Source of the DNA: Dehalococcoidia bacterium
GTDB lineage: Bacteria > Chloroflexota > Dehalococcoidia > Plut-88900
NCBI GenBank assembly: GCA_965207225.1
Contig: CBDBLV010000005.1
Span: 64,001 to 128,000, forward strand
Direction: 5' to 3'
Length of the DNA stretch: 64,000 nucleotides
Program-made: the position numbers and the translations under genes
In this document: positions 1 through 64,000 of the stretch, in pieces
How the letters are laid out: every line of letters begins with the position of its first letter
Position numbering within the stretch: the stretch's first letter is position 1
The notes under the pieces: model-generated
Told to the model about the DNA's origin: nothing
Seen by the model: the letters and a program-made list of their open reading frames with translations, nothing else
The model's database searches: none

Positions 1-613
1 TCTCGGCACGCAAGCGATAGAGCCATTGGAGCACCGGCGAGCCGTGCCCGCTCCCGGCCATCTCGACCTCCGGCCCAAACATCACGTAATGCACCCCTTC
101 CCGTGCCAGGTGTTCCCGCCAGTCGAAATCTTCGAACGCAGGAGGCTCGGTGAGGGCACCTGTGAGGATCAGTGAGTCGCCGTAGCGGAAGAAGGGCGGG
201 GCCCGACCCCCAATCATCGGGGCGGTAGGCTTGGCCATGACCAGGAGAAGGCCGCTGGACTCGCCCCACGTCTCACCGCTGCGGTAGCCGTGAATTGCAA
301 AGCGGAACCGGGTGAGGCCGCCCTGGGTCTCGGGGTACTCTTCGATAACACCGATTATCTCTACTGTTTCAAGTCGGGAGAGGGCTTCCAGGTGTTTGGG
401 AGGTCCTGAAACGGGAAAGGCAGCCCCCCGCCCTGCCCCTAACAGCAATGCGGCAAGTATGAACAGGTAGATTGCTTTGGGGTGCTTTCTTAGAAGAAGA
501 CCCCCGAGAACAGTGAGGCCCGCGGCAATGAAGAACGGCCACGGGAGCAGGTCCAGTTCAGACCCGGCAAATATACCGACAACCAGGGCCCCGCTGATGT
601 AGACGAGGGTCAT
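1..613 (-). CDS. comEC: ComEC/Rec2 competence protein, N-terminal part (runs off window start)
   Basis: Manual translation from ATG 613: MTLVYISGALVVGIFAG...LLLGAGRG...RYGDSLILTGALTEPPAFEDFDWREHLAREGV, i.e. TM helices then the OB-like region typical of ComEC; directly downstream of comEA. Not in ORF track. Confidence 0.85.
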   Translation of the reverse strand, partial: MTLVYISGALVVGIFAGSELDLLPWPFFIAAGLTVLGGLLLRKHPKAIYLFILAALLLGAGRGAAFPVSGPPKHLEALSRLETVEIIGVIEEYPETQGGLTRFRFAIHGYRSGETWGESSGLLLVMAKPTAPMIGGRAPPFFRYGDSLILTGALTEPPAFEDFDWREHLAREGVHYVMFGPEVEMAGSGHGSPVLQWLYRLRAE

Positions 614-642
614 TTACGCCCTGGTTCTCCACTTGGTAACCT

Positions 643-1260
643 TCAACGCACCGTTACCAGGTCCTGGAGCGATTCGAAGGTCTTCTCGCCTATCCCAGAG
701 ACTTCAACCAGGTCTTCGATTCGCGTGAATGGACCGTTTGAAAGCCTGTACTCTATGATCGACTCTGCCTTCGCCGGCCCGATGCCCGGCAACGTCTGAA
801 GCTCCTCGGAGGAAGCGGAGTTAAGGTTGATTAGCCCACTAGAGGTTGTTCCCGACTGCGAGCCAGCTGCAGGCAAGTCGGGAGTAGGGGGCAAAGGGAG
901 GACGTGGATATGATCGCCGTCAGAGAGGGTGAGGGCTCCGTTCACGCTGGATCGGTCCGCATCCTCCGTAAAACCGCCTGCCGCTTTAACCGCTTCATGG
1001 AGCCGTCTCTGACCCGCCTCAAGGGTATACAGGTCCGGGCTGACAACTTCACCCGTAACGTAAACGACGATTTCAGAGGGTGCGGTAGGCGACGGCAGAA
1101 CTATCTGCAGGGAGCCCGTGTCCCGGCACGCCATTGAGGCCGAGACAAGAACAAGGGAGGTGAGAATTAAGAAATGAAGCAGCCGGACTGCAGACAGTTG
1201 GATAAGCTCCAGTAGAAAGTGTACGGCATATAATATATGAATGTGCTCCCATAGCGTCAA
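643..1260 (-). CDS. comEA: ComEA DNA-uptake protein (SLBB + helix-hairpin-helix)
   Basis: VYVTGEV..P, AAGGFTEDAD, INLNSASSEELQTLPGIGPAKAESIIEYR, VSGIGEKT motifs; true start may be downstream of 1260. Confidence 0.92.
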   Translation of the reverse strand: MTLWEHIHILYAVHFLLELIQLSAVRLLHFLILTSLVLVSASMACRDTGSLQIVLPSPTAPSEIVVYVTGEVVSPDLYTLEAGQRRLHEAVKAAGGFTEDADRSSVNGALTLSDGDHIHVLPLPPTPDLPAAGSQSGTTSSGLINLNSASSEELQTLPGIGPAKAESIIEYRLSNGPFTRIEDLVEVSGIGEKTFESLQDLVTVR

Positions 1261-1358
1261 CTATAACCCTGTGGTAGCATAATCGCCCGGCAAATGGACC
1301 GGGCCTGCGGTAGATCTTCGCAGGCAATTCGTACACCCCCCACCCCGCCCTCCCCTTT

Positions 1359-1685
1359 CGTCATTCCTGCCTCCGCAGGCATCCATCCCTTTCCAATTCG
1401 TCATTCCCGACCCCGATCGGGAATCCATCCCCGGGCGTGGGGCCGCTCACCCTGAGACGACTCGAAGGGTCGAGCGGGGGGGGGGGAGACCTCCGACTAT
1501 CCTTCCGTTCGCCCTGAGCGACGAGTCGAAGGGTCGACCGAACGGAACGGGCAGGGCTCCCAGTCCTCTCTCCTCGACGGGAGAGTGCTAGAGCCTGCCC
1601 CGAGTCCCTCGAGAGAGTAAGGGTGACTCCCTTCCCCCGGACGGGCCGCTCACCCTAAGCGGCCTGTAGGACCGGGTTGAGCATC
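1359..1685. repeat. Cluster of REP-like palindromes (GTCATTCC..GGAATCC type and CCGYTCRCCCTGAG..CGAAGGG type)
   Basis: gtcattcctgcctccgcaggcatcc, gtcattcccgaccccgatcgggaatcc, ccgctcaccctgagacgactcgaagggtcgagcgg, ccgttcgccctgagcgacgagtcgaaggg; related copies near 9930, 40600-40870 and 43915. Confidence 0.75.
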
Positions 1686-1691
1686 CACTGA

Positions 1692-3218
1692 CTACTCTAT
1701 CGAGCCGTAATGACGGTCGAATATCCCTTGAATTTGCGGCCATTCGTCTTCCGAGACGTATGTCCGAAAGGCTTCCTCTAAAACACAGCCGTAATGTCCC
1801 ATGGATATCTGTTCCCGGCATGCGGCATCATGTGAAACAACACCATGATTTGCCAGATAGAGGCGTCGGAACCCCTGACGGAAGGTAGTCTCATCCATGT
1901 TCAGATAAAGATCGTGCAGAAGGAGCATTCCTTGTGAGTACTGACAGCTCGCGTAGTTCCATTCCCAGGAGGATGGCTTAGGCAAATCTTCGAATTCGGA
2001 AATAGTGTCAACCAGAGTGCATGCAACCCAATCTTCCCTTATCCAGTTTTCCTGCAATTCGTCGACAGTAAGATGCAACTTATCCTCAACGAGATAACCT
2101 AGAAAGTTGGCTGAGCTTTCATCAAGCCAGGGGACACCACCGAACCAGTAATGGTGGGCCGTTTCATGGGCGACGAGAGAGGTAAATTCACCTGCTGAGC
2201 CCTGAAGGCCACATTCCTTGCTCTCTCCCATGCTCAACTGTATAAACGTGGGGTGCCGTGCCCCACCGCCCACCGTTGTGTCCCAGAACAGGTAGACGAC
2301 AGGGTGGACTGGGAAGGGAACTGACATGAACTCCTCAATAATACGAACGGAACGCTCCATAATGTCCATTGTGAAGTCTCTTTTGCAAGAGTCCAGTGGT
2401 TGGGGCCGGATGATGCTTAGTTCTATTTCGCCCGCAAGAGGCGAGGTGATGGTCGTATCTTCCGTCGAGGTAACTCCTGGGTCTAGGAGGTCCCCTATGC
2501 TCGCATGGCGATATATCCGGCCCGTGCTGTCTGTGACTTCTGCAGCAGTGAGCGCAGCGGTGGAGAGAATCTTCGCTTCTCGCTCGCTTATTCCGTCTTC
2601 TATGGCCGGATGATATTTAATTCGGTTGAAGCCCTCTGGATGTTTCCAATCATAGGTTACTTTGGCCAGAGAGATTAGGGCCGGGTAATTCCTGCCTTCG
2701 TTAACCCATGGTTCCTCTTGTAGTCTTGCAGTGAACTCCGGTTCGATCTGAGTCAGACGTACGAGAGCTCGGCTGGCTTCTGCCTCCAAGGCTTGAAACG
2801 GATTAAAGTCGATTTTGGCAGGTGGCAAGGGAAACCTGGGCGTAGGGACTGGTGTGGCCGTTGGGACGGGTGTCGCTGTAGGAGTTGGTACGGGTGTCGC
2901 TGTTGGGACGGGCGTAGGCGCCGGTGTGGGAGTAGGCATTGGTGTGGGAACAGGCGTGGGCGCGGGGATAGGTGTTGGCACGGGTGTGGGTGCGGGGATC
3001 GGCGTAGGTGGGATAGCGGACACCGTTGCTTCCATCCCTCCTTCTATCGTGGCATCAATGTCCGGAGTTGCGCTCGGCGCGGCCGTCGGTAGTGCCTGTG
3101 CAACTGCGGTCTGGACGGCGGCGTCTATGTCCTGTGTAGGGGGTGGACTCTCTACACCGCGCGAGCACCCTACAAGCGCAACCACCAGAATCAATGCCGC
3201 TACGCTCATAAACCTCAT
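1692..3218 (-). CDS. Lipoprotein with Pro/Thr linker and gluzincin-like metallopeptidase domain
   Basis: Lipobox LVALVGC, (PT)n linker, HETAH...WLDE zinc motif; paralogous C-terminus to 25702..28242. Confidence 0.75.
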   Translation of the reverse strand: MRFMSVAALILVVALVGCSRGVESPPPTQDIDAAVQTAVAQALPTAAPSATPDIDATIEGGMEATVSAIPPTPIPAPTPVPTPIPAPTPVPTPMPTPTPAPTPVPTATPVPTPTATPVPTATPVPTPRFPLPPAKIDFNPFQALEAEASRALVRLTQIEPEFTARLQEEPWVNEGRNYPALISLAKVTYDWKHPEGFNRIKYHPAIEDGISEREAKILSTAALTAAEVTDSTGRIYRHASIGDLLDPGVTSTEDTTITSPLAGEIELSIIRPQPLDSCKRDFTMDIMERSVRIIEEFMSVPFPVHPVVYLFWDTTVGGGARHPTFIQLSMGESKECGLQGSAGEFTSLVAHETAHHYWFGGVPWLDESSANFLGYLVEDKLHLTVDELQENWIREDWVACTLVDTISEFEDLPKPSSWEWNYASCQYSQGMLLLHDLYLNMDETTFRQGFRRLYLANHGVVSHDAACREQISMGHYGCVLEEAFRTYVSEDEWPQIQGIFDRHYGSIE

Positions 3219-3340
3219 CGGCCTACCCTATCCCCACCCCCCACCCCGGTCAACCTTCCACTCCCCTTCCATCCCAACGCCCCGCGACGAATCTACAGTG
3301 TCCCTGCTTCACTCACCTTGGCCTTGCCACTCCCACTCCT

Positions 3341-3460
3341 CCCCCGTACTGAACTAGAGGCCCACGTGGGTGCGACGCACCCACGTGGGCCTCTGTTCTT
3401 CTCTCCCCCTCTCCCTTATAGGCCCTAAGGGAGAGGGGGACCAAGGGGGTGAGGGTTCCC
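3341..3460 (-). repeat. ~120-bp composite repeat with variable palindromic cassette, copy 1
   Basis: Same scaffold (GAACCCTCACCCCCTTGRTCCCCCTCTCCCT...GAACAGAGGC-var-GCCTCTAGTTCRGTAC) at 9758-9879 and 53755-53873. Confidence 0.85.
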
Positions 3461-3624
3461 TGCGAGGGTTGGGGGCATCCCTTCCCCTGTAGGGGTGCCC
3501 CTCGTGGGTACTCTGCCCGCCAACCACGCCAAGACTTGCATCCCTCCCCCCAACAAATCAAACCAATCCATCAATCCCACGAATCACAGTTCAGATATTC
3601 CCTTCAAAAGCCGCACATTTGCTC

Positions 3625-3653
3625 TTGACACACCTGTCCGACCGTACTATCAT
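3625..3653 (+). promoter_or_regulatory. sigma70-type promoter of structured element copy A
   Basis: TTGACA (3625-3630), 17 nt, TATCAT (3648-3653); conserved in copies B and C. Confidence 0.8.
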
Positions 3654-3659
3654 GTCCTC

Positions 3660-4248
3660 CGTCCGATCGAACACTAACTCACATCAGCAAAGGAGGAACC
3701 AAAAACCCAGGGAAGCCCCCGTGACCCGACACCGAGGACTCAACGCCCTAGCCCATCCCAAGACCTCTCCCCTCCCGTAGGGAGGCGACCGGCCAATCGC
3801 CCCCCCTCGTGAGACAGGCAGGTTGCGGCACAAGCGAAAAGCGCCATCTCCTCACCCAACGGGTCCCGTGACCCTTCCCCATCCATCCAGGCGATGGAAG
3901 GTCCACAACATTAAGCGGCACGCTCTTCACTTACGAGCCCTGCCGAAAAACCTCGGGCTATTACGCCCTTGGAAAAATCTCCCCCGTCGTTCCCCTCGGA
4001 GATTCCCGTTAACCCAGCGACGGTAGCGAGAAAACACCCACCCACCCCTCCGAGTGGGTCGGGAAAACTGAAAAACTGGTGGCAGAGACGCCCTCTGGCG
4101 AGAACCCCTCGCTTGTCTGCCATGTGACACAGGAATACGGGGCTGAACCAGGCTGGCCTCCCGCCCCCTGAAACTGAGTCCCGGACCTTCCATCGCCGAC
4201 CCCCTCCAAGACGGACAAACTGAAAACAGAAACCCCACAACTGAATAG
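3660..4248 (+). ncRNA. Candidate large structured ncRNA, copy A
   Basis: Conserved blocks shared with two other loci; 15-bp inverted repeat 3890-3904 / 4183-4197; no conserved ORF; ends approximate. Confidence 0.65.
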
Positions 4249-4287
4249 AGACCGGGGTGTCACCGACCTGCCGGACCGGTGCGCCGG

Positions 4288-4345
4288 TTTGTACACCCCC
4301 GACCCTCGGGGTAGATTTGTACACCCCCGACCCTCGGGGTAGAAT
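4288..4345 (+). promoter_or_regulatory. 28-bp tandem duplication forming twin moaA promoters
   Basis: tttgtacacccccgaccctcggggtaga x2 (4288-4315, 4316-4343); TTGTAC-17-TAGATT and TTGTAC-17-TAGAAT. Confidence 0.65.
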
Positions 4346-4381
4346 GGAAGTCGGGAGGGGTGGCCTGTCCATTTCCAGCGC

Positions 4382-5422
4382 ATGAGCAACGACGCTTCCA
4401 CAACACACCCCGACGCCATTCTCGACCTGTTCGGGAGACCGCTGAGGGACCTGCGTATATCCGTCACCGACAGGTGCAACTTCAGATGCACCTTCTGCAT
4501 GCCCGCGGAGATATTCGGAGAGCGCTACCGCTTCCTGCCCAAGGATGACATCCTCACCTTCGAAGAGATAAGCCGCTTGGCCCAACTCTTCGTCAATCTC
4601 GGCGTCCGCAAGATACGCCTCACCGGCGGGGAGCCTCTCCTCCGCGACCAGCTTGAAATCCTTGTGGAACAGCTGGCCTCCATCGAAGGGCTGGAAGACC
4701 TGGCCCTCACGACCAATGCGTATCTTCTCTCCAAAAAGGCTCAGACACTAAAGGATGCCGGCCTGAAACGGGTCACAGTGAGCCTGCACACGCTGGATGA
4801 CCAGGTATTCGGGTACATGAATGGTCGGGGCTTCGGGACGGGTCGGGTGCTGGAAGGGATCCGGGCTGCGGAGGAAGCGGGTCTGGCCCCTATCAAGATT
4901 AACGTGGTCGTACAGAAGGGGGTCAACGAGCACACAATCGTCGACCTCACCCGCCGGGTCAAAGACATGGGCCACATCCTCCGCTTCATCGAGTTCATGG
5001 ACGTCGGCAACCTGAACCAGTGGGAGTCCGACCAGGTAGTCACCTCGCAGGAGATAGTCGGGCTCATCGAACGGGAGATGCCCCTTGAACCCGTCGACAA
5101 GAGCTACCGCGGCGAAGTCGCCGACCGCTACCGCTACGCCGACGGCAAAGGCGAGATCGGGGTCATATCCTCGGTGAGCAACCCGTTCTGCGGGGACTGC
5201 ACCCGGGCCCGCATCTCCGCCGAGGGCAAGGTCTACACCTGCCTGTTCGCATCCAAAGGGAATGACCTGCGCGGACCGCTCCGAGCCGGTGCCAGCGACG
5301 CGGACTTGACCGATATTATCAAAGGAATCTGGGCCCGCAGAGCCGACCGTTACTCGGAGGAGCGGGCTTCGCTCTCCGGGAGCCGCGCCAAGAAGGTGGA
5401 GATGTATCACATCGGCGGGTAG
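4382..5422 (+). CDS. moaA: GTP 3',8-cyclase
   Basis: LRISVTDRCNFRCTFC radical SAM motif, CGDCTRAR..C second cluster, C-terminal IGG. Confidence 0.97.
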   Translation: MSNDASTTHPDAILDLFGRPLRDLRISVTDRCNFRCTFCMPAEIFGERYRFLPKDDILTFEEISRLAQLFVNLGVRKIRLTGGEPLLRDQLEILVEQLASIEGLEDLALTTNAYLLSKKAQTLKDAGLKRVTVSLHTLDDQVFGYMNGRGFGTGRVLEGIRAAEEAGLAPIKINVVVQKGVNEHTIVDLTRRVKDMGHILRFIEFMDVGNLNQWESDQVVTSQEIVGLIEREMPLEPVDKSYRGEVADRYRYADGKGEIGVISSVSNPFCGDCTRARISAEGKVYTCLFASKGNDLRGPLRAGASDADLTDIIKGIWARRADRYSEERASLSGSRAKKVEMYHIGG

Positions 5423-5460
5423 CGGCGCCGGTGCAAATGGGAAAAGGAGAATTACCGGCC

Positions 5461-5937
5461 ATGCCAAACTACTGGATGATCGTAAGCTCGGCGGAAAACT
5501 TCGAGATCTCCCGGGAGCTGGGGTTCGAACTGCAGGGGATCAAGAGCCGGCACCGGAAGAAGGCGGAGAGGATGGAGCCCGGGGATCGGGTGCTCTACTA
5601 CCTGACCGGTGTTCAGCAGTTCGGGGGAACGGCGACCATAACCTCGCCCTATTACGAAGACCGCGCCCCGATCTGGAACAGCAAGAAGAAGGGCGAGGAG
5701 TACCCCTTCCGGTTCGGCATCAAGCCCGACCTGATCCTGGAGCCCGGTACATACGTGGACGCCAAGTCCATAGTCCCGCACCTGGAATACGTGAAGAGGT
5801 GGCCGCCCCAGCACTGGCACCTGGCCTTCCAGGGCAACGTACACCTGTTTTCGGAAGAGGACTTCTCCTTCATAGAGGGTGAGATAAGCAAGCGAATGCC
5901 GGAGCGCGAGGCGTCGGGGTCGGCGGCTGCCGGGTAG
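5461..5937 (+). CDS. EVE-domain protein
   Basis: NYWMIV...MEPGDRVLYY pattern of EVE/PUA-like domains. Confidence 0.8.
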   Translation: MPNYWMIVSSAENFEISRELGFELQGIKSRHRKKAERMEPGDRVLYYLTGVQQFGGTATITSPYYEDRAPIWNSKKKGEEYPFRFGIKPDLILEPGTYVDAKSIVPHLEYVKRWPPQHWHLAFQGNVHLFSEEDFSFIEGEISKRMPEREASGSAAAG

Positions 5938-5940
5938 AAA

Positions 5941-6633
5941 ATGCCTGACACCGGGCCCATAGACCTACCTCTTTTTCCCCTCAACGTTGTCCTATATCCG
6001 GGCATGGCCCTGCCTCTTCGCATATTCGAAGAGCGTTACAAGCTGATGATGCAGAAATGCATGGAGGGAGACAGGACATTCGGGGTGGTACTGATAAGGG
6101 AAGGGAAAGAGGTGGGCGGATCGGCGATTCCCTTCGAAGTGGGAACAGTGGCGAAGATTACGGATGTCGTGCCCCAGGGCCAGGGAAGGATGCACCTGAG
6201 CGCGATAGGACAAGACGTATTCCGCATAGTCGACGTCCAGCAGATAACCCCGTATATGGTGGGCCGCGTGGCGTTGCTGGAAAAGACCGAAGAACCTACT
6301 CCGAACGAATTGACAAACCGGGTCGTGCGCCACTTCCGGACCTACATGTCGCTATTGACGTCGTTGCGGGGTGGCGGGGACGGGGCGGTTGAGCTGGACC
6401 GGGACCCGGAAAGGCTTTCCTACACGGTGGCGGCAGAGCTGATGGCCGGGCCCCGGGAGAAGCAAGGCTTGCTGGAAGCGCCCTCGGCGAGGGCGCGTCT
6501 GGAAGAAGAGCTGAAGCTGCTCCAATCGACGAACCTGAGCCTGGAACTGTTCCTTGCAGAGAAGAGGAAGAAGGAGGCCCAGGGAGGCAAGAAGGACGAC
6601 TCCTCTGACAGGCCTCGGTTTTCTCTCAACTGA
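5941..6633 (+). CDS. Lon N-terminal substrate-binding domain protein
   Basis: LPLFPLNVVLYPGMALPLRIFEERY motif; no AAA+ domain. Confidence 0.88.
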   Translation: MPDTGPIDLPLFPLNVVLYPGMALPLRIFEERYKLMMQKCMEGDRTFGVVLIREGKEVGGSAIPFEVGTVAKITDVVPQGQGRMHLSAIGQDVFRIVDVQQITPYMVGRVALLEKTEEPTPNELTNRVVRHFRTYMSLLTSLRGGGDGAVELDRDPERLSYTVAAELMAGPREKQGLLEAPSARARLEEELKLLQSTNLSLELFLAEKRKKEAQGGKKDDSSDRPRFSLN

Positions 6634-6691
6634 CACCATTTACAACGGGCTTTGAAGCCCTCCCCTTGATTCTTTTAGGTCAACAGGCAGC

Positions 6692-7837
6692 CTAGTCGGA
6701 GGCGAGGACGAGGGTGCCGGTGGAGGAGAGGGTGCCTCCCGTGCCGTTGACGAGGCAGGTCTTGGCATCCTTCACCTGCCGATCGCCGCACTCGCCCCTG
6801 AGCTGCCGGGCGGCCTCCAGTAGGAGGAACATCCCGTACATGCCGGTGTGACAGTAGGAGAGGCCGCCGCCGTTGGTGTTCATCGGGAAGTCCCCGCCGG
6901 GCGCAGTCCGCTGGTTGGCAACGAACTCGGGGCCTTCGCCACGGCCGCAGAAGCCGAGGGACTCCAGGGTGATGAGGACGGTGTAGGTGAAGGAGTCATA
7001 GATCATGGCCAGGTCTATGTCGTCGTGGGTGAGGCCTGCCATTTCGAGGGCCCGGGGTCCAGTCTCGCGGGCAATGGTGGAGCAGAGGTCGGCCTGCTGG
7101 CCGATGCCGTCACCATGATCGTGGCCTTCGGCGGAGCCGAGGATCCAGACGGGCTTCTTCTTGGTGTTACGGGCCACGGCGGCTGAGGTGACGACGGTGG
7201 CCCCGCCGCCGTCGGTCACGAGACAGCAGTCGAAGAGGTGGAAGGGCCAGGAGATCCATCGGGACTCGTGGTAATCCTGGATGGTCATGTCGTCCTGCAT
7301 GAAGGCCTTGGGGTTCAGCTGCGCCCATTTGCGGGTGGCGACAGCTATTTCGGCCAGGGCGTCCCGGGTGCGCTCCTCGCCGAATTCGTGCATATATCGG
7401 CTACAGGCCAAGGCGTAACCGTGAGGGGCTATGACCAGGCCGTAGGGGTCCTCGTACTGGGCGCCGGGCATGTTGGGGTCGTCCCCTGCATAGGCCCGAG
7501 AGCTGCGCCCCGCCTCGCCGTGAACGATCAGGGCAACGTCGATGAGTCCGGCACTGATGGCGGCCAGGGCGTGCTCGACGTAGATGACGAAGGAAGAGCC
7601 ACCGACGTTGGTGCCGTCGGTGTACTTGGGCGTAATGCCCATGTACTCGGCCATGTTATAGGGAGACGGACCTGCCACGAACAGCCCGTCAACGTCAGAG
7701 AGGGAGAGGCCGGCGTCATCAAGAGCGTTAAATGCGGCCTCCGAGCCTAGCTGGAGGCGGGATTTGTTGGGGACGCGGCCTATTTCGTCGGACTCGTCAA
7801 CGCCGACAATTGCAGCCTTTCGCGAAAGGTCAGCCAT
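6692..7837 (-). CDS. Thiolase-fold protein (SCP2/Ltp2-like), paralog 1
   Basis: DCCLVTDGG, YDSFT, NTNGGGLSYCH motifs; GGSS in place of the acylated Cys. Confidence 0.88.
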   Translation of the reverse strand: MADLSRKAAIVGVDESDEIGRVPNKSRLQLGSEAAFNALDDAGLSLSDVDGLFVAGPSPYNMAEYMGITPKYTDGTNVGGSSFVIYVEHALAAISAGLIDVALIVHGEAGRSSRAYAGDDPNMPGAQYEDPYGLVIAPHGYALACSRYMHEFGEERTRDALAEIAVATRKWAQLNPKAFMQDDMTIQDYHESRWISWPFHLFDCCLVTDGGGATVVTSAAVARNTKKKPVWILGSAEGHDHGDGIGQQADLCSTIARETGPRALEMAGLTHDDIDLAMIYDSFTYTVLITLESLGFCGRGEGPEFVANQRTAPGGDFPMNTNGGGLSYCHTGMYGMFLLLEAARQLRGECGDRQVKDAKTCLVNGTGGTLSSTGTLVLASD

Positions 7838-7881
7838 GAGGGACCTCCTTGTTAGAGCTACCCGGGGCCCGGGAGTATGGG

Positions 7882-8292
7882 CTAGGCGGGTTTGAATTTG
7901 GGAAGGGAGATCTCGTCGGTTATGTCTTCGAAGACCACCTCAACGGGCATGCCGATGGAGAGGTTGTCGGGTGAGGGGTCGTCGATGACGATGTTGGTGG
8001 GCATCCTGGCGCCTTCCTCCAGTTCCACCACGGCCGCCACGTAGGGGCAGTGCTCACGGAAGGGAGGCGGGGAGCGGTGGACTATGGTGAAGGCGTAGAT
8101 CGTGCCCTTGCCGCTGCTCTGGACCCAGGAAACATCCTTGCATTGGTAGCCGGGGCAGAAGTCCCTGGGATAGAAGAAGACCGTGTCGCATTCGTTGCAC
8201 TTGCGCAGCCACAACTCGTGGGCCTTGGCTTTCTCCCAGTAGTAGTCTGACTCGGGCTGGGGGACGGGAACGGGTCGGTCGTAATCTGCCAT
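7882..8292 (-). CDS. DUF35 Zn-ribbon/OB-fold protein
   Basis: CNEC...YPRDFCPGYQC, SSGKGTIYAFT, VELEEG, IGMPVEVVFE; SD GAGGTG before ATG 8292. Confidence 0.88.
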   Translation of the reverse strand: MADYDRPVPVPQPESDYYWEKAKAHELWLRKCNECDTVFFYPRDFCPGYQCKDVSWVQSSGKGTIYAFTIVHRSPPPFREHCPYVAAVVELEEGARMPTNIVIDDPSPDNLSIGMPVEVVFEDITDEISLPKFKPA

Positions 8293-8333
8293 ATCAATCA
8301 CCTCTTTCGAAATAGCGTGATTCGTTTCTCTCT

Positions 8334-9479
8334 CTAGTCGGCGGCCAGGACAATGGTGCCAGTGGAGGACAGGGTTCCTCCGGTGCCGTTGACAAGGGAG
8401 GTCTTGGCACCGGCGACCTGGCGGTCTCCGCATTCGCCCCTGAGCTGCCGGGCGGCTTCGAGGAGGAGGAACATGCCGTACATGCCGGTGTGGCAGTAGG
8501 AAAGGCCGCCGCCGTTGGTGTTCATGGGGAAGTCGCCGCCGGGCGCAGTCCGCTGGTTGGCAACGAAGTCAGGCCCCTCGCCCCGTCCGCAAAAGCCGAG
8601 GGACTCCAGGGTGATGAGCACGGTGTAGGTGAAGGAGTCATAGATCATGGCGAGGTCTATGTCGTCGTGGGTGAGGCCTGCCATTTCGAGGGCCCGGGGC
8701 CCGGTCTCACGGGCGATGGTGGAGCAGAGGTCGTGCTGCTGGAGGATTCCCTCGCCGTGGTCGTGGCCCTCTGCGGTGCCCAGTACCCAGACCGGCTTCT
8801 TCTTGGTGTTCTTGGCCACCGCCGCGGAGGTGATTACCGTGGCGCCGCCGCCATCGGTGACGAGGCAGCAGTCGAAGAGGTGGAAGGGCCAGGAGATCCA
8901 GCGGGACTCGTTGTAGTCCTCCATGGACATGTCGTCCTTGATGAAGGACTTGGGGTTGAGCTGCGCCCATTTCCGGGTGGAAACGGCAATCTCGCCGAGG
9001 GCGTTCTGGGTGCGCTCCTGTCCGAACTCGTGCATGTAGCGGGTGGCGGCAAGGGCGTAGGGATGAGGCTCGATGACGAGGCCATAGGGATGCTCGTACT
9101 GAGCTATGGGCATGTTGGGGTCGTCCCCTGCATAGGCCCGAGAGCTGCGTCCCGCTTCGCCGTGAACGATCAGGGCCACCTCAATGAGTCCGGCGCTGAT
9201 GGCAGCGAGGGCGTGCTCCACGTAAATTACGAAGGAAGAGCCGCCGACGTTGGTGCCGTCGGTGTACTTGGGTACGATGCCCATATATTCGGCCATGTTA
9301 TAGGGAGACGGGCCAGCGACGAAAAGCCCGTCGACGTCCGATAGTGAGAGGCCGGCGTCGTCGAGGGCGTTGAAAGCAGCCTCCGAGCCTAGCTGGAGGC
9401 GGGACTTGTTGGGCACCTTGCCAATCTCGTCGGACTCGTCAACGCCGACGATAGCGGCCATACGGGACAGATCTGACAT
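8334..9479 (-). CDS. Thiolase-fold protein (SCP2/Ltp2-like), paralog 2
   Basis: Near-duplicate of 6692..7837; start at MSDLSR after AGGAGG. Confidence 0.88.
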   Translation of the reverse strand: MSDLSRMAAIVGVDESDEIGKVPNKSRLQLGSEAAFNALDDAGLSLSDVDGLFVAGPSPYNMAEYMGIVPKYTDGTNVGGSSFVIYVEHALAAISAGLIEVALIVHGEAGRSSRAYAGDDPNMPIAQYEHPYGLVIEPHPYALAATRYMHEFGQERTQNALGEIAVSTRKWAQLNPKSFIKDDMSMEDYNESRWISWPFHLFDCCLVTDGGGATVITSAAVAKNTKKKPVWVLGTAEGHDHGEGILQQHDLCSTIARETGPRALEMAGLTHDDIDLAMIYDSFTYTVLITLESLGFCGRGEGPDFVANQRTAPGGDFPMNTNGGGLSYCHTGMYGMFLLLEAARQLRGECGDRQVAGAKTSLVNGTGGTLSSTGTIVLAAD

Positions 9480-9578
9480 TATCGACCTCCTGCGGTTATG
9501 GGGGCGTGCCTGACCAGGGGCGGGATGGCCCGCGCAGAGGCACAAGATTGATAGTGGTTCCCCCCAAAAGCGGCCCTT

Positions 9579-9607
9579 ATTCTATATTCGGGCGTCGGGG
9601 GTGTCAA
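9579..9607 (-). promoter_or_regulatory. sigma70-type promoter of thiolase operon
   Basis: TTGACA-17-TAGAAT on minus strand. Confidence 0.7.
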
Positions 9608-9666
9608 TTTGGCACATTCATTCGGTGGTCCAGCGGCAAGCCGGGTCCTTATTCGGTTGTGGGGTT

Positions 9667-9715
9667 TTGATTGAACGTTGATTGAACTCGTAGCTGTTTT
9701 GATTGAATGACGCCT
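9667..9715. repeat. TTGATTGAA direct-repeat module
   Basis: 9676-9715 is identical (40 nt) to 40531-40570. Confidence 0.85.
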
Positions 9716-9757
9716 AAAGGGACGACGGGGGATTTCGCGTGGCGCAGGGGACGGGAA

Positions 9758-9879
9758 GGGAACCCTCACCCCCTTGATCCCCCTCTCCCTCAGGGCCATT
9801 GAGGGAGAGGGGGAGAGAAGAACAGAGGCAGAGGTCGGCGCTTCTGCGCCGACCTCTGCCTCTAGTTCAGTACTGGGGA
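9758..9879 (+). repeat. ~120-bp composite repeat with variable palindromic cassette, copy 2
   Basis: Scaffold as at 3341-3460; cassette AGAGGTCGGCGCTTCTGCGCCGACCTCT. Confidence 0.85.
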
Positions 9880-9974
9880 GAGGGCCGGGGATGGGGTGAA
9901 CTGCGGGGTTGTGGGTGATTTTTCCGGAGGGATGGATTCCTGCCTCCGCAGGAATGACGGAGAGGGGAGGCGGT

Positions 9975-10591
9975 GGGTTATTGGGTTGTGGGATTTGGGT
10001 TGGCATTTTGTTTGTTGGGTTTTGGGTTGGCGATGGAGGTCCGGGACTCGGATGCAGGACCTCGATGGCACCTACGCCGACGCTGGTGGCATCGGCGGTT
10101 GTCCTGCCTTTCCCTTCACGCATGCCTTGGGAGACTTGCCGGTGTCGAGGGCGTCTCTGCGTGGGGACATCCGCTCTCCGCATCAGCGCTCGACCGCTGT
10201 ACGGGGCGGCATATCGGCTCGATTACCGCCGTGGGCGGAAGGAGCCGCATAAGGGCGCTAAGGCCCTGCATAACGAGTCAGAAGACTCGCGGAATTCCTC
10301 GACGAGGGTAAAGTCGGCGAGGCGTATACGCCCGGGTAAGGGGCGTCGTATCGGCAAGGGCGTCGTTATAGAGAGGCCTGCTGCCGCATAGAGTCGATGG
10401 ACCATCCATCGCCTGGAAGCCAGGGAAGGGGGTACGGGACCCGTGGTGAGGAGATAACACCTTCAGCTTGAGCCTCGGGCCTGCGCGAGGGCCTTTGGGA
10501 TGGGCGAGTGCGTTGAGTCCCTCAGGTCGGGTCTCGGGGGCTTCCCCGGGGTTTTGGTTCCTCCTTCTATTATCAGATGTTTGTTCGAACG
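9975..10591 (-). ncRNA. Candidate large structured ncRNA, copy B
   Basis: Conserved blocks as in A and C; long-range arms 10399-10413 / 10029-10042; ends approximate. Confidence 0.65.
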
Positions 10592-10597
10592 CAGGAT

Positions 10598-10626
10598 ATG
10601 ATAGTACGGTCGGACGGGTGTGTCAA
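10598..10626 (-). promoter_or_regulatory. sigma70-type promoter of structured element copy B
   Basis: TTGACA (10626-10621), 17 nt, TATCAT (10603-10598). Confidence 0.8.
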
Positions 10627-10711
10627 GAGCAAATGTGCGGCTATTGGGGGAATATCTGAACTGTGATTTATGGGATAAAGGGATTACTTTGATTTCTTGA
10701 AGGGGGGCGTC

Positions 10712-11167
10712 TCAGCAGAGGGCACCTTTATCTGTATTGGGATCTATGGGGATTGCTGGGTTTCCCTGGTTCTCTTGCTTGAATTTGCTGTTGGCGAGTC
10801 TTTTGAATTGGAGGCTTTTGGCACCGAAATTGATTAGTAGTCCTACCTCTAGGTCATAGGCTTCCAGGTAGTTGATGGCCTGTGCAAGGTGAACATCTTC
10901 GAGTTTAATGACGGCCTTTAGCTCAACGGAGACCAGGCCATCGACCAGGAAGTCCACCCTTCTAGTGCCGATCTGCTGCTCTTTGTAGTAGATGGGCATT
11001 TCATGCTCCCGGCTGAAGGAAAGTCCCTGGTCGGCCATCTCGATCTCCAATGCCCGCTGGTAGATCACCTCCTGGAAGCCGTTACCCAAGGCTGAATGCA
11101 CCGTCATCGCGCACCCGATAACCCTTCCGGTCAACTCCGAATACTTGTAGTTACCGCTGGTCATCAC
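10712..11167 (-). CDS. GxxExxY family protein (PD-(D/E)XK-like)
   Basis: LGNGFQEVIY, RRVDFLV..VELKA, HLAQAINYL, GLLINFG; flanked by AATC..GTTCAGA-like short repeats. Confidence 0.92.
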   Translation of the reverse strand: MMTSGNYKYSELTGRVIGCAMTVHSALGNGFQEVIYQRALEIEMADQGLSFSREHEMPIYYKEQQIGTRRVDFLVDGLVSVELKAVIKLEDVHLAQAINYLEAYDLEVGLLINFGAKSLQFKRLANSKFKQENQGNPAIPIDPNTDKGALC

Positions 11168-11336
11168 CTCTGCCTATCATATCGCACCTTCCTATCCCAA
11201 ACTGACTTGAGGATCACCCTTCCAAAGTCAAAGCTCATCACTAAATCAAATGAATCAGAGTACATATAGTAGACTGGGAACGGGTCGGCGCGTAGAATGG
11301 CCTCAGAGAGCATGACTTAGAAACCAGGAGGAAATC

Positions 11337-11693
11337 ATGGCTGCATCCGGGATAACTCTATACACGAAACGCTCCTGAACTTCGTGCAGAAGGGCGAAGG
11401 AGTTTCTTTCGCAGAACGAGATAGAGCACATCGAGCGGGACATCTTCAAGGAGCCCCTGTCCCGTGAAGAGATCGAGGGACTGTTGAAGATAATCCCTAT
11501 GGACCAGCTATTCTCACGTAAGAGTCGGGCGGTGAAGAAGCTGGGGCTGGACGTCGACGCCCTGTCCGACGACGAGAAGCTGGACCTGATGCTCCAGGAA
11601 CCGGCGCTGTTGAAGCGGCCGATTGTGGTGGGAGGGTCGGAGCCGGTGCTGGGGTATAACGTGGAGGCGCTGGAGAGCGCGGTCGGGGGTTAG
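11337..11693 (+). CDS. ArsC/Spx-family thioredoxin-fold protein, probable selenoprotein (UxxC)
   Basis: AGGAGG SD, ATG 11337, MAASGITLYTKRS-TGA(11376-78)-TSCRRAKEFL, continuing in frame into ORF 11484..11693 (EPALLKRPIVV). Confidence 0.85.
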
Positions 11694-11712
11694 GAGAAGA
11701 ACAGGACAAGAT

Positions 11713-12570
11713 ATGGCTAACGAAAACAAGCACAACCGACCCGACCTCCTGGTCGAGACCGAATGGCTGGCCGAGCACCTGGAGGACCCGAACCTGAGAA
11801 TCGTGGACATGGGGCCTATCGACGCCTACAAGCGGGCCCACATCCCCGGCTCGATGGGCCTGAATCGCAACTACTTCAAGGACCCCGATAACCGGGCGCT
11901 GGTCATGGGCCCCGACCAGTTCGCGGAGGAAATGGGGCAGGTCGGGATCGGCAACGAGCACGACGTGATCGCCTACGACGACTGGGGCGGTCTGTACGCG
12001 GGTCGGCTCTGGTGGCTCCTCCGAATGCACGGCCACGAGAAGGTGCGGGTGCTGAACGGAGGCTGGAACAAGTGGATTGCAGAGGGTCGGGCGGTCGAGC
12101 CTGCGCCGCTGTCCTTGTATCACAGCAACAAGCCGATGTCCCCTCACGCTCCCGCTACCTTCACCGCAACCCTGCACCACGAGTACAACTGCACCCTGGA
12201 CCAGCTTAAGGAAAGGCTGAACGAGCCGGGTTGGGTCACGCTGGACGTTCGGACGGACGACGAGTACACGGGTGCGCTGACTCGGGGGAACAAGCGGGGC
12301 GGGCATATACCGGACACCGTTCACATCGAGTGGACGAAAGCCGTCACCGACGATGAGTTCAGGACATTCCTGCCTCCCGACGAGCTAAGGGAGCTCTATG
12401 CGTCGGCGGGGATCACGCCGGAGAAGAAGGTAGTCACGTACTGACAGGGCGGAATACGCGCGGCACACGTGATGTTTGCCCTCCGACTCCTGGGCTACGA
12501 GAATGTCAGCAACTACGACGGCTCCATGGGGGAATGGGCCAACCGGGACGACACCCCTATAGTAGCTTAG
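11713..12570 (+). CDS. Tandem-domain rhodanese/sulfurtransferase (SseA-like), probable selenoprotein
   Basis: HIPG, LNGGWNKW, GGHIP motifs; VVTY-TGA(12442-44)-QGGIRAA...YDGSMGEW continues in frame to TAG 12570; the UGA is at the catalytic Cys position. Confidence 0.87.
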
Positions 12571-13324
12571 GCCCCAACACGTACTTCAGGTTGGCCGTGG
12601 TCTGAGCGGCCACTTCCTCGACGGTGATGCCTCGGAGTTCCGCGACCTTTTCGGCGACGCGTATCAGCTGGGCCGGTTCAAGGGGGTTCTTCTTTTTCCA
12701 GGGCTGGGGGAAGGAGTCGGTCTCGATGACCATGTATTCCATGGGAAGGGCCGCGGCTATGGGGTGGAGGTGGGGGAGGGCGAGGAGCGTCTTGGAGAAG
12801 GAGACGTAGATGCCCATGTCGATGCATTCTTCGGCGATGCGCTGGTCGGCGACGAAGTAGTGCATGATGGCCCCGACCTCGTAGACTCGCTCCTCCTTCA
12901 GGATACGAAGGCAGTCCCAGTAGGCCTCACGGCTGTGGAAAACGACTGGAAGCTGCAACTCCCGGGCGAGGCAGAGGTGCCGGCGGAATACGTCCTGTTG
13001 GAGCTGCTTCGGGGCCTTGCTCTTGAAATAGTCGAGGCCCGGTTCGCAGACCATGAGCACCTTCTCGCTGGACTGGGCCAGACTGGCAAGCTCCTCGAAG
13101 GTCTCCTCGGTGACATTGAGGTGGGCGGCGTGAGGGTGGATGCCGACGCCAGCGTAGATGTCGGGGTAATCCTCGGCGATGCGGACGGCGGCCCTGGAAG
13201 ACTCCAGGGAGCTTCCAGCGGTGATGATTCGCCTGACGCCGACGTCTCGGGCGCGCTGGACGACATCCAGGAGTTGGTCTCCGTAGTCTTCGAGGTGGGT
13301 GTGGCTGTCTGATAGGTCTAGCAT
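12557..13324 (-). CDS. tatD: TatD-family hydrolase
   Basis: DSHTH, GIHPH, GLDY, HSREA, ETDS motifs. Confidence 0.88.
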   Translation of the reverse strand: MLDLSDSHTHLEDYGDQLLDVVQRARDVGVRRIITAGSSLESSRAAVRIAEDYPDIYAGVGIHPHAAHLNVTEETFEELASLAQSSEKVLMVCEPGLDYFKSKAPKQLQQDVFRRHLCLARELQLPVVFHSREAYWDCLRILKEERVYEVGAIMHYFVADQRIAEECIDMGIYVSFSKTLLALPHLHPIAAALPMEYMVIETDSFPQPWKKKNPLEPAQLIRVAEKVAELRGITVEEVAAQTTANLKYVLGPKLL

Positions 13325-13359
13325 TTCAGTAACTCTCGCTAACTGGTCGGCAAAGTTTT

Positions 13360-14442
13360 CTAATCTATTCCCCAGATGGATTTCAGGCGTTCGACAGTGA
13401 AATTCCACTTAGGGTCTCGGGGCTGGGCAACCGTGTTCTGGTTGCCAAAGAAGCCACGTTCTCTCACCGCATCCTGCAAGTTGACCGTCTTGATCCATTC
13501 AACCCCCACAAAGTGTTCGGAGTTCTCCTCATTAAGCGCCTTTGGCGCCTGGATGTCGACTTCAGTGATGGGTACGGTTGAGCCGTTCTTATTGACTTTG
13601 AACTGATCAAAGCGCGTTGCCGGGGTGACAACTTTCCCAACGCCTACGTACCCTTTACCCGGGACGGATACCCATATTCGATTTCCGGGTTCAAGCATCC
13701 TCAACGTCCTCACGTACCACTCTCCGCCTCCTCCGCTCACGTAGCCGTATTTCTCAGCATCGCTCCAAGTTCGGCTTTCTCCTTCTCCAAAGGAAACGTA
13801 GTATTCGCCATTCCATTCCTCCTTTTGCCTCCTGGAGGAGGATGGTTGAGCAGGGATGTCATAGGGGTCATTCAGCCAAGTTCGAGTTATATATCGGCGG
13901 TCTCCATCCTCAAATGCACGAAACAACACGACACCGATATCGAGACCGTACTCTTCCCTCAGATACAGAACTATCCGCTCAGAAGACGGGTCAAGGTCCT
14001 CGGCAACTATTATGAGTCTATGAGACTCGTTGAGCTCATCGGGAACGGTGTTGAATCGTTCGCTGAGAACCTCATTAATCCCCCTTGGAGCGGCCTCTTT
14101 GAGAAACCGTTGCTGATAGTCAATGTAAATATCAGCAATCTCCTCTGATGTCATGCGGCGTATGCAGGAACCGTAATCAAGGATTTGTGCCACAACCTCT
14201 CTAGGCGTGCGTGCTCGCTTCAACTCAATTACTATCAAGTTTCCTTCTGCGTCAATAGCAAGGATGTCAATGCGGCCGCCAACCGGTATAGCTACCTCCC
14301 GGCCAATCACCATGACGCTGGGATCAATTATGGAGATATCGGAAGCGATGATCTCTTGCAACCGCTCTTCATAGTCCATTCCGCCTAACGGCAGGGGGCT
14401 CAAGTCTTCGCCGATTTTCCAAATCCCCACTTCTATTGACAT
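13360..14442 (-). CDS. NucS/DUF91-like endonuclease-domain protein
   Basis: GRIDILAID..GNLIVIELKR...VVAQILDY PD-(D/E)XK motif; lower GC than flanks. Confidence 0.78.
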   Translation of the reverse strand: MSIEVGIWKIGEDLSPLPLGGMDYEERLQEIIASDISIIDPSVMVIGREVAIPVGGRIDILAIDAEGNLIVIELKRARTPREVVAQILDYGSCIRRMTSEEIADIYIDYQQRFLKEAAPRGINEVLSERFNTVPDELNESHRLIIVAEDLDPSSERIVLYLREEYGLDIGVVLFRAFEDGDRRYITRTWLNDPYDIPAQPSSSRRQKEEWNGEYYVSFGEGESRTWSDAEKYGYVSGGGGEWYVRTLRMLEPGNRIWVSVPGKGYVGVGKVVTPATRFDQFKVNKNGSTVPITEVDIQAPKALNEENSEHFVGVEWIKTVNLQDAVRERGFFGNQNTVAQPRDPKWNFTVERLKSIWGID

Positions 14443-14474
14443 CCTATCCTGCCTTCCAATTACGATTCAGACGT

Positions 14475-15107
14475 CTATCGACCAGCGTCTGCAATTGCCC
14501 TAAGTTCCCGGGCCGCGGCCCGGGGGTTAGCCGCACCTAGGATTGAACGGATTACCGCTATCCCGTCCGCGCCGGCGCGCATGACCTCTCCGGCTTTGGA
14601 CGCATTGATACCTCCAATGGCATAGACGGGGATGTTGACCTGGGACTTCACTGTCCTTATCAGTTCAGGCCCGGAAACGGGCCCATCAGGGTGGGACGCC
14701 GTGGTGTAGATCGTACCTAGTATCAGGTAGTCGGCGCCTTCCTGCTCTGCGGCTACAGCTTCTTCGACGCTGTGCACCGACCTACCAGTCAGCATCTCCT
14801 CCCCGCAGAGACTTTGGGCAACGTCGATGGGCAGGGAGTGGGAGGGGAGGTGTACGCCGTCGGCGTCCACGGCGAGGGCGATGTCGACTCTGTCATTGAT
14901 GATGAGAAGGGCTTTGCCCCGAGTGACATCCCGCAGTTTCTTCGCCAGCCGGTACAAATCTCCGGAGGGCATGCCTTTTTCCCGGACCTGCACCATTCCC
15001 ACCCCACTCCCAACCGCCTCGGCTACGACTTCTTCTATGGGCGCGTGCATCTTGACGGAGGAGTCGGTGACCAGGCAGAGCTTGGGGAGTTGCGTGGGAC
15101 TAGGCAT
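14475..15107 (-). CDS. thiE: Thiamine-phosphate synthase
   Basis: VQVREK, INDRVDIA, ADGVHL, GRSVH, AIGGI. Confidence 0.9.
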   Translation of the reverse strand: MPSPTQLPKLCLVTDSSVKMHAPIEEVVAEAVGSGVGMVQVREKGMPSGDLYRLAKKLRDVTRGKALLIINDRVDIALAVDADGVHLPSHSLPIDVAQSLCGEEMLTGRSVHSVEEAVAAEQEGADYLILGTIYTTASHPDGPVSGPELIRTVKSQVNIPVYAIGGINASKAGEVMRAGADGIAVIRSILGAANPRAAARELRAIADAGR

Positions 15108-15801
15108 CGGCCCGGGCGGGCTTCAGGAAGAACTCGTCGAAGGCTCCGAAGGCCAAGGGCGCTACCTGTTGGGCGATTTTCTCGATGGCGAGGGCGTAGG
15201 CACGGATCTCGGGCTGGGCGCCTTCGCCGAGCCTGAGCTCCAGGAAGTTCATCAGGGCCCGGAAGTTCAGGGTCCAGTAGAACTCGGTGTAGTAGGCCGT
15301 GCCCAGCACGCCCCGGAAGACCTCCCTTGTGCGCTTGCGGTGCTCCCGGTAGGGCTTGGCCTTCTCTATCATGCGCTCGTAGAAGTCGTGCTCCCGGTGC
15401 ATCATCTCCTCGTATTCCTTGATGTCGCCCTCGTCGAAGATGCCGGGGATGTCGTCGAGAGAGGGCACGTAGAACTCCTCCTGGAAGACGCGGTAGCGGG
15501 CCGAGCGCTCGTTATAGCTGGCGATGCGGTGTCTAAGCCATTGTCGGGCCACGAAGATCGGGCACTTGATGACGAACTGGAACACGACGTGCTCGAAGGG
15601 GGTGTGGTGCTTGTTCTCCATCAGGAAAAAGATGAGCTTGCGGTCCCGCTCGGGGTCCGACTTGGCACCCGTCGAGACCCGGGCGGCGGACAGGATTCTA
15701 TCGTCGCCGCCTATGTAGTCCAGGAGATGGACGTAACCCTTGTCTAGGACGGGGATCTTGCGTCCTCTGAGGTCGGGTTCCGGGCCGTTGACGTTTTGCA
15801 A
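15100..15801 (-). CDS. thyX: FAD-dependent thymidylate synthase
   Basis: HHTPFEH, RQWLRHRIASYNERSARY, AQPEIR. Confidence 0.95.
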   Translation of the reverse strand: MQNVNGPEPDLRGRKIPVLDKGYVHLLDYIGGDDRILSAARVSTGAKSDPERDRKLIFFLMENKHHTPFEHVVFQFVIKCPIFVARQWLRHRIASYNERSARYRVFQEEFYVPSLDDIPGIFDEGDIKEYEEMMHREHDFYERMIEKAKPYREHRKRTREVFRGVLGTAYYTEFYWTLNFRALMNFLELRLGEGAQPEIRAYALAIEKIAQQVAPLAFGAFDEFFLKPARADA

Positions 15802-15844
15802 ATGGGCCCCCAGTTCAGATTAGCGATATCGTTTCAATAACGGG

Positions 15845-16984
15845 CTAGATACCCATGCCCAGCGATACCATCCGCAGGGCGCGCTCGGTAGCCTCGGTGA
15901 GGAGGGAGTCGGCATCGTGGATGGCGGCGTCCAGGGCGATGGGCCCCGGGGCAATGCTCATAACCGAGGTCACGCCCTGATCGTAGATGGAGCGGTACTC
16001 GGGGGCCAGGCTTCCCGCGAGGGCAATCACCGGGATATTCATCCCCTTGGCCCGGGACGCTACTCCCATAATCGTCTTTCCATATGACGACTGCCCGTCT
16101 ATCTGTCCTTCTCCGGTGATGACAAGGTCCGCTCCGTCAAGCTGCTCGACCAAGTTCACTGCATCGGCCACCACCTCGACCCCCGGCTTCAGTTCGGTGG
16201 GGAAAAACACCTTCATTCCGTAGGCAAGCCCCCCCGCCGCCCCAGCCCCGGGGTCGTCCCTCTGGTCGATGCCGAGGTCTCTTTGTACCACGTCGGCGAA
16301 CTTGCCCATAGCCGCATCAAGCTGGGCGATGATGGGCGGGGTTGCGCCCTTTTGGGGGCCGTAGATGGCGGCGGTGCCCTCGGGGCCGCATAGGGGGTTG
16401 GTTACGTCGGTGGCGACCTGGAAAGTTGACTCGGTGGCCCGGGGGTCGATGCCCGACAGGTCGATTCTTGCCAGCCGGGCCAAGGGGCCTCCGCCGAAGG
16501 GCAATTCGGCGCCGGTCTCGTCCAGGAATTTCACACCGAGGGCCTGGGCCACCCCTGTCCCGCCGTCACACGTTGCACTCCCCCCGACACCCAGGATGAA
16601 CTTGCGGTGCCCCTGGTCAAGGGCGTGATGGATCAGTTCTCCGGTGCCATAGGTAGTGGTTATCAGGGGGTCTCGCCTGTCGCTCGGGACAAGGGCCAGC
16701 CCCGAGGCACTGGCCATCTCCACGACGGCAGTGTCGCTGTTCCCGAGCACCCCCCATCGGGCCTGGACCGGCTCTCCGAGGGGCCCGGTTACGGTGTCTT
16801 CGTGGGTTCGCCCTCCGGTACTCCGCATCAGGACTTCCAGGGTGCCGTCGCCGCCGTCGGCCATGGCGGAGATGAGGACCTGGGCGTCGGGGAAGACGCG
16901 TCGGATGCCGGAGACAATGGCGTCGGAGACCTGGAACACGCCCAGGCTCCCCTTGAACGCCTGGGGCGCGACGACGATTTTCAT
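15845..16984 (-). CDS. glxK: Glycerate kinase (GlxK/GarK family)
   Basis: APQAFKGS, MADGGDGT, GGSATCDGG, YGPQKGA, TGEG. Confidence 0.92.
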   Translation of the reverse strand: MKIVVAPQAFKGSLGVFQVSDAIVSGIRRVFPDAQVLISAMADGGDGTLEVLMRSTGGRTHEDTVTGPLGEPVQARWGVLGNSDTAVVEMASASGLALVPSDRRDPLITTTYGTGELIHHALDQGHRKFILGVGGSATCDGGTGVAQALGVKFLDETGAELPFGGGPLARLARIDLSGIDPRATESTFQVATDVTNPLCGPEGTAAIYGPQKGATPPIIAQLDAAMGKFADVVQRDLGIDQRDDPGAGAAGGLAYGMKVFFPTELKPGVEVVADAVNLVEQLDGADLVITGEGQIDGQSSYGKTIMGVASRAKGMNIPVIALAGSLAPEYRSIYDQGVTSVMSIAPGPIALDAAIHDADSLLTEATERALRMVSLGMGI

Positions 16985-17035
16985 GGGTGGGATTATAGCC
17001 CGACCAGGGGGTCGGTGATAGACTTACCTAAGGGT

Positions 17036-17581
17036 ATGACACAGAGTAATCAAGCAGGCGAAATAGATCCGAAGACGCTGGATGCAGGTTACGAATTGGC
17101 AATCAAGGCTCTGGGCTCGTCGAGTCGCGAGGCAACCTCGATTGACACCAAGCTGATCGGAACCTTCGCAGTGTCAATTATTGTCGTTGGGCTGCTGCCA
17201 ATCGTTCCAGGGGAACCGAGCCTCACCATTTGGCATTACTGGCCAAACTGGTTCTTGTATCTTGGTGTAGCAGCCTTTGCATGGACGGGATTCTGGGTCT
17301 ATCAAGGTTTCCGTTCGAGGGAGTTCAACTCAATGGCTAATCTAAGCCCTTCGTTGCTTCAAGAGCATTTCTGGCATTTGGATGAAAAGGCGTTCAAGAC
17401 GAAGATTCATGAGTGGTTAGAGTGGGCATGGGAGGAGAACAGGCGTCATTTAAGTAGTAAGAGCACCGCGTTCATATTTACTCTCCCAGCTGCGGCACTT
17501 GAAATAGTTTTTCTGCTGGTCTGGATCTTCACCAGAGAAGCATTCCCTATTTCTTCTTCGGCGGGAATCCCTTCTGCATAG
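17036..17581 (+). CDS. 3-TM membrane protein, resembles Pycsar-effector-like family
   Basis: IDTKL followed by TM, second TM, N...K before third TM; low GC. Family call is inference. Confidence 0.55.
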   Translation: MTQSNQAGEIDPKTLDAGYELAIKALGSSSREATSIDTKLIGTFAVSIIVVGLLPIVPGEPSLTIWHYWPNWFLYLGVAAFAWTGFWVYQGFRSREFNSMANLSPSLLQEHFWHLDEKAFKTKIHEWLEWAWEENRRHLSSKSTAFIFTLPAAALEIVFLLVWIFTREAFPISSSAGIPSA

Positions 17582-17734
17582 GAACGAAAGGACTAGGAGT
17601 GTTGGGGCGGGGGTTCGGTTTTCTAGTTCCTTCTGCCATACCCCAATGATACATCAGGTGGTAGGATGTTTAGAAGCGATGCCCGTTCTTAGCCGTGCTA
17701 ACCGGCTAAACTTAGGTGTCGGGTGAAGGGTTAG

Positions 17735-19177
17735 ATGATCCCTCAGAAGGTAATCGAAGAGCTTGTCGGCGTGGTGGGGGAGCGGTATGTCCTATACGCT
17801 CCCGAGGACCTGATTGTCTTCGAATATGACGGTTCCCAGGCGACCGGCTACCCGGAGGTCGTGGTGGTTCCCGGGTCCGCGGAGGAGGTGGCCGAGGTGG
17901 TGAAAATCGCCTACGGGGAGGGGCTGCCGGTCGTGCCCCGGGGCGCGGGCACCAGCATCAGCGGCGGGGCCCTGGCCTCGACGGGCGGCATTCTTCTCGC
18001 TCTCACTAGGCTAAAGAGGGTGCTGGAGGTCGATACGGATAACCTGATAGCGGTAGTGGAGCCGGGTCTGGTCAACCTGGACCTGAGCGCCGCCGTAAGC
18101 AAGTTCGGCCTCTATTACGCCCCCGACCCCTCCAGCCAGAAGGCCTGCACCATCGGCGGGAACGTAGCGGAAAATGCAGGCGGGCCTCATTGCCTCTCCT
18201 ACGGGGTAACCACCAACCACGTTCTTGGGCTGGAGGTGGTCTTGCACAACGGTGATCTGATGTGGGTCGGGAGCAGGGTCAGGGACGTGCCGGGCTACGA
18301 CCTTACGGGCGCAATCGTGGGCTCGGAGGGGACGTTTGTGGTGGTGACGAAGATCTTGGTGCGGCTCACGCCAAAGCCCGAGTCCGTGGAGACCCTCCTG
18401 GCGGTATACGACAGCCCCATCGACGCCACCAATACGGTTTCGTCGGTAATCGGGGCGGGGATAGTTCCCGCGGCCCTGGAGATGATTGACAACGTGGTAA
18501 TACGGGCGGTGGAGAAGGTGATAAAGGCGGGGTTTCCGGAGGATGCGGGGGCCGTCCTGCTAATCGAGGTGGAAGGCCTGGAAGAGTCGACCCGGCAGGA
18601 GACTGCGGCCATCGAAGAGATTTGCAAGGCTCACAATGCCACCCTCGTCCGCTCCGCCAACGACCCCGCAGAAAGGGAGAGATTGTGGGCGGGCCGCAAG
18701 AGCGCCTTCGGAGCACTGGGAAGCGTGGCGCCCAACTACTACATAGTCGATGGCGTCGTGCCCCGTACTCGACTCCCCGAGATAATGGAGAAGGTGGAAG
18801 AGATTTGTGAACGATACGATGTCGTGGCGGGCAATGTCTTCCACGCCGGAGACGGCAACCTGCACCCGATAATCCTGTTCGACGACCGCATTGAGGGTGC
18901 AAAAGAGAACGTCCTTGGGGCCGGTGCCGAGATGCTGCGGGCCTGCATTGACGTTGGAGGGGCTTTGACCGGCGAACACGGCATAGGCGTCGAAAAGCAG
19001 ATGTACATGCCTTGGGCCTTCACGCAGGAAGACATGACGGCCATGAAACGGCTGCGGGCAGCCTTCAACCCCAACGCAACCTTCAACCCGGGCAAGATCT
19101 TCCCGGATGAGGCCCCGCCACATCACGAATCTGAACTGCACAGGCCCGTGCCCCAAGCCTCGGGCATGTATGTTTAG
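17735..19177 (+). CDS. glcD: Glycolate oxidase FAD subunit
   Basis: RGAGTS, YAPDPSSQKACTIGGNVAENAGG, HAGDGNLHP, GEHGIG. Confidence 0.92.
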   Translation: MIPQKVIEELVGVVGERYVLYAPEDLIVFEYDGSQATGYPEVVVVPGSAEEVAEVVKIAYGEGLPVVPRGAGTSISGGALASTGGILLALTRLKRVLEVDTDNLIAVVEPGLVNLDLSAAVSKFGLYYAPDPSSQKACTIGGNVAENAGGPHCLSYGVTTNHVLGLEVVLHNGDLMWVGSRVRDVPGYDLTGAIVGSEGTFVVVTKILVRLTPKPESVETLLAVYDSPIDATNTVSSVIGAGIVPAALEMIDNVVIRAVEKVIKAGFPEDAGAVLLIEVEGLEESTRQETAAIEEICKAHNATLVRSANDPAERERLWAGRKSAFGALGSVAPNYYIVDGVVPRTRLPEIMEKVEEICERYDVVAGNVFHAGDGNLHPIILFDDRIEGAKENVLGAGAEMLRACIDVGGALTGEHGIGVEKQMYMPWAFTQEDMTAMKRLRAAFNPNATFNPGKIFPDEAPPHHESELHRPVPQASGMYV

Positions 19178-19214
19178 CCAGGGCTTGAAGACCTAAATCA
19201 AGCAGGAGACGCCT

Positions 19215-20129
19215 ATGAGCAATCTTGAAAAGATGCAGGCCCGAATCGCCGCCGGTGAGACCATACTGATGGATGGGGGAATGGGCTCGGAGTTCGAGAG
19301 GCGAGGGCTCATCAGCCCCACGACCTGGTCGGGCGGGCCTATGCTCACGCATCCGGAGCTAGTTGCGGAGATCCACGAAGATTACATCAGGGCGGGTGCA
19401 GAGATCATTATCACGAATACGTTCGGCACCGGACGGGACATGCTCGAAGAGGGTGGCCTCGAGCACAAGGTACCCGAGGCCAACAGGAACGGAATCGAAG
19501 CGGCGGTTAAGGCAAGGAAGAACACGGGAACGGAGGACTCGGTGGTGATCGCAGCATCCGCCTCCACTATGAAGCCCAAGGCCCATGCCGAAGTTCCCGT
19601 TGCCTACGAAAAAGCCCTCGCAACCTACCTGGAACAGTTCGGAGAGCTGGCCAAGGGCGGCCCCGACGTGGCGGTCGGAGAGATGTTGGTGCGGATTTCG
19701 GACACCCTCGCCATAGTCGACGCCGCCAAACAGCTGGGGCTCCCGGCGTGGGTGGGGCTGTCGGTCATCCCTGATGGAGACGATCTGTACCTCGGCATTG
19801 ATGGCAGGCACGGCGGTGAGTCCCTGCAGGACGCCATGGACGCCATCAAGGACAAGGACATCGACGCTGTGTTCGTTATGCACACGCCGGTAGGGGACAC
19901 GGCGCCCGCGCTGGAGATAGTCAAGAATAGCTGGTCGGGAACCTTTGGCGCCTATGCTCATTTCCCGGGCCACAACACCGACAGGCCACTCCGGAATGCC
20001 CTCGACCCTCAGCAGTACGTGGAATACGCAAAGGGTTGGCAGGAGCAAGGCTCCCGCATCATAGGCGGGTGCTGCGGCACGAAGCCCGACCACATCCAGG
20101 CCCTGAAGGGGTGGCTCTCCGGCTCCTAG
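19215..20129 (+). CDS. Homocysteine S-methyltransferase family protein
   Basis: LMDGGMGSE, IHEDYIRAGAEIIITNTF, IIGGCCG. Confidence 0.85.
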   Translation: MSNLEKMQARIAAGETILMDGGMGSEFERRGLISPTTWSGGPMLTHPELVAEIHEDYIRAGAEIIITNTFGTGRDMLEEGGLEHKVPEANRNGIEAAVKARKNTGTEDSVVIAASASTMKPKAHAEVPVAYEKALATYLEQFGELAKGGPDVAVGEMLVRISDTLAIVDAAKQLGLPAWVGLSVIPDGDDLYLGIDGRHGGESLQDAMDAIKDKDIDAVFVMHTPVGDTAPALEIVKNSWSGTFGAYAHFPGHNTDRPLRNALDPQQYVEYAKGWQEQGSRIIGGCCGTKPDHIQALKGWLSGS

Positions 20130-20159
20130 TCGGGGTTCGCACAACCGAGCCGCATCGTC

Positions 20160-21521
20160 ATGGCCACACCCCACTCCCTGCAATGGGAGATCGACCGGAT
20201 TCCCCGCAACCGTAAGATTACTCACGGGCCGGGGCTCAAACAGTATGCTGTCGACGGCATTGAGCCGGGGGCCGCAGTCTTTCCGAACACAATCGAGGAA
20301 GTCAGCCACTTGCTCTCGGCGGCCGACCGGGATGGCAAGGCGGTCGTGCCTTGGGGCGGGGGCACCGTCATGCCCCTGGGAAACCTGCCCCGAGCCTGCG
20401 ACCTGGTAATCGGCACCTCAAGGCTCAACCGGGTCCTCGAATACGAACCCTCGGACCTGACGGTGGTGGTGGAAGCGGGGATTACTCTCGGGGCGCTGCA
20501 GGAAGAGCTTGGCGAAAAGGGGCAGTTCCTGCCCCTGGACCCTCCCCTCCCCGAGAAGGCGACGATCGGGGGCATCCTCTCCGCCAACTCCAGCGGGCCT
20601 ATCCGGGCCCATTTCGGGGCGATCAGGGACAGGCTCATAGGCATAAAGGTCGTTAACGCCAATGGTGACGTGACCAAGGGCGGCGGCAAGGTGGTTAAAA
20701 ACGTCTCGGGCTACGACATGAATAAGGTCTATACCGGGGCCCTGGGCACGCTGGGGATAATCGTTGAAGCGGCCTTCAAGCTGGCCCCGCTTTTCAAAGA
20801 GACCCGAACATTCTTGATCGGAGCCAGGACAGCACCCGAGGTTGAGGCTCTGGCCAAGGGGCTGCGCGAGGCAGGGGTGACTCCCGTGGCTCTCCAGTTG
20901 ATCGGGGGCATGGGCTTCGGGGTCCTTAACGGATACTGCGTGGCATTGCAGATAGGGGGAGTCAGGGAGGCCGTGGAGCGTCAGGGCCGGATGGTGGTGA
21001 GTCTATGCGAGTCCCATGGATGGAAGGCTACCGACGACGGCGACAAGTTCGGGTACATCCTGCGGGATAGTGAGTCAGGGTATACGATCGATGGCGGAGA
21101 GAGAGGTGAACTGCTTTGGAGGATGTTGCGCGATGCAGGTCGGGGCCCAAACTCCCCCGCAACCATGATCATCAAGGCAACTTGCCTCCCCTCCGCCAGT
21201 GTAGGGTTGGTGGAGCGTATTCGCTGCATTGGCGGGGAAGATCTGAGGATTTCCTGTAACATGGTGAACGGCGTAGTCTACGGATACTGGCTGGACGAGG
21301 GCGCCTCCACCGATGAACTAGAGGCGCACGTTTCGCAGGTTAGGAAAGCGGCTGCAGAACTCAACGGGCATTGCGTGGTGGAGGTCTGCCCGCGAGAATT
21401 GAAGGAACGTATCGACGTGTGGGGGCTGGAAGGGCCCCAGGTTGACCTGATGAAACGAATCAAAGAGCAGTTCGACCCCAACGGCACGCTGAACCCCGGC
21501 CGGTTTGTGAAGGGGATATAG
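20160..21521 (+). CDS. glcE: Glycolate oxidase FAD-binding subunit
   Basis: YEPSDLT, ATIGG, GGKVVKNVSGYD, FDPNGTLNPGRF. Confidence 0.88.
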   Translation: MATPHSLQWEIDRIPRNRKITHGPGLKQYAVDGIEPGAAVFPNTIEEVSHLLSAADRDGKAVVPWGGGTVMPLGNLPRACDLVIGTSRLNRVLEYEPSDLTVVVEAGITLGALQEELGEKGQFLPLDPPLPEKATIGGILSANSSGPIRAHFGAIRDRLIGIKVVNANGDVTKGGGKVVKNVSGYDMNKVYTGALGTLGIIVEAAFKLAPLFKETRTFLIGARTAPEVEALAKGLREAGVTPVALQLIGGMGFGVLNGYCVALQIGGVREAVERQGRMVVSLCESHGWKATDDGDKFGYILRDSESGYTIDGGERGELLWRMLRDAGRGPNSPATMIIKATCLPSASVGLVERIRCIGGEDLRISCNMVNGVVYGYWLDEGASTDELEAHVSQVRKAAAELNGHCVVEVCPRELKERIDVWGLEGPQVDLMKRIKEQFDPNGTLNPGRFVKGI

Positions 21522-21525
21522 GGCG

Positions 21526-22848
21526 TTGGTTAGAGCAGAAAAGTCGGCGATGGACCTGCTGGACCTTTCGGTTGGCGGCGTCACGGCGGAGGAACTCTAC
21601 CGCTGCGTCCACTGCGGCCTGTGCCTGAACCAGTGCCCGACCTATCTGGAGCTGGGCCTGGAGACCGAGTCCCCCCGGGGTCGGCTTGCCCTGATGAAGG
21701 CCGTAGCCGAGGGGCGGTTCGGGTACACGGACCGGCTGGTCGAGCACATGGAGCTTTGCCTGTTGTGTCGGGCGTGCGAGGCGGCTTGTCCCTCGGGGGT
21801 GCCGTTTGGGAGCCTGATGACCGAGACTCGGGCCAGAATCGAGGCGCAGACCTCCCGTCCCTTCATCGAAAGGACGGCCAGGAACATTGCCTTCAAGCAC
21901 CTGTTCCCTCACCAGGGCAGGTTAGGTCTGGCTTTCCGTATGCTTTCCCTTTACCAGGCATCAGGGCTGCAATGGCTTGTGAGGAATTCCCGGATGCTGA
22001 AGCTGCTGCCGACTCGCCTGGCCCACATGGAGTCGATGCTTCCCAAGCTGTCCTTCAGCCCCTACCCCCGGGGCAAGGCGAAGAGCGTACCGGCGAAGGG
22101 GGCTGAGAAGAAGACCGTGGCCCTTTTTTCCGGGTGCATCATGCCCCTGGTTTTTGGGCCCGTGAACCGGGCGACGGTGAACGTGCTGTCCAAGAACGGC
22201 TGCCGGGTGGACATCCCGGGCGGGCAGGGTTGCTGCGGGGCACTGAACGTACACAGCGGCGAGCGGGACTCAGCCCGCGAGATGGCCCGCAGGAATATAG
22301 AAGCTTTCGCGGATGCTGACACCGTTGTCGTAAACGCCGCAGGGTGCGGGGCCATGCTGAAGGAGTACGAAGAACTGCTCGCGGAGGACCCCGGCTACTC
22401 AGGCAAGGCAGAGACTTTCGTCGCCAAAGTCAAAGACGTTCACGAGTTTCTCGCCGACCTGCCCCTCACGCCGCCCAGGTCGGGGTTCAAGAAGCGGGTT
22501 ACCTACCAGGACTCATGTCACCTGATACACGCCCAGAGAATCAGGGAGGCGCCACGCAAGGTTCTGAACTCGATTCCCGGGGTGGAGCTCTGCGAAATGC
22601 CGAACTCGGACAAGTGCTGCGGGGCGGCGGGGGTCTACAACATCGTCAACCCGGAGCTTTCCTCCCAGCTGCTGGACAGCAAGATGAGGGACGTCAACTC
22701 AGCCGACGCCGATGTCGTGACCACGGCCAACCCGGGGTGCATGTTGCAACTTGATATGGGTCTGCGCAATCAAGGACAAACGACGCGCTCCTACCACGTA
22801 GTGGAGCTGCTGGACGAGGCTTACCGGCAGGAAGAAAAGTCGGGCTAG
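21526..22848 (+). CDS. glcF: Glycolate oxidase Fe-S subunit
   Basis: CVHCGLC..CP, ESPRGR, CLLCRACEAACPSGV, two CCG domains. Confidence 0.9.
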   Translation: MVRAEKSAMDLLDLSVGGVTAEELYRCVHCGLCLNQCPTYLELGLETESPRGRLALMKAVAEGRFGYTDRLVEHMELCLLCRACEAACPSGVPFGSLMTETRARIEAQTSRPFIERTARNIAFKHLFPHQGRLGLAFRMLSLYQASGLQWLVRNSRMLKLLPTRLAHMESMLPKLSFSPYPRGKAKSVPAKGAEKKTVALFSGCIMPLVFGPVNRATVNVLSKNGCRVDIPGGQGCCGALNVHSGERDSAREMARRNIEAFADADTVVVNAAGCGAMLKEYEELLAEDPGYSGKAETFVAKVKDVHEFLADLPLTPPRSGFKKRVTYQDSCHLIHAQRIREAPRKVLNSIPGVELCEMPNSDKCCGAAGVYNIVNPELSSQLLDSKMRDVNSADADVVTTANPGCMLQLDMGLRNQGQTTRSYHVVELLDEAYRQEEKSG

Positions 22849-24014
22849 GAGGCTCTCGCGTACACCCGGCTCGCCGCGGCTACACCCGCTGAGACTGCAA
22901 CCTCGTAGTCCAGCCCATTCAAAACCCGGCCCAGCGCCGATAGTATGAGCAGTACGTTGGTCTCCTGCGACGAGTAGCCCATCAGCCCAACCCTTACCAC
23001 CTTACCCGCGAATGGGCCGAGCCCTCCGCCCGTTTCGATGTTGTAGTCGTTGAGCAAGGCCATGCGGACGGCGTTGGCGTCGACGCCTTCGGGCATGCGG
23101 ACTCCGTTCACGGTGTTGGACCGCACCTCTTTGTCGGCGACGATGGAGAGACCCATGGCATCAACACCCGCGCGGAGGGCGTCGGCGTTGAGCTGGTGCC
23201 GGGCGAAGCTGTTCTCCAGCCCCTCTTCCGTCAGGATCCGTAGCGACTCTCGCAGGGCGTAGATCATGGAAGCGGGGGCGGTGTGGTGGTACTTCCGGGC
23301 GCTGATCCAGTACTCGTCCAGCATGGACAAGTCCAGGTACCAGCTTCGGGATGGAGACTTCCGGGACTTCATGGCCTCCACAGCGCGGGGGTTCATGGTG
23401 ATGGGCGCGAGGCCCGGCGGGCAGCTCAGGCTCTTCTGGCTCCCGCTGTAGCAGATGTCGATGCCCAGATCGTCGACGGGCAGCCTCTGACCCCCGAGAG
23501 ATGCTACGCTGTCGACCAGGAACATGGCGCCGTGGGAACGCGCCAGTTGGCCGATTTCCTCCAGCGGCTGCAGGACGCCCGTGGAGGTCTCGCAGTGGAC
23601 GAGGGCCACGACTTTCGTGTTTGGGTTGGCGGCCAGGGCCTCTTCGACCGCGGCGGGGGTCACGGCCTTGCCCCATTCAGCTTCCACCTTGACGACGTTG
23701 GCATCGCAGCGGGCGGCTATTTCGGCGATGCGGGAGGCGAAGAATCCAGCGACACCCACGACGATAGTGTCGCCCGGTTCCAGGGAGTTGTAGAGGGCGG
23801 CTTCCATACCAGCTGACCCAGAACCCGAGATTGGAAGAGTGAGTCCGTTGCCGGTCTGGAAGACCTCTCGCAACAGTTCAACCGTTTCGTCCATGATGGC
23901 CCAGAAATCGGGGTCCATATGGGAGAGCACGGGCCCCGCCATGGAGGCGTAGACTCGGGGGTGAACGTTGCTCGGGCCTGGGCCTAGAAGGGTCTTGGGG
24001 GTGGGTTCGGTCAT
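22845..24014 (-). CDS. Alanine/serine-glyoxylate aminotransferase (class V)
   Basis: LLGPGPSNV, HCETSTGV, SGSQKSLSCPPG, YHHTAP. Confidence 0.9.
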   Translation of the reverse strand: MTEPTPKTLLGPGPSNVHPRVYASMAGPVLSHMDPDFWAIMDETVELLREVFQTGNGLTLPISGSGSAGMEAALYNSLEPGDTIVVGVAGFFASRIAEIAARCDANVVKVEAEWGKAVTPAAVEEALAANPNTKVVALVHCETSTGVLQPLEEIGQLARSHGAMFLVDSVASLGGQRLPVDDLGIDICYSGSQKSLSCPPGLAPITMNPRAVEAMKSRKSPSRSWYLDLSMLDEYWISARKYHHTAPASMIYALRESLRILTEEGLENSFARHQLNADALRAGVDAMGLSIVADKEVRSNTVNGVRMPEGVDANAVRMALLNDYNIETGGGLGPFAGKVVRVGLMGYSSQETNVLLILSALGRVLNGLDYEVAVSAGVAAASRVYARAS

Positions 24015-24091
24015 GGCTATGTCCTCGCAGGGAAAGTGGGCGTAGTGTAGCCGTCGGGGTTGGGGAGCGTCAATTTTGCCCGAGAGAGCGA

Positions 24092-24745
24092 CTAGCCCAG
24101 CATCGCCAGATCAAAGTCCGCCAGGGACTCGATGTGGTGGTCTGCATGAGACAGGTCTAGCCCCCGAGTCATCTCCGTCAGCACCGCCACCACGGTCATA
24201 CCCGCCGCCTTCCCCGCCTGGATCCCGTGGGGCGAGTCCTCGAACACGAGACATCGCGTCGGGTCGACGCCCAGTTTGTTGGCTGCCGTCAGGTAGATCT
24301 CCGGGTGCGGCTTGCCGTCAGTGACCATGTCCCCCGACATCACCACCTTGAACCGACCTTTCACCTTCAGAATCGTCAGGATGACGTCGACCCAGTTGCC
24401 CTGCGATGACGACGCCAGTCCGAAGGGCAGGCCCCGATCGTCAAGGGTGTCGAGCAGGGAGTAGAGGCCCGGCGAAGGCTCGATGTTCTCCCTGAGGTTC
24501 TTGAGCAACACCTCGTCGTAGATGCCGATCCAGTCTTGCAGGTCTCCGTCGAGCCGGAAACGGTCCTTGAGGGTCTGCCAGGTGAACTCGACGGTCGTGC
24601 CCAGGATGATGCGGTTGTCCTCGTCGGACAGGGAATGTCCGTGGGCTTGCAGCACCTGGTTCAGGGAGAGGTGGTAGAGGGGTTCGCTGTCTGCCAGTAC
24701 GCCGTCCATGTCGAAGATGACGGCCTCGATGGGTTGGATAGGCAT
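24092..24745 (-). CDS. HAD-family phosphatase (beta-PGM/CbbY-like)
   Basis: FDMDGVLADSE, KPHPEIY, FEDSPHG. Confidence 0.88.
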   Translation of the reverse strand: MPIQPIEAVIFDMDGVLADSEPLYHLSLNQVLQAHGHSLSDEDNRIILGTTVEFTWQTLKDRFRLDGDLQDWIGIYDEVLLKNLRENIEPSPGLYSLLDTLDDRGLPFGLASSSQGNWVDVILTILKVKGRFKVVMSGDMVTDGKPHPEIYLTAANKLGVDPTRCLVFEDSPHGIQAGKAAGMTVVAVLTEMTRGLDLSHADHHIESLADFDLAMLG

Positions 24746-24852
24746 TGCGGCGGATATTTTAGCACCGGTCGGGGCCCGTGCGCCTCGATTGACAGCCCAA
24801 ACCCGACTCTCTAATGTTGTATGCAGCACTTCTTCTCGCACCTGCTTGACCC

Positions 24853-25689
24853 ATGTTTCCCATCTCCGACCCCGAACACCCCCGATACGGCATACCTTAC
24901 GTCAACGTGGGCATCATGGCCCTGTGCATCCTGGTCTTCCTCTACCAGGTGCTTCTGCTGGACGACTACCAGCTGTCTCGCTTCTACAACAACTACGGAG
25001 TACTCCCCTACGAGTTGACGGGGCAAGGGGACCTGGGAGAGCAGGTGAATGCGCTTCTGGAGGAGGGCGACAGGTCGGTGCTGGAGGTGGAGGGGGTGTC
25101 GAGCACTCTTGCGCGTCATGCTCTACAGGCCCAACCGGACGGCACCGTGCGCTTCGCCGACGTTCGCAACGTCTACGAAGGCGGCCCGGGCCCCTGGGTG
25201 ACGCTCTTCACCTCCATGTTCATGCACGGAGGTTGGATGCACCTGATAGGGAACATGCTGTTCCTGTGGGTGTTCGGGGACAACCTGGAGGCGCGGATGG
25301 GTCGGGTGAAGTACCTGGTGTTTTACCTGGTGTCGGGGCTGTTCGCGTCGGCGGCGCAGGTGGGCATCGACATGGACTCCGCAATCCCGACCATCGGGGC
25401 CAGCGGCGCAATAGCCGGTGTCCTGGGCGGCTACCTTGTCCTCTTCCCCCACGCCCGGATACAGACCTTGATATTCATGATTCTCATCACGGTCATAGCC
25501 GTGCCGGCATGGCTGCTGATCGGGATATGGGTAATGCTCCAGTTCTTCAACGGGTTCATCTCGCTGGGGGGCGAGTTCGCCCAGGGTGTGGCGTACTGGG
25601 CGCACATCGGGGGGTTCGTGGCAGGGTTCCTGATGCTCGGGGCGATGGCGGGGTTCTCACGGACTCGGGGGTTGCTGGGTGGGGGGTGA
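24853..25689 (+). CDS. Rhomboid intramembrane serine protease
   Basis: HGGWMHLIGNMLFL, GASG, AHIGG. Confidence 0.93.
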   Translation: MFPISDPEHPRYGIPYVNVGIMALCILVFLYQVLLLDDYQLSRFYNNYGVLPYELTGQGDLGEQVNALLEEGDRSVLEVEGVSSTLARHALQAQPDGTVRFADVRNVYEGGPGPWVTLFTSMFMHGGWMHLIGNMLFLWVFGDNLEARMGRVKYLVFYLVSGLFASAAQVGIDMDSAIPTIGASGAIAGVLGGYLVLFPHARIQTLIFMILITVIAVPAWLLIGIWVMLQFFNGFISLGGEFAQGVAYWAHIGGFVAGFLMLGAMAGFSRTRGLLGGG

Positions 25690-25701
25690 GGGGACTGCCG
25701 T

Positions 25702-28242
25702 ATGAGACGACATATCCTGATGTTGACCCTATTGGCGGCCATTCTGGTTGCCGCCTGCCGGCCTCCGACTCCCACCCCCCTTCCTACTCCTACGTCTACG
25801 CCCCAGGCGACGATCGAGGCTTCTCCCACCGCCACCCCCAGCCCGACCTCTGTCCCTGAACCCACGGCTACTCCGACACCTCTTCCCGAGCCGACCCCCA
25901 CCCCATCCCCCACTCCGGCGCCCCTCTACCTGGAAGGGTGGCGATCCGTGCCGGGTTCCGGGGCCCTGGAGCGGGGCAAGCCGGAGTTGGCTGACAAGAT
26001 AATAGCGCTGCCCTGGGTGTTGGATGGGATTGCCGGTACCGAGCGGGAGGTCGTGCGGCAGTTTGTCAGCGCCGCCATGCTGGATGAGCAGGTCTTTCTT
26101 GCGGTGGTGGACAGGCCGTGGGTTTTGGACGGCCTCAACAGGACGGAGCGAAACATCCTTCAGGCATTGACTCGATTCAGGAACCAGTCAGTGGCCGCAC
26201 TCATTCCTGGTATGCCCTTCCTGGAAACCGTGGAGTCGGCGGACAGGGCCACCGTGGACATGCTTGCGGACCTAGATAACAGCGCGCCGGGACTACTCCA
26301 AGCGATGCTTGGCAAGTCATGGATTGCTGACGGCCTTGATAGCTCCGAGCGTGAGGTTGTTGACTTGCTCTGGGGCGTTGCCCATGTAGACGAATCCCTC
26401 GCCTCATACATGCTTGGTTTATCCTTCCTCGAGACCGTTCACCCTACTGATATCGCCATAGTGCAGGCCCTCGGCAGGTTGGTGCCATTTGGAGAGGAAC
26501 TGTTGTCCGTAGTGGCGGAGAGACCCTGGGTAATGGACGGCCTCGACGAAGCCGAGGCAGCTGTCCTTGAGGGCTTCGAAGAGATTGCGAGTGAACATGA
26601 AGACATTGCGCTGCATATCCTCGGCATGTCTTTCTTGGATACCGTAGAAGTGACAGACGTCCCAACGATTGAAGTCCTGCAGGAGTTCGCGCCTTATGGG
26701 ACAACCCTCCTAACCGGCCTGGCCCACACACCTTGGGTAACGGATGGGCTAGACGAGACCGAACAAGAAATGGTCAACCGCCTTAGTCGCATAGTTGGAT
26801 CGGAGGATGAATTCGGCTTGCGCCTAGCCTCGCAGGTAGTCAATTCCGGATGGTTTACCGACGGTATAAATTGGGACGAAGCTTGGACGATGCATGTATT
26901 AGTCACCGTGGTCAACGAATACCGACAAGTGCTCCCAGCGATACTCGAATTCCACTGGGCCTTCGACGAGGACTTAACCATCTCTGAAAAGAACACGGTT
27001 ACCCGTGTGAGAGACTTAGAGCTTTTCAATCCCGGTTCTGGGGTGCTGCTTGTCGAATTACCGTGGCTTTATGACGACATCAACAACATCGAGGACGATG
27101 CGCTCGGCTATATAAGGCATCTGGCGGAATTTAATACCGGGGTGGATGCGCAGCTCATCGGACTTCCCTGGATTTCTGAAGAAATCGGATATGCCGAGCT
27201 CAATGAGCTTCGCGGTTTGGGCAACGTGCTTAGCGTGGCGCGTACCCTCGACCGCGACGGTTCCGATCTTCTCCATCTTCTTGTAGAAGATGCCGAGTAC
27301 CCATATCGCCCGATTGATAGCATGTTAATGCGCAGCCTGGGACGGGGCCCCATGGATCAGGAAACCAAGCGCAAGCTTCTTGAAGACTTGATGGTTGCAG
27401 ACTGGTTTGCAGACGGACTTACGGATCTGGAGCGGATACATATCATCGGATTCAGCAGCGAGTATAGCCACTATCGAGACCTGCCAAATCTGGGAATGTC
27501 AGTGATACAGTCCAGGACGATTGAGACACCGCTGGCAGGCGAAGTCAACCTTTGGATGGTGGGACGCGGTGAATTGCCCTGGGAAGGGGCGCTGGATTGG
27601 CTCGAAGAGTCTGTTCTAGGAGCGGAGTGGCTGATAGGGGAGCCGTTCCCGGTTGGAGACCTAGTAGTCGCGGTGGTGGCTGCTGCTGGCTATGATGATA
27701 GGTCTCCTCCCTGGGCCGGTAGGTCCTTCGACGGGAACCAACGTATAGAGATAGTTGACATTGTGTCCGACGAAGGCATGCGGGATACACTGCACCACGA
27801 GGTAGCCCATACGTACTTTAATCACAGGTTGAGCGCCAGATGGTTCAGTGAGGCCGGGGCCGAGTACGTCCGGGAGTACATACGTGAATGGAAAGGCTAT
27901 TCTCTTCAAGACAAACACTCTCGCGTGGAGAAGCTGGTACGAGATGATTGCACGACTGCAGGAGTCTTGCAGATAGTGGAAGCCTTGGTTGATGAGCCGG
28001 AAGTACCAACCTTCTGCAGATATCATATTGGTCTGCACCTGCTGCTCAACCTGGAGAACATAGTTGGCATTGAAGCCATGATGGCGTCTCTGGGAGAACT
28101 TCATCAGAGACGTATTACCCATGAAGTCCCCAACAACGACCAGGATATATATGAGGCTTTTCTGAGACACGCGCCGCAGGGAACGGAGCATGAGGTAGAG
28201 GAGCTATGGGGCAGGATATATGGCTCGTTCGCCGAGCGGTAG
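25702..28242 (+). CDS. Large lipoprotein: PT linker, PWxxDG repeats, gluzincin-like domain
   Basis: Lipobox ILVAAC; about ten W-x-x-D-G-type repeats; HEVAH...WFSE. Confidence 0.75.
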
Positions 28243-28287
28243 GGAGCCGAGGGAGAGTATTCTTGTGAACGACGCGCTAAGGAGGCT

Positions 28288-30243
28288 CTAAGCCCGACCC
28301 GCCTCCGGTTCAGGGGGTGGGGGGGTGTCCGGGGTGGGGGCGCGGTGTTCGGGGGTGGGGGTTTCCTGCTCCGGCTCTGGAGCGGGGGGCGGGGGCCTGT
28401 TCGCCGCTACCACGGCGGGCACAACCTCAGTTAGGTCGGAGGTTGGGTCTGCGTCGAAGGCTGCGTCCAGCTCGTCGCCGTCCAGGGTTTCGACCTGCAT
28501 GACGTACTCGGCAAGCTGCACCAGCTTGGACTTGTTGGCGATGAGGATGTCCCGGGCGGTGTTTTCGGCGGTGCGGATCAGCTCCCGGATCTCCGAGTCT
28601 ATGCTCACGGCGATCTCTTCGCTGTAATTCCGCTGCTCGGAGAGCTCCTTGCCGAGGAAGACCAGCTCCTCCTTGTTCCCGAAGGTCCGGGGCCCGAGGG
28701 CATCGCTCATGCCGTACTGGGTAACCATGCTGCGGGCCAGCTTGGTGGCGTGCTCCAGGTCGTTGGAGGCGCCGGTGGTTATCTCGTCGAAGGTGAGAGC
28801 CTCGGCGACGCGGCCTCCGAGGGCGGTGGCGAGCATAGCCTTGAACTGGGAGCGGGAGTAGAGGTATCGGTCCTCGGCGGGGAGGAGGCGGGTGTAGCCG
28901 CCCATGCCTCCGCGGGCCACGATGGAAACCTTGTGGACCGAGTCGGAGTGCTCCATCATCCGGGCTACCAGGGCGTGCCCGACCTCGTGGTAGGCGGTGA
29001 TCGCCTTCTCTTTTGCACTGATCAGGCGACTCTTTCGGGCTGGGCCGGCTATGACACGGTCGATGGCCTCTTCCACCTGGCGGGTTGTGATTGTCTTCTG
29101 GCTGTGCCGGGCAGCGAGGATCGCGGCTTCGTTGACGAGGTTGGCGAGGTCTGCACCGCTGAATCCAGGAGTTTGCTTGGCCAGGACTTCCATGTCCACA
29201 TCCTCGGCCATAGGCTTGCCCTTGGAGTGAACGGCGAGGATTTCGCGTCTGCCATTGATGTCAGGCAGGTCCAGGACTACGCGCCGGTCAAAGCGGCCGG
29301 GGCGGAGGAGGGCGGGGTCCAGGATGTCAGGGCGGTTGGTGGCGGCGAGGACGATGACGTTGGTCGAGGAGTCGAAGCCGTCCATTTCGACGAGGATCTG
29401 GTTCAGGGTCTGCTCCCGCTCGTCGTGCCCGCCCCCGAGACCCGCGCCGCGGTGACGGCCAACGGCGTCGATCTCATCGACGAAGACTATGCAGGGGGAG
29501 TTGCGCTTGGCCTGGTCGAACAGGTCTCGGACGCGGGAGGCGCCGACGCCGACGAACATTTCGACGAACTCGCTGCCGCTTATGGAGAAGAAGGGAACAC
29601 CGGCCTCTCCGGCGACGGCCCGGCTGAGCAGGGTCTTGCCCGTCCCCGGGGACCCGACGAGGAGCACGCCCCTCGGCACCCGGGCCCCGAGGGCGGAGAA
29701 CTTCTCCGGGAAGCGGAGGAACTCCACCACTTCCTGCAGGTCCTGCTTGGCCTCTTCAACCCCGGCCACATCCAGGAAAGTCACGGTGGACTTGTTGCCC
29801 ACGAACATCCGGGCCCGGCTCCTGCCGAAGCCCAGGGCCTGGTTGCTGCTTCCCTGGGCCTGCCGCAGCAGGAACAGGAGGACCGCGCCGAAGAAGATCA
29901 GGGGCAGGAAGTTCAGGAAAAGCCCGAAGAGGCTGCTGAGCTGGCTGCGCTCCTTGATCCGGATGCTGAGGGCCGGTGTGATCTCGACTCCGTTCTCGGC
30001 CAGGATCTCGATGATGCTGGAGCCGGGCTCTTTCCGGGACTCGTAGCGCGTGCCGTCGGTGCCCGTGATGGTCAGCTTGTCCCCGTCAACCTCGATCTCC
30101 TGGATCTGGATGGGGGTGGCCTTCGCCATCGTAATGACCTCGGAGAGGTCGATGTCTTCGGTGCCGTAGGAGGGCTGGAACAGGGTGAAGACAATCGCCA
30201 CAATGGCGACGATGATTATTAGGTAGATAAAACTGCTTCTCAT
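28288..30243 (-). CDS. ftsH: ATP-dependent zinc metalloprotease FtsH
   Basis: [29 protein letters not shown]. Confidence 0.97.
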
Positions 30244-30477
30244 GTTGCGGATTTCCTGATGTCCCCGAATGCCTCCAGTCAAATTATATTACGGAAGGTG
30301 GGCAGTGTCGAAACGGACGTGGTTTGTGCGTGATGATGGGCTGTACTATACTTGATTCTTCAGAGACGGCTGACGGCTGGCCAAGCCATAGCGGCGAAGC
30401 CGAGGCCAGAATTCTAAGAATTAGTGGAGGAGCCCCTTGGCCCGGGCCGTCTGCATCAATATGAGCAGGAACTGAGC

Positions 30478-31275
30478 ATGGATAGCGATTTCGACTTGAC
30501 GCTGAACGCCCTGGCGAATGAATTCCTGGAGACCCTGACAAATAGGAAACGCCAAAAAGTTGAGCCTGCAGTTACGAAGTTTGTGAGGTGGTTCGGCAGG
30601 GACTGGCCGGCAAGGAAAATCACAGGCCAACAGGTCGAACAGTATGCGCAGGAACTCAGCATAACCGCCGCCACAGAAAGCTCGCCGCACGTGCGAGCTT
30701 TCTTGAATTTTGCCCACAAACAGGGGACTTTCCAGCTAAGCCTGGCCCCGAGCTTCCGGGTCCGCAAGTCCACCATCACGGCCAAGGAGGGCCCAAAGCG
30801 GGCCCGCGTGGTGTCCCACCTTACCAAGGAGGGCATCGATAACATAAATGCCGAGGTAAAGGAGCTCAAAGCTCAGCGTCCCGCCTTGGCCGAAGCGATA
30901 AACAAGGCCGCCGCCGACAAGGACTTCCGGGAGAATGCCCCGCTGGAGGCGGCAAGGGAAGCCCAGGGCCGCGTCGAGTCCCGCATCATGGAGTTGGAAC
31001 AGCTCCTGCGCACGGCGGAAGTCCTGAAGGAAGACCAGGCCCGCGCCGGCTCAAGGGTGGCCATAGGCCGCACCATAGCGCTGGAGAACCTGTCCAACGG
31101 CAACAAGGTGCAGTACAAGCTGGTCTCGCCCAGCGAGGCAAAGATCTCCGAGGGGAAGATATCCATAGCGTCGCCGGTTGGGAAGGCGGTGCTGGGGAAG
31201 TCGGGAGGGGATGAGGTGGTCGTGGCTGCGCCTGCGGGGGCAATGCGGTTCAGGATAGTGCAGATCGTGTCCTAA
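30478..31275 (+). CDS. greA: Transcription elongation factor GreA with N-terminal extension
   Basis: LTKEG...DFRENAP...ISIASPVGKAVLG; ~110-aa helical N-terminal domain. Confidence 0.85.
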   Translation: MDSDFDLTLNALANEFLETLTNRKRQKVEPAVTKFVRWFGRDWPARKITGQQVEQYAQELSITAATESSPHVRAFLNFAHKQGTFQLSLAPSFRVRKSTITAKEGPKRARVVSHLTKEGIDNINAEVKELKAQRPALAEAINKAAADKDFRENAPLEAAREAQGRVESRIMELEQLLRTAEVLKEDQARAGSRVAIGRTIALENLSNGNKVQYKLVSPSEAKISEGKISIASPVGKAVLGKSGGDEVVVAAPAGAMRFRIVQIVS

Positions 31276-31293
31276 CAGACTCCGGGAGTAGGT

Positions 31294-31419
31294 ATGCAGC
31301 ACCTGCTAACCGGGCTAGAAGAAATCAACAGCCGCCTAGACCGGCTGTTTCTTTTAATGGTGGCGCTGGGAGTAGTGCAAATTTCCCTGCTAATATTCTT
31401 GCTAGTTCGGAGCAGTTAG
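31294..31419 (+). CDS. Small coiled-coil + TM protein (41 aa)
   Basis: MQHLLTGLEEINSRLDRLFLLMVALGVVQISLLIFLLVRSS after GGAG; resembles 44027..44233. Confidence 0.5.
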   Translation: MQHLLTGLEEINSRLDRLFLLMVALGVVQISLLIFLLVRSS

Positions 31420-31455
31420 AGCGGGCATGAACACTATGGTAGAGGGCGCATTTAG

Positions 31456-32367
31456 ATGCTGCTAGATGATTTAGTTAAAGCAATCGAAACCGTCCAGAAG
31501 CGGATAGACGACCACAGGGACAGTCTCAGCCAAAACGAATACCGGACGCGCATATCCCTTATTGACCCTATATTGAACGCTCTCGGGTGGGATGTTGCGA
31601 ACCCAGCATTGGTGACAATTGAGGACCACCATTCAGGTAGCGGAACCCCCGACTATGGGTTACTGGGCAAGGAGAAGAGTCAACCCATAGCCTTTATTGA
31701 GGCCAAAAGACTAGGCGAGCACCTAGATGCTCACCAAGATCAGATTTTCAAATACACCTGGGATCGCAAAGTGTTTTACGCTGCTCTTACTGACGGCAGT
31801 CGATGGATTCTCAGGGACGTAACTGCGGAGTTTTCACGACCGCCTCGTGAGGGTCTTCTCCTAGACTTGACTCTAGCCGACGAAACGCCTCACCAGTGTG
31901 CGCTAAAGCTATTGTTGCTCTGGCGGCAAACATTCGTAGACGGGCAGCCCATTGAGGCGAATAGGCCGATATTCGTCACGCCTCCAGATCCTAAGCCTCC
32001 TCCTCCACCCCCCCGTCAAGATTGGATACAGCTCACCAACTATGAATATAGTCTTGGTCAGCCGTTAGTACTGCGGCTACCGGACGGTCAAGAGAAGGAG
32101 CTCGGCCACTGGTACGAGATTGCTGGTAGCGTGGCCGAGTGGCTGATAAAGGAGAGGAAACTGACCACAAGTATGTGTCCGATAAGAGATATAGTCAGTT
32201 CTGACCTTAAGAGTGAAGGGGGTGCACGTTTCCTTAGGTATCGTAGGTTAAGAAACGGCATCTTTATCAATACAAATAAAAGTGCTAAGGACCACTTGAG
32301 AGGAACGAAAATACTCTTACAACACTGTAATCAAGACCCCGCCTCTATCCTCCTAAAGCCCAACTAA
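31456..32367 (+). CDS. HsdR N-terminal-like restriction endonuclease domain protein
   Basis: EYRTR..LIDPILNALGW, PDY, IEAK, LTDG motifs; low GC. Confidence 0.8.
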   Translation: MLLDDLVKAIETVQKRIDDHRDSLSQNEYRTRISLIDPILNALGWDVANPALVTIEDHHSGSGTPDYGLLGKEKSQPIAFIEAKRLGEHLDAHQDQIFKYTWDRKVFYAALTDGSRWILRDVTAEFSRPPREGLLLDLTLADETPHQCALKLLLLWRQTFVDGQPIEANRPIFVTPPDPKPPPPPPRQDWIQLTNYEYSLGQPLVLRLPDGQEKELGHWYEIAGSVAEWLIKERKLTTSMCPIRDIVSSDLKSEGGARFLRYRRLRNGIFINTNKSAKDHLRGTKILLQHCNQDPASILLKPN

Positions 32368-32395
32368 TGCTTCCCCACCCCACCCCCTCTAACCC

Positions 32396-33640
32396 ATGAA
32401 CCAGTGGCTCTGGATTCCGATTGCCATTGCGGCCGCTGTCCCGGGCCTTGCCCTATGGAGCGCCGGGGCCCACCCGCCCGCCGTGGTCGCTGCCTTCGTT
32501 TACGGGCTGGCCATTGTCGGGAGCGCGTTTTTGCTGTCCTGGTCTATGGAAGTGGCCGAGATGGATATCCCAAGAGCCCTGGCCATCTCAGTGCTGGCGG
32601 TGGTGGCCGTCCTGCCCGAGTACGCCATCGACGTATATCTCGCATGGACCGCCGCCTACATCCCCGAAAACGTAGGCCTTGCCACCGCCAATATGACCGG
32701 CGCCAACCGACTCCTCATCGGCATCGGCTGGAGCCTGGTAGTCTTTCTCTACTGGTTCAAGACCCGAAAGAGGGACCTCGCCATCGGCGGTGCGGTATCT
32801 CCTGCATTGGCCATTCTGCTCATCGCCACCCTGTACGCCTCCACCATAGTCCTTAGGGGCCAGCTTCACCTCGCCGACACCTTCGTCCTGGGCGCCCTCT
32901 TCCTGCTCTTCGTATGGACCAACTTCAAGTCGGAGAAGGTGAAGGCCGAGCTAGTCGGGCCCTCGGCCCTTATAGGGGCGCTGCCTACGGAGAGGCGTCG
33001 CACGGTGGTGATAGTGCTGTTCGTAATCGCCGCGGGCACCATTTTGTTGATGGCCGAGCCCTTCGTCGAAAGCCTGAAAGAGACCGGCCACTCCCTCGGC
33101 CTCAGCGAATTCCTGCTCATCCAGTGGGTCGCGCCCCTGGCCTCGGAGGCCCCCGAGATACTGCTGGCGGTGATATTCGTGCTGAAGGGTCGGGGGGAAG
33201 ACGGAATCGGGATTTTGGTGTCGTCCAAGGTGAACCAGTGGACGCTGCTGGTTGCCACTCTGCCCGCCGCCTACAACATTTCAGCGGGGTCCCTGGACGG
33301 CCTGCACATGGACAACAGGCAGGTCATTGAGGTCTTCCTGACGGCGGGGCAATCGCTGTTCGCAGTAGTCCTGATACTGAGGCACCACATCTCGGGGAGG
33401 GGGGCCATCGCGCTGTTCGGCCTGTTTACGGTCCAGCTCATACAGCAGCTGGTTATGGAGGAGTTGGGCCTACCATACGATCTAGAAATCCGCCTGGGCT
33501 TCTCGATACTCTACGTGGTCCTGAGCGTCGGCATCCTGGTCATAGACCGACATCGGGTAGAGGAGCTGCCGGGCATATTCCGCTCCCTAATGGTTGGGGG
33601 CAGGGATGAGGGGACGGAATCCGGCTCCAGGTCTGAGTGA
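32396..33640 (+). CDS. Cation/Ca2+ (CaCA) exchanger family transporter
   Basis: AVLPEY..ANMTGANR and PLASEAPE alpha-repeat motifs; multiple TMs. Confidence 0.8.
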   Translation: MNQWLWIPIAIAAAVPGLALWSAGAHPPAVVAAFVYGLAIVGSAFLLSWSMEVAEMDIPRALAISVLAVVAVLPEYAIDVYLAWTAAYIPENVGLATANMTGANRLLIGIGWSLVVFLYWFKTRKRDLAIGGAVSPALAILLIATLYASTIVLRGQLHLADTFVLGALFLLFVWTNFKSEKVKAELVGPSALIGALPTERRRTVVIVLFVIAAGTILLMAEPFVESLKETGHSLGLSEFLLIQWVAPLASEAPEILLAVIFVLKGRGEDGIGILVSSKVNQWTLLVATLPAAYNISAGSLDGLHMDNRQVIEVFLTAGQSLFAVVLILRHHISGRGAIALFGLFTVQLIQQLVMEELGLPYDLEIRLGFSILYVVLSVGILVIDRHRVEELPGIFRSLMVGGRDEGTESGSRSE

Positions 33641-33655
33641 CCCGGGCAGGGCGGG

Positions 33656-34231
33656 TTAACCGCCCTCGTAGGCCTCCCAGGGCTTGCGGGACATCACCCT
33701 CTTCACGATGGGTTCGAAGAACTCCAGGGGCTTGGTCGGGTAGTCCTGCGCGAAGGCGTTCTGGTCGTACTTGTAGCACCAGTCTATGCAGTCCTGGTAG
33801 TAGGGGCTGTCCTTGTACTTCTCCCTGGCATAGCGGTCCTTGCCCGTCATGTGCCAGAAGTAGTAGCCTTGGAACTCCCCGTGATGCTGGACTATCCAGT
33901 GGTTCTTCTTAGAGATGTAGGGCCTGAGGATGGCCGCCGCCACCTCCGAGTGGTTGTCCTGTGACACTATCTGCCCGACATCGTGGAACAGGGCGACGAA
34001 TACGGTCTCTTCGTCGGCGCCGTCCTCGTAGGCCCGGGTCGCCGACTGTAGAGAATGTTCAAGGCCGTTGACCGGCCCGCCGTCGTCGGAGAACTCCATC
34101 TGCTTGAGCATGTTCATCAGGGAGTCGTAGACCCTCTCCCGACGCTGTCCGGCGTACTGCTTGATGATGTCCCAGTCCTCCTGGGTGCTGGTCTCCATGC
34201 TGGAATAGGTGGCGCGCTCTTGGATGGTCAT
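33656..34231 (-). CDS. HD-domain protein (PhnZ-like)
   Basis: EHSLQSATRA..GADEE...HDVG, NH, HH, YD. Confidence 0.75.
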   Translation of the reverse strand: MTIQERATYSSMETSTQEDWDIIKQYAGQRRERVYDSLMNMLKQMEFSDDGGPVNGLEHSLQSATRAYEDGADEETVFVALFHDVGQIVSQDNHSEVAAAILRPYISKKNHWIVQHHGEFQGYYFWHMTGKDRYAREKYKDSPYYQDCIDWCYKYDQNAFAQDYPTKPLEFFEPIVKRVMSRKPWEAYEGG

Positions 34232-34298
34232 GGCATTCGGCTCCGGTGGTTTGGTTGGGCCAGTGTATTACGTATCCGGTGAGGGCACAACACGGGTG

Positions 34299-35237
34299 TC
34301 AGGAACCCAGACCAAGCAACCTCGCCGCATTCCCGTGCATCATGGCGTCGACTTCCTCACGAGCGAAGGACGCCCTTTCCGTGGGGTTGTCAGGCAGGTC
34401 GCGGATGAGGTCGACCCACCACTTGCGGAAGTACCAGCGGGTCCAGACCGGGCCGTCGCAGCCGAACATCACTCGGTCCGCCCCTAGCCCGTCCATGACC
34501 CGACGCAGTACCAGGCAGAACCGGCCGTAGTTGGTCGCGGCCTCGTGCTGGAAGGCCGAGAAGTCGGTGACCAGGTTCGGCCTGTCTTGCGCCACCTCGA
34601 TCAGTTCCCGCCATGAGGCTATGCCCATGTGCGCGGCAATGACCTTGAGGTCGGGGAAGTCCGTGAGGACCTGGACCAGCTCCTTGGGCTGGCTGAACTT
34701 CGGGTTCAGCGGCTGGAACATCTGCCCTGTGTGGAAGAGGACGGGGAGGCCGAGGGCCTGCAACCGCTCGTAGATCGGGTACGCCGCCTGGTGCCACGGG
34801 AACAGGCCGCTCATATTGGGGTGGAACTTGAACCCTTTGGCGTTCCACTCCTCCACCGACCTTTCCACGAACTCCAGCGCCCCCTCCGCCCGGGGGTCGA
34901 TACATGAGAAGAAGATGTACCGGTCTGGGTGGGCGGCGCATATCTCGGCCAGCTCCCGGTTCTGGTCCTCGACGGATTTGGGCGCCACGCCCAGAGCGCA
35001 TGACCCGTCGATGGCGGTGTTGATGGTCAGGTGGATGCCGGCTTCATCCATCTCGGCGATGCAGTCCGAGCCGTCGGGGTCGAAGCACTTGGCGAAGAGG
35101 TTGCGATCGATCTCCTCGGGGGTGCCGGAGAAGGGGGAGTCGGTGATGTAGGTGGAGAAGAAGTTGGCGTAGATATCCCACCAGTGGTCGGAGAGGTACT
35201 CCCGGGTCCAGATGTGGTTATGGATGTCTATGGTCAT
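34299..35237 (-). CDS. Amidohydrolase_2 family protein
   Basis: DIHNH, KFHP, FHTG, AHMG, FGCDGP. Confidence 0.85.
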   Translation of the reverse strand: MTIDIHNHIWTREYLSDHWWDIYANFFSTYITDSPFSGTPEEIDRNLFAKCFDPDGSDCIAEMDEAGIHLTINTAIDGSCALGVAPKSVEDQNRELAEICAAHPDRYIFFSCIDPRAEGALEFVERSVEEWNAKGFKFHPNMSGLFPWHQAAYPIYERLQALGLPVLFHTGQMFQPLNPKFSQPKELVQVLTDFPDLKVIAAHMGIASWRELIEVAQDRPNLVTDFSAFQHEAATNYGRFCLVLRRVMDGLGADRVMFGCDGPVWTRWYFRKWWVDLIRDLPDNPTERASFAREEVDAMMHGNAARLLGLGS

Positions 35238-35384
35238 GGTGATGCTCCGTTAGGCATGAATCACCGTTAGATCCGCTGAGAAAGCGCGGTAAACATACCA
35301 TATTAGCTGCGCCATGTGGCAAACGAGGCCGACCCTTGATACCATGCACATTAGGCCCGTCCCCCGACTACCGGCAGAGACAGC

Positions 35385-36518
35385 ATGAGATTCGACAGCA
35401 CGCCTTACTATCACCTCGGGACTCCCTACCCTTGGGACACGATGGTCGATGAGATGCGGCAGGAGGCCCAGCTCCTCGAGCAGGGCGGCTTCACGGGCGT
35501 CTGGATCGCCGAGCACCACTTTGCATGGGACGGCTGGCTCGCCACCTCCCCCAACCCCCTCATGCTCGGGCAAGACCTGGCGGCCCACACCGACAGCCTC
35601 CGCATCGGCCAGTGCGGGGTCATCCTCCCCGACTGGCATCCCCTCCGCGTCGCCGAGGATGTGGCTCTGCTGGACCATTTCACCAAGGGTCGGGTGGACT
35701 TCGGGGTGGCGCGGGGGCTGAACGGCCGGGCCTCGATCCAGTTCCACCCGGACGCCGACCGCCGGGACCCGGACCGAAGCTATGCCCTGTTCTCAGAATC
35801 GCTGGACATAGTGAGAAAGGCGTGGACTGAAGATGCGTTCACCTACTCGGGCGAGTTCTACCGGTTCCCGGAACCCGGCTGGATAGAGCAATCAGAGTTT
35901 ATCCGTGACAGCCGCTTCCACGCCCCCGACGGCGAGCTTATAGCCCTGGGCGTACACCCAAAGCCCTACCAGAAGCCGCATCCACCCATGTGGCAGATGG
36001 GCGACTCACTCCAGTCGCATCGGTTCTCTGCCAGCCGGGGAATGGGGAACATCTGCCTGGCCCTCTCATACGAGAAGATCAGGGAGGCGTGGGGGATATA
36101 CAACGAGGTTGCGCTGGACGCCGAGGGTCGAGAGCTGCAAGTTGGGGAGGGGGTGGCCGTCATGCGACCTACCTTCCTCGCCGACACATACGAGGAGGCC
36201 GTGAGCGCCGTTCGGGACAACTTCAATATGTTCGGGGAATGGGCCAAACACGACCCTCGAAAAATCCGCACCAAGATGGCCTTCGCGCACGAGATGGCCG
36301 ACGAGGACTACAACCTGAGCTACTTCGACTTCAACCAGAAGCACGATTTGATACTGGTCGGGTCACCGGAGACGGTCAGGGAGCAGATCGAAGAGCTAGC
36401 AGCAGAGACCGGGTGCCGGCACCTGGCGCTGTTCCTGAACTTCCCGGGGCTCAGCTTCGAGCAGGTTATGCACAGCCTGGACCTGTTCGCCTCCGAGGTT
36501 ATCCCGCACTTCAACTAG
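35385..36518 (+). CDS. Luciferase-like (LLM) flavin-dependent monooxygenase
   Basis: WIAEHH, HPLRVAED..LLD, GVARG, PKPYQKPHPP. Confidence 0.9.
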   Translation: MRFDSTPYYHLGTPYPWDTMVDEMRQEAQLLEQGGFTGVWIAEHHFAWDGWLATSPNPLMLGQDLAAHTDSLRIGQCGVILPDWHPLRVAEDVALLDHFTKGRVDFGVARGLNGRASIQFHPDADRRDPDRSYALFSESLDIVRKAWTEDAFTYSGEFYRFPEPGWIEQSEFIRDSRFHAPDGELIALGVHPKPYQKPHPPMWQMGDSLQSHRFSASRGMGNICLALSYEKIREAWGIYNEVALDAEGRELQVGEGVAVMRPTFLADTYEEAVSAVRDNFNMFGEWAKHDPRKIRTKMAFAHEMADEDYNLSYFDFNQKHDLILVGSPETVREQIEELAAETGCRHLALFLNFPGLSFEQVMHSLDLFASEVIPHFN

Positions 36519-36522
36519 GGGC

Positions 36523-37161
36523 TCAGGACTCGTCGGGGGAGGCGAGTTCGGCCCACAGGCCCCGGGCGGTCTTTGAGGCTGTACCGTACCCGAACCCCCG
36601 ACGCCCCAGGTGGTCTACGAGCTTCTTGAAGAAGGAGTCGAAGTCATCCGTTGGCAGGGTGCGGGCACGACGCTGGGCGGCCCGGTAGGCCTCGGCCTCA
36701 TCGTCCATATCCAGGGTCACGTCCTCAATCGCCGAGCCGTTGATCCCCTTCTGACGGAGTTCCATCTCCAGCATCCTGCGGCTGCGTGGCCGGAAGGTTA
36801 CCCGCTGGTCGACCCAGTACTGGGCGAAGGTGAAGTCGTCAAGCAGGCCGAGCGTCTTTAGCTGCTCGACAGTGCGGTCGATTACCGCCTCTCCGAGTTT
36901 TCGCTGGCGCAGGCGGGTACGGAGTTCGCGTTCGCTGCGGGGCCGGGCCGAAAGGTATCGGAGGGCCACGGAGAGGGCGGAGTCGAGGCCTGCCTTTTCG
37001 AGCAACTCGGAGAGCCGGTCTTCGGAGACTTCCTGGCCGATTTCGAGACGGGCATCGTGGGCGGAGAGCCGGTCCAGGGCGAAGGCGTAGCGGCCATCGA
37101 TGAAGATATTGACCCGGTCCTGGCGCTTCTTCTGGGGGTGGATATCGGTGATTTGGGGCAT
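36523..37161 (-). CDS. recX: Regulatory protein RecX
   Basis: RVNIFIDG, LSARPRSERELR, LLDD..FA, L.RRGF. Confidence 0.92.
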   Translation of the reverse strand: MPQITDIHPQKKRQDRVNIFIDGRYAFALDRLSAHDARLEIGQEVSEDRLSELLEKAGLDSALSVALRYLSARPRSERELRTRLRQRKLGEAVIDRTVEQLKTLGLLDDFTFAQYWVDQRVTFRPRSRRMLEMELRQKGINGSAIEDVTLDMDDEAEAYRAAQRRARTLPTDDFDSFFKKLVDHLGRRGFGYGTASKTARGLWAELASPDES

Positions 37162-37271
37162 GGGAGAAGATTCTAGATGTTAGCAGGTGGTTCTTCAAAC
37201 CAACTGCACGCTTGACACCCGACTCCTCCCATTCCTACCCTTCCACAATCTTTCAGCGGGAGGGATGCGTT

Positions 37272-38831
37272 TTGGCTAGCGAATTGGATGCCGTAATCAT
37301 CGGGGGCGGGCATAACGGGTTGGTGGCGGCGTGCTATCTGGCCAAGGCAGGGCTGAAGGTGACGGTGCTAGAGCGTCGGGGGGTGGTGGGCGGGGCCTCA
37401 GTGACCGAAGAGGACACGTTCCCCGGGTTCCGGGTATCGACGGCGGCGATGGTCGGGGGTCTGCTGAAGCCGAAGATTGCTGCGGAGCTCGAGCTGCACA
37501 AGTTCGGGTACGGTCCCCTGGTTTCGTACGATCCCGTCAGCCTCCAGCTGTTCCCCGACGGCCGGTATCTGCTGGCATGGAACGACCCCGTCAAGACCAT
37601 GGACGAGTTCGCCAAGTTCTCCCGCAAGGATGGCGAGGCTTTCCTGGACCTGCGCATGCGGATGGACAGGCTGGTGTCGGTGCTGAAGCCGCTGGAGCTC
37701 AGGCCTCCCATGAGCATCGAGGAGGTCTGCAGGCAGTTCCCGGACCCCGAGGATGCCTATTTCTTCCAGGAAGTGTTGACCAGTCCCATGAAGGACTTCC
37801 TGGACGCCAGGTTTGAGACGGAAGAGGTGAAGGCGAACGTGGTATCCAACGGGGTGGTGGGGTTGGCAGGAGGGCCCTATTCGCCGGGGAGTGTCTACAT
37901 GGTGCTCCACTATTGGCCCGAGCTCGGCGTTCCCATAGGCACGGTTCCAGGGGGCATGGGGGCGATAACACAGGCCCTTGCGGCCTGCGCCCGCAGCCAC
38001 GGGGCCGAGGTCCGGACCGGGGCGGAGGTTGCCCGTGTCATTGTCAAAGAAGAAAGGGCCACGGGGGTGGAGTTGATGAACGGCGAGGTGCTGAACGCGC
38101 GGGTCGTGCTATCCAATGCCGACCCGAAGCGGAGCCTGCTGGGCCTCGTCGAAACGGAGCACCTGGACGAGAGTTTTCGTCGGAGGGTGGAGTCGGTGAG
38201 GAGCGAGGGGGTGGTGTTCAAGGCCAACCTGGCCCTGAGCGAGCTGCCGGACTTCACGGCGATTCCGGGCAAGGAGGTCGGGCCGCAGCACATTGCGCCC
38301 TTCAGGATATGCTCCTCGGTGGACTACCTGGAAAGAGCATGGGACGACGCCAAGTTCGGTGAGACGTCCCGGGAGCCGTACATGTACTGCGTCATTCACT
38401 CGGCGACGGACCCGACCGCCGCGCCGGAGGGCAAGCACCTGATGGGGGTGTTCGTGCAGTATGCGCCTTACCATCTCCGGGACACGGACTGGGACACCGA
38501 GCGGGACGTCTTCGGGAAGCGCTGCATCGACACCCTGGCCCAGTACGCTCCGAACATTCCCGACGCCATCATCGACTACCAGTTCCTCTCACCCAGGGAC
38601 CTGGAGGAGAAGCTGTACCTGACCCACGGGCACATGTTCCACGCCGAGAACGCCTTCGCCCAGCTCTTCAACGCCCGGCCCGTCCGGGGGATGAGCGACT
38701 ACCGAACGCCAATACCCGGCTACTACCTCTGCGGCGCGGGCACGCACCCCGGCGGCACGGTGAGAGGGGCCCCGGGCCATAACGCCGCCCATGAGGTGAT
38801 CAAGGACCTGGGGGAGGGGGTGGTGGGATGA
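37272..38831 (+). CDS. Phytoene dehydrogenase-like FAD oxidoreductase
   Basis: IIGGGHNGL, GGMG, YRTPIPGYYLCGAGTHPGG; TTG start after GGAGG. Confidence 0.85.
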   Translation: MASELDAVIIGGGHNGLVAACYLAKAGLKVTVLERRGVVGGASVTEEDTFPGFRVSTAAMVGGLLKPKIAAELELHKFGYGPLVSYDPVSLQLFPDGRYLLAWNDPVKTMDEFAKFSRKDGEAFLDLRMRMDRLVSVLKPLELRPPMSIEEVCRQFPDPEDAYFFQEVLTSPMKDFLDARFETEEVKANVVSNGVVGLAGGPYSPGSVYMVLHYWPELGVPIGTVPGGMGAITQALAACARSHGAEVRTGAEVARVIVKEERATGVELMNGEVLNARVVLSNADPKRSLLGLVETEHLDESFRRRVESVRSEGVVFKANLALSELPDFTAIPGKEVGPQHIAPFRICSSVDYLERAWDDAKFGETSREPYMYCVIHSATDPTAAPEGKHLMGVFVQYAPYHLRDTDWDTERDVFGKRCIDTLAQYAPNIPDAIIDYQFLSPRDLEEKLYLTHGHMFHAENAFAQLFNARPVRGMSDYRTPIPGYYLCGAGTHPGGTVRGAPGHNAAHEVIKDLGEGVVG

Positions 38832-38857
38832 ATGCACGGGGTGGAGATTACGGCTTG

Positions 38858-39430
38858 ATGACCAAGCTGAAGAGGCCTTCGCTTTGGGCATTCATCGGCT
38901 TTCTGGTGGTCACGGCTATCGTGGCGATCGTGGCGGTGGTGAGCGGGGACTTCGGGGATTTCGAAGCCAAGGTGCTGATAACGAGCCTGATCATCTCCGG
39001 CGCGAGCGTGTGCGTGATGGCCTACGCCATCTTTGCCGAGAGGAGCGGCCGGGTGAGGGTAGGCCAGGTCGGGGTGGCGCTTACAGTCGTGGCGGCGGGG
39101 CTGCTGCTGGTGGGCATGTGGTCCGAGAGGGGCGAGGATGAGTTCTGGAAGGCGACCTTGACCTTGTTGATTCTCGCGGTTGGGCTGGCCTACGCCCTGC
39201 TCCTGCTGCTGCCCGATCTCAAGGGCAAGCAGAGATGGGTTCACACAACCTCCTCGGTCTCGATAGGGGCGCTGGCGGCCATGATGATACTTGCCATCTG
39301 GGTGGAGTTTTCCGAGGGCTGGTACATCCGCCTATTAGCGGTGGTTGCGATACTGGTCGCCCTGCAGACGCTGATAATCCCGGTGTTGATGTGGCTACGC
39401 AAGATGTCGGAGCGGGAGGGTGGAGGCTAG
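38858..39430 (+). CDS. Hypothetical multi-pass membrane protein
   Basis: About six hydrophobic segments; follows the oxidoreductase. Confidence 0.7.
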
Positions 39431-40467
39431 AAGAGCTCGCCGTCGCCGCCGTTGAGGGATGGGGGGATGGGGAGTTGGGGGAGCTCGGCTTTTTCGCGGA
39501 TGCGGTTTTCGAGGGAGAAGGCCATTTCGGGATTGCTCCGGAGGTACTCCTTGGCGTTCTCGCGACCCTGGCCCAGGCGGGTCTCGTCCCAGGAGTAGAA
39601 GGCGCCGCTTTTCCTGAGGATGCCGTACTCGACGCCGAGGTCCACTAGGTCTCCTTCGCGGCTGATGCCCCGGTTGAACATGATGTCGAACTCTGCGATG
39701 CGGAAGGGGGCGGCGACCTTGTTCTTGACGACCTTGGCCCGCACCCGGTTCCCGACCACGACCGACTGCTGCTTTATGGCTTCGATCCTTCGCAAGTCGA
39801 TGCGGACGGAGCTGTAGAACTTCAGGGCCCGACCGCCGGGGGTGACCTCCGGGTTGCCGAACATGATGCCGACCTTCTCCCGGAGCTGGTTGATGAAGAC
39901 GACGGCGCAGTGGGAGCGGCTGGTGGCGGCGGTGAGCTTGCGGAGGGCCTGGGACATGAGGCGTGCCTGGAGGCCGACATGGGTGTCGCCCATCTCGCCT
40001 TCGATCTCGGCGCGGGGTACGAGGGCGGCTACGGAGTCGATGACGACGATATCGACGGCGTTGGAGCGGATGAGGGCCTCGGCGATTTCGAGGGCCTGCT
40101 CGCCGGTGTCGGGTTGGGAGATGAGGAGGTCTTCGATTTTGATGCCGCAGTTGCCGGCGTAGGAGGGGTCGAGGGCGTGCTCGGCGTCAATGTAGGCAGC
40201 CATGCCGCCGTTGGCTTGGGCCTGGGCGATGAGGTGCTGGGCGAGGGTGGACTTGCCTGCGGACTCAGCGCCGAAGACCTCGATGATGCGGCCCTTAGGG
40301 ATGCCGCCGATGCCGAGGGCGATGTCGAGGCCGAGGGAGCCGGTAGGGATGGCTTCGACGGTGAGGGCTCGGGAAGCGTCGCCGAGGCGCATGATGGAGC
40401 CCTGGCCAAATTGCTTTTCTATGTGTCCAAGGGCCAGTTCGAGGGCTTTGGTTTTCTCGGTTGTCAT
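39427..40467 (-). CDS. recA: Recombinase RecA
   Basis: [32 protein letters not shown]; start MTTEK 7 nt after TATCAT. Confidence 0.98.
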
Positions 40468-40502
40468 GATTGGCATGATAGCACAAATGGGGCGGGTATT
40501 TA

Positions 40503-40570
40503 ATTGAACTTTGATTGAAGATTGATTGATCGTTGATTGAACTCGTAGCTGTTTTGATTGAATGACGCCT
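40503..40570. repeat. TTGATTGAA direct-repeat module upstream of recA promoter
   Basis: Five TT(G/A)ATTGA units; last 40 nt identical to 9676-9715. Confidence 0.85.
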
Positions 40571-40599
40571 GAACAGTCGGAGTGAGGAAAACCCATCCC

Positions 40600-40870
40600 C
40601 AGATTCCTCGCGGGGCATCGGAATGACAGAGAGAAAGAGGGTAGGGTGGGGGAGCCGTACGAGACGAGTTGGCAAGGCGTGGGCCACCCTCCGCTCATAC
40701 TTCGAGAGCCTCAGCACGAGCGGCCCAGCACCCGGGGATGGATTCCGGCTCGGGGGCCGGAATGACGGCAAGTGGGGGGAAGGGTGAGTTGCGGGGTTGT
40801 GGGTGACTTTCTCGGAGGGATGGATTCCCCCCCGACTTCTCGGGGGCAGGCTTTCCTCGGGAATGACGAT
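40600..40870. repeat. REP-like palindrome cluster
   Basis: ggatggattcc...ggaatgac units and ccgctcatacttcgagagcctcagcacgagcgg. Confidence 0.7.
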
Positions 40871-40901
40871 ATAAAGAGCGGGGATGATGGTGGGGGAGGT
40901 C

Positions 40902-41563
40902 GGGTTGTTCGGTTGTGGGGTCTGGGTTTGCATTTTGGTCTGTCTGTTGGGTTTTGGGTGGGCGATGGAAGGTCCGGGACTCTCACGCAGGATCTCTTTG
41001 GCACCTACGCCGACGCTTGTGGCATCGGCGGCTGTCCTGCCATTCCCTACACGCATGCCTTGGGAGACTTGCCGGTGTCGAGGGCGTCTCTGCGCGGGGC
41101 CTTCTGTTCTCCGCATCAACGCTCGACCGCTATGCGGAGCAGCATTCGACTCGAAGCCGTCACGGGGGAACTGTGTCCTCCGATGGCGGCAATTATGGAG
41201 CCGCGTAGGGGCTCTAGGGCCCTAATCCCGGTAACGCCGGGCCGTACACTTTCGCGGGCAAGTCAATGCCAGCGACATAGGCGTCCCAAGATAGGGAGCA
41301 CCGATTCGGCTGGGCCCCTGGAAGGGGGTGTGCCGCTTAGAGCTGATGGACCTTCCATCGCCTGGATGGATGGGGAAGGGGCACGGGACCCGTAGTGAGG
41401 GGATTACGTTCCTGGCTTGTGCCTCGGGCCTGCGCGAGGGCCGTTGGTATTGGCCAGGGCGTTTAGTTCCCCGATTGCTCGGGGACGATGCCTCTGGTCG
41501 GGTCTCGGGGGGTTTCCCCGGGTTTTTGGTTCCTCCTTCGATTATCAGATATTTGTTCGATCG
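40902..41563 (-). ncRNA. Candidate large structured ncRNA, copy C
   Basis: Conserved blocks; perfect 15-bp arms 41348-41362 / 40961-40975; ends approximate. Confidence 0.65.
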
Positions 41564-41569
41564 CAGGGT

Positions 41570-41598
41570 ATGATAGTACAGTCGGACAGGTGTGTCAA
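41570..41598 (-). promoter_or_regulatory. sigma70-type promoter of structured element copy C
   Basis: TTGACA (41598-41593), 17 nt, TATCAT (41575-41570). Confidence 0.8.
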
Positions 41599-41662
41599 GA
41601 GCAAATGTCCCATTTTTGGGGGGAGATGACGGGGTTGGCGGGGAGGGCGGGGAGGTTGCAGG

Positions 41663-42037
41663 TTAGCAGGTTCCGTTGGTGCGATGCCTGCCGAGCGCGT
41701 TTATCAATTCCTCCGCGCCACTGAGACCCGCATCGACCATCTCCCTTGTCCAACCGCCTTCGTAGAAGTTCTGGTGCAATCCCTGCACCAAGCCCAGCAG
41801 CTCGACGTAGCGCGATGCAGGGGGAGGGTTGCCGAGGATCAGCGCGGCATTCCTAAGAACCTTGCCGTGATGGTTGTGTTCCCACCCGCGCTCCTCCGAT
41901 ATGGCCTTGATATAGTGCGCAACGGCACCCCATGCCTTTTCAGAGGACTGAGCCAGGTCACCGCGATTGAACTCTTCCCGCGCCTGGGACAGGAACCTGC
42001 GGCTGGTCTCTTCGTGGTATTCGGTGGTGGTGACCAT
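41663..42037 (-). CDS. PaREP1/HEPN-like protein
   Basis: GDLAQSSEKAWGA..H.IKA...RGW, LHQNFYE. Confidence 0.8.
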   Translation of the reverse strand: MVTTTEYHEETSRRFLSQAREEFNRGDLAQSSEKAWGAVAHYIKAISEERGWEHNHHGKVLRNAALILGNPPPASRYVELLGLVQGLHQNFYEGGWTREMVDAGLSGAEELINALGRHRTNGTC

Positions 42038-42203
42038 ATTCGGACTCTTCTGCATCTCTGGGTTATGGGATGTGATACACATTATAGCCTACGCTTGCTA
42101 GTCAAGCTCTGGCCGAGGGGTTTGCGAGCCGGGCGGGGTCCGATAGGATGTGGGACCATTTTTTGACCGGCCTCGGAGGACGGGGCTGGGGAGGGAGTAG
42201 TCA

Positions 42204-42497
42204 ATGGGGCTGGATGTCTGGGTGGTGAAGATGGAGCATGTGGATTCGCCGACGGGGTTGCTGAAAGACTTCCTGTTTGACTTAACAGAAAATCTCGATT
42301 GGGGCTATGAGGGGTGGGGTGGGGGATGGGAGGGGAACGCCTTTATTGAAGTATTGAAAGAGGACTTGGGAGGTAGAGCGTGGGACTATGCGTCAGAGAA
42401 GCGGCTTTCGCAGGAAGACAGGACATATCTGCTGTCGTGGGTTGAAAACCTGCCCTGGAACCCGGGAGACGATCTTACGCTGACGTTGAATTGGTGA
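42204..42497 (+). CDS. Hypothetical protein
   Basis: SD GGAG, MGLDV start, 97-aa acidic ORF. Confidence 0.65.
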   Translation: MGLDVWVVKMEHVDSPTGLLKDFLFDLTENLDWGYEGWGGGWEGNAFIEVLKEDLGGRAWDYASEKRLSQEDRTYLLSWVENLPWNPGDDLTLTLNW

Positions 42498-42585
42498 GGG
42501 TTGAATCGTTCATTACATTGAAGGTGTGCTGTACCACATGCCTTAGTGCCGGTGAGAAGTCAAAAAGCATAGGGAGGGAAACTCC

Positions 42586-43620
42586 GTGGAAATTAGCCCA
42601 CATGATTATTTGGTGAATGAACTTGGGCGCAAATATCCATTGCCGCCTCGCACCTGCGTGTATTGTGAAATGACCATTGCGTTTCCTGAGGGGAATGCGG
42701 CAACTGAAAGATCGGTTGACTCTTTTCGACCCGATATCTCAATACGAAGCCAAGGTAATCTGATCGCGGTAATCGAAGTCATCGACAAGCATCCACCTGA
42801 TGAAGCTAAACTGTCGGCCCAGGAGAAGCTTCCCGACGCCTATTATTTCCATGTAAATGGGCATTTCTGGTGCACTCCTTGGTGTTGGAAGAACCAAGAC
42901 AATCCTCGCCTCTGCCCGATGCCGGTCTGTGAAGCCTGTGGCACATTAATCTACACTGTAGGATTTGGGACTCACGGTTTGGTGGATTGGGAGAGTCCAG
43001 GCGGAGAGTTGTGTCTCGAATGTGCCGCTCGAATATCCGACGGCCAGTGGAGAAGTCCCGGCGAATTAGCCTTAGGGGACCCAGAAGACAGGTTGCCAGA
43101 TTCAGATGCAACACCGGTTGAACTTTTCTTGTCATTTTCTGATGCTGATTTCTGGGCAATGGTCTGGACTAAACGCACCGCGACCTTGACACAAGCACGG
43201 ACGCCTGAAACTGAAACAGCCGCTAGATTGGATTTGGTGGAAGCGGCGTTCGAAAGTGGTGACTGGAACAGCGGGCAAAGGCTACTTCAGCCCATTGGTG
43301 CACCTGCCTGGGACAGGTCGGCTGAGGGCCCAATCTTGTTTGCCTGGGAACATGAAAATTGCGTGCGGACAGCGATGGCTTGGCGTAAGTTACGTGCATA
43401 CAGATTGCAATGTCTCCCGATGTCCATTCAAGTTTGCATTCGGTCACGACCTGCACTAGACAATGTAGTGACAGAGGTTGGACAAATCGTTATCACACAT
43501 AGGGGCTTCCCCGATGGGAGATACACAGCCTGTGGAATAGATCGGCAAAGAAACCGCGGTTTCTTAAGAACTTCCATGGATGGAGAGCCGACATGTCCCG
43601 AATGTAGACTCTTGAGTTGA
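42586..43620 (+). CDS. Hypothetical Cys-rich protein with PD-(D/E)XK-like motif
   Basis: RPDI...IEVIDKH, several CxxC; low GC; SD GGAGG. Confidence 0.6.
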   Translation: MEISPHDYLVNELGRKYPLPPRTCVYCEMTIAFPEGNAATERSVDSFRPDISIRSQGNLIAVIEVIDKHPPDEAKLSAQEKLPDAYYFHVNGHFWCTPWCWKNQDNPRLCPMPVCEACGTLIYTVGFGTHGLVDWESPGGELCLECAARISDGQWRSPGELALGDPEDRLPDSDATPVELFLSFSDADFWAMVWTKRTATLTQARTPETETAARLDLVEAAFESGDWNSGQRLLQPIGAPAWDRSAEGPILFAWEHENCVRTAMAWRKLRAYRLQCLPMSIQVCIRSRPALDNVVTEVGQIVITHRGFPDGRYTACGIDRQRNRGFLRTSMDGEPTCPECRLLS

Positions 43621-44026
43621 GAATTGAGGGCTGCTAATTCCAAGAGCTACTGACGGTCATTGGCAACTAACTCACCCACCCCAACCATATAAGTTAACAT
43701 GGAGGCCCTGCTATCCTCCGTACATGATCACGCAGTGATTCGTTGATGTCCGCTAGAAACCCCTTCCCCTTGCGAGCGTTGGCCTTGAATCAGGCTATGA
43801 TGTCAGCATCCCGCTTCACTGTAATCCGCCGCTTCACAGGCAGGTAGAAGACACCTAGCCGGAAGTTGGGGATGGTGGGGAGAGGCGTTACAGTCCATCA
43901 CGCGCCACCCCCAGGGATGGATTCCCGACCCCGTTCGGGAATGACGGATGGAGGTGGGTGGGGGCGATGGGAGGGGGAGGATGGATTCGGGGTCGGGGGG
44001 GTGATGGGAGGGAGAGGGGTGGGGGG

Positions 44027-44233
44027 CTAGACGAATAGTTTGACCAGGATTCCGACCATGCCGGCAATGAGCGCTGCACCGAAGCCGAACATGGTGAAGA
44101 TTACTCGGTCAAGCCGATGTTCGAGGCTGCTGAATCTTTGCTCCAGGTTGCCGACCCGGGTGTCGAGACTCGCCACTCTGCCTTCAAGCTGGCCAAGGGT
44201 GCGGGATATGTCTTCAGCGCTGGCGGTGGTCAT
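44027..44233 (-). CDS. Small coiled-coil + C-terminal TM protein
   Basis: LEGRV..LDTRV..LEQRF..LEHRLDR heptads then TM. Confidence 0.65.
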   Translation of the reverse strand: MTTASAEDISRTLGQLEGRVASLDTRVGNLEQRFSSLEHRLDRVIFTMFGFGAALIAGMVGILVKLFV

Positions 44234-44309
44234 TGGTTCAAATTCTCGCGCCTAAGCCTGAACGTCCGGGGGTGTTTACGGTCCAGGAATGGGAGGCGTT
44301 GCGACCCAA

Positions 44310-44765
44310 TCAATCGTCTATCGCTCGCAACATCTTTTCGTAGGCGGCTATGACGCGGGCATCCTCGCCGTTTCGTTGGGCTTCTTCGAGGGCGGATTCC
44401 AAATCGGTGCGCATCTCGGCACGGGCCTCGGCGCGGCCCTCGGCCAACCGCTTTTCTCGCAGGTGTCGTAAATATCTCTCAGCTAATACCATAATGCGAC
44501 TCCATATAAAGCTCAGGCTAACGACCATTATATCCGCAACTATCATGGCTATGACCGCCGAGCCGATGGCTATTGACCCGGCGTGGTCGAAGGTGGCCGT
44601 TATCAGGTTAAGGGTGGATTTTCCGTTACCCCCTTCCACTACTTCGTAGGAAGCCACAAGCCCCATGCCGGTTAGGAACAGGGCGAAGAAGGCAAGGAAG
44701 TACCATTTCTTGGCTTCCTGAGTTACTGTCCAGATGGACTCTCGGTAATTATTTTGTGGAGACAC
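44310..44765 (-). CDS. Hypothetical membrane protein
   Basis: Two TMs then EGRAEARAE helix. Confidence 0.6.
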   Translation of the reverse strand: MSPQNNYRESIWTVTQEAKKWYFLAFFALFLTGMGLVASYEVVEGGNGKSTLNLITATFDHAGSIAIGSAVIAMIVADIMVVSLSFIWSRIMVLAERYLRHLREKRLAEGRAEARAEMRTDLESALEEAQRNGEDARVIAAYEKMLRAIDD

Positions 44766-44903
44766 TCAGCCATCCCCCCCGGATATGCCGATGGGGGCGC
44801 ATGTCTTGGATATAGTAGACAGGGCATCCTGTGTCATGTAGTGCACTATACCCTATAATACAGGAGTGTGCCATCAAGAGAACAGGCCGAGTTTTCTTCT
44901 CCC

Positions 44904-46532
44904 TTAAAAGCCGCGGTAGTGGTTGACTATGGGCATGCGGCGGTCCCGTCCGAAGTTTCTCGGGGTGATCTTTACGCCGGGGGCGGCCTGGCGACGTTTG
45001 TATTCGTTGCGGTCGACGGTCTTGATGACACGCTTGACCATGTCCTCGTCGAAGCCCATGTTGACGATTTCGGCGAGGGACCTGTCCTGCTCGACGTAGG
45101 CCTCCAGGACGGGGTCGAGGATGTCGTAGGGGGGCAGGGAGTCGGTGTCCTTCTGGTCGGGGCGTAACTCGGCGCTGGGGGGTTTGTCGAGGACGCTCTG
45201 GGGGATGACGGGGGCCGGGCCCCGGGCGTTGCGGGTCTCGGCGAGCTGGTAGACCAGGACCTTGGGCACGTCCTTGATAACGGCGAAGCCGCCGGCCATG
45301 TCGCCGTAGAGGGTGCCGTAGCCCATGGCCATCTCGCTCTTGTTGCCGGTAGTGAGCACCAGCCAGCCGAACTTGTTGGAGATGGCCATGAGGAGGATGC
45401 CCCTCATGCGGGCCTGGAGGTTTTCCTCGGCGATGCCGGAGCCTGTGCCAGCGAAGTGGGGCGCGAGGGAGTCGAGGCTGGACTGGAACATGTCCTCGAT
45501 GGTGATGTTCCAAAGCTCGATGCCGAGGTTTCTGGCGAGGATGTCGGAGTCGGCGACGGAGCCCTCCGAGGAGTAACGGGAGGGCATGGTCACGACGGTC
45601 ACGTTCTCGGGGCCGAGGGCGTCGGCGGCGACGGTAGCGGTGAGGGTGGAGTCGATGCCGCCGGAGAGGCCGATGACGACCTTACTGAAGCCGTTCTTGC
45701 GCACGTAGTCCCGGGTGCCGATGGTGAGGGCCTGGTAGACCTCCTCTAGGTCGGGGAGGGGGTCAGGGAGGAGAGGGGCGGGAGGGTGGGAGAGGTCGGG
45801 GTCGATGTCGATAACCAGTAGGTCTTCGTCGAACTGCTTGCCTCGGGCGAGGACGGCCCCCGAGGGTGAGAAGACACAGCTGCCGCCGTCGAATACTAGC
45901 TCGTCCTGACCGCCTACCATGTTGGCGTAGCAGACGTAGACGCCGTTGTCTCGGGCGCGGTCGGCGAGCATTTCCTCCCGTTCACGGCCCTTGCCCCGGT
46001 GGTAGGGCGAGCCGTTGATGTTCATGATGACCCGGGCGCCGGCCGAGGCCTGGAGGTTGGTCGGGCCATGCTCGAACCAGATGTCCTCGCAGACGTTGAC
46101 GCCCACGGGGGTGTCGTTTATTTGGAAGACGGGGGAGTCGGTGCCGGGGAGGAAATAGCGCTTTTCATCGAAGACGCCGTAGTTGGGGAGGTGGACCTTG
46201 TGGTAGATGCCGAGGAGGCGTCGATCCCGGATGACGGCGGCGGAGTTGAAGAGGCCGCCCTGGTCGTCCGAGTCGACGAACCCGACTACGACCGCTATGC
46301 CCTGGGAATGGTCGATGATCCGGTCTAGGCAGGCGCGGTTCTCGGCGATGAGGTGTGGCTTGTAGAGCAGGTCCTCGGGGGGGTAGCCGGTGATGGTGAG
46401 CTCGGGGAAGGCGACGAGGTGGGCGCCGCGGGCTCGGGCTTGGTCGATGTAGTCGAGGACCTTGGCCGTGTTGCCCCGCAAATCGCCGACGGTGGTGTTG
46501 ATCTGGGCGAGGGCTGCTCGGAGTTTCGTCAT
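44904..46532 (-). CDS. nadE: Glutamine-dependent NAD+ synthetase
   Basis: FPEL..GYPPED, CEDIW, GLSGGIDS, TTGNKSE, PSAEL. Confidence 0.96.
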   Translation of the reverse strand: MTKLRAALAQINTTVGDLRGNTAKVLDYIDQARARGAHLVAFPELTITGYPPEDLLYKPHLIAENRACLDRIIDHSQGIAVVVGFVDSDDQGGLFNSAAVIRDRRLLGIYHKVHLPNYGVFDEKRYFLPGTDSPVFQINDTPVGVNVCEDIWFEHGPTNLQASAGARVIMNINGSPYHRGKGREREEMLADRARDNGVYVCYANMVGGQDELVFDGGSCVFSPSGAVLARGKQFDEDLLVIDIDPDLSHPPAPLLPDPLPDLEEVYQALTIGTRDYVRKNGFSKVVIGLSGGIDSTLTATVAADALGPENVTVVTMPSRYSSEGSVADSDILARNLGIELWNITIEDMFQSSLDSLAPHFAGTGSGIAEENLQARMRGILLMAISNKFGWLVLTTGNKSEMAMGYGTLYGDMAGGFAVIKDVPKVLVYQLAETRNARGPAPVIPQSVLDKPPSAELRPDQKDTDSLPPYDILDPVLEAYVEQDRSLAEIVNMGFDEDMVKRVIKTVDRNEYKRRQAAPGVKITPRNFGRDRRMPIVNHYRGF

Positions 46533-46593
46533 GGCGCAACGGGGCGGGTCGGGCGTCCGTTGGCAGTAGAGTATAGCACGGGGGTGGGGGAGC

Positions 46594-47862
46594 TCAGGTG
46601 AGGAGGTTTGCCACCTCCCTCATCCCCACCTCTTCCTGGGTGCGGTCAGACATGTTGCGGAGGGTGACTGTTCCGGACTCAGCTTCTCTTTCGCCGATGA
46701 TGGCGGTGTAGGGGACACCCAAGCTTCCGGCCTGGCGGAGCTGGGCCTTGAGGCTCTTGGAGGCGGGCCCGAGCATGTTCGTTACGCCCGACCTGACCAG
46801 CTCTGCGGAAAGGACGACGGCCCGCTGACGGGCTTTTTCGCCGACGTAGGCTACGAAGACAGTCGGGATGGGGGAGTCGGGGGGGTGGATGGACTGGCGT
46901 TCCAAGTTGAGGATGATGCGCTCGATGCCCATAGCAAAGCCGACGCCGGGGGTCGGGTTCCCGCCGATCTCCTGTATCAGGCCGTCGTAGCGGCCGCCTC
47001 CTCCGAGGGCGTTCTGGGCGCCTTCCTCGGTGGTCTGTACCTCAAAGACAGTGCGGGTGTAGTAGTCGAGGCCACGGACGAGTCGGTGGTCGAGGGCGAA
47101 GGGAACGCCCATGCCCTCCAGGAAGCCTACAAGGTCGGCGAAGTGGGACTCGCAGTCGGGGCAGAGGTGGTCTCGGCTGCGGGGTGCGTCCTCAATGAAG
47201 GGCTGGCACGGGGCATTCTTGCAGTCGAGGAGTCGGAGGGGGGCGCGATCGAGTCGGGCGGTGCAGTCGCGGCAGAGGCTTTCGACGTGGCCGCCGTAAT
47301 AGGACTTCAGGGCCTGCACGTAGGCTGGTCGGCAGGCCGGGTCGCCGATGCTGTTCAGCTGAAGGGTGAGGTCTTGCAGGCCGAGCTCCACAAAGACCTG
47401 CCAGCAGAGGCCGAGGATCTCGGCGTCAACGGTGGCGTCGGGGTCACCTATGGCCTCGACATTGAGCTGGTGGAACTGGCGGAGCCGGCCGGACTGAGGC
47501 CTGGAGTAGCGGAACATGGGGGCCATGACGGTGTAGAGGCGGACGGGCTGGGGCCGGGCGTGGAGCCCATGCTGGAGGTAGGCCCGGCAGACCGCGGCAG
47601 TGGCCTCGGGGCGGAGGGCGAGGGTGTCGCCGCCCGACTTGTCGGGGATGAGGTACATCTCCTTCTCGACGATGTCGGTGACCTCACCGACACCCCTGAC
47701 GAAGAGGTTGTAATCCTCGAAGATGGGGGTGTCGATCTGGCCGTAAGAGTAGCGCTCGCAGACGGAGACCATGGTGTCGCGGACGCTGCACCAGCGGGGC
47801 TGGGCGTCGGGAAGGATGTCTTCGGCGCCGCGGACGGAGCGATAGCGGGTCTGCCTGGGCAA
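46594..47862 (-). CDS. hisS: Histidyl-tRNA synthetase
   Basis: LRPEATA, RYSRPQSGR.RQF, RGLDYY, GGGRYD; TTG start after AGGAG. Confidence 0.97.
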   Translation of the reverse strand: MPRQTRYRSVRGAEDILPDAQPRWCSVRDTMVSVCERYSYGQIDTPIFEDYNLFVRGVGEVTDIVEKEMYLIPDKSGGDTLALRPEATAAVCRAYLQHGLHARPQPVRLYTVMAPMFRYSRPQSGRLRQFHQLNVEAIGDPDATVDAEILGLCWQVFVELGLQDLTLQLNSIGDPACRPAYVQALKSYYGGHVESLCRDCTARLDRAPLRLLDCKNAPCQPFIEDAPRSRDHLCPDCESHFADLVGFLEGMGVPFALDHRLVRGLDYYTRTVFEVQTTEEGAQNALGGGGRYDGLIQEIGGNPTPGVGFAMGIERIILNLERQSIHPPDSPIPTVFVAYVGEKARQRAVVLSAELVRSGVTNMLGPASKSLKAQLRQAGSLGVPYTAIIGEREAESGTVTLRNMSDRTQEEVGMREVANLLT

Positions 47863-48738
47863 GGTCGGTCTCCTATGGGTCGGGGTGAAGGATAGCGCGG
47901 AGGGGGGAGGGGGGCAAATGGGGGTGGGGGAGGGGGGTGGGGTTATTGCCGCTCGGGAAGCCGATCAGTGGGCAGTTGTTGGGGAAAGTATGACGTCGGG
48001 GCACATTGCAGTTGCATTTACCAGGGCTGGCGGCCCATATAGCCGAGCATTTTTTCCTGCAGGCCGGCAGTGTCAGGCACCGGGACTTCCGGGCCGATAA
48101 AACCGCCGTTTCGCCCCATTTCGGCAAAGCCGGACCTGAGCATCGGGTAGACCACAGCGACCAAGCCTGGGTCCAAGGTTGAATCCTGCCCCGTGGCTTT
48201 GGCCAAGTCCCAGGTGTGAATGAACTGGTCTGTCGCAATAGCCATCAGAAATTGTGCCATGGGCATGTCGCCAAACCTGGTGGGGACCACCCGTTCGAGT
48301 GCCCCGGGTCGCCCAGCAGCAGCAAGAACCGCATCGGACTCTGTCTGGTAGGCCTTAGAGAGTTTATCGGCGTCGATTTCAGCGATATAGGAGCTTTCAG
48401 TAGTTCCCGGGGCAAATTCAAAAGCATTGCCAAGCAACCCGGCAGTAGTAAGCTCGGCGCCGCCGATGAGATGGTTGATCACGGCGTGTACGTTCCATTC
48501 AGTGCAAGGAGTCGGAGCGTCTATCTGTTCCTGCTTTATGTGGGCCACCACCTCTTTTGCACGATCAATCGATAGTTGGTATAGGTCAACCGGGTCTGGC
48601 ATCGCCGCTTCTTGAGTCATAACTCCTCTTATTCCTGTGATGTGAACTTGCCGAAATGCCGGGTCTGCCTGGACAAGGCGGTCTCCTATGGGTCGGGGGT
48701 GAAGGATAGCGCGGAGGGGGGAGGGGGGCAAATGGGGG
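47847..48738 (-). repeat. ~78-bp direct repeat (hisS promoter, RBS and first codons) flanking an inserted gene
   Basis: 47847-47924 and 48661-48738 nearly identical; contains TTGCCC-17-TATCCT and AGGAG. Confidence 0.85.
48018..48620 (-). CDS. TIGR03086-like (maleylpyruvate isomerase/DinB-fold) protein
   Basis: PTPCTEWNV..VINH, IHTWDLAKATGQ, GRQP. Confidence 0.85.
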   Translation of the reverse strand: MTQEAAMPDPVDLYQLSIDRAKEVVAHIKQEQIDAPTPCTEWNVHAVINHLIGGAELTTAGLLGNAFEFAPGTTESSYIAEIDADKLSKAYQTESDAVLAAAGRPGALERVVPTRFGDMPMAQFLMAIATDQFIHTWDLAKATGQDSTLDPGLVAVVYPMLRSGFAEMGRNGGFIGPEVPVPDTAGLQEKMLGYMGRQPW

Positions 48739-48764
48739 GTGAAGGAAGGGAGGGGCGGATGGGA

Positions 48765-48977
48765 TCATGATCCCAGAAACTCTTTCCAGTCCAGACCCAA
48801 CTGTCTGATTGCCGAGCGCAGGGTCCCGATTTTCAAATCACGACTGCCCCAGTCCGGCAATGGAACGCTTTTTCGCGTTTGAGGGTTGAACCACCTTCTA
48901 TGGGACCCTCCGCTTCGCGTCGGAATCTCGTAACAACCCAACTCTGTGAGCTTGCGTGCGGCTTCCCGGTACCTCAC
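48765..48977 (-). CDS. hicA: HicA toxin
   Basis: GGSH, DLKIGTLRSAIRQLG. Confidence 0.88.
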   Translation of the reverse strand: MRYREAARKLTELGCYEIPTRSGGSHRRWFNPQTRKSVPLPDWGSRDLKIGTLRSAIRQLGLDWKEFLGS

Positions 48978-49219
48978 CTCACGGAGACGAAAGCCTCAAC
49001 GGACACCGAGCCGGCGGCATCGTCCACGTAGATGCTCGGCGGCAATGGGCGCCCCTCGTCCTCATAGATCTCCATCACCACGGCAAAGGCGTCCTCGACA
49101 TTGACCAGGCACTCCGAGATGGTGTCTCCCTCGGTTATCAACTCCGGCAGCAATGGAGAGGTAACGGTGTAGCCCCCTTCTGGCTGAGGCTCCAGAACCA
49201 AGGGTATCCTTGCTAACAT
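48974..49219 (-). CDS. hicB: HicB antitoxin
   Basis: EGGYTVTSPLLPELITEGDT..E; overlaps hicA start. Confidence 0.88.
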   Translation of the reverse strand: MLARIPLVLEPQPEGGYTVTSPLLPELITEGDTISECLVNVEDAFAVVMEIYEDEGRPLPPSIYVDDAAGSVSVEAFVSVR

Positions 49220-49378
49220 GCGCTCTCGTCAACCACCTTTCACAAGGCACTATAAGACAGTAGCCATGCTACCACCAACGCGGATGAACCAGCAAAGAAA
49301 GCGGCCACAATCGGGCGTAAAATTGCCCCACCCCACCCCCCGTGCTAGAATCCTTCAGCTTAGCCGGGGGCTTGCCCA

Positions 49379-51049
49379 TTGTCCGAACGCATTCTAGTCG
49401 CAGTCGCCTGGCCCTATGCCAACGGGCCTCTGCACCTGGGCCACCTGGCCGGGGCCTACCTCCCCGCCGACATCTTCGCCCGATACCATCGCGCCAAGGG
49501 GAACGAGGTGATCATGGTGTCGGGGTCCGACCAGCACGGCACGCCCATAACCCTCCGCGCCGAGAAGGAAGGCGTCTCGCCGCAGGTGGTGGTGGACCGG
49601 TTCCAGGCCCTGTTCCTGGAGTCCTGGGACCGGATGGGCATCTCCTTCGACCTGTTCACTACCACGGGCACCGACAACCATCGCGAGGTCGTCCAGGACA
49701 TCTTCCTGAAGCTGCTTTCCATGGACTACATCTACAAGGGCGACATGATGCTGCCGCACTGCGAGAGCTGCGGCCGCTACCTGCCCGACCGCTATGTCGA
49801 AGGGACCTGCCCTCATTGCGGGAACGCCGGGGCCCGGGGCGACCAGTGCGACAACTGCGGCAAGCCCCTGAATCCGACAGACCTGCTGGACCTGAGGTGT
49901 CGGGTGTGCGGGTCTGCCCCGGAGATCAAGCGCTCCGAGCACTACTTCCTGAAGCTAAGCGCCTTCCAGGACCAGCTGATCGAGTGGGTGGAGAAGCAGG
50001 ACCACTGGCGCCCCAACGTCCAGAACTTCACGCTGCAGATGCTGAAGGACGGGTTGCATGACAGGGCCATCACCCGGGACATCGATTGGGGGATACCGAT
50101 TCCCCTGCCGGACGTCGAGGACAAGCGGATATACGTCTGGTTCGAGGCTGTGATTGGATACCTGTCGGCGAGTATTGAGTGGGCCAAGAACAACGGGACG
50201 CCGGAGAAGTGGCGGGACTTCTGGGGAGACGGGGCGAAGGGGTACTACTTCATCGGGAAGGACAACATCCCGTTCCACACCATCATCTGGCCGGCGATCC
50301 TGCTCGGGTACGGGGGCAGGGCCATTCCCTACGACGTGCCCGCCAACGAGTTCCTGAACATCGACGGGCAGCAGCTTTCCACCAGCCGGAACTGGGCGGT
50401 GTGGCTGCACGACTACCTGGATAACTTCCCTCCCGACCTGATCCGCTACTATTTGTCCGCCAACATGCCCGACACGTCGGACTCCGACTTCACTTGGGGC
50501 GAGTTCGTGCGGAGGAACAACGGCGAACTGGTCGGGACGTACGGGAACCTGGTGCATAGGGTGCTCACCATGAGTTACCGCAACTTCGAGGGTCGGGTGC
50601 CGACGCCCGGGCCTCTATCCGATGATGAAAACGAGATGCTGGAGAAGATCAGGCAGACTTTCGAAGAGGTGGACGGGCTGATGTACCGGTGCCGGTTTAA
50701 AGAGGCGGTCAGGCAGGCGATGGGGCTGGCCCAGGAGGGGAACCGCTACCTGGACAGGAAAGCGCCCTGGAAGCAGGTCAAGGAGGACAGGGACGCCGCG
50801 GCCACGACGCTGTGGTGCGCCCTTTCCATAGTGGAAGGCCTGAAGACCATGCTTTACCCGTTCCTGCCCTTCAGCTCGCGCAAGCTGCACGGGTATCTCG
50901 GGCTTGGGGAGCTGGACGAAGGGGCCGAGTGGAAGGTCGGGGCGCCGGTGGAAGGTCGGGAGCTGCAGAAGCCGTCGCCGCTGTTTGCGAAGCTGGAGGA
51001 CGAGGTGGCCGAGGCCGAGACCGCCAGGCTCGGGCAGGCGTCGGGCTGA
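49379..51049 (+). CDS. metG: Methionyl-tRNA synthetase
   Basis: PYANGPLHLGH, Zn knuckles, YVWFEA, GKDNIPFH, LSTSR. Confidence 0.97.
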   Translation: MSERILVAVAWPYANGPLHLGHLAGAYLPADIFARYHRAKGNEVIMVSGSDQHGTPITLRAEKEGVSPQVVVDRFQALFLESWDRMGISFDLFTTTGTDNHREVVQDIFLKLLSMDYIYKGDMMLPHCESCGRYLPDRYVEGTCPHCGNAGARGDQCDNCGKPLNPTDLLDLRCRVCGSAPEIKRSEHYFLKLSAFQDQLIEWVEKQDHWRPNVQNFTLQMLKDGLHDRAITRDIDWGIPIPLPDVEDKRIYVWFEAVIGYLSASIEWAKNNGTPEKWRDFWGDGAKGYYFIGKDNIPFHTIIWPAILLGYGGRAIPYDVPANEFLNIDGQQLSTSRNWAVWLHDYLDNFPPDLIRYYLSANMPDTSDSDFTWGEFVRRNNGELVGTYGNLVHRVLTMSYRNFEGRVPTPGPLSDDENEMLEKIRQTFEEVDGLMYRCRFKEAVRQAMGLAQEGNRYLDRKAPWKQVKEDRDAAATTLWCALSIVEGLKTMLYPFLPFSSRKLHGYLGLGELDEGAEWKVGAPVEGRELQKPSPLFAKLEDEVAEAETARLGQASG

Positions 51050-51063
51050 GGGAAGCGCCTCCG

Positions 51064-52038
51064 ATGCCCGCATCCAAGGCCCTTTCCATCTACGAACCGA
51101 TCAAGGAAGAGCTGGCACTGGTCCGCTCAGACCTGGCAGCGATTTCCGAAGAGGACTTCCCGGGCCTCTCCGCCATGCTGGCCCAGGCGCTGAAGAGCAT
51201 CGGCAAGGGGACACGACCCGCGATAACCATCCTCTCCTCCAAGTTCCATGACCACGACCCCGCGGTTCCCAGGCTGATGGCCTGCGCCGTCGAGTTGCTG
51301 CACATCGCCACGCTGGTACACGATGACACGATAGACAAGGCGGCGCTGCGTCGGGGGCAGGCGACCATCAGCCACCTGTGGGGCGATCACGCTGCCGTCC
51401 TGGTCGGGGACTACCTGTTCGCCAAGTCGGCTACCTTCGTCTGCGCCACGGAGAACGTGCGGGTGATCCGGCTCTTCTCTGAAACGATCATGCACCTCTC
51501 CCGGGGGGAGCTGCAGGAGCGGATCGGGGCATACGACTGGACCACAGGGCTGGAGGACTATTACCAGAGGATCCAGCAGAAGACGGCCTCACTGTTCACC
51601 ACGGCTGCGGAGTCGGGGGCGATATTGAGCGGAGCGCCGGAGGAGACGGTGCAGCGTTTCCACACATTCGGGCACTGCCTGGGGATGGCGTTCCAGATCG
51701 TCGACGACATCCTGGACTTCCAGGGCACGGAGTCGGAGGTGGGGAAGCCGGTCGGGGCGGACCTGGCGCAGGGAGTCCTGACGCTCCCGGCGCTGCTACT
51801 GCAGGAACGATACCCGGATGACGACCCGGTGAAGGCGATATTCGAAGGGCCGGAAGACGAGGGGCACCTGAAGCGGGCGCTGGAGATGATCAACAATTCG
51901 TCGGTCATAGAGGACTCGTTCGCCGTCGCCACGGACTTTTGCCGGAGGGCGGAAGAGGCCCTGGCCCCTCTCCCCGACACACAGTACAGTCGGGCGCTGA
52001 TGGAGCTGCCTCCGTACGTGCTGGTGAGGAAGAGCTAG
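51064..52038 (+). CDS. Polyprenyl diphosphate synthase
   Basis: LVHDDTID..RRG and FQIVDDILD motifs. Confidence 0.92.
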   Translation: MPASKALSIYEPIKEELALVRSDLAAISEEDFPGLSAMLAQALKSIGKGTRPAITILSSKFHDHDPAVPRLMACAVELLHIATLVHDDTIDKAALRRGQATISHLWGDHAAVLVGDYLFAKSATFVCATENVRVIRLFSETIMHLSRGELQERIGAYDWTTGLEDYYQRIQQKTASLFTTAAESGAILSGAPEETVQRFHTFGHCLGMAFQIVDDILDFQGTESEVGKPVGADLAQGVLTLPALLLQERYPDDDPVKAIFEGPEDEGHLKRALEMINNSSVIEDSFAVATDFCRRAEEALAPLPDTQYSRALMELPPYVLVRKS

Positions 52039-52088
52039 CTCGACACCCTGCGGATTCCGCTCATCAAGTCGGGAGAAAGGACTACTAA

Positions 52089-53324
52089 ATGGAAACGGTA
52101 GTTCCGTTGATTATTGGCCTTGCAGCCGGGCTCCTGGTAGGAGGGGCGGCAATATGGCTGGTGCAGGGGTCTCGGGCGAGGGAGCGTCTGGCACGCATGG
52201 AAAATCAGTACAGCGCCCACGTCGCAGGCCTGGAGGGACAACTCAAGCAGACTGAAGCCGCTTCACATATCCTGGATACGGCCAAGGAGCAGTTGAGCGA
52301 GGCGTTTCGGGCCACGGCTAGCCGGGCATTACAGAGCAACAACGAGCTTTTTATGAACGTCGCCCAACAAAAGCTGGGCACGACGCTGGAGGCGGCAAAA
52401 GGGGAATTCAGGGAGCGCCACGAGCAATTCCAGGCCCTGGTCAAACCCCTGAGCCAGAGCTACGAGAGGCTGAACCCGAACATCGAGAGCCTGATCCAGC
52501 AGAATCGAGCCCTTGCCACGGAAACAGGCAAGCTTTCCAGCGCCTTGACTGACAGCCAGCAAGTCGGGAGTTGGGGGGAGGTGCAGCTGCGCCGGGTGGT
52601 GGAAATGGCCGGGATGATGGAGCATTGCGACTTCGTAGAGCAGACCAGCATAGAGGACTCGCAAGACAGACCCGATTTGATGGTCAGGCTGCCGGAAAAG
52701 CGCACCATCGTGGTGGACTCAAAGGCTTCCACAAAGGCATACATGGAAGCGCAGCAGACGAAAGACGAGACCGCGAAGGCAGAAATCCTAGAACATCATG
52801 CTGGCGCCCTGAGGACACAGGTCGATGACCTGGCCCGGAAGAATTATTCCCGCATGGAGGGGTCTCTGGACTTCGTGGTCATGTTCGTACCCGCGGACCA
52901 GTTCCTGGTAGCCGCACTGAGCGCCAACCCGGGGTTGATCGAATATGCTTTCGGGAAGCGAATAGCCATAGCCACGCCGGCCACCCTAATCTCTTTGCTC
53001 TGGGCGGTGGCAAACGGGTGGCAGCAACACCGCATGGCTGAAAACGCCGAAGCCATCCGTGCCGCTGCGGAAGAGATGCACAGCCGTATGTTGACCTTCA
53101 TAAATCACTATCAGAGCGTCGGGAAGCAGCTGCAGGCGGCGGTGAATGCCTACAATCAGTCCGTCGGCTCCTTTGACAGCCGGATAGTGCCCCAGGGGCG
53201 AAGGTTCGCCGAACTTGCCGCCAAGGGCGAGGACAGCATCCCTTCACCCCCGCAATTGGAGCAAATGGTCCGCACATCGCGGCACGCCGGATTGCTGGGC
53301 TCTGCGTCTGATCTCGAAGATTAG
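52089..53324 (+). CDS. rmuC: DNA recombination protein RmuC
   Basis: GSWGEVQL, RPD..V.LP, VDSK, DFVVMFVP, TPATL. Confidence 0.9.
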   Translation: METVVPLIIGLAAGLLVGGAAIWLVQGSRARERLARMENQYSAHVAGLEGQLKQTEAASHILDTAKEQLSEAFRATASRALQSNNELFMNVAQQKLGTTLEAAKGEFRERHEQFQALVKPLSQSYERLNPNIESLIQQNRALATETGKLSSALTDSQQVGSWGEVQLRRVVEMAGMMEHCDFVEQTSIEDSQDRPDLMVRLPEKRTIVVDSKASTKAYMEAQQTKDETAKAEILEHHAGALRTQVDDLARKNYSRMEGSLDFVVMFVPADQFLVAALSANPGLIEYAFGKRIAIATPATLISLLWAVANGWQQHRMAENAEAIRAAAEEMHSRMLTFINHYQSVGKQLQAAVNAYNQSVGSFDSRIVPQGRRFAELAAKGEDSIPSPPQLEQMVRTSRHAGLLGSASDLED

Positions 53325-53397
53325 GCTCCCGCCCCCGGCACGCGGTGAGGTTGGGAGTTGGGGGTCGGGGCAACACAGAGAGCAAAGGGATAGCAAG

Positions 53398-53733
53398 ATG
53401 AGCAGATTTATAGTCCTTTACCGCTCACCGGTGGCCGCGCTGGAGATGCTGCAGAGCGTGAGCCCCGAGGAGATGCGGGAAGGAATGGAACAGTTTCAGG
53501 CGTGGATGACGAAACTCGGGGATGGGCTGGTGGAGATGGGGTCGCCGCTGGGGGCGGGGGTGACGTCGTCGAGGCTGGGGAATGCCCCGACGTCTACGGA
53601 GGGCGGGATAACGGGGTATTCGATTATCGAGGCAGGGAGCATGGAGGAGGCGCTGGCGATGCTGGAGGGGCACCCGCATCTCGGGTGGGATGAGTCTTGT
53701 GAGATCGAAGTGCACGAGTTTCTGGAGGGCTGA
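53398..53733 (+). CDS. YCII-related protein
   Basis: GDGLVEMGSPL, GYSIIEA.SMEEA, HPH, IEVHE. Confidence 0.75.
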   Translation: MSRFIVLYRSPVAALEMLQSVSPEEMREGMEQFQAWMTKLGDGLVEMGSPLGAGVTSSRLGNAPTSTEGGITGYSIIEAGSMEEALAMLEGHPHLGWDESCEIEVHEFLEG

Positions 53734-53754
53734 GGGGCATCCCTCCGAGGGGGA

Positions 53755-53873
53755 GAACCCTCACCCCCTTGATCCCCCTCTCCCTTAGGGCCTATAAGGG
53801 AGAGGGGGATATATGAACAGAGGCATGCGCATATGCGTTGCACATGCGCAAGCCTCTAGTTCGGTACTGGGGA
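53755..53873 (+). repeat. ~120-bp composite repeat with variable palindromic cassette, copy 3
   Basis: Scaffold as in copies 1 and 2; cassette ATGCGCATATGCGTTGCACATGCGCAA. Confidence 0.85.
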
Positions 53874-53971
53874 AGGGGACAGGACACCACCCACCCACGG
53901 AATGGATTCCTGAGTAGGGGGTGGGTTAGAATGCCGCGGCGATACGCTACACAGTCCCCCGGAGGTGCTCC

Positions 53972-54841
53972 TTGTCCTACGACACCCTTCTCTACGAAAA
54001 GACTGGCCAGATAGTCAAGGTGACGCTGAACAGGCCCGAGGTGCTCAACGCCATCAGCGACGAGATGGTGAAGGAGATACGCCTGGCCGTTGACGAGGCA
54101 GACGCGGACCCCGACGTGCGGGTGGTGATTCTCACGGGTGCGGGGCGGTCATTCTCTGCGGGGTACGACATCAAGCCTCGGGAGGACGGCCGGCCGGCGG
54201 CGGACCCGGCGGGGCTGGAGATCGGGGACTACATCAAGCACTGGTGGGACCGGGACGCCTACGATACGGACCAGTTCACCCATTTCTGGAAGCTAGGCGT
54301 GCCCATAATCGCGGCAGTGCGGGGCTACTGCTTCGGGGGAGGGTTCTGGTACAGCATGGCCTGCGACATCACGATCGCAGCGGACAACTCGGTGTTTGGG
54401 CAGCCGGAGGTGCGGCACATCTCCAACACGTCGTTCATGCTGGCGGCCCTTTCGAACTGGAAGCAGGCGCATCGGTGGGCTTTGACAGGCGACCACATGG
54501 GGGCAGAGGAGGCGCTGCGCATAGGCGTAGTGACGAAGGTGGTGCCAGAGGCCGACCTGGACGCCGAGGTATGGGCCCTGGCAGAGCGAATAGCGCTGGT
54601 GCCGGAGGCCTCGGTGCGGGTGAACAAGGCGGTAACGTGGATGGGGCTGGAGGCGATGGGTCTCGGGGCGGCGATGCAGGTCAATGCGGCGCTGTCCAGC
54701 ATAGCCCACAGCTCCCACGGCGGGCACCGGGAGGCGCTTTGGGTGGCCCAGGCCGAGGGCGGGCTGAAGGGCTTCCTCGAGGCCAGGGACGGGCCATTCC
54801 TGCCCGAGCCTTTCGGGCCGAAGTCGAGGAAGAAGGAATGA
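53972..54841 (+). CDS. Enoyl-CoA hydratase/isomerase family protein
   Basis: LNRPEVLNA, FSAGYD, GGG, FGQPE. Confidence 0.88.
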   Translation: MSYDTLLYEKTGQIVKVTLNRPEVLNAISDEMVKEIRLAVDEADADPDVRVVILTGAGRSFSAGYDIKPREDGRPAADPAGLEIGDYIKHWWDRDAYDTDQFTHFWKLGVPIIAAVRGYCFGGGFWYSMACDITIAADNSVFGQPEVRHISNTSFMLAALSNWKQAHRWALTGDHMGAEEALRIGVVTKVVPEADLDAEVWALAERIALVPEASVRVNKAVTWMGLEAMGLGAAMQVNAALSSIAHSSHGGHREALWVAQAEGGLKGFLEARDGPFLPEPFGPKSRKKE

Positions 54842-56385
54842 TCGCGAACACTCACGACGTCATCGTTATCGGCGGGGGCCACAACGGGCTGACGTGCGCC
54901 GCCTACCTGGCGAGGGCGGGGCTGAAGGCGCTGGTGCTGGAGCGTCGGGAGATGGTCGGGGGTGCGTGCATTACTGAGGAGCTGATCCCCGGGCACCGGT
55001 TCCCGACCTGCGCCTACCACTGCCACATGCTCCAGGCGAAGGTAATCGATGACCTGGAGCTCAGGAGGCACGGGTTCGACGTGTTTCCACTGAACCCGGT
55101 GAGATTCCTGCCCTTCCCGGACGGCTCCTACATCAACCTGTGGCGGGACACGGACAGGATGATCAAGGAGATTGCGGCAATCTCGCCGAGGGACGCTGAG
55201 GCATATCCGGCTTGGGACAGGTTCTGGGAGAAGGCGGCACGGCTGGTGCAGGACTACGTGCTGGCCCCGGCGCCGACCCTGTCCGAGTTGTTCGACAGGG
55301 CCCGGGCCACGGGGGACGAGGACGTGCTTTCGACCATGCTGACGGTCAGCATGAAGGACCTGGTGGAAGAGTACTTCGAGTCGGAGCAGGTGCGGGGCGC
55401 ATTTATCGGGGCGGCGGAGACGGGGGACCCGGGCGAGGTGGGTTCTGCGTTTGCCATTGCATACTTCCACATAGACCGGTTCACAGACCCGAAGAACATG
55501 GGCCTGGCCAAGGGGAGCATGGGGGCGATTACGCAGGCCATGGCGAGATCGGCGGAGGCGTTCGGGGCGGAGGTCAGGACGGATTCTCCGGTGTCCCGGA
55601 TCGTCGTGGAGGGTGGTCGGGCGGTAGGGGTGGCATTAGACGATGGGTCGGAGTTCTACGCGCCGACAATCGTGTCCAACGCCGACCCCAAGCGCACCTT
55701 CCTGGACTTGCTGGACCCGAGCCACCTGGACTACGACTTCAGGCGTCGGGTGAGGCAGCTGAAGACTCGGTTCTCCAGCGTGAAGCTGCACTGCACGCTG
55801 ACGGGGATCCCGGACTTCAGCCGGTACCTGGGCGAGGGTTTCGACCCGAAGATGCTGGCGATGATCAAGATCTGTCCCTCGGTGGAGTACTTCGAGGCGA
55901 ACCTGCGGGATGCACTGGCCGGTCGGTTCACGACGAGTCCCCAGATGTACGTCCAGATACCGTCGGTCTATGACGACACGCTGGCGCCCGAGGGTCGGCA
56001 CGTGATGTCCATGTGGATGCAGCTGCAGCCGGTGACGCTGTCCAATGGGGACTGGGACCATTCGCACCAGGAGGTCTTCGACGTGTTGATGGACACGATG
56101 TCGGTGTACGCGCCCAACATCCGGGAGGTGGTGGACCAGTGGGAGGTGCTGACACCGGCCGACATCGAGAGGCGGGTGGGGCTGACCGACGGGAATATAC
56201 GGCAGCTGGACACCATCCCGTCGCAGCTGTTTTCGAGGCGACCTCTACCAGGGTGGTCGGACTACCGGACGCCGGTGGAGGGGCTGTACCTGTGCGGGGG
56301 CGGGACGCATCCGGGCGGGGAGGTGACGGGGGCGCCGGGACACAATGCGGCGCATGCGATTTTGACGGACTTGGACCGGGGTTAG
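54838..56385 (+). CDS. Phytoene dehydrogenase-like FAD oxidoreductase
   Basis: IGGGHNGL, YRTPVEGLYLCGGGTHPGG; ATGA overlap with upstream gene. Confidence 0.85.
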   Translation: MIANTHDVIVIGGGHNGLTCAAYLARAGLKALVLERREMVGGACITEELIPGHRFPTCAYHCHMLQAKVIDDLELRRHGFDVFPLNPVRFLPFPDGSYINLWRDTDRMIKEIAAISPRDAEAYPAWDRFWEKAARLVQDYVLAPAPTLSELFDRARATGDEDVLSTMLTVSMKDLVEEYFESEQVRGAFIGAAETGDPGEVGSAFAIAYFHIDRFTDPKNMGLAKGSMGAITQAMARSAEAFGAEVRTDSPVSRIVVEGGRAVGVALDDGSEFYAPTIVSNADPKRTFLDLLDPSHLDYDFRRRVRQLKTRFSSVKLHCTLTGIPDFSRYLGEGFDPKMLAMIKICPSVEYFEANLRDALAGRFTTSPQMYVQIPSVYDDTLAPEGRHVMSMWMQLQPVTLSNGDWDHSHQEVFDVLMDTMSVYAPNIREVVDQWEVLTPADIERRVGLTDGNIRQLDTIPSQLFSRRPLPGWSDYRTPVEGLYLCGGGTHPGGEVTGAPGHNAAHAILTDLDRG

Positions 56386-56882
56386 TTGCCGAACGAGCCC
56401 CACAGCACCGATACACCACCTCCCCAATCCAGCCACTTTGTACCCTCAAAAGGCTCACGCCAACTGTGCGTGCCACCTTCATCTATTACGACTAGATGTC
56501 CTACCCGTGCTCTCCCCCATTCCACTCGACCCCGAACCTTTTCTTCATCTTTCTCTACGGCACTCCATGGAACAACGGGAAACTTTGTCCGCCAAATGTC
56601 GCCACCCCAATCAGATCTCCTGTCTTTAGAAGGCTCATATTTGAATTCGATAACCACGGCTACAGGTTCATCGCAGTTCAGGATCACCAAATCTGCCTGT
56701 ATCCCGGGTTCCATTGTGTGCTCATGGAACACACGGTACTGCAGTTCTTTCTCCTGCATCTCCCTATGAAGCTGCAACTGCAATGTCCAAACGATGTCCC
56801 GCTCTGTGAAAAACCGGTACTCGGAGTAGTGTTCGCGTAACCATTCCATCGCACCCTCAAAAAGTTCAGTTGCCGTAGTCAT
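56382..56882 (-). CDS. Hypothetical PD-(D/E)XK-like nuclease
   Basis: TERD...ADLV...IEFK; lower GC. Confidence 0.6.
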   Translation of the reverse strand: MTTATELFEGAMEWLREHYSEYRFFTERDIVWTLQLQLHREMQEKELQYRVFHEHTMEPGIQADLVILNCDEPVAVVIEFKYEPSKDRRSDWGGDIWRTKFPVVPWSAVEKDEEKVRGRVEWGRARVGHLVVIDEGGTHSWREPFEGTKWLDWGGGVSVLWGSFGN

Positions 56883-56915
56883 TTCGTCTTAGGTCTCCTT
56901 ATTCGCAAAATCTTA

Positions 56916-57839
56916 TTACCCGAGAACGGCTCCCACAAAATCAGGGTGGCCGAGGAGGAAGGCGGTGATGTCCATGGGGCGTCGGCCCTCGGGTTGGACG
57001 GTTTTGAGGGCGAGGTGGCCTCTGCCAGTCTGGACCAGGATTTCACCCGGGCCACGGAATACGAGGCCCGGCTTGCCTGTCTCATCTCCAATCGGAGCAG
57101 CATCGATGATCTTCAGCCGGCGGCCCGACCAGGCAGTGAAGGACCCGGGCCACGGGTGGTAGGCGCGGATGCGGCGGTCGATCACTTCGGCGGGAAGAGT
57201 CCAATCAATCTTTCCGTCGGCTTTTGCGGCCTTGCGGCTAAAGGTGGCGAGGGAGTGGTCCTGGGGTTGGGGGTCAATCAAACCAGACGTCCAGTCCCGG
57301 AGGGTTTCGACCAGCAGTTGGCCGCCGATCTTCGACAGTCTTTCAGTCAACCGGCCGGTGGTCTCGGTTGGGCCTATCGGCACCTTGGCTGTGCGGAGGA
57401 TGGGGCCGGAGTCGACCTCCGGCTCTACCAGCATTATGGTAACTCCGGTCTCCTCGTCGCTTTCCAGGATGGCGTTGGCAACGGGGGCAGGGCCGCGGTG
57501 GCGGGGTAGTAGGGAAGGGTGGACGTTGAGGGCGCCTTGGCTCGGGAGGGCGAGGGTCCAGCCGGGGAGGATGAGGCCGTAGGCGGCAATGACGATGGCG
57601 TCAGGGCGGAGGGATTCCAGCTCAGTCCGGGCTTCGGTGGTGGAAAGGGTGGCTGGTTGGAAGATGGGGAGGCCGAGGTATTCGGCGAGGATTTTGACGG
57701 GAGACCTGGTGGTCTTCTTGCCGCGGCCGGATGGGCGGTCGGGCTGGGTGTAGACGCCTGCGATATTCGCCCCGTAGTCGGCGAGGCATTGGAGGGTCGG
57801 GACTGCGAAGTCGGGGGTGCCCATGAAGACGCAGCGGAG
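56916..57839 (-). CDS. fmt: Methionyl-tRNA formyltransferase (start codon unresolved)
   Basis: LRCVFMGTPDFA, NVHPSLLPRHRG.AP, D.G; first in-frame ATG is at 57824. Confidence 0.93.
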   Translation of the reverse strand, partial: LRCVFMGTPDFAVPTLQCLADYGANIAGVYTQPDRPSGRGKKTTRSPVKILAEYLGLPIFQPATLSTTEARTELESLRPDAIVIAAYGLILPGWTLALPSQGALNVHPSLLPRHRGPAPVANAILESDEETGVTIMLVEPEVDSGPILRTAKVPIGPTETTGRLTERLSKIGGQLLVETLRDWTSGLIDPQPQDHSLATFSRKAAKADGKIDWTLPAEVIDRRIRAYHPWPGSFTAWSGRRLKIIDAAPIGDETGKPGLVFRGPGEILVQTGRGHLALKTVQPEGRRPMDITAFLLGHPDFVGAVLG

Positions 57840-58252
57840 ATCATTGAGCTGTGAAGAAGCGTTGAAATGTCACCCCCGCGGGCTGGGATTTGGTGGCATT
57901 ATAGGGGCGGGTTGCGGGGTGGGGCAAAGGGAGTTTCGGTCGGGTGAAGGGGTCACGCCTAGCACCTAAAATCTCGCGGAAATTTCCTCAAAAATCCGCC
58001 CTTCTATTCATTGACATGGCCTTGAGTAGGGCATGTTATCCTCTTTCCGTTGGTGGAGGACCAACTCTTTTTGCGGCCCCTGCAGCTGAGGTTTTTCCGG
58101 TGGCGGAACTGGGTTAACCAGACCCCTCAGAAGGCAGGGCGGCAAGCGGGCTTAGCCCGGCGCACAGGTCTAAGCCTGACGGTCCGACTCCCCAGCCCCG
58201 TTCGAACAAAGGTACGCCTAGACCTTATGGAAACGCGCCCGGATTTCGGGCC

Positions 58253-59656
58253 TTGACAGACTTGGAGGAGATGGAAGAAGCAAACGCAAAAGACGTCTGG
58301 CGTGCGGCGCTGGGTGAGTTGGAACTGCAAGTCACAAAGCCCTATTTCGAGACGTACCTGAAGGGCACGTCGGGGTTGTCGCTGGAGGAGAACACGTTTG
58401 CCGTGGCGGCGCCCAACTCCTTCGTCACCGAATGGCTTCGGCTGAAGATGAAGCCCCGGGTGGAGGAGACGCTGTCGGGACTGTTGGGAAGGTCGGTGGC
58501 TGTGGAGTTCATGGTGTCGAGCCCGCCCGGTACCCGGCAGGAAACCTTTACTCCCGTGAGGTCCGTGGAAGGCGACGGGGACGAGGGCTTCTACTCACGG
58601 TGGGAGGAGGGCTATTCCGACACCGGGTCGCCGGTATTGCTGAACCGGCGCTACACCTTCGACTCAATAGTTGTTGCGAGGTTCAACAGGGTGGCCTATG
58701 CGGCGGCGCAGGCGGTGTCGGAGAACAAGGAATGTCATTTCAACCCGCTGTTCATATATGGCGAGGCAGGCTTGGGCAAGACGCACCTGCTACACGCGAT
58801 AGGCCACCTGGCGAAGTCCCGGCGGCGTTCGATGTTGTATGTCGGGGCTGAACAGTTCACGACGGACTATGCGGAGGCGGCCCGGGACCGCAACTTCGGT
58901 GCGTTCCGGCACAAGTACCGGGGAGTCGATCTGCTGATGGTGGACGACATCCAGTTCATCGGGGGGAAGAGGCAGACGCAGGAAGGATTCTTCCACGTCT
59001 TCAACCACCTGCACGAGACGAACCGCCACCTAGTGCTGGCGGGTGACCGACATCCGAGGGAGATCGAGGGCCTCGACCCGAGGCTGGTGTCGCGGTTCGA
59101 GGGCGGCCTGCTGGCGGATGTGAAGATGCCGGGTCTGGGGTCACGGGTGAAGATACTGAAGCTGAAATGCTCGATTATGGAGGTCGAGGTTCCAAACTCG
59201 GCGCTGGAGATGATAGCTCGGGTAGCGGATGGAAGTGTGAGGAGGCTGGAGGGGGCGTTGCACAGGGTGCTGGCACTGGCGAAAGCCGAAGAGAAGACCG
59301 TAACTCCCGCACTCGTGACGGAGGCGCTGGTCGGGGATGCGGAGCTATCCGAGGCTCACACAAGCCCAGAGGAGATCATCCAGTCAACGGCGGCGCACTT
59401 CGGTCTTTCAGTCCAGGACATCACAGGCAGCCGACGGCTAAAGAACTACGTCCACGCGCGAAGCATAGCCATGTACCTGATCCGGGAGGAGCTACGCCTG
59501 CCTCCGATGAGGATCGGAGCGTTGTTCGGAGACAGGACGCCGTCAGGGGTCAGCGCCTCCTGCAGGAAGATTGCCGAGCACGTGCCCACCAGCAAGTCAC
59601 TAAAGCGGGACCTGGCGACAATAAGGGACATGCTTTTCGCCGGGCCCCGGGTCTAA
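58253..59656 (+). CDS. dnaA: Chromosomal replication initiator DnaA (divergent domain IV)
   Basis: YTFD, NPLFIYG..GLGKTHL, DDIQF, SRFEGG, RRLEG. Confidence 0.93.
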   Translation: MTDLEEMEEANAKDVWRAALGELELQVTKPYFETYLKGTSGLSLEENTFAVAAPNSFVTEWLRLKMKPRVEETLSGLLGRSVAVEFMVSSPPGTRQETFTPVRSVEGDGDEGFYSRWEEGYSDTGSPVLLNRRYTFDSIVVARFNRVAYAAAQAVSENKECHFNPLFIYGEAGLGKTHLLHAIGHLAKSRRRSMLYVGAEQFTTDYAEAARDRNFGAFRHKYRGVDLLMVDDIQFIGGKRQTQEGFFHVFNHLHETNRHLVLAGDRHPREIEGLDPRLVSRFEGGLLADVKMPGLGSRVKILKLKCSIMEVEVPNSALEMIARVADGSVRRLEGALHRVLALAKAEEKTVTPALVTEALVGDAELSEAHTSPEEIIQSTAAHFGLSVQDITGSRRLKNYVHARSIAMYLIREELRLPPMRIGALFGDRTPSGVSASCRKIAEHVPTSKSLKRDLATIRDMLFAGPRV

Positions 59657-60030
59657 GTCTTCATCTTCATCAACTAACTTTCATATCTCCCGTTGATCCC
59701 TTCAACTATTCGTCAATTCTCCATCCTTGCCACTCAGGCCTTCACCCATCCCGCTGTAGAACCCCATCAGGTCCCACCGACTTCCTTTAATCTATTTGTC
59801 ATTTTCTGACAACATACTCAGCAGTTGACCTACATGTCTTGCCATTGGTCCTCACCAACATCCAAATCACAGATTAAAACTTCGGCGGAAGGAGTCCATT
59901 CAAACCTGAGTTACACATCATCAACTTACTATTCGGATATTCACCCGGACTCCTATTATTCCCGTTAGAATTCTCTATAACCTTCTGTTATAAGTTAGGA
60001 AATTAAAGAGTAGAAAGGACAGTTAGTCCT
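59657..60030. other. Putative replication origin (oriC)
   Basis: AT-rich non-coding gap after dnaA in a GC-rich genome, most AT-rich at the 3' end; recurrent TCAAC-core 9-mers; no TTATCCACA. Confidence 0.55.
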
Positions 60031-60035
60031 AATCC

Positions 60036-61288
60036 ATGTTGATAGATGAGGTAAGTCTGGTTTGTGCAGGGGGTATGGGAGGCAGAGGCGCGGTTACCTT
60101 CAGGAAAGAAAAATTCGTGCCATTCGGGGGGCCGGATGGAGGGGATGGGGGAGTCGGGGGCAGTGTGTTGCTTCTGTCTACCCATGACGTGCTGTCACTG
60201 GGTCACCTGGCTATGACTCCTCGGTTACAGGCGGACTCCGGGGAGGATGGGAGAAGGGCGAAGAAGATAGGGAGGGCCGGCGCCGATCTCATAATTGAGG
60301 TGCCGGTTGGAACTGTGGCCCGAGTAGGAGGGGGTTCGAGCGATGTCGTGTTGGACCTGATAGAAGCCGTTCAGAGAGAGACGGTATGCCTAGGAGGAGT
60401 CGGGGGGAGAGGCAACAAGGCCTTTGCCACCTCGACTATGAAGGTTCCCAGGATGGCCGAGGTGGGAGAGCCCGGCGAGGAGCGGCATGTCACGCTGATG
60501 TACAAGATGATGGCCGACGCAGCGCTGGTGGGGATGCCGAATAGCGGAAAGTCGGTGCTGTTGAACAGGCTGACGGGCGCCGGGGCCCGGGTGGCAGATT
60601 ACTGGATGACTACGACCGACCCGGTGATAGGGGTGCTGAACCACGAATGGAGGCAGTACAAGGTGGTGGAGATCCCTGCGATGTGGACAGGGTCCGGTGA
60701 GGGCAAGAGTGGGCCGCTGAAACATGCGCACAGGTCGGCGGTTGTGGCGGTGGTGCTGGATGGGACGGTTGATGATGTGCCAGGTGAGTATGGGCGGATA
60801 GTACAGGCGCTGGAGGAGGCGGATGAATTGGTGGCGGGCAAGCCGAGAGTTGTGGTGGTGAACAAGACTGACCTGGTGCATGGAGGTGTGGGCTGCCCTG
60901 ATTTCAAGCCAGAAGACTTCCCTGGGGCCGAGGAGGTCCACTGGGTATCCGCGGTTACGGGAGAGGGGCTGGAGGATCTCAAGGACAGTCTAGTGGGGAT
61001 GGTGAACTCAACGGACAGGGAGGAGGAGGCCGGGGAGCAGGGGGAGGTGACGGTGCTGAGGCCCAAGCCCATCGGGCACAGGATCTCGGTGAAGAAGGAT
61101 GCGGAGGCATATATTGTCCACGCAGGGCCCCTGGAGAGGCTTGTACGGGGCACGGATATCAACGACTGGGAGGCGAGGATGCAGGTGATGTCTCTGCTGG
61201 AGAAGGCGGGGGTGCACCAGGAGCTGCAGAAGGCGGGGGTGAAGGAGGGGGATACGGTGAGGATAGGCAACGCGGAGCTGGAGTGGGC

Positions 61289-61292
<4 letters not shown>
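60036..61292 (+). CDS. obg: GTPase Obg/CgtA with OCT domain
   Basis: GGPDGGDGG, GMPNSGKS, NKTD, SAVTG, GVKEGDTVRIG. Confidence 0.92.

Positions 61293-64000
<2,708 letters not shown>

Follow-up and report, generated by a model that had tools for sequence, protein, structure and literature searches.

Upstream of moaA, in a 64-kb stretch of the genome of a Dehalococcoidia bacterium (the window), lies an intergenic segment of more than 600 nt that begins with a promoter-like sequence and continues with a box resembling a Shine-Dalgarno (SD) sequence, behind which a start codon is absent. What this segment is, and what it might produce, is the question addressed here. A sequence-only reading of the window had recorded three such loci, referred to below as copies A, B and C, and had proposed an undescribed multi-domain RNA that serves as a ribozyme, an RNP scaffold or the RNA of a non-autonomous mobile element. 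To our knowledge, it is rare for a large, structured RNA of bacteria to lack a known function, and every such class described so far has been informative. The comparative analysis favours an interpretation in which the three loci, members of a large family of intergenic cassettes, are probably old and recombining, and each would make a stable structured RNA, as judged from the transcription signals in the DNA.

The three copies in the window

Every block said to be shared by copies A, B and C was recovered in each of them, in the same order (Table 1), and the three-way alignment has a mean column identity of 72%. The long-range helix (P2) reported for all three copies was also located, with its arms enclosing interiors of 278, 356 and 372 nt in A, B and C, or of 277, 356 and 371 nt where a fuzzy match of the 3' arm is used, which adds one base in A and C. 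Between positions 3300 and 4500, two promoter-like sites were detected, compared with 0.2 expected from shuffled sequences, and ahead of the moaA promoter its sequence occurs once more, in tandem. The 5' domain of copy A is predicted to form the stems GGGAAG/CTTCCC, GACCCG/CGGGTC and GAGGA/TCCTC, while CCTCC in the tail can pair with the GGAGG of the box and is paired in this way in the minimum free energy (MFE) fold. The leaders of copies B and C carry the palindrome core TTCGAA.

Short-read contigs from four runs (X1, X5, X9 and X11) end at 3343-3370 and resume at 4176-4203, and none of the contigs of these runs joins the two sides across copy A. The summed read-contig depth over copy A is far above that of its flanks, as expected of a repeat.

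Table 1. Positions of cassette features and adjoining elements in the window
Feature	Position	Strand	Remark
TERM terminator-type repeat upstream of copy A	3355..3395	+	same strand; 19-bp stem and T run
Copy A promoter, TTGACA-17-TATCAT	3625..3653	+	11/12 consensus positions
Copy A leader, -10 to box	3654..3689	+	
Copy A SD-like box, AAGGAGGAACCAAAA	3690..3704	+	start codon absent
Copy A 5' domain, long irregular hairpin with variable tip	3690..3889	+	MFE fold
Copy A P2, 5' arm of long-range helix	3890..3904	+	partner 4183-4197
Copy A interior cassette, multi-branched fold	3905..4182	+	largest subfamily; 26-sequence alignment A3
Copy A P2, 3' arm	4183..4197	+	
Copy A unstructured C/A-rich, G-poor tail	4198..4241	+	ends CCCCACAAC
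Copy A 3' extension, EXT module variant	4242..4287	+	up to -35 box of moaA promoter
moaA own promoter, TGTACA-16-TAGAAT	4318..4345	+	outside cassette
Own promoter of gene after copy B	9607-9579	-	11/12; beyond TERM
TERM intrinsic terminator behind copy B	9823..9864	-	about 120 nt behind copy; 19-bp stem, 13 GC pairs, T run
Copy B, whole	9985..10626	-	tail ends 9985
Copy B P2 arms	10413-10399 / 10042-10029	-	one bulge
Copy B box, AAGGAGGAACCAAAA	10566-10552	-	
Copy B promoter	10626-10598	-	11/12
Copy C, whole	40912..41598	-	tail ends 40912
Copy C P2 arms	41362-41348 / 40975-40961	-	
Copy C box, AAGGAGGAACCAAAA	41538-41524	-	
Copy C promoter	41598-41570	-	11/12

A family found in a single genus

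The initial description of a three-copy element proved too narrow by more than tenfold, as the family numbers about 40 copies per genome. BLAST searches of the 4.0 Mb genome returned 72 matches at 61 loci, 38 of which are at least 480 nt long; since the architecture recurs at these 38 loci, the likeness among copies A, B and C is far beyond chance. A model of the 5' domain (R1) gave 23-69 hits per genome in all nine genomes of the genus and no hits in three sister genera. At E<=0.001 it also gave none in 146 genomes from 110 other genera of the class, a scan in which only 18 candidates per genome were scored, with stricter filters, and which weak homologues may have escaped. The natural sequence variants, about 420 in total, are usable for structure work; their interiors fall into at least 10 subfamilies, and the 5' domain occurs in length classes of 65 to 305 nt. 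As part of the favoured interpretation, and with the same moderate confidence, the family is regarded as genus-specific and as comprising some 40-70 dispersed, self-promoted, non-coding cassettes per genome. It would constitute a new RNA family outside Rfam that is confined, among the genomes searched, to one uncultured genus of the Dehalococcoidia.

Of the 22 sequencing data sets listed, which come from 11 studies, none is of RNA. Runs labelled as sponge or marine metagenomes contain 0.17-0.37 of the sampled words, from which no habitat claim is drawn.

Promoter, leader and the start-less box

The notion that each element has its own promoter was borne out across the family, with the pattern TTGnnn-16..18-TAnnnT found in 116 of 118 copies and TTGAC present in 114 of these 116. 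The spacers comprise 79 distinct sequences, and the preservation of promoter geometry over all of them indicates, at the level of sequence, that the cassette promoter is under selection. The distance from the end of the -10 element to the AAGGAGG box is 29-37 nt in 114 of the 116 copies, and the leaders contain the motif GTTCGAAC in 55 and GTCTAGAC in 15 of 116 cases.

The AAGGAGG box is invariant across copies and, as had been claimed, leads to no start codon: ATG, GTG or TTG within 25 nt was found in 0 of 119 copies. It has a perfect 7-nt complement at the 3' end of the 16S rRNA of the same genome (AAGGAGG versus ..CCTCCTT.. in ..CACCTCCTTTCT), a genome that also encodes RNase J. Folding of the 40 copies in this genome gives the box a predicted pairing probability of 0.64, a value more in line with pairing inside the RNA than with unobstructed binding of the 30S subunit. 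A non-initiating, SD-like 5' stabiliser complementary to the 16S 3' end, termed STAB-SD, is described for the cry3A mRNA of Bacillus thuringiensis (PMC4113751). The cassettes share with it a start-less SD-like box near the inferred 5' end, complementarity to the 16S 3' end and a host with RNase J, which makes the box a candidate STAB-SD. Unlike STAB-SD, which belongs to the leader of a coding mRNA, the box heads a non-coding RNA and may pair internally by folding.

Predicted fold and its comparative support

The proposal of a two-domain RNA, composed of a 5' hairpin domain and an interior closed by P2, has gained support from helices that covary and from folding on the promoter-sense strand, for which the fold z-score is -6.09, compared with -1.83 for the antisense strand. 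The predicted RNA typically comprises about 550-630 bases, and roughly 0.35-0.8 kb over the family. In P2, 1720 of the 1785 cells (119 copies x 15 bp) are Watson-Crick pairs, 32 are G.U and 13 are A.C. The pair type switches at positions 12-14 (compensatory changes at three positions), which is essentially one event common to two subfamilies together with a few minor variants. The distal duplex of P2 has an energy of -14.0 kcal/mol with its own partner versus -9.9 +/- 0.36 with shuffled partners. Covariation within an inverted repeat may also arise at the DNA level, and the G.U excess in P2 is only 2.5-fold. In the alignment of the A3 interiors (26 sequences), 54 pairs are 97.1% paired, and 8 of them have changed on both sides, compared with 3.0 +/- 1.1 in shuffles (0/500); because the copies are related, this control and the shuffled partners of P2 both overstate significance. 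The interior contains 74 G.U as opposed to 18 A.C combinations.

The boxes of the 5' domain are nearly invariant (40 sequences from 8 genomes), with double changes at 2 of the 27 predicted pairs; owing to this invariance there is almost no covariation, and the fold of this domain rests on thermodynamics. RNAalifold on a MAFFT alignment of the domain yielded weak structure, and G.U noise overwhelmed a naive scan for covariation between all positions. The suggested pseudoknot between GGACTC and GAGTCC was abandoned: both motifs are present in 43 of 119 copies, the 5' motif alone in 48 and the 3' motif alone in 16, and three copies with an altered GGACTC retain GAGTCC unchanged, such that the motifs occur independently and comparative support is absent. 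As a kind, the predicted product is a large, ornate, structured non-coding RNA, an assignment that is limited by the shared descent of the copies and by how little the 5' domain varies.

The tail that follows P2 has a pooled composition of A 45%, C 41%, G 9% and T 5% over 119 copies and a mean predicted pairing probability of 0.15, versus 0.59 for the body (40 copies, this genome). The rut sites of Rho-dependent terminators are C-rich, G-poor and unstructured RNA. The cassette tail, placed at the 3' end of a leader-like structured RNA in a genome that encodes Rho, is likewise C-rich, G-poor and predicted to be unstructured, but it is short (median 44 nt) and, unlike a rut site, equally rich in A and C.

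Proposed organization of the cassette

In the favoured interpretation, a sigma-70-type promoter would direct transcription into a leader of 30-37 nt, usually with an 8-nt palindrome, and then into the invariant, start-less box and a two-domain folded RNA, in which a conserved 5' hairpin domain would be followed by a 15-bp long-range helix around an exchangeable interior; the unit would end with a C/A-rich, G-poor tail that is free of structure. The box may shield the RNA from RNase J in the manner of STAB-SD, by binding the 3' end of the 16S rRNA, or it may be engaged internally through CUUCC/CCUCC pairing. Rho could load at the tail, and the transcript of some copies would presumably be stopped by a TERM hairpin ahead of the host promoter. 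The expected product is a stable and abundant structured RNA, with read-through, where present, possibly adding to the expression of the downstream gene. At the DNA level, the family is viewed as an old intergenic mosaic repeat: most loci recur across species, with some gained or lost, and recombination has reshuffled interiors and promoter types between copies. Survival appears to be tied to polarity, in that copies would persist almost only where they fire along the direction of the next gene.

With respect to function, roughly equal chances are given to an effect in cis on the neighbouring promoter or gene, to an RNA that acts in trans and to elements that are purely selfish. The invariance of the boxes over 40-70 copies would be unexpected for a redundant trans-acting RNA, unless gene conversion homogenises the copies, and nothing speaks specifically in favour of a ribozyme or RNP role.

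Orientation and spacing relative to host genes

The cassettes might act in cis, as upstream transcription units that keep a constant spacing to the next gene's -35 box, with either conditional read-through past the Rho-type tail or promoter interference as the mode of action and the 5' domain as the common sensor of a dispersed regulon; this is a genuine, though minority, possibility. It is favoured by orientation, as the next downstream gene lies on the strand of the cassette in 36 of 39 copies (gene calls by a crude ORF scorer), whereas upstream genes are divided between the same (19) and the opposite (21) strand. The orientation rule implies active transcription, and near-invariant boxes in every copy fit a role at each own locus. 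Spacing points in the same direction. A 3' flank of 85 nt or more was available for 93 copies (in 26 of 119 it is shorter). In 31 of the 93, a promoter-like site on the same strand follows the tail within 110 nt, and 24 of these sites begin 40-49 nt past the tail end, compared with 1 on the reverse strand and 1.3 +/- 1.2 in shuffles, in a tally that counts syntenic loci of different species several times. The EXT motif ends 4 nt ahead of the TTG in 12 of 21 cases, and the EXT matches that abut a -35-like box in this genome are those behind element tails. Both the orientation rule and the fixed promoter spacing had been missed by the sequence-only reading.

The identity of the neighbours argues against a cis role. 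The downstream genes, 20 of 36 of which were scanned for families, are functionally unrelated and include those for a transposase (rve, one of the 20), peptidases, amidohydrolases, MFS, S15, radical SAM, CoA-transferase, KatG, PrpD, Rieske, Lgt, Def, ABC, MoaA and Glu/Gln-tRNA synthetase types. No conserved neighbouring protein gene was found among these 20, nor was a protein partner for the cassette RNA. Host genes keep promoters of their own, which are also present in genomes without the cassette. At moaA, 3 of the 9 genomes of the genus carry a cassette and all 9 keep the promoter, including 6 in which no 5'-domain hit occurs in the flank; the sequence that loci with and without the cassette have in common begins at the TTTGTACA box. 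A strong intrinsic terminator of the TERM type separates the cassette from the gene, on the same strand, in 10 of 40 copies including B. In 21 of 40 copies a same-strand TERM repeat also precedes the box, at a distance of 130-300 nt, while reversed TERM repeats were found near 0 of 40. A riboswitch or cis leader of the conventional type was rejected on the grounds of the separate downstream promoters, the intervening terminators (10/40) and the lack of a common pathway among the scanned genes.

If the cassettes are cis-acting, dozens of genes for metabolism and housekeeping would come under a regulatory layer that is scattered over the genome. It is conceivable, albeit doubtful, that they represent an undescribed class of element, namely a 0.6-0.9 kb RNA cassette that docks in sense 40-49 nt upstream of host sigma-70 -35 boxes at 40-70 loci per genome, genus-wide and with exchange of its interior module. 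Such a class, if functional, would place dozens of unrelated promoters throughout the genus under an RNA-based layer, in which the sensor domain is shared and the exit is of the Rho type. We know of no described element that combines its own promoter, a start-less SD box, an exchangeable interior, sense orientation and a fixed promoter spacing.

Turnover of loci and the question of mobility

According to a second alternative, which is rather doubtful, the cassette encodes the RNA of a non-autonomous mobile element, that is, a guide, template or ribozyme with which a protein encoded elsewhere would spread the element, comparable to stand-alone omega-RNA or HEARO copies of IS200/IS605-type elements. 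The mobile-element option raised for the three loci stands only in part: loci have been gained and lost between species, but terminal inverted repeats, pairs of more than 95.5% identity and partner enzymes next to the copies are absent, and target duplications are not visible. In favour of mobility are the high copy number, the modular mosaic structure, perhaps a preference for positions just ahead of -35 boxes, the gain at moaA within the genus, and sites filled elsewhere that correspond to empty sites here, the difference consisting of composite indels of 800-1900 nt. A docking process that is targeted would imply a promoter-seeking element without a known transposase, and a selfish one would point to an unfamiliar way of settling beside promoters. 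TERM and a REP-like palindrome often accompany the copies, company that would suit a mobile element, and other palindromic repeats abound between the genes of this genome.

Positional stability weighs on the other side, as 36 of 51 mappable loci of other species also hold an element here, and the best within-genome pair of copies is 95.5% identical. Syntenic copies with flanks of 94-96% identity nevertheless have different interiors. P2 is the sole long inverted repeat, and its 15-bp arms are internal, as conserved sequence extends beyond them for about 265 nt on one side (promoter, leader and 5' domain) and for 44 nt on the other. No target duplication is visible in four between-species filled/empty junction pairs or at moaA; flanks of 73-92% identity and composite indels blur the junctions. 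The promoter lies inside the repeated unit, which implies copying at the DNA level. The search for a partner transposase, reverse transcriptase (RT) or nuclease beside the copies, which the sequence-only reading had called for, came out negative: the 92%-complete genome contains 0 matches to TnpB-type and 0 to IS110-type genes, and its four RT genes are each at least 16 kb from any copy. In the search for IscB-type genes, the control was silent everywhere. Matches to the interiors elsewhere in the genome are limited to chance-level 19-20-mers and one 46-nt hit, and the antisense-guide idea was discarded, as the interiors lack complementary targets in the genome. An RNA of RNA-guided transposons (omega-RNA or bridge RNA) was likewise rejected, TnpB-type genes, IS110-type genes and guide matches all being absent, as was a MITE or other non-autonomous DNA transposon, for which terminal inverted repeats, near-identical copies and a partner transposase are missing. 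A viral origin was dismissed, since a 25-nt pattern found no match in viral contigs.

Among known systems, HEARO was first noticed as a multicopy, dispersed RNA, many copies of which lack an ORF; it is an omega-RNA linked to IscB-type nucleases of IS200/IS605-type elements. The cassettes resemble HEARO as structured, multicopy and dispersed RNAs, but they have no flank-derived guide, are twice the size, contain the promoter within the repeat and have not been recently mobile. Mosaic repeats such as BIME/REP, ERIC, Correia, RUP and BOX are dispersed, intergenic, modular, shuffled by recombination, co-transcribed and sometimes promoter-bearing; they measure 30-200 bp, are recognised by inverted repeats at their ends or by one hairpin, and seldom come with a promoter of their own. 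The likeness to the cassettes lies in the dispersed, intergenic, modular and shuffled arrangement, and the differences lie in the size of 0.6-0.9 kb, the complete promoter-to-tail unit, the covarying helices and the strict orientation.

Comparison with large structured RNAs

A third alternative, as doubtful as the second, is a large structured RNA produced from many copies and acting in trans, as an RNP scaffold, sponge or ribozyme similar to OLE, ROOL and GOLLD in size and ornateness. The statement that the element is not a recognised RNA agrees with the database searches: Rfam 15 gave 0 hits at the gathering score over the 64 kb window, 0 hits at E<=10 in the segment 3500-4400 and, at E<=1 for 13 loci, nothing inside the element bodies. 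OLE, ROOL, GOLLD, HEARO, group I and II introns, RNase P, tmRNA, SRP, 6S and the small ribozymes were excluded by the lack of an Rfam match, and no published description of such an element was found in the literature searched, which lies outside subscription journals and supplements.

OLE, ROOL and GOLLD are single- or few-copy RNAs located in operons or prophages, and OLE RNA has dedicated partner proteins. The cassettes resemble them as non-coding, multi-domain RNAs of about 600 nt with highly conserved boxes and without known biochemistry, but differ in having 40-70 dispersed copies, their own promoters, an exchangeable interior and no partner gene. A trans-acting role would be in keeping with a length of 0.5-0.75 kb, conserved single-stranded boxes, covarying helices, a strong promoter consensus and the insulation of the units by terminators before and after. 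The self-complementary 8-mers near the 5' end could allow dimerisation, comparable to the homo-oligomers that are described for ROOL, GOLLD and OLE (PMC12286853). Against this role, no large RNA known to act in trans comes as 40-70 diverged paralogues and at least 10 interior subfamilies, a conserved neighbouring protein gene is absent among the 20 genes scanned, and fixed docking at host promoters would be meaningless. Neither CsrA nor Hfq was found in the 92%-complete genome, which leaves the usual sponge partners missing, and a CsrA or Hfq sponge was rejected on this basis.

Coding potential

The non-coding character of the element, as originally proposed, is upheld by the pattern of change: indels are a multiple of 3 in only 431 of 4127 cases (10.4%), and each of the three phases has about the same share of the substitutions (7493/7451/7519). 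Long ORFs (103-234 aa) do run across copies A, B and C, most of them on the other strand, and 0 of 8 overlapping ORFs matched Pfam. A protein-coding gene or pseudogene was rejected, as a frame is not kept, Pfam is silent and a start codon is absent behind the box. A purely DNA-level repeat or decayed coding gene with incidental RNA features, to which the overlapping ORFs and the abundance of other palindromic repeats in the genome would lend some colour, is highly improbable in view of the absent coding signature, the promoter geometry kept over 79 spacers, the strand-asymmetric fold z-score, the excess of G.U over A.C and the transcription-implying orientation of 36/39 copies. At cassette loci, gene callers are prone to report spurious ORFs of 100-230 aa.

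Copies of the cassette and their non-coding nature

The three intergenic loci recognized in the sequence-only reading (copies A, B and C; coordinates in the table) were found as claimed. Each carries the Shine-Dalgarno-like box AAGGAGGAACCAAAA, a pair of 15-nt helix arms and an A/C-rich tail, and each has the claimed promoter, with 11 of 12 consensus positions. The predicted RNA, from box to tail, is 552 nt long in A, 582 nt in B and 627 nt in C. The element was rightly called multicopy, but three proved a large underestimate: copy A has 72 BLAST matches in the window's own 4.03 Mb assembly, and blastn with A, B and C as queries gives 61 loci after grouping, 38 of which are at least 480 nt long. 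For the anatomy, 119 distinct copies were pooled: this genome contributed 40, and loci in eight other assemblies contributed 79. Box matches with an ATG close behind or without the following GGGAA motif were left out, being ordinary genes or chance matches.

The comparison with Rfam 15 yielded no known family: there was no match at gathering score across the window, none on copy A at E≤10, and, at E≤1, none within the element when 13 further loci were compared. The alternative of a decayed coding gene, of which the copies would be fragments, is rejected, and their non-coding nature upheld, because only 431 of 4127 indels among 565 copy pairs are multiples of three (2807 are single-base), substitutions are evenly distributed over the three phases, Pfam has no match for any of the eight ORFs that overlap A, B and C, and, as had been proposed for the start-less box, ATG, GTG or TTG occurs within the next 25 nt in none of the 119 copies. 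Opposite-strand ORFs of 160–224 aa lie on each window cassette; they have no family match, and gene callers would likely annotate them as hypothetical proteins.

Coordinates of cassettes, associated repeats and genes (G000, genome of the window; C2, C4 and C5, its contigs)
Feature	Position	Remarks
Copy A	window 3625-4248 (+)	
Copy B	window 10626-9975 (-)	
Copy C	window 41598-40902 (-)	
Opposite-strand ORFs	window 3911-4585(-), 9909-10391(+), 40772-41395(+)	
Terminator-type repeat (TERM)	window 3355-3395 (+) and 9864-9823 (-)	19-bp GC-rich stem, T-rich run TTCTTCTCTCCCCCTCTCCC
Palindromic repeat CTCCCCCTCTCCCTT..AAGGGAGAGGGGGA	window ~3396-3441; also 5' of many other copies	directly after TERM
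REP-like palindrome GTCATTCCCGAG..TCGGGAATCCATCCC	3' of B and C, e.g. at ~40860-40900 in the window	
moaA promoter sequence TTTGTACACCCCCGACCCTCGGGGTAGA	window 4288-4345	tandem duplicate in this genome; single in closest relative
Predicted lipoprotein gene	window 1692-3218(-)	508 aa
16S rRNA gene	G000 C4:510741-512337	
Copy upstream of PrpD-like gene	G000 C4:508473-509028	
ORFs with reverse transcriptase (RT) matches	G000 C2:158087-158773 and C5:1548409-1549095	586 aa each; identical score
Further RT genes	near G000 C5:1553600-1554400 and C5:1671500-1672300	641 and 652 aa

Anatomy

The cassette opens with a promoter of the form TTGnnn-16..18-TAnnnT in 116 of the 118 copies having enough upstream sequence (TTGAC in 114 of them). 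There are 79 different spacers, and the promoter geometry has thus been retained while the sequence drifts. Three promoter–leader types occur in this genome, freely combined with different bodies. The leader measures 29–37 nt from the end of the -10 box to the Shine-Dalgarno-like box, and 70 of 116 copies have a perfect 8-nt palindrome in it. The 16S rRNA 3' end of the same genome is perfectly complementary to AAGGAGG, and real genes of this genome carry the same sequence, AAGGAGGAACC, ahead of an ATG. The only 16S rRNA gene found lies ~200 nt downstream of a PrpD-like gene that itself has a cassette copy upstream.

The 5' domain is a long hairpin of 65–305 nt with a variable tip, and its boxes are nearly invariant between species. 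P2, a 15-bp long-range helix, surrounds an interior of 190–550 nt; the interiors fall into at least 10 sequence subfamilies, the largest three with 39, 18 and 17 members. The tail has a median length of 44 nt and consists of 45% A, 41% C, 9% G and 5% T. Three modules recur 3' of it among the 119 copies, namely the 3' extension module EXT (31), the REP-like palindrome (15) and TERM (8), while the remaining 65 flanks include diverged EXT forms. In other species (e.g. loci L102, L115, L136 and L138), tail and EXT are separated by CCGCCTC(A/T)GGAGGA(C/T)TGAA in one to three tandem units, each again with a Shine-Dalgarno-like GGAGGA lacking a start codon.

Support for an RNA structure

The helices of the cassette covary and its promoter is conserved. 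The sense strand of copy A folds at -202.2 kcal/mol (z -6.09), a stability reached by 0 of 100 shuffles, compared with z -1.83 for the antisense strand. In P2, 1720 of 1785 cells are Watson–Crick, with 32 G.U versus 13 A.C, and positions 12, 13 and 14 alternate between GC/AU/UA, UA/CG and CG/GC. The distal parts of the P2 arms give a mean of -14.0 kcal/mol with their own partner and -9.9 ± 0.36 with partners shuffled among copies (0 of 200 reach the observed value). In the largest interior subfamily (26 sequences), the 54 predicted pairs are 97.1% paired, falling to 35–56% when slid by 1–3 columns; 8 pairs are altered on both sides versus 3.0 ± 1.1 in shuffles (0 of 500), and there are 74 G.U versus 18 A.C, 25 of the G.U cells coming from one constant pair. 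These controls overstate significance because the copies are related. In the 5' domain, 2 of 27 pairs are altered on both sides, too little variation for a covariation test, and the pseudoknot proposed earlier found no support.

Taxonomic range

Among the genomes searched, the non-coding multicopy unit is restricted to one genus. BLAST detects it in all 8 other genomes of the genus and in neither the 3 other genera of the family nor 29 other families of the class. R1, a covariance model of the 5' domain (40 sequences, 170 positions), has 23–69 matches in every one of the 9 genus genomes; the 3 sister genera have none. At E≤0.001, in a class-wide search with stricter filters and 18 candidates scored per genome, it was positive in 5 of 5 sampled genus genomes and in none of 146 genomes representing 110 other genera. 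An exact 25-nt pattern, searched in one genome per species, occurs in at least 100 stretches; the matches listed all come from eight assemblies titled Dehalococcoidia bacterium, and viral contigs gave none.

Polarity, terminators and host promoters

According to gene calls from a crude, purpose-made codon-usage scorer, 36 of 39 copies share their strand with the next downstream gene, and upstream genes are on the same strand in 19 cases and the opposite in 21. Copies therefore occupy divergent or tandem-sense intergenic regions; they avoid sites where the cassette promoter would fire against a gene, and their polarity relative to neighbouring genes is strict. The downstream genes are functionally unrelated (20 of 36 scanned). 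The divergent neighbour of copy A is predicted to encode a lipoprotein, whose linker is long and Pro/Thr/Ala-rich and whose C-terminal part contains HExxH.

Of 40 copies, 21 have a same-strand TERM hairpin 130–300 nt upstream of the box and 10 have one downstream of the tail; none of the 40 has a reversed one beside it. Copy B is a complete unit of promoter, RNA, 19-bp terminator and then the next gene's own promoter. TERM is a separate repeat family with 97 sites genome-wide, about one-third flanking RNA cassettes, always on the same strand. A G-run/C-run hairpin (GGGGGGATATTCCCCCC then AAAA) sits between the palindromic repeat and the cassette promoter, immediately upstream of the latter.

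A stored 3' flank of 85 nt or more was available for 93 of the 119 copies. Of these, 31 have a promoter-like site on the same strand within 110 nt, and 24 of these sites begin 40–49 nt past the tail end (1 site on the reverse strand; 1.3 ± 1.2 in shuffles). These docked promoters vary between loci and are a property of the host genes, because they persist where the cassette is absent. Within the 1.5 kb examined, the cassette precedes moaA, the gene downstream of copy A, in 3 of 9 genus genomes, and it is absent there in all sister genera. In another genus genome (G004, locus L189), an EXT-like GAACGAGTACACC lies 2 nt upstream of the moaA -35 box, with no 5'-domain match within 1.5 kb; it may be what a lost cassette left behind, or EXT may occur independently. 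It seems rather unlikely that promoter docking marks something categorically new.

History and turnover

Within this genome, no copy pair exceeds 95.5% identity. An element is present in this genome at 36 of 51 flank-mappable loci of other species, with 14 of 14 shared for the closest genome and 2 of 8 to 7 of 8 for more distant ones. Composite indels of 800–1900 nt separate filled from empty sites, and no target duplication is visible in these comparisons. At loci syntenic between two species, with flanks 94–96% identical, alignment reaches 77–92% in the 5' domain and tail and the interior is partly unalignable, which, together with the discrete subfamilies, points to an exchange of interiors between copies by recombination.

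Comparison and possible function

Closest in kind are OLE, ROOL and GOLLD among large ornate RNAs, HEARO/omega-RNAs, which are multicopy, and intergenic mosaic repeats; the cassette lacks the features that define membership in each, and is filed as a large structured ncRNA family and a dispersed intergenic repeat at once. No description of it was found in the full main texts of open-access papers.

Transcription of the cassette is suggested by its polarity rule and by the conservation of its promoter geometry. Its start-less box, with a predicted pairing probability of 0.64, may bind the 30S subunit like STAB-SD (PMC4113751) or pair within the RNA. The G-poor tail is a predicted Rho loading site, and both Rho and RNase J are encoded in the genome. 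Searches of the 92%-complete assembly found no member of the CsrA, Hfq, TnpB-type or IS110-type families, and no targets complementary to the interiors elsewhere in the genome. The RNA might benefit the cell, acting in cis or in trans, or be purely selfish. That its spacing to host promoters is fixed and every copy invariant inclines us towards an explanation by cis action or insertion site; terminators lying in between, host promoters that are independent and a patchy occurrence at moaA incline us against an indispensable cis role. The four RT genes are all distant from any cassette copy, and the two 586-aa ORFs among them are likely a recently copied retroelement, judging by their matching scores.
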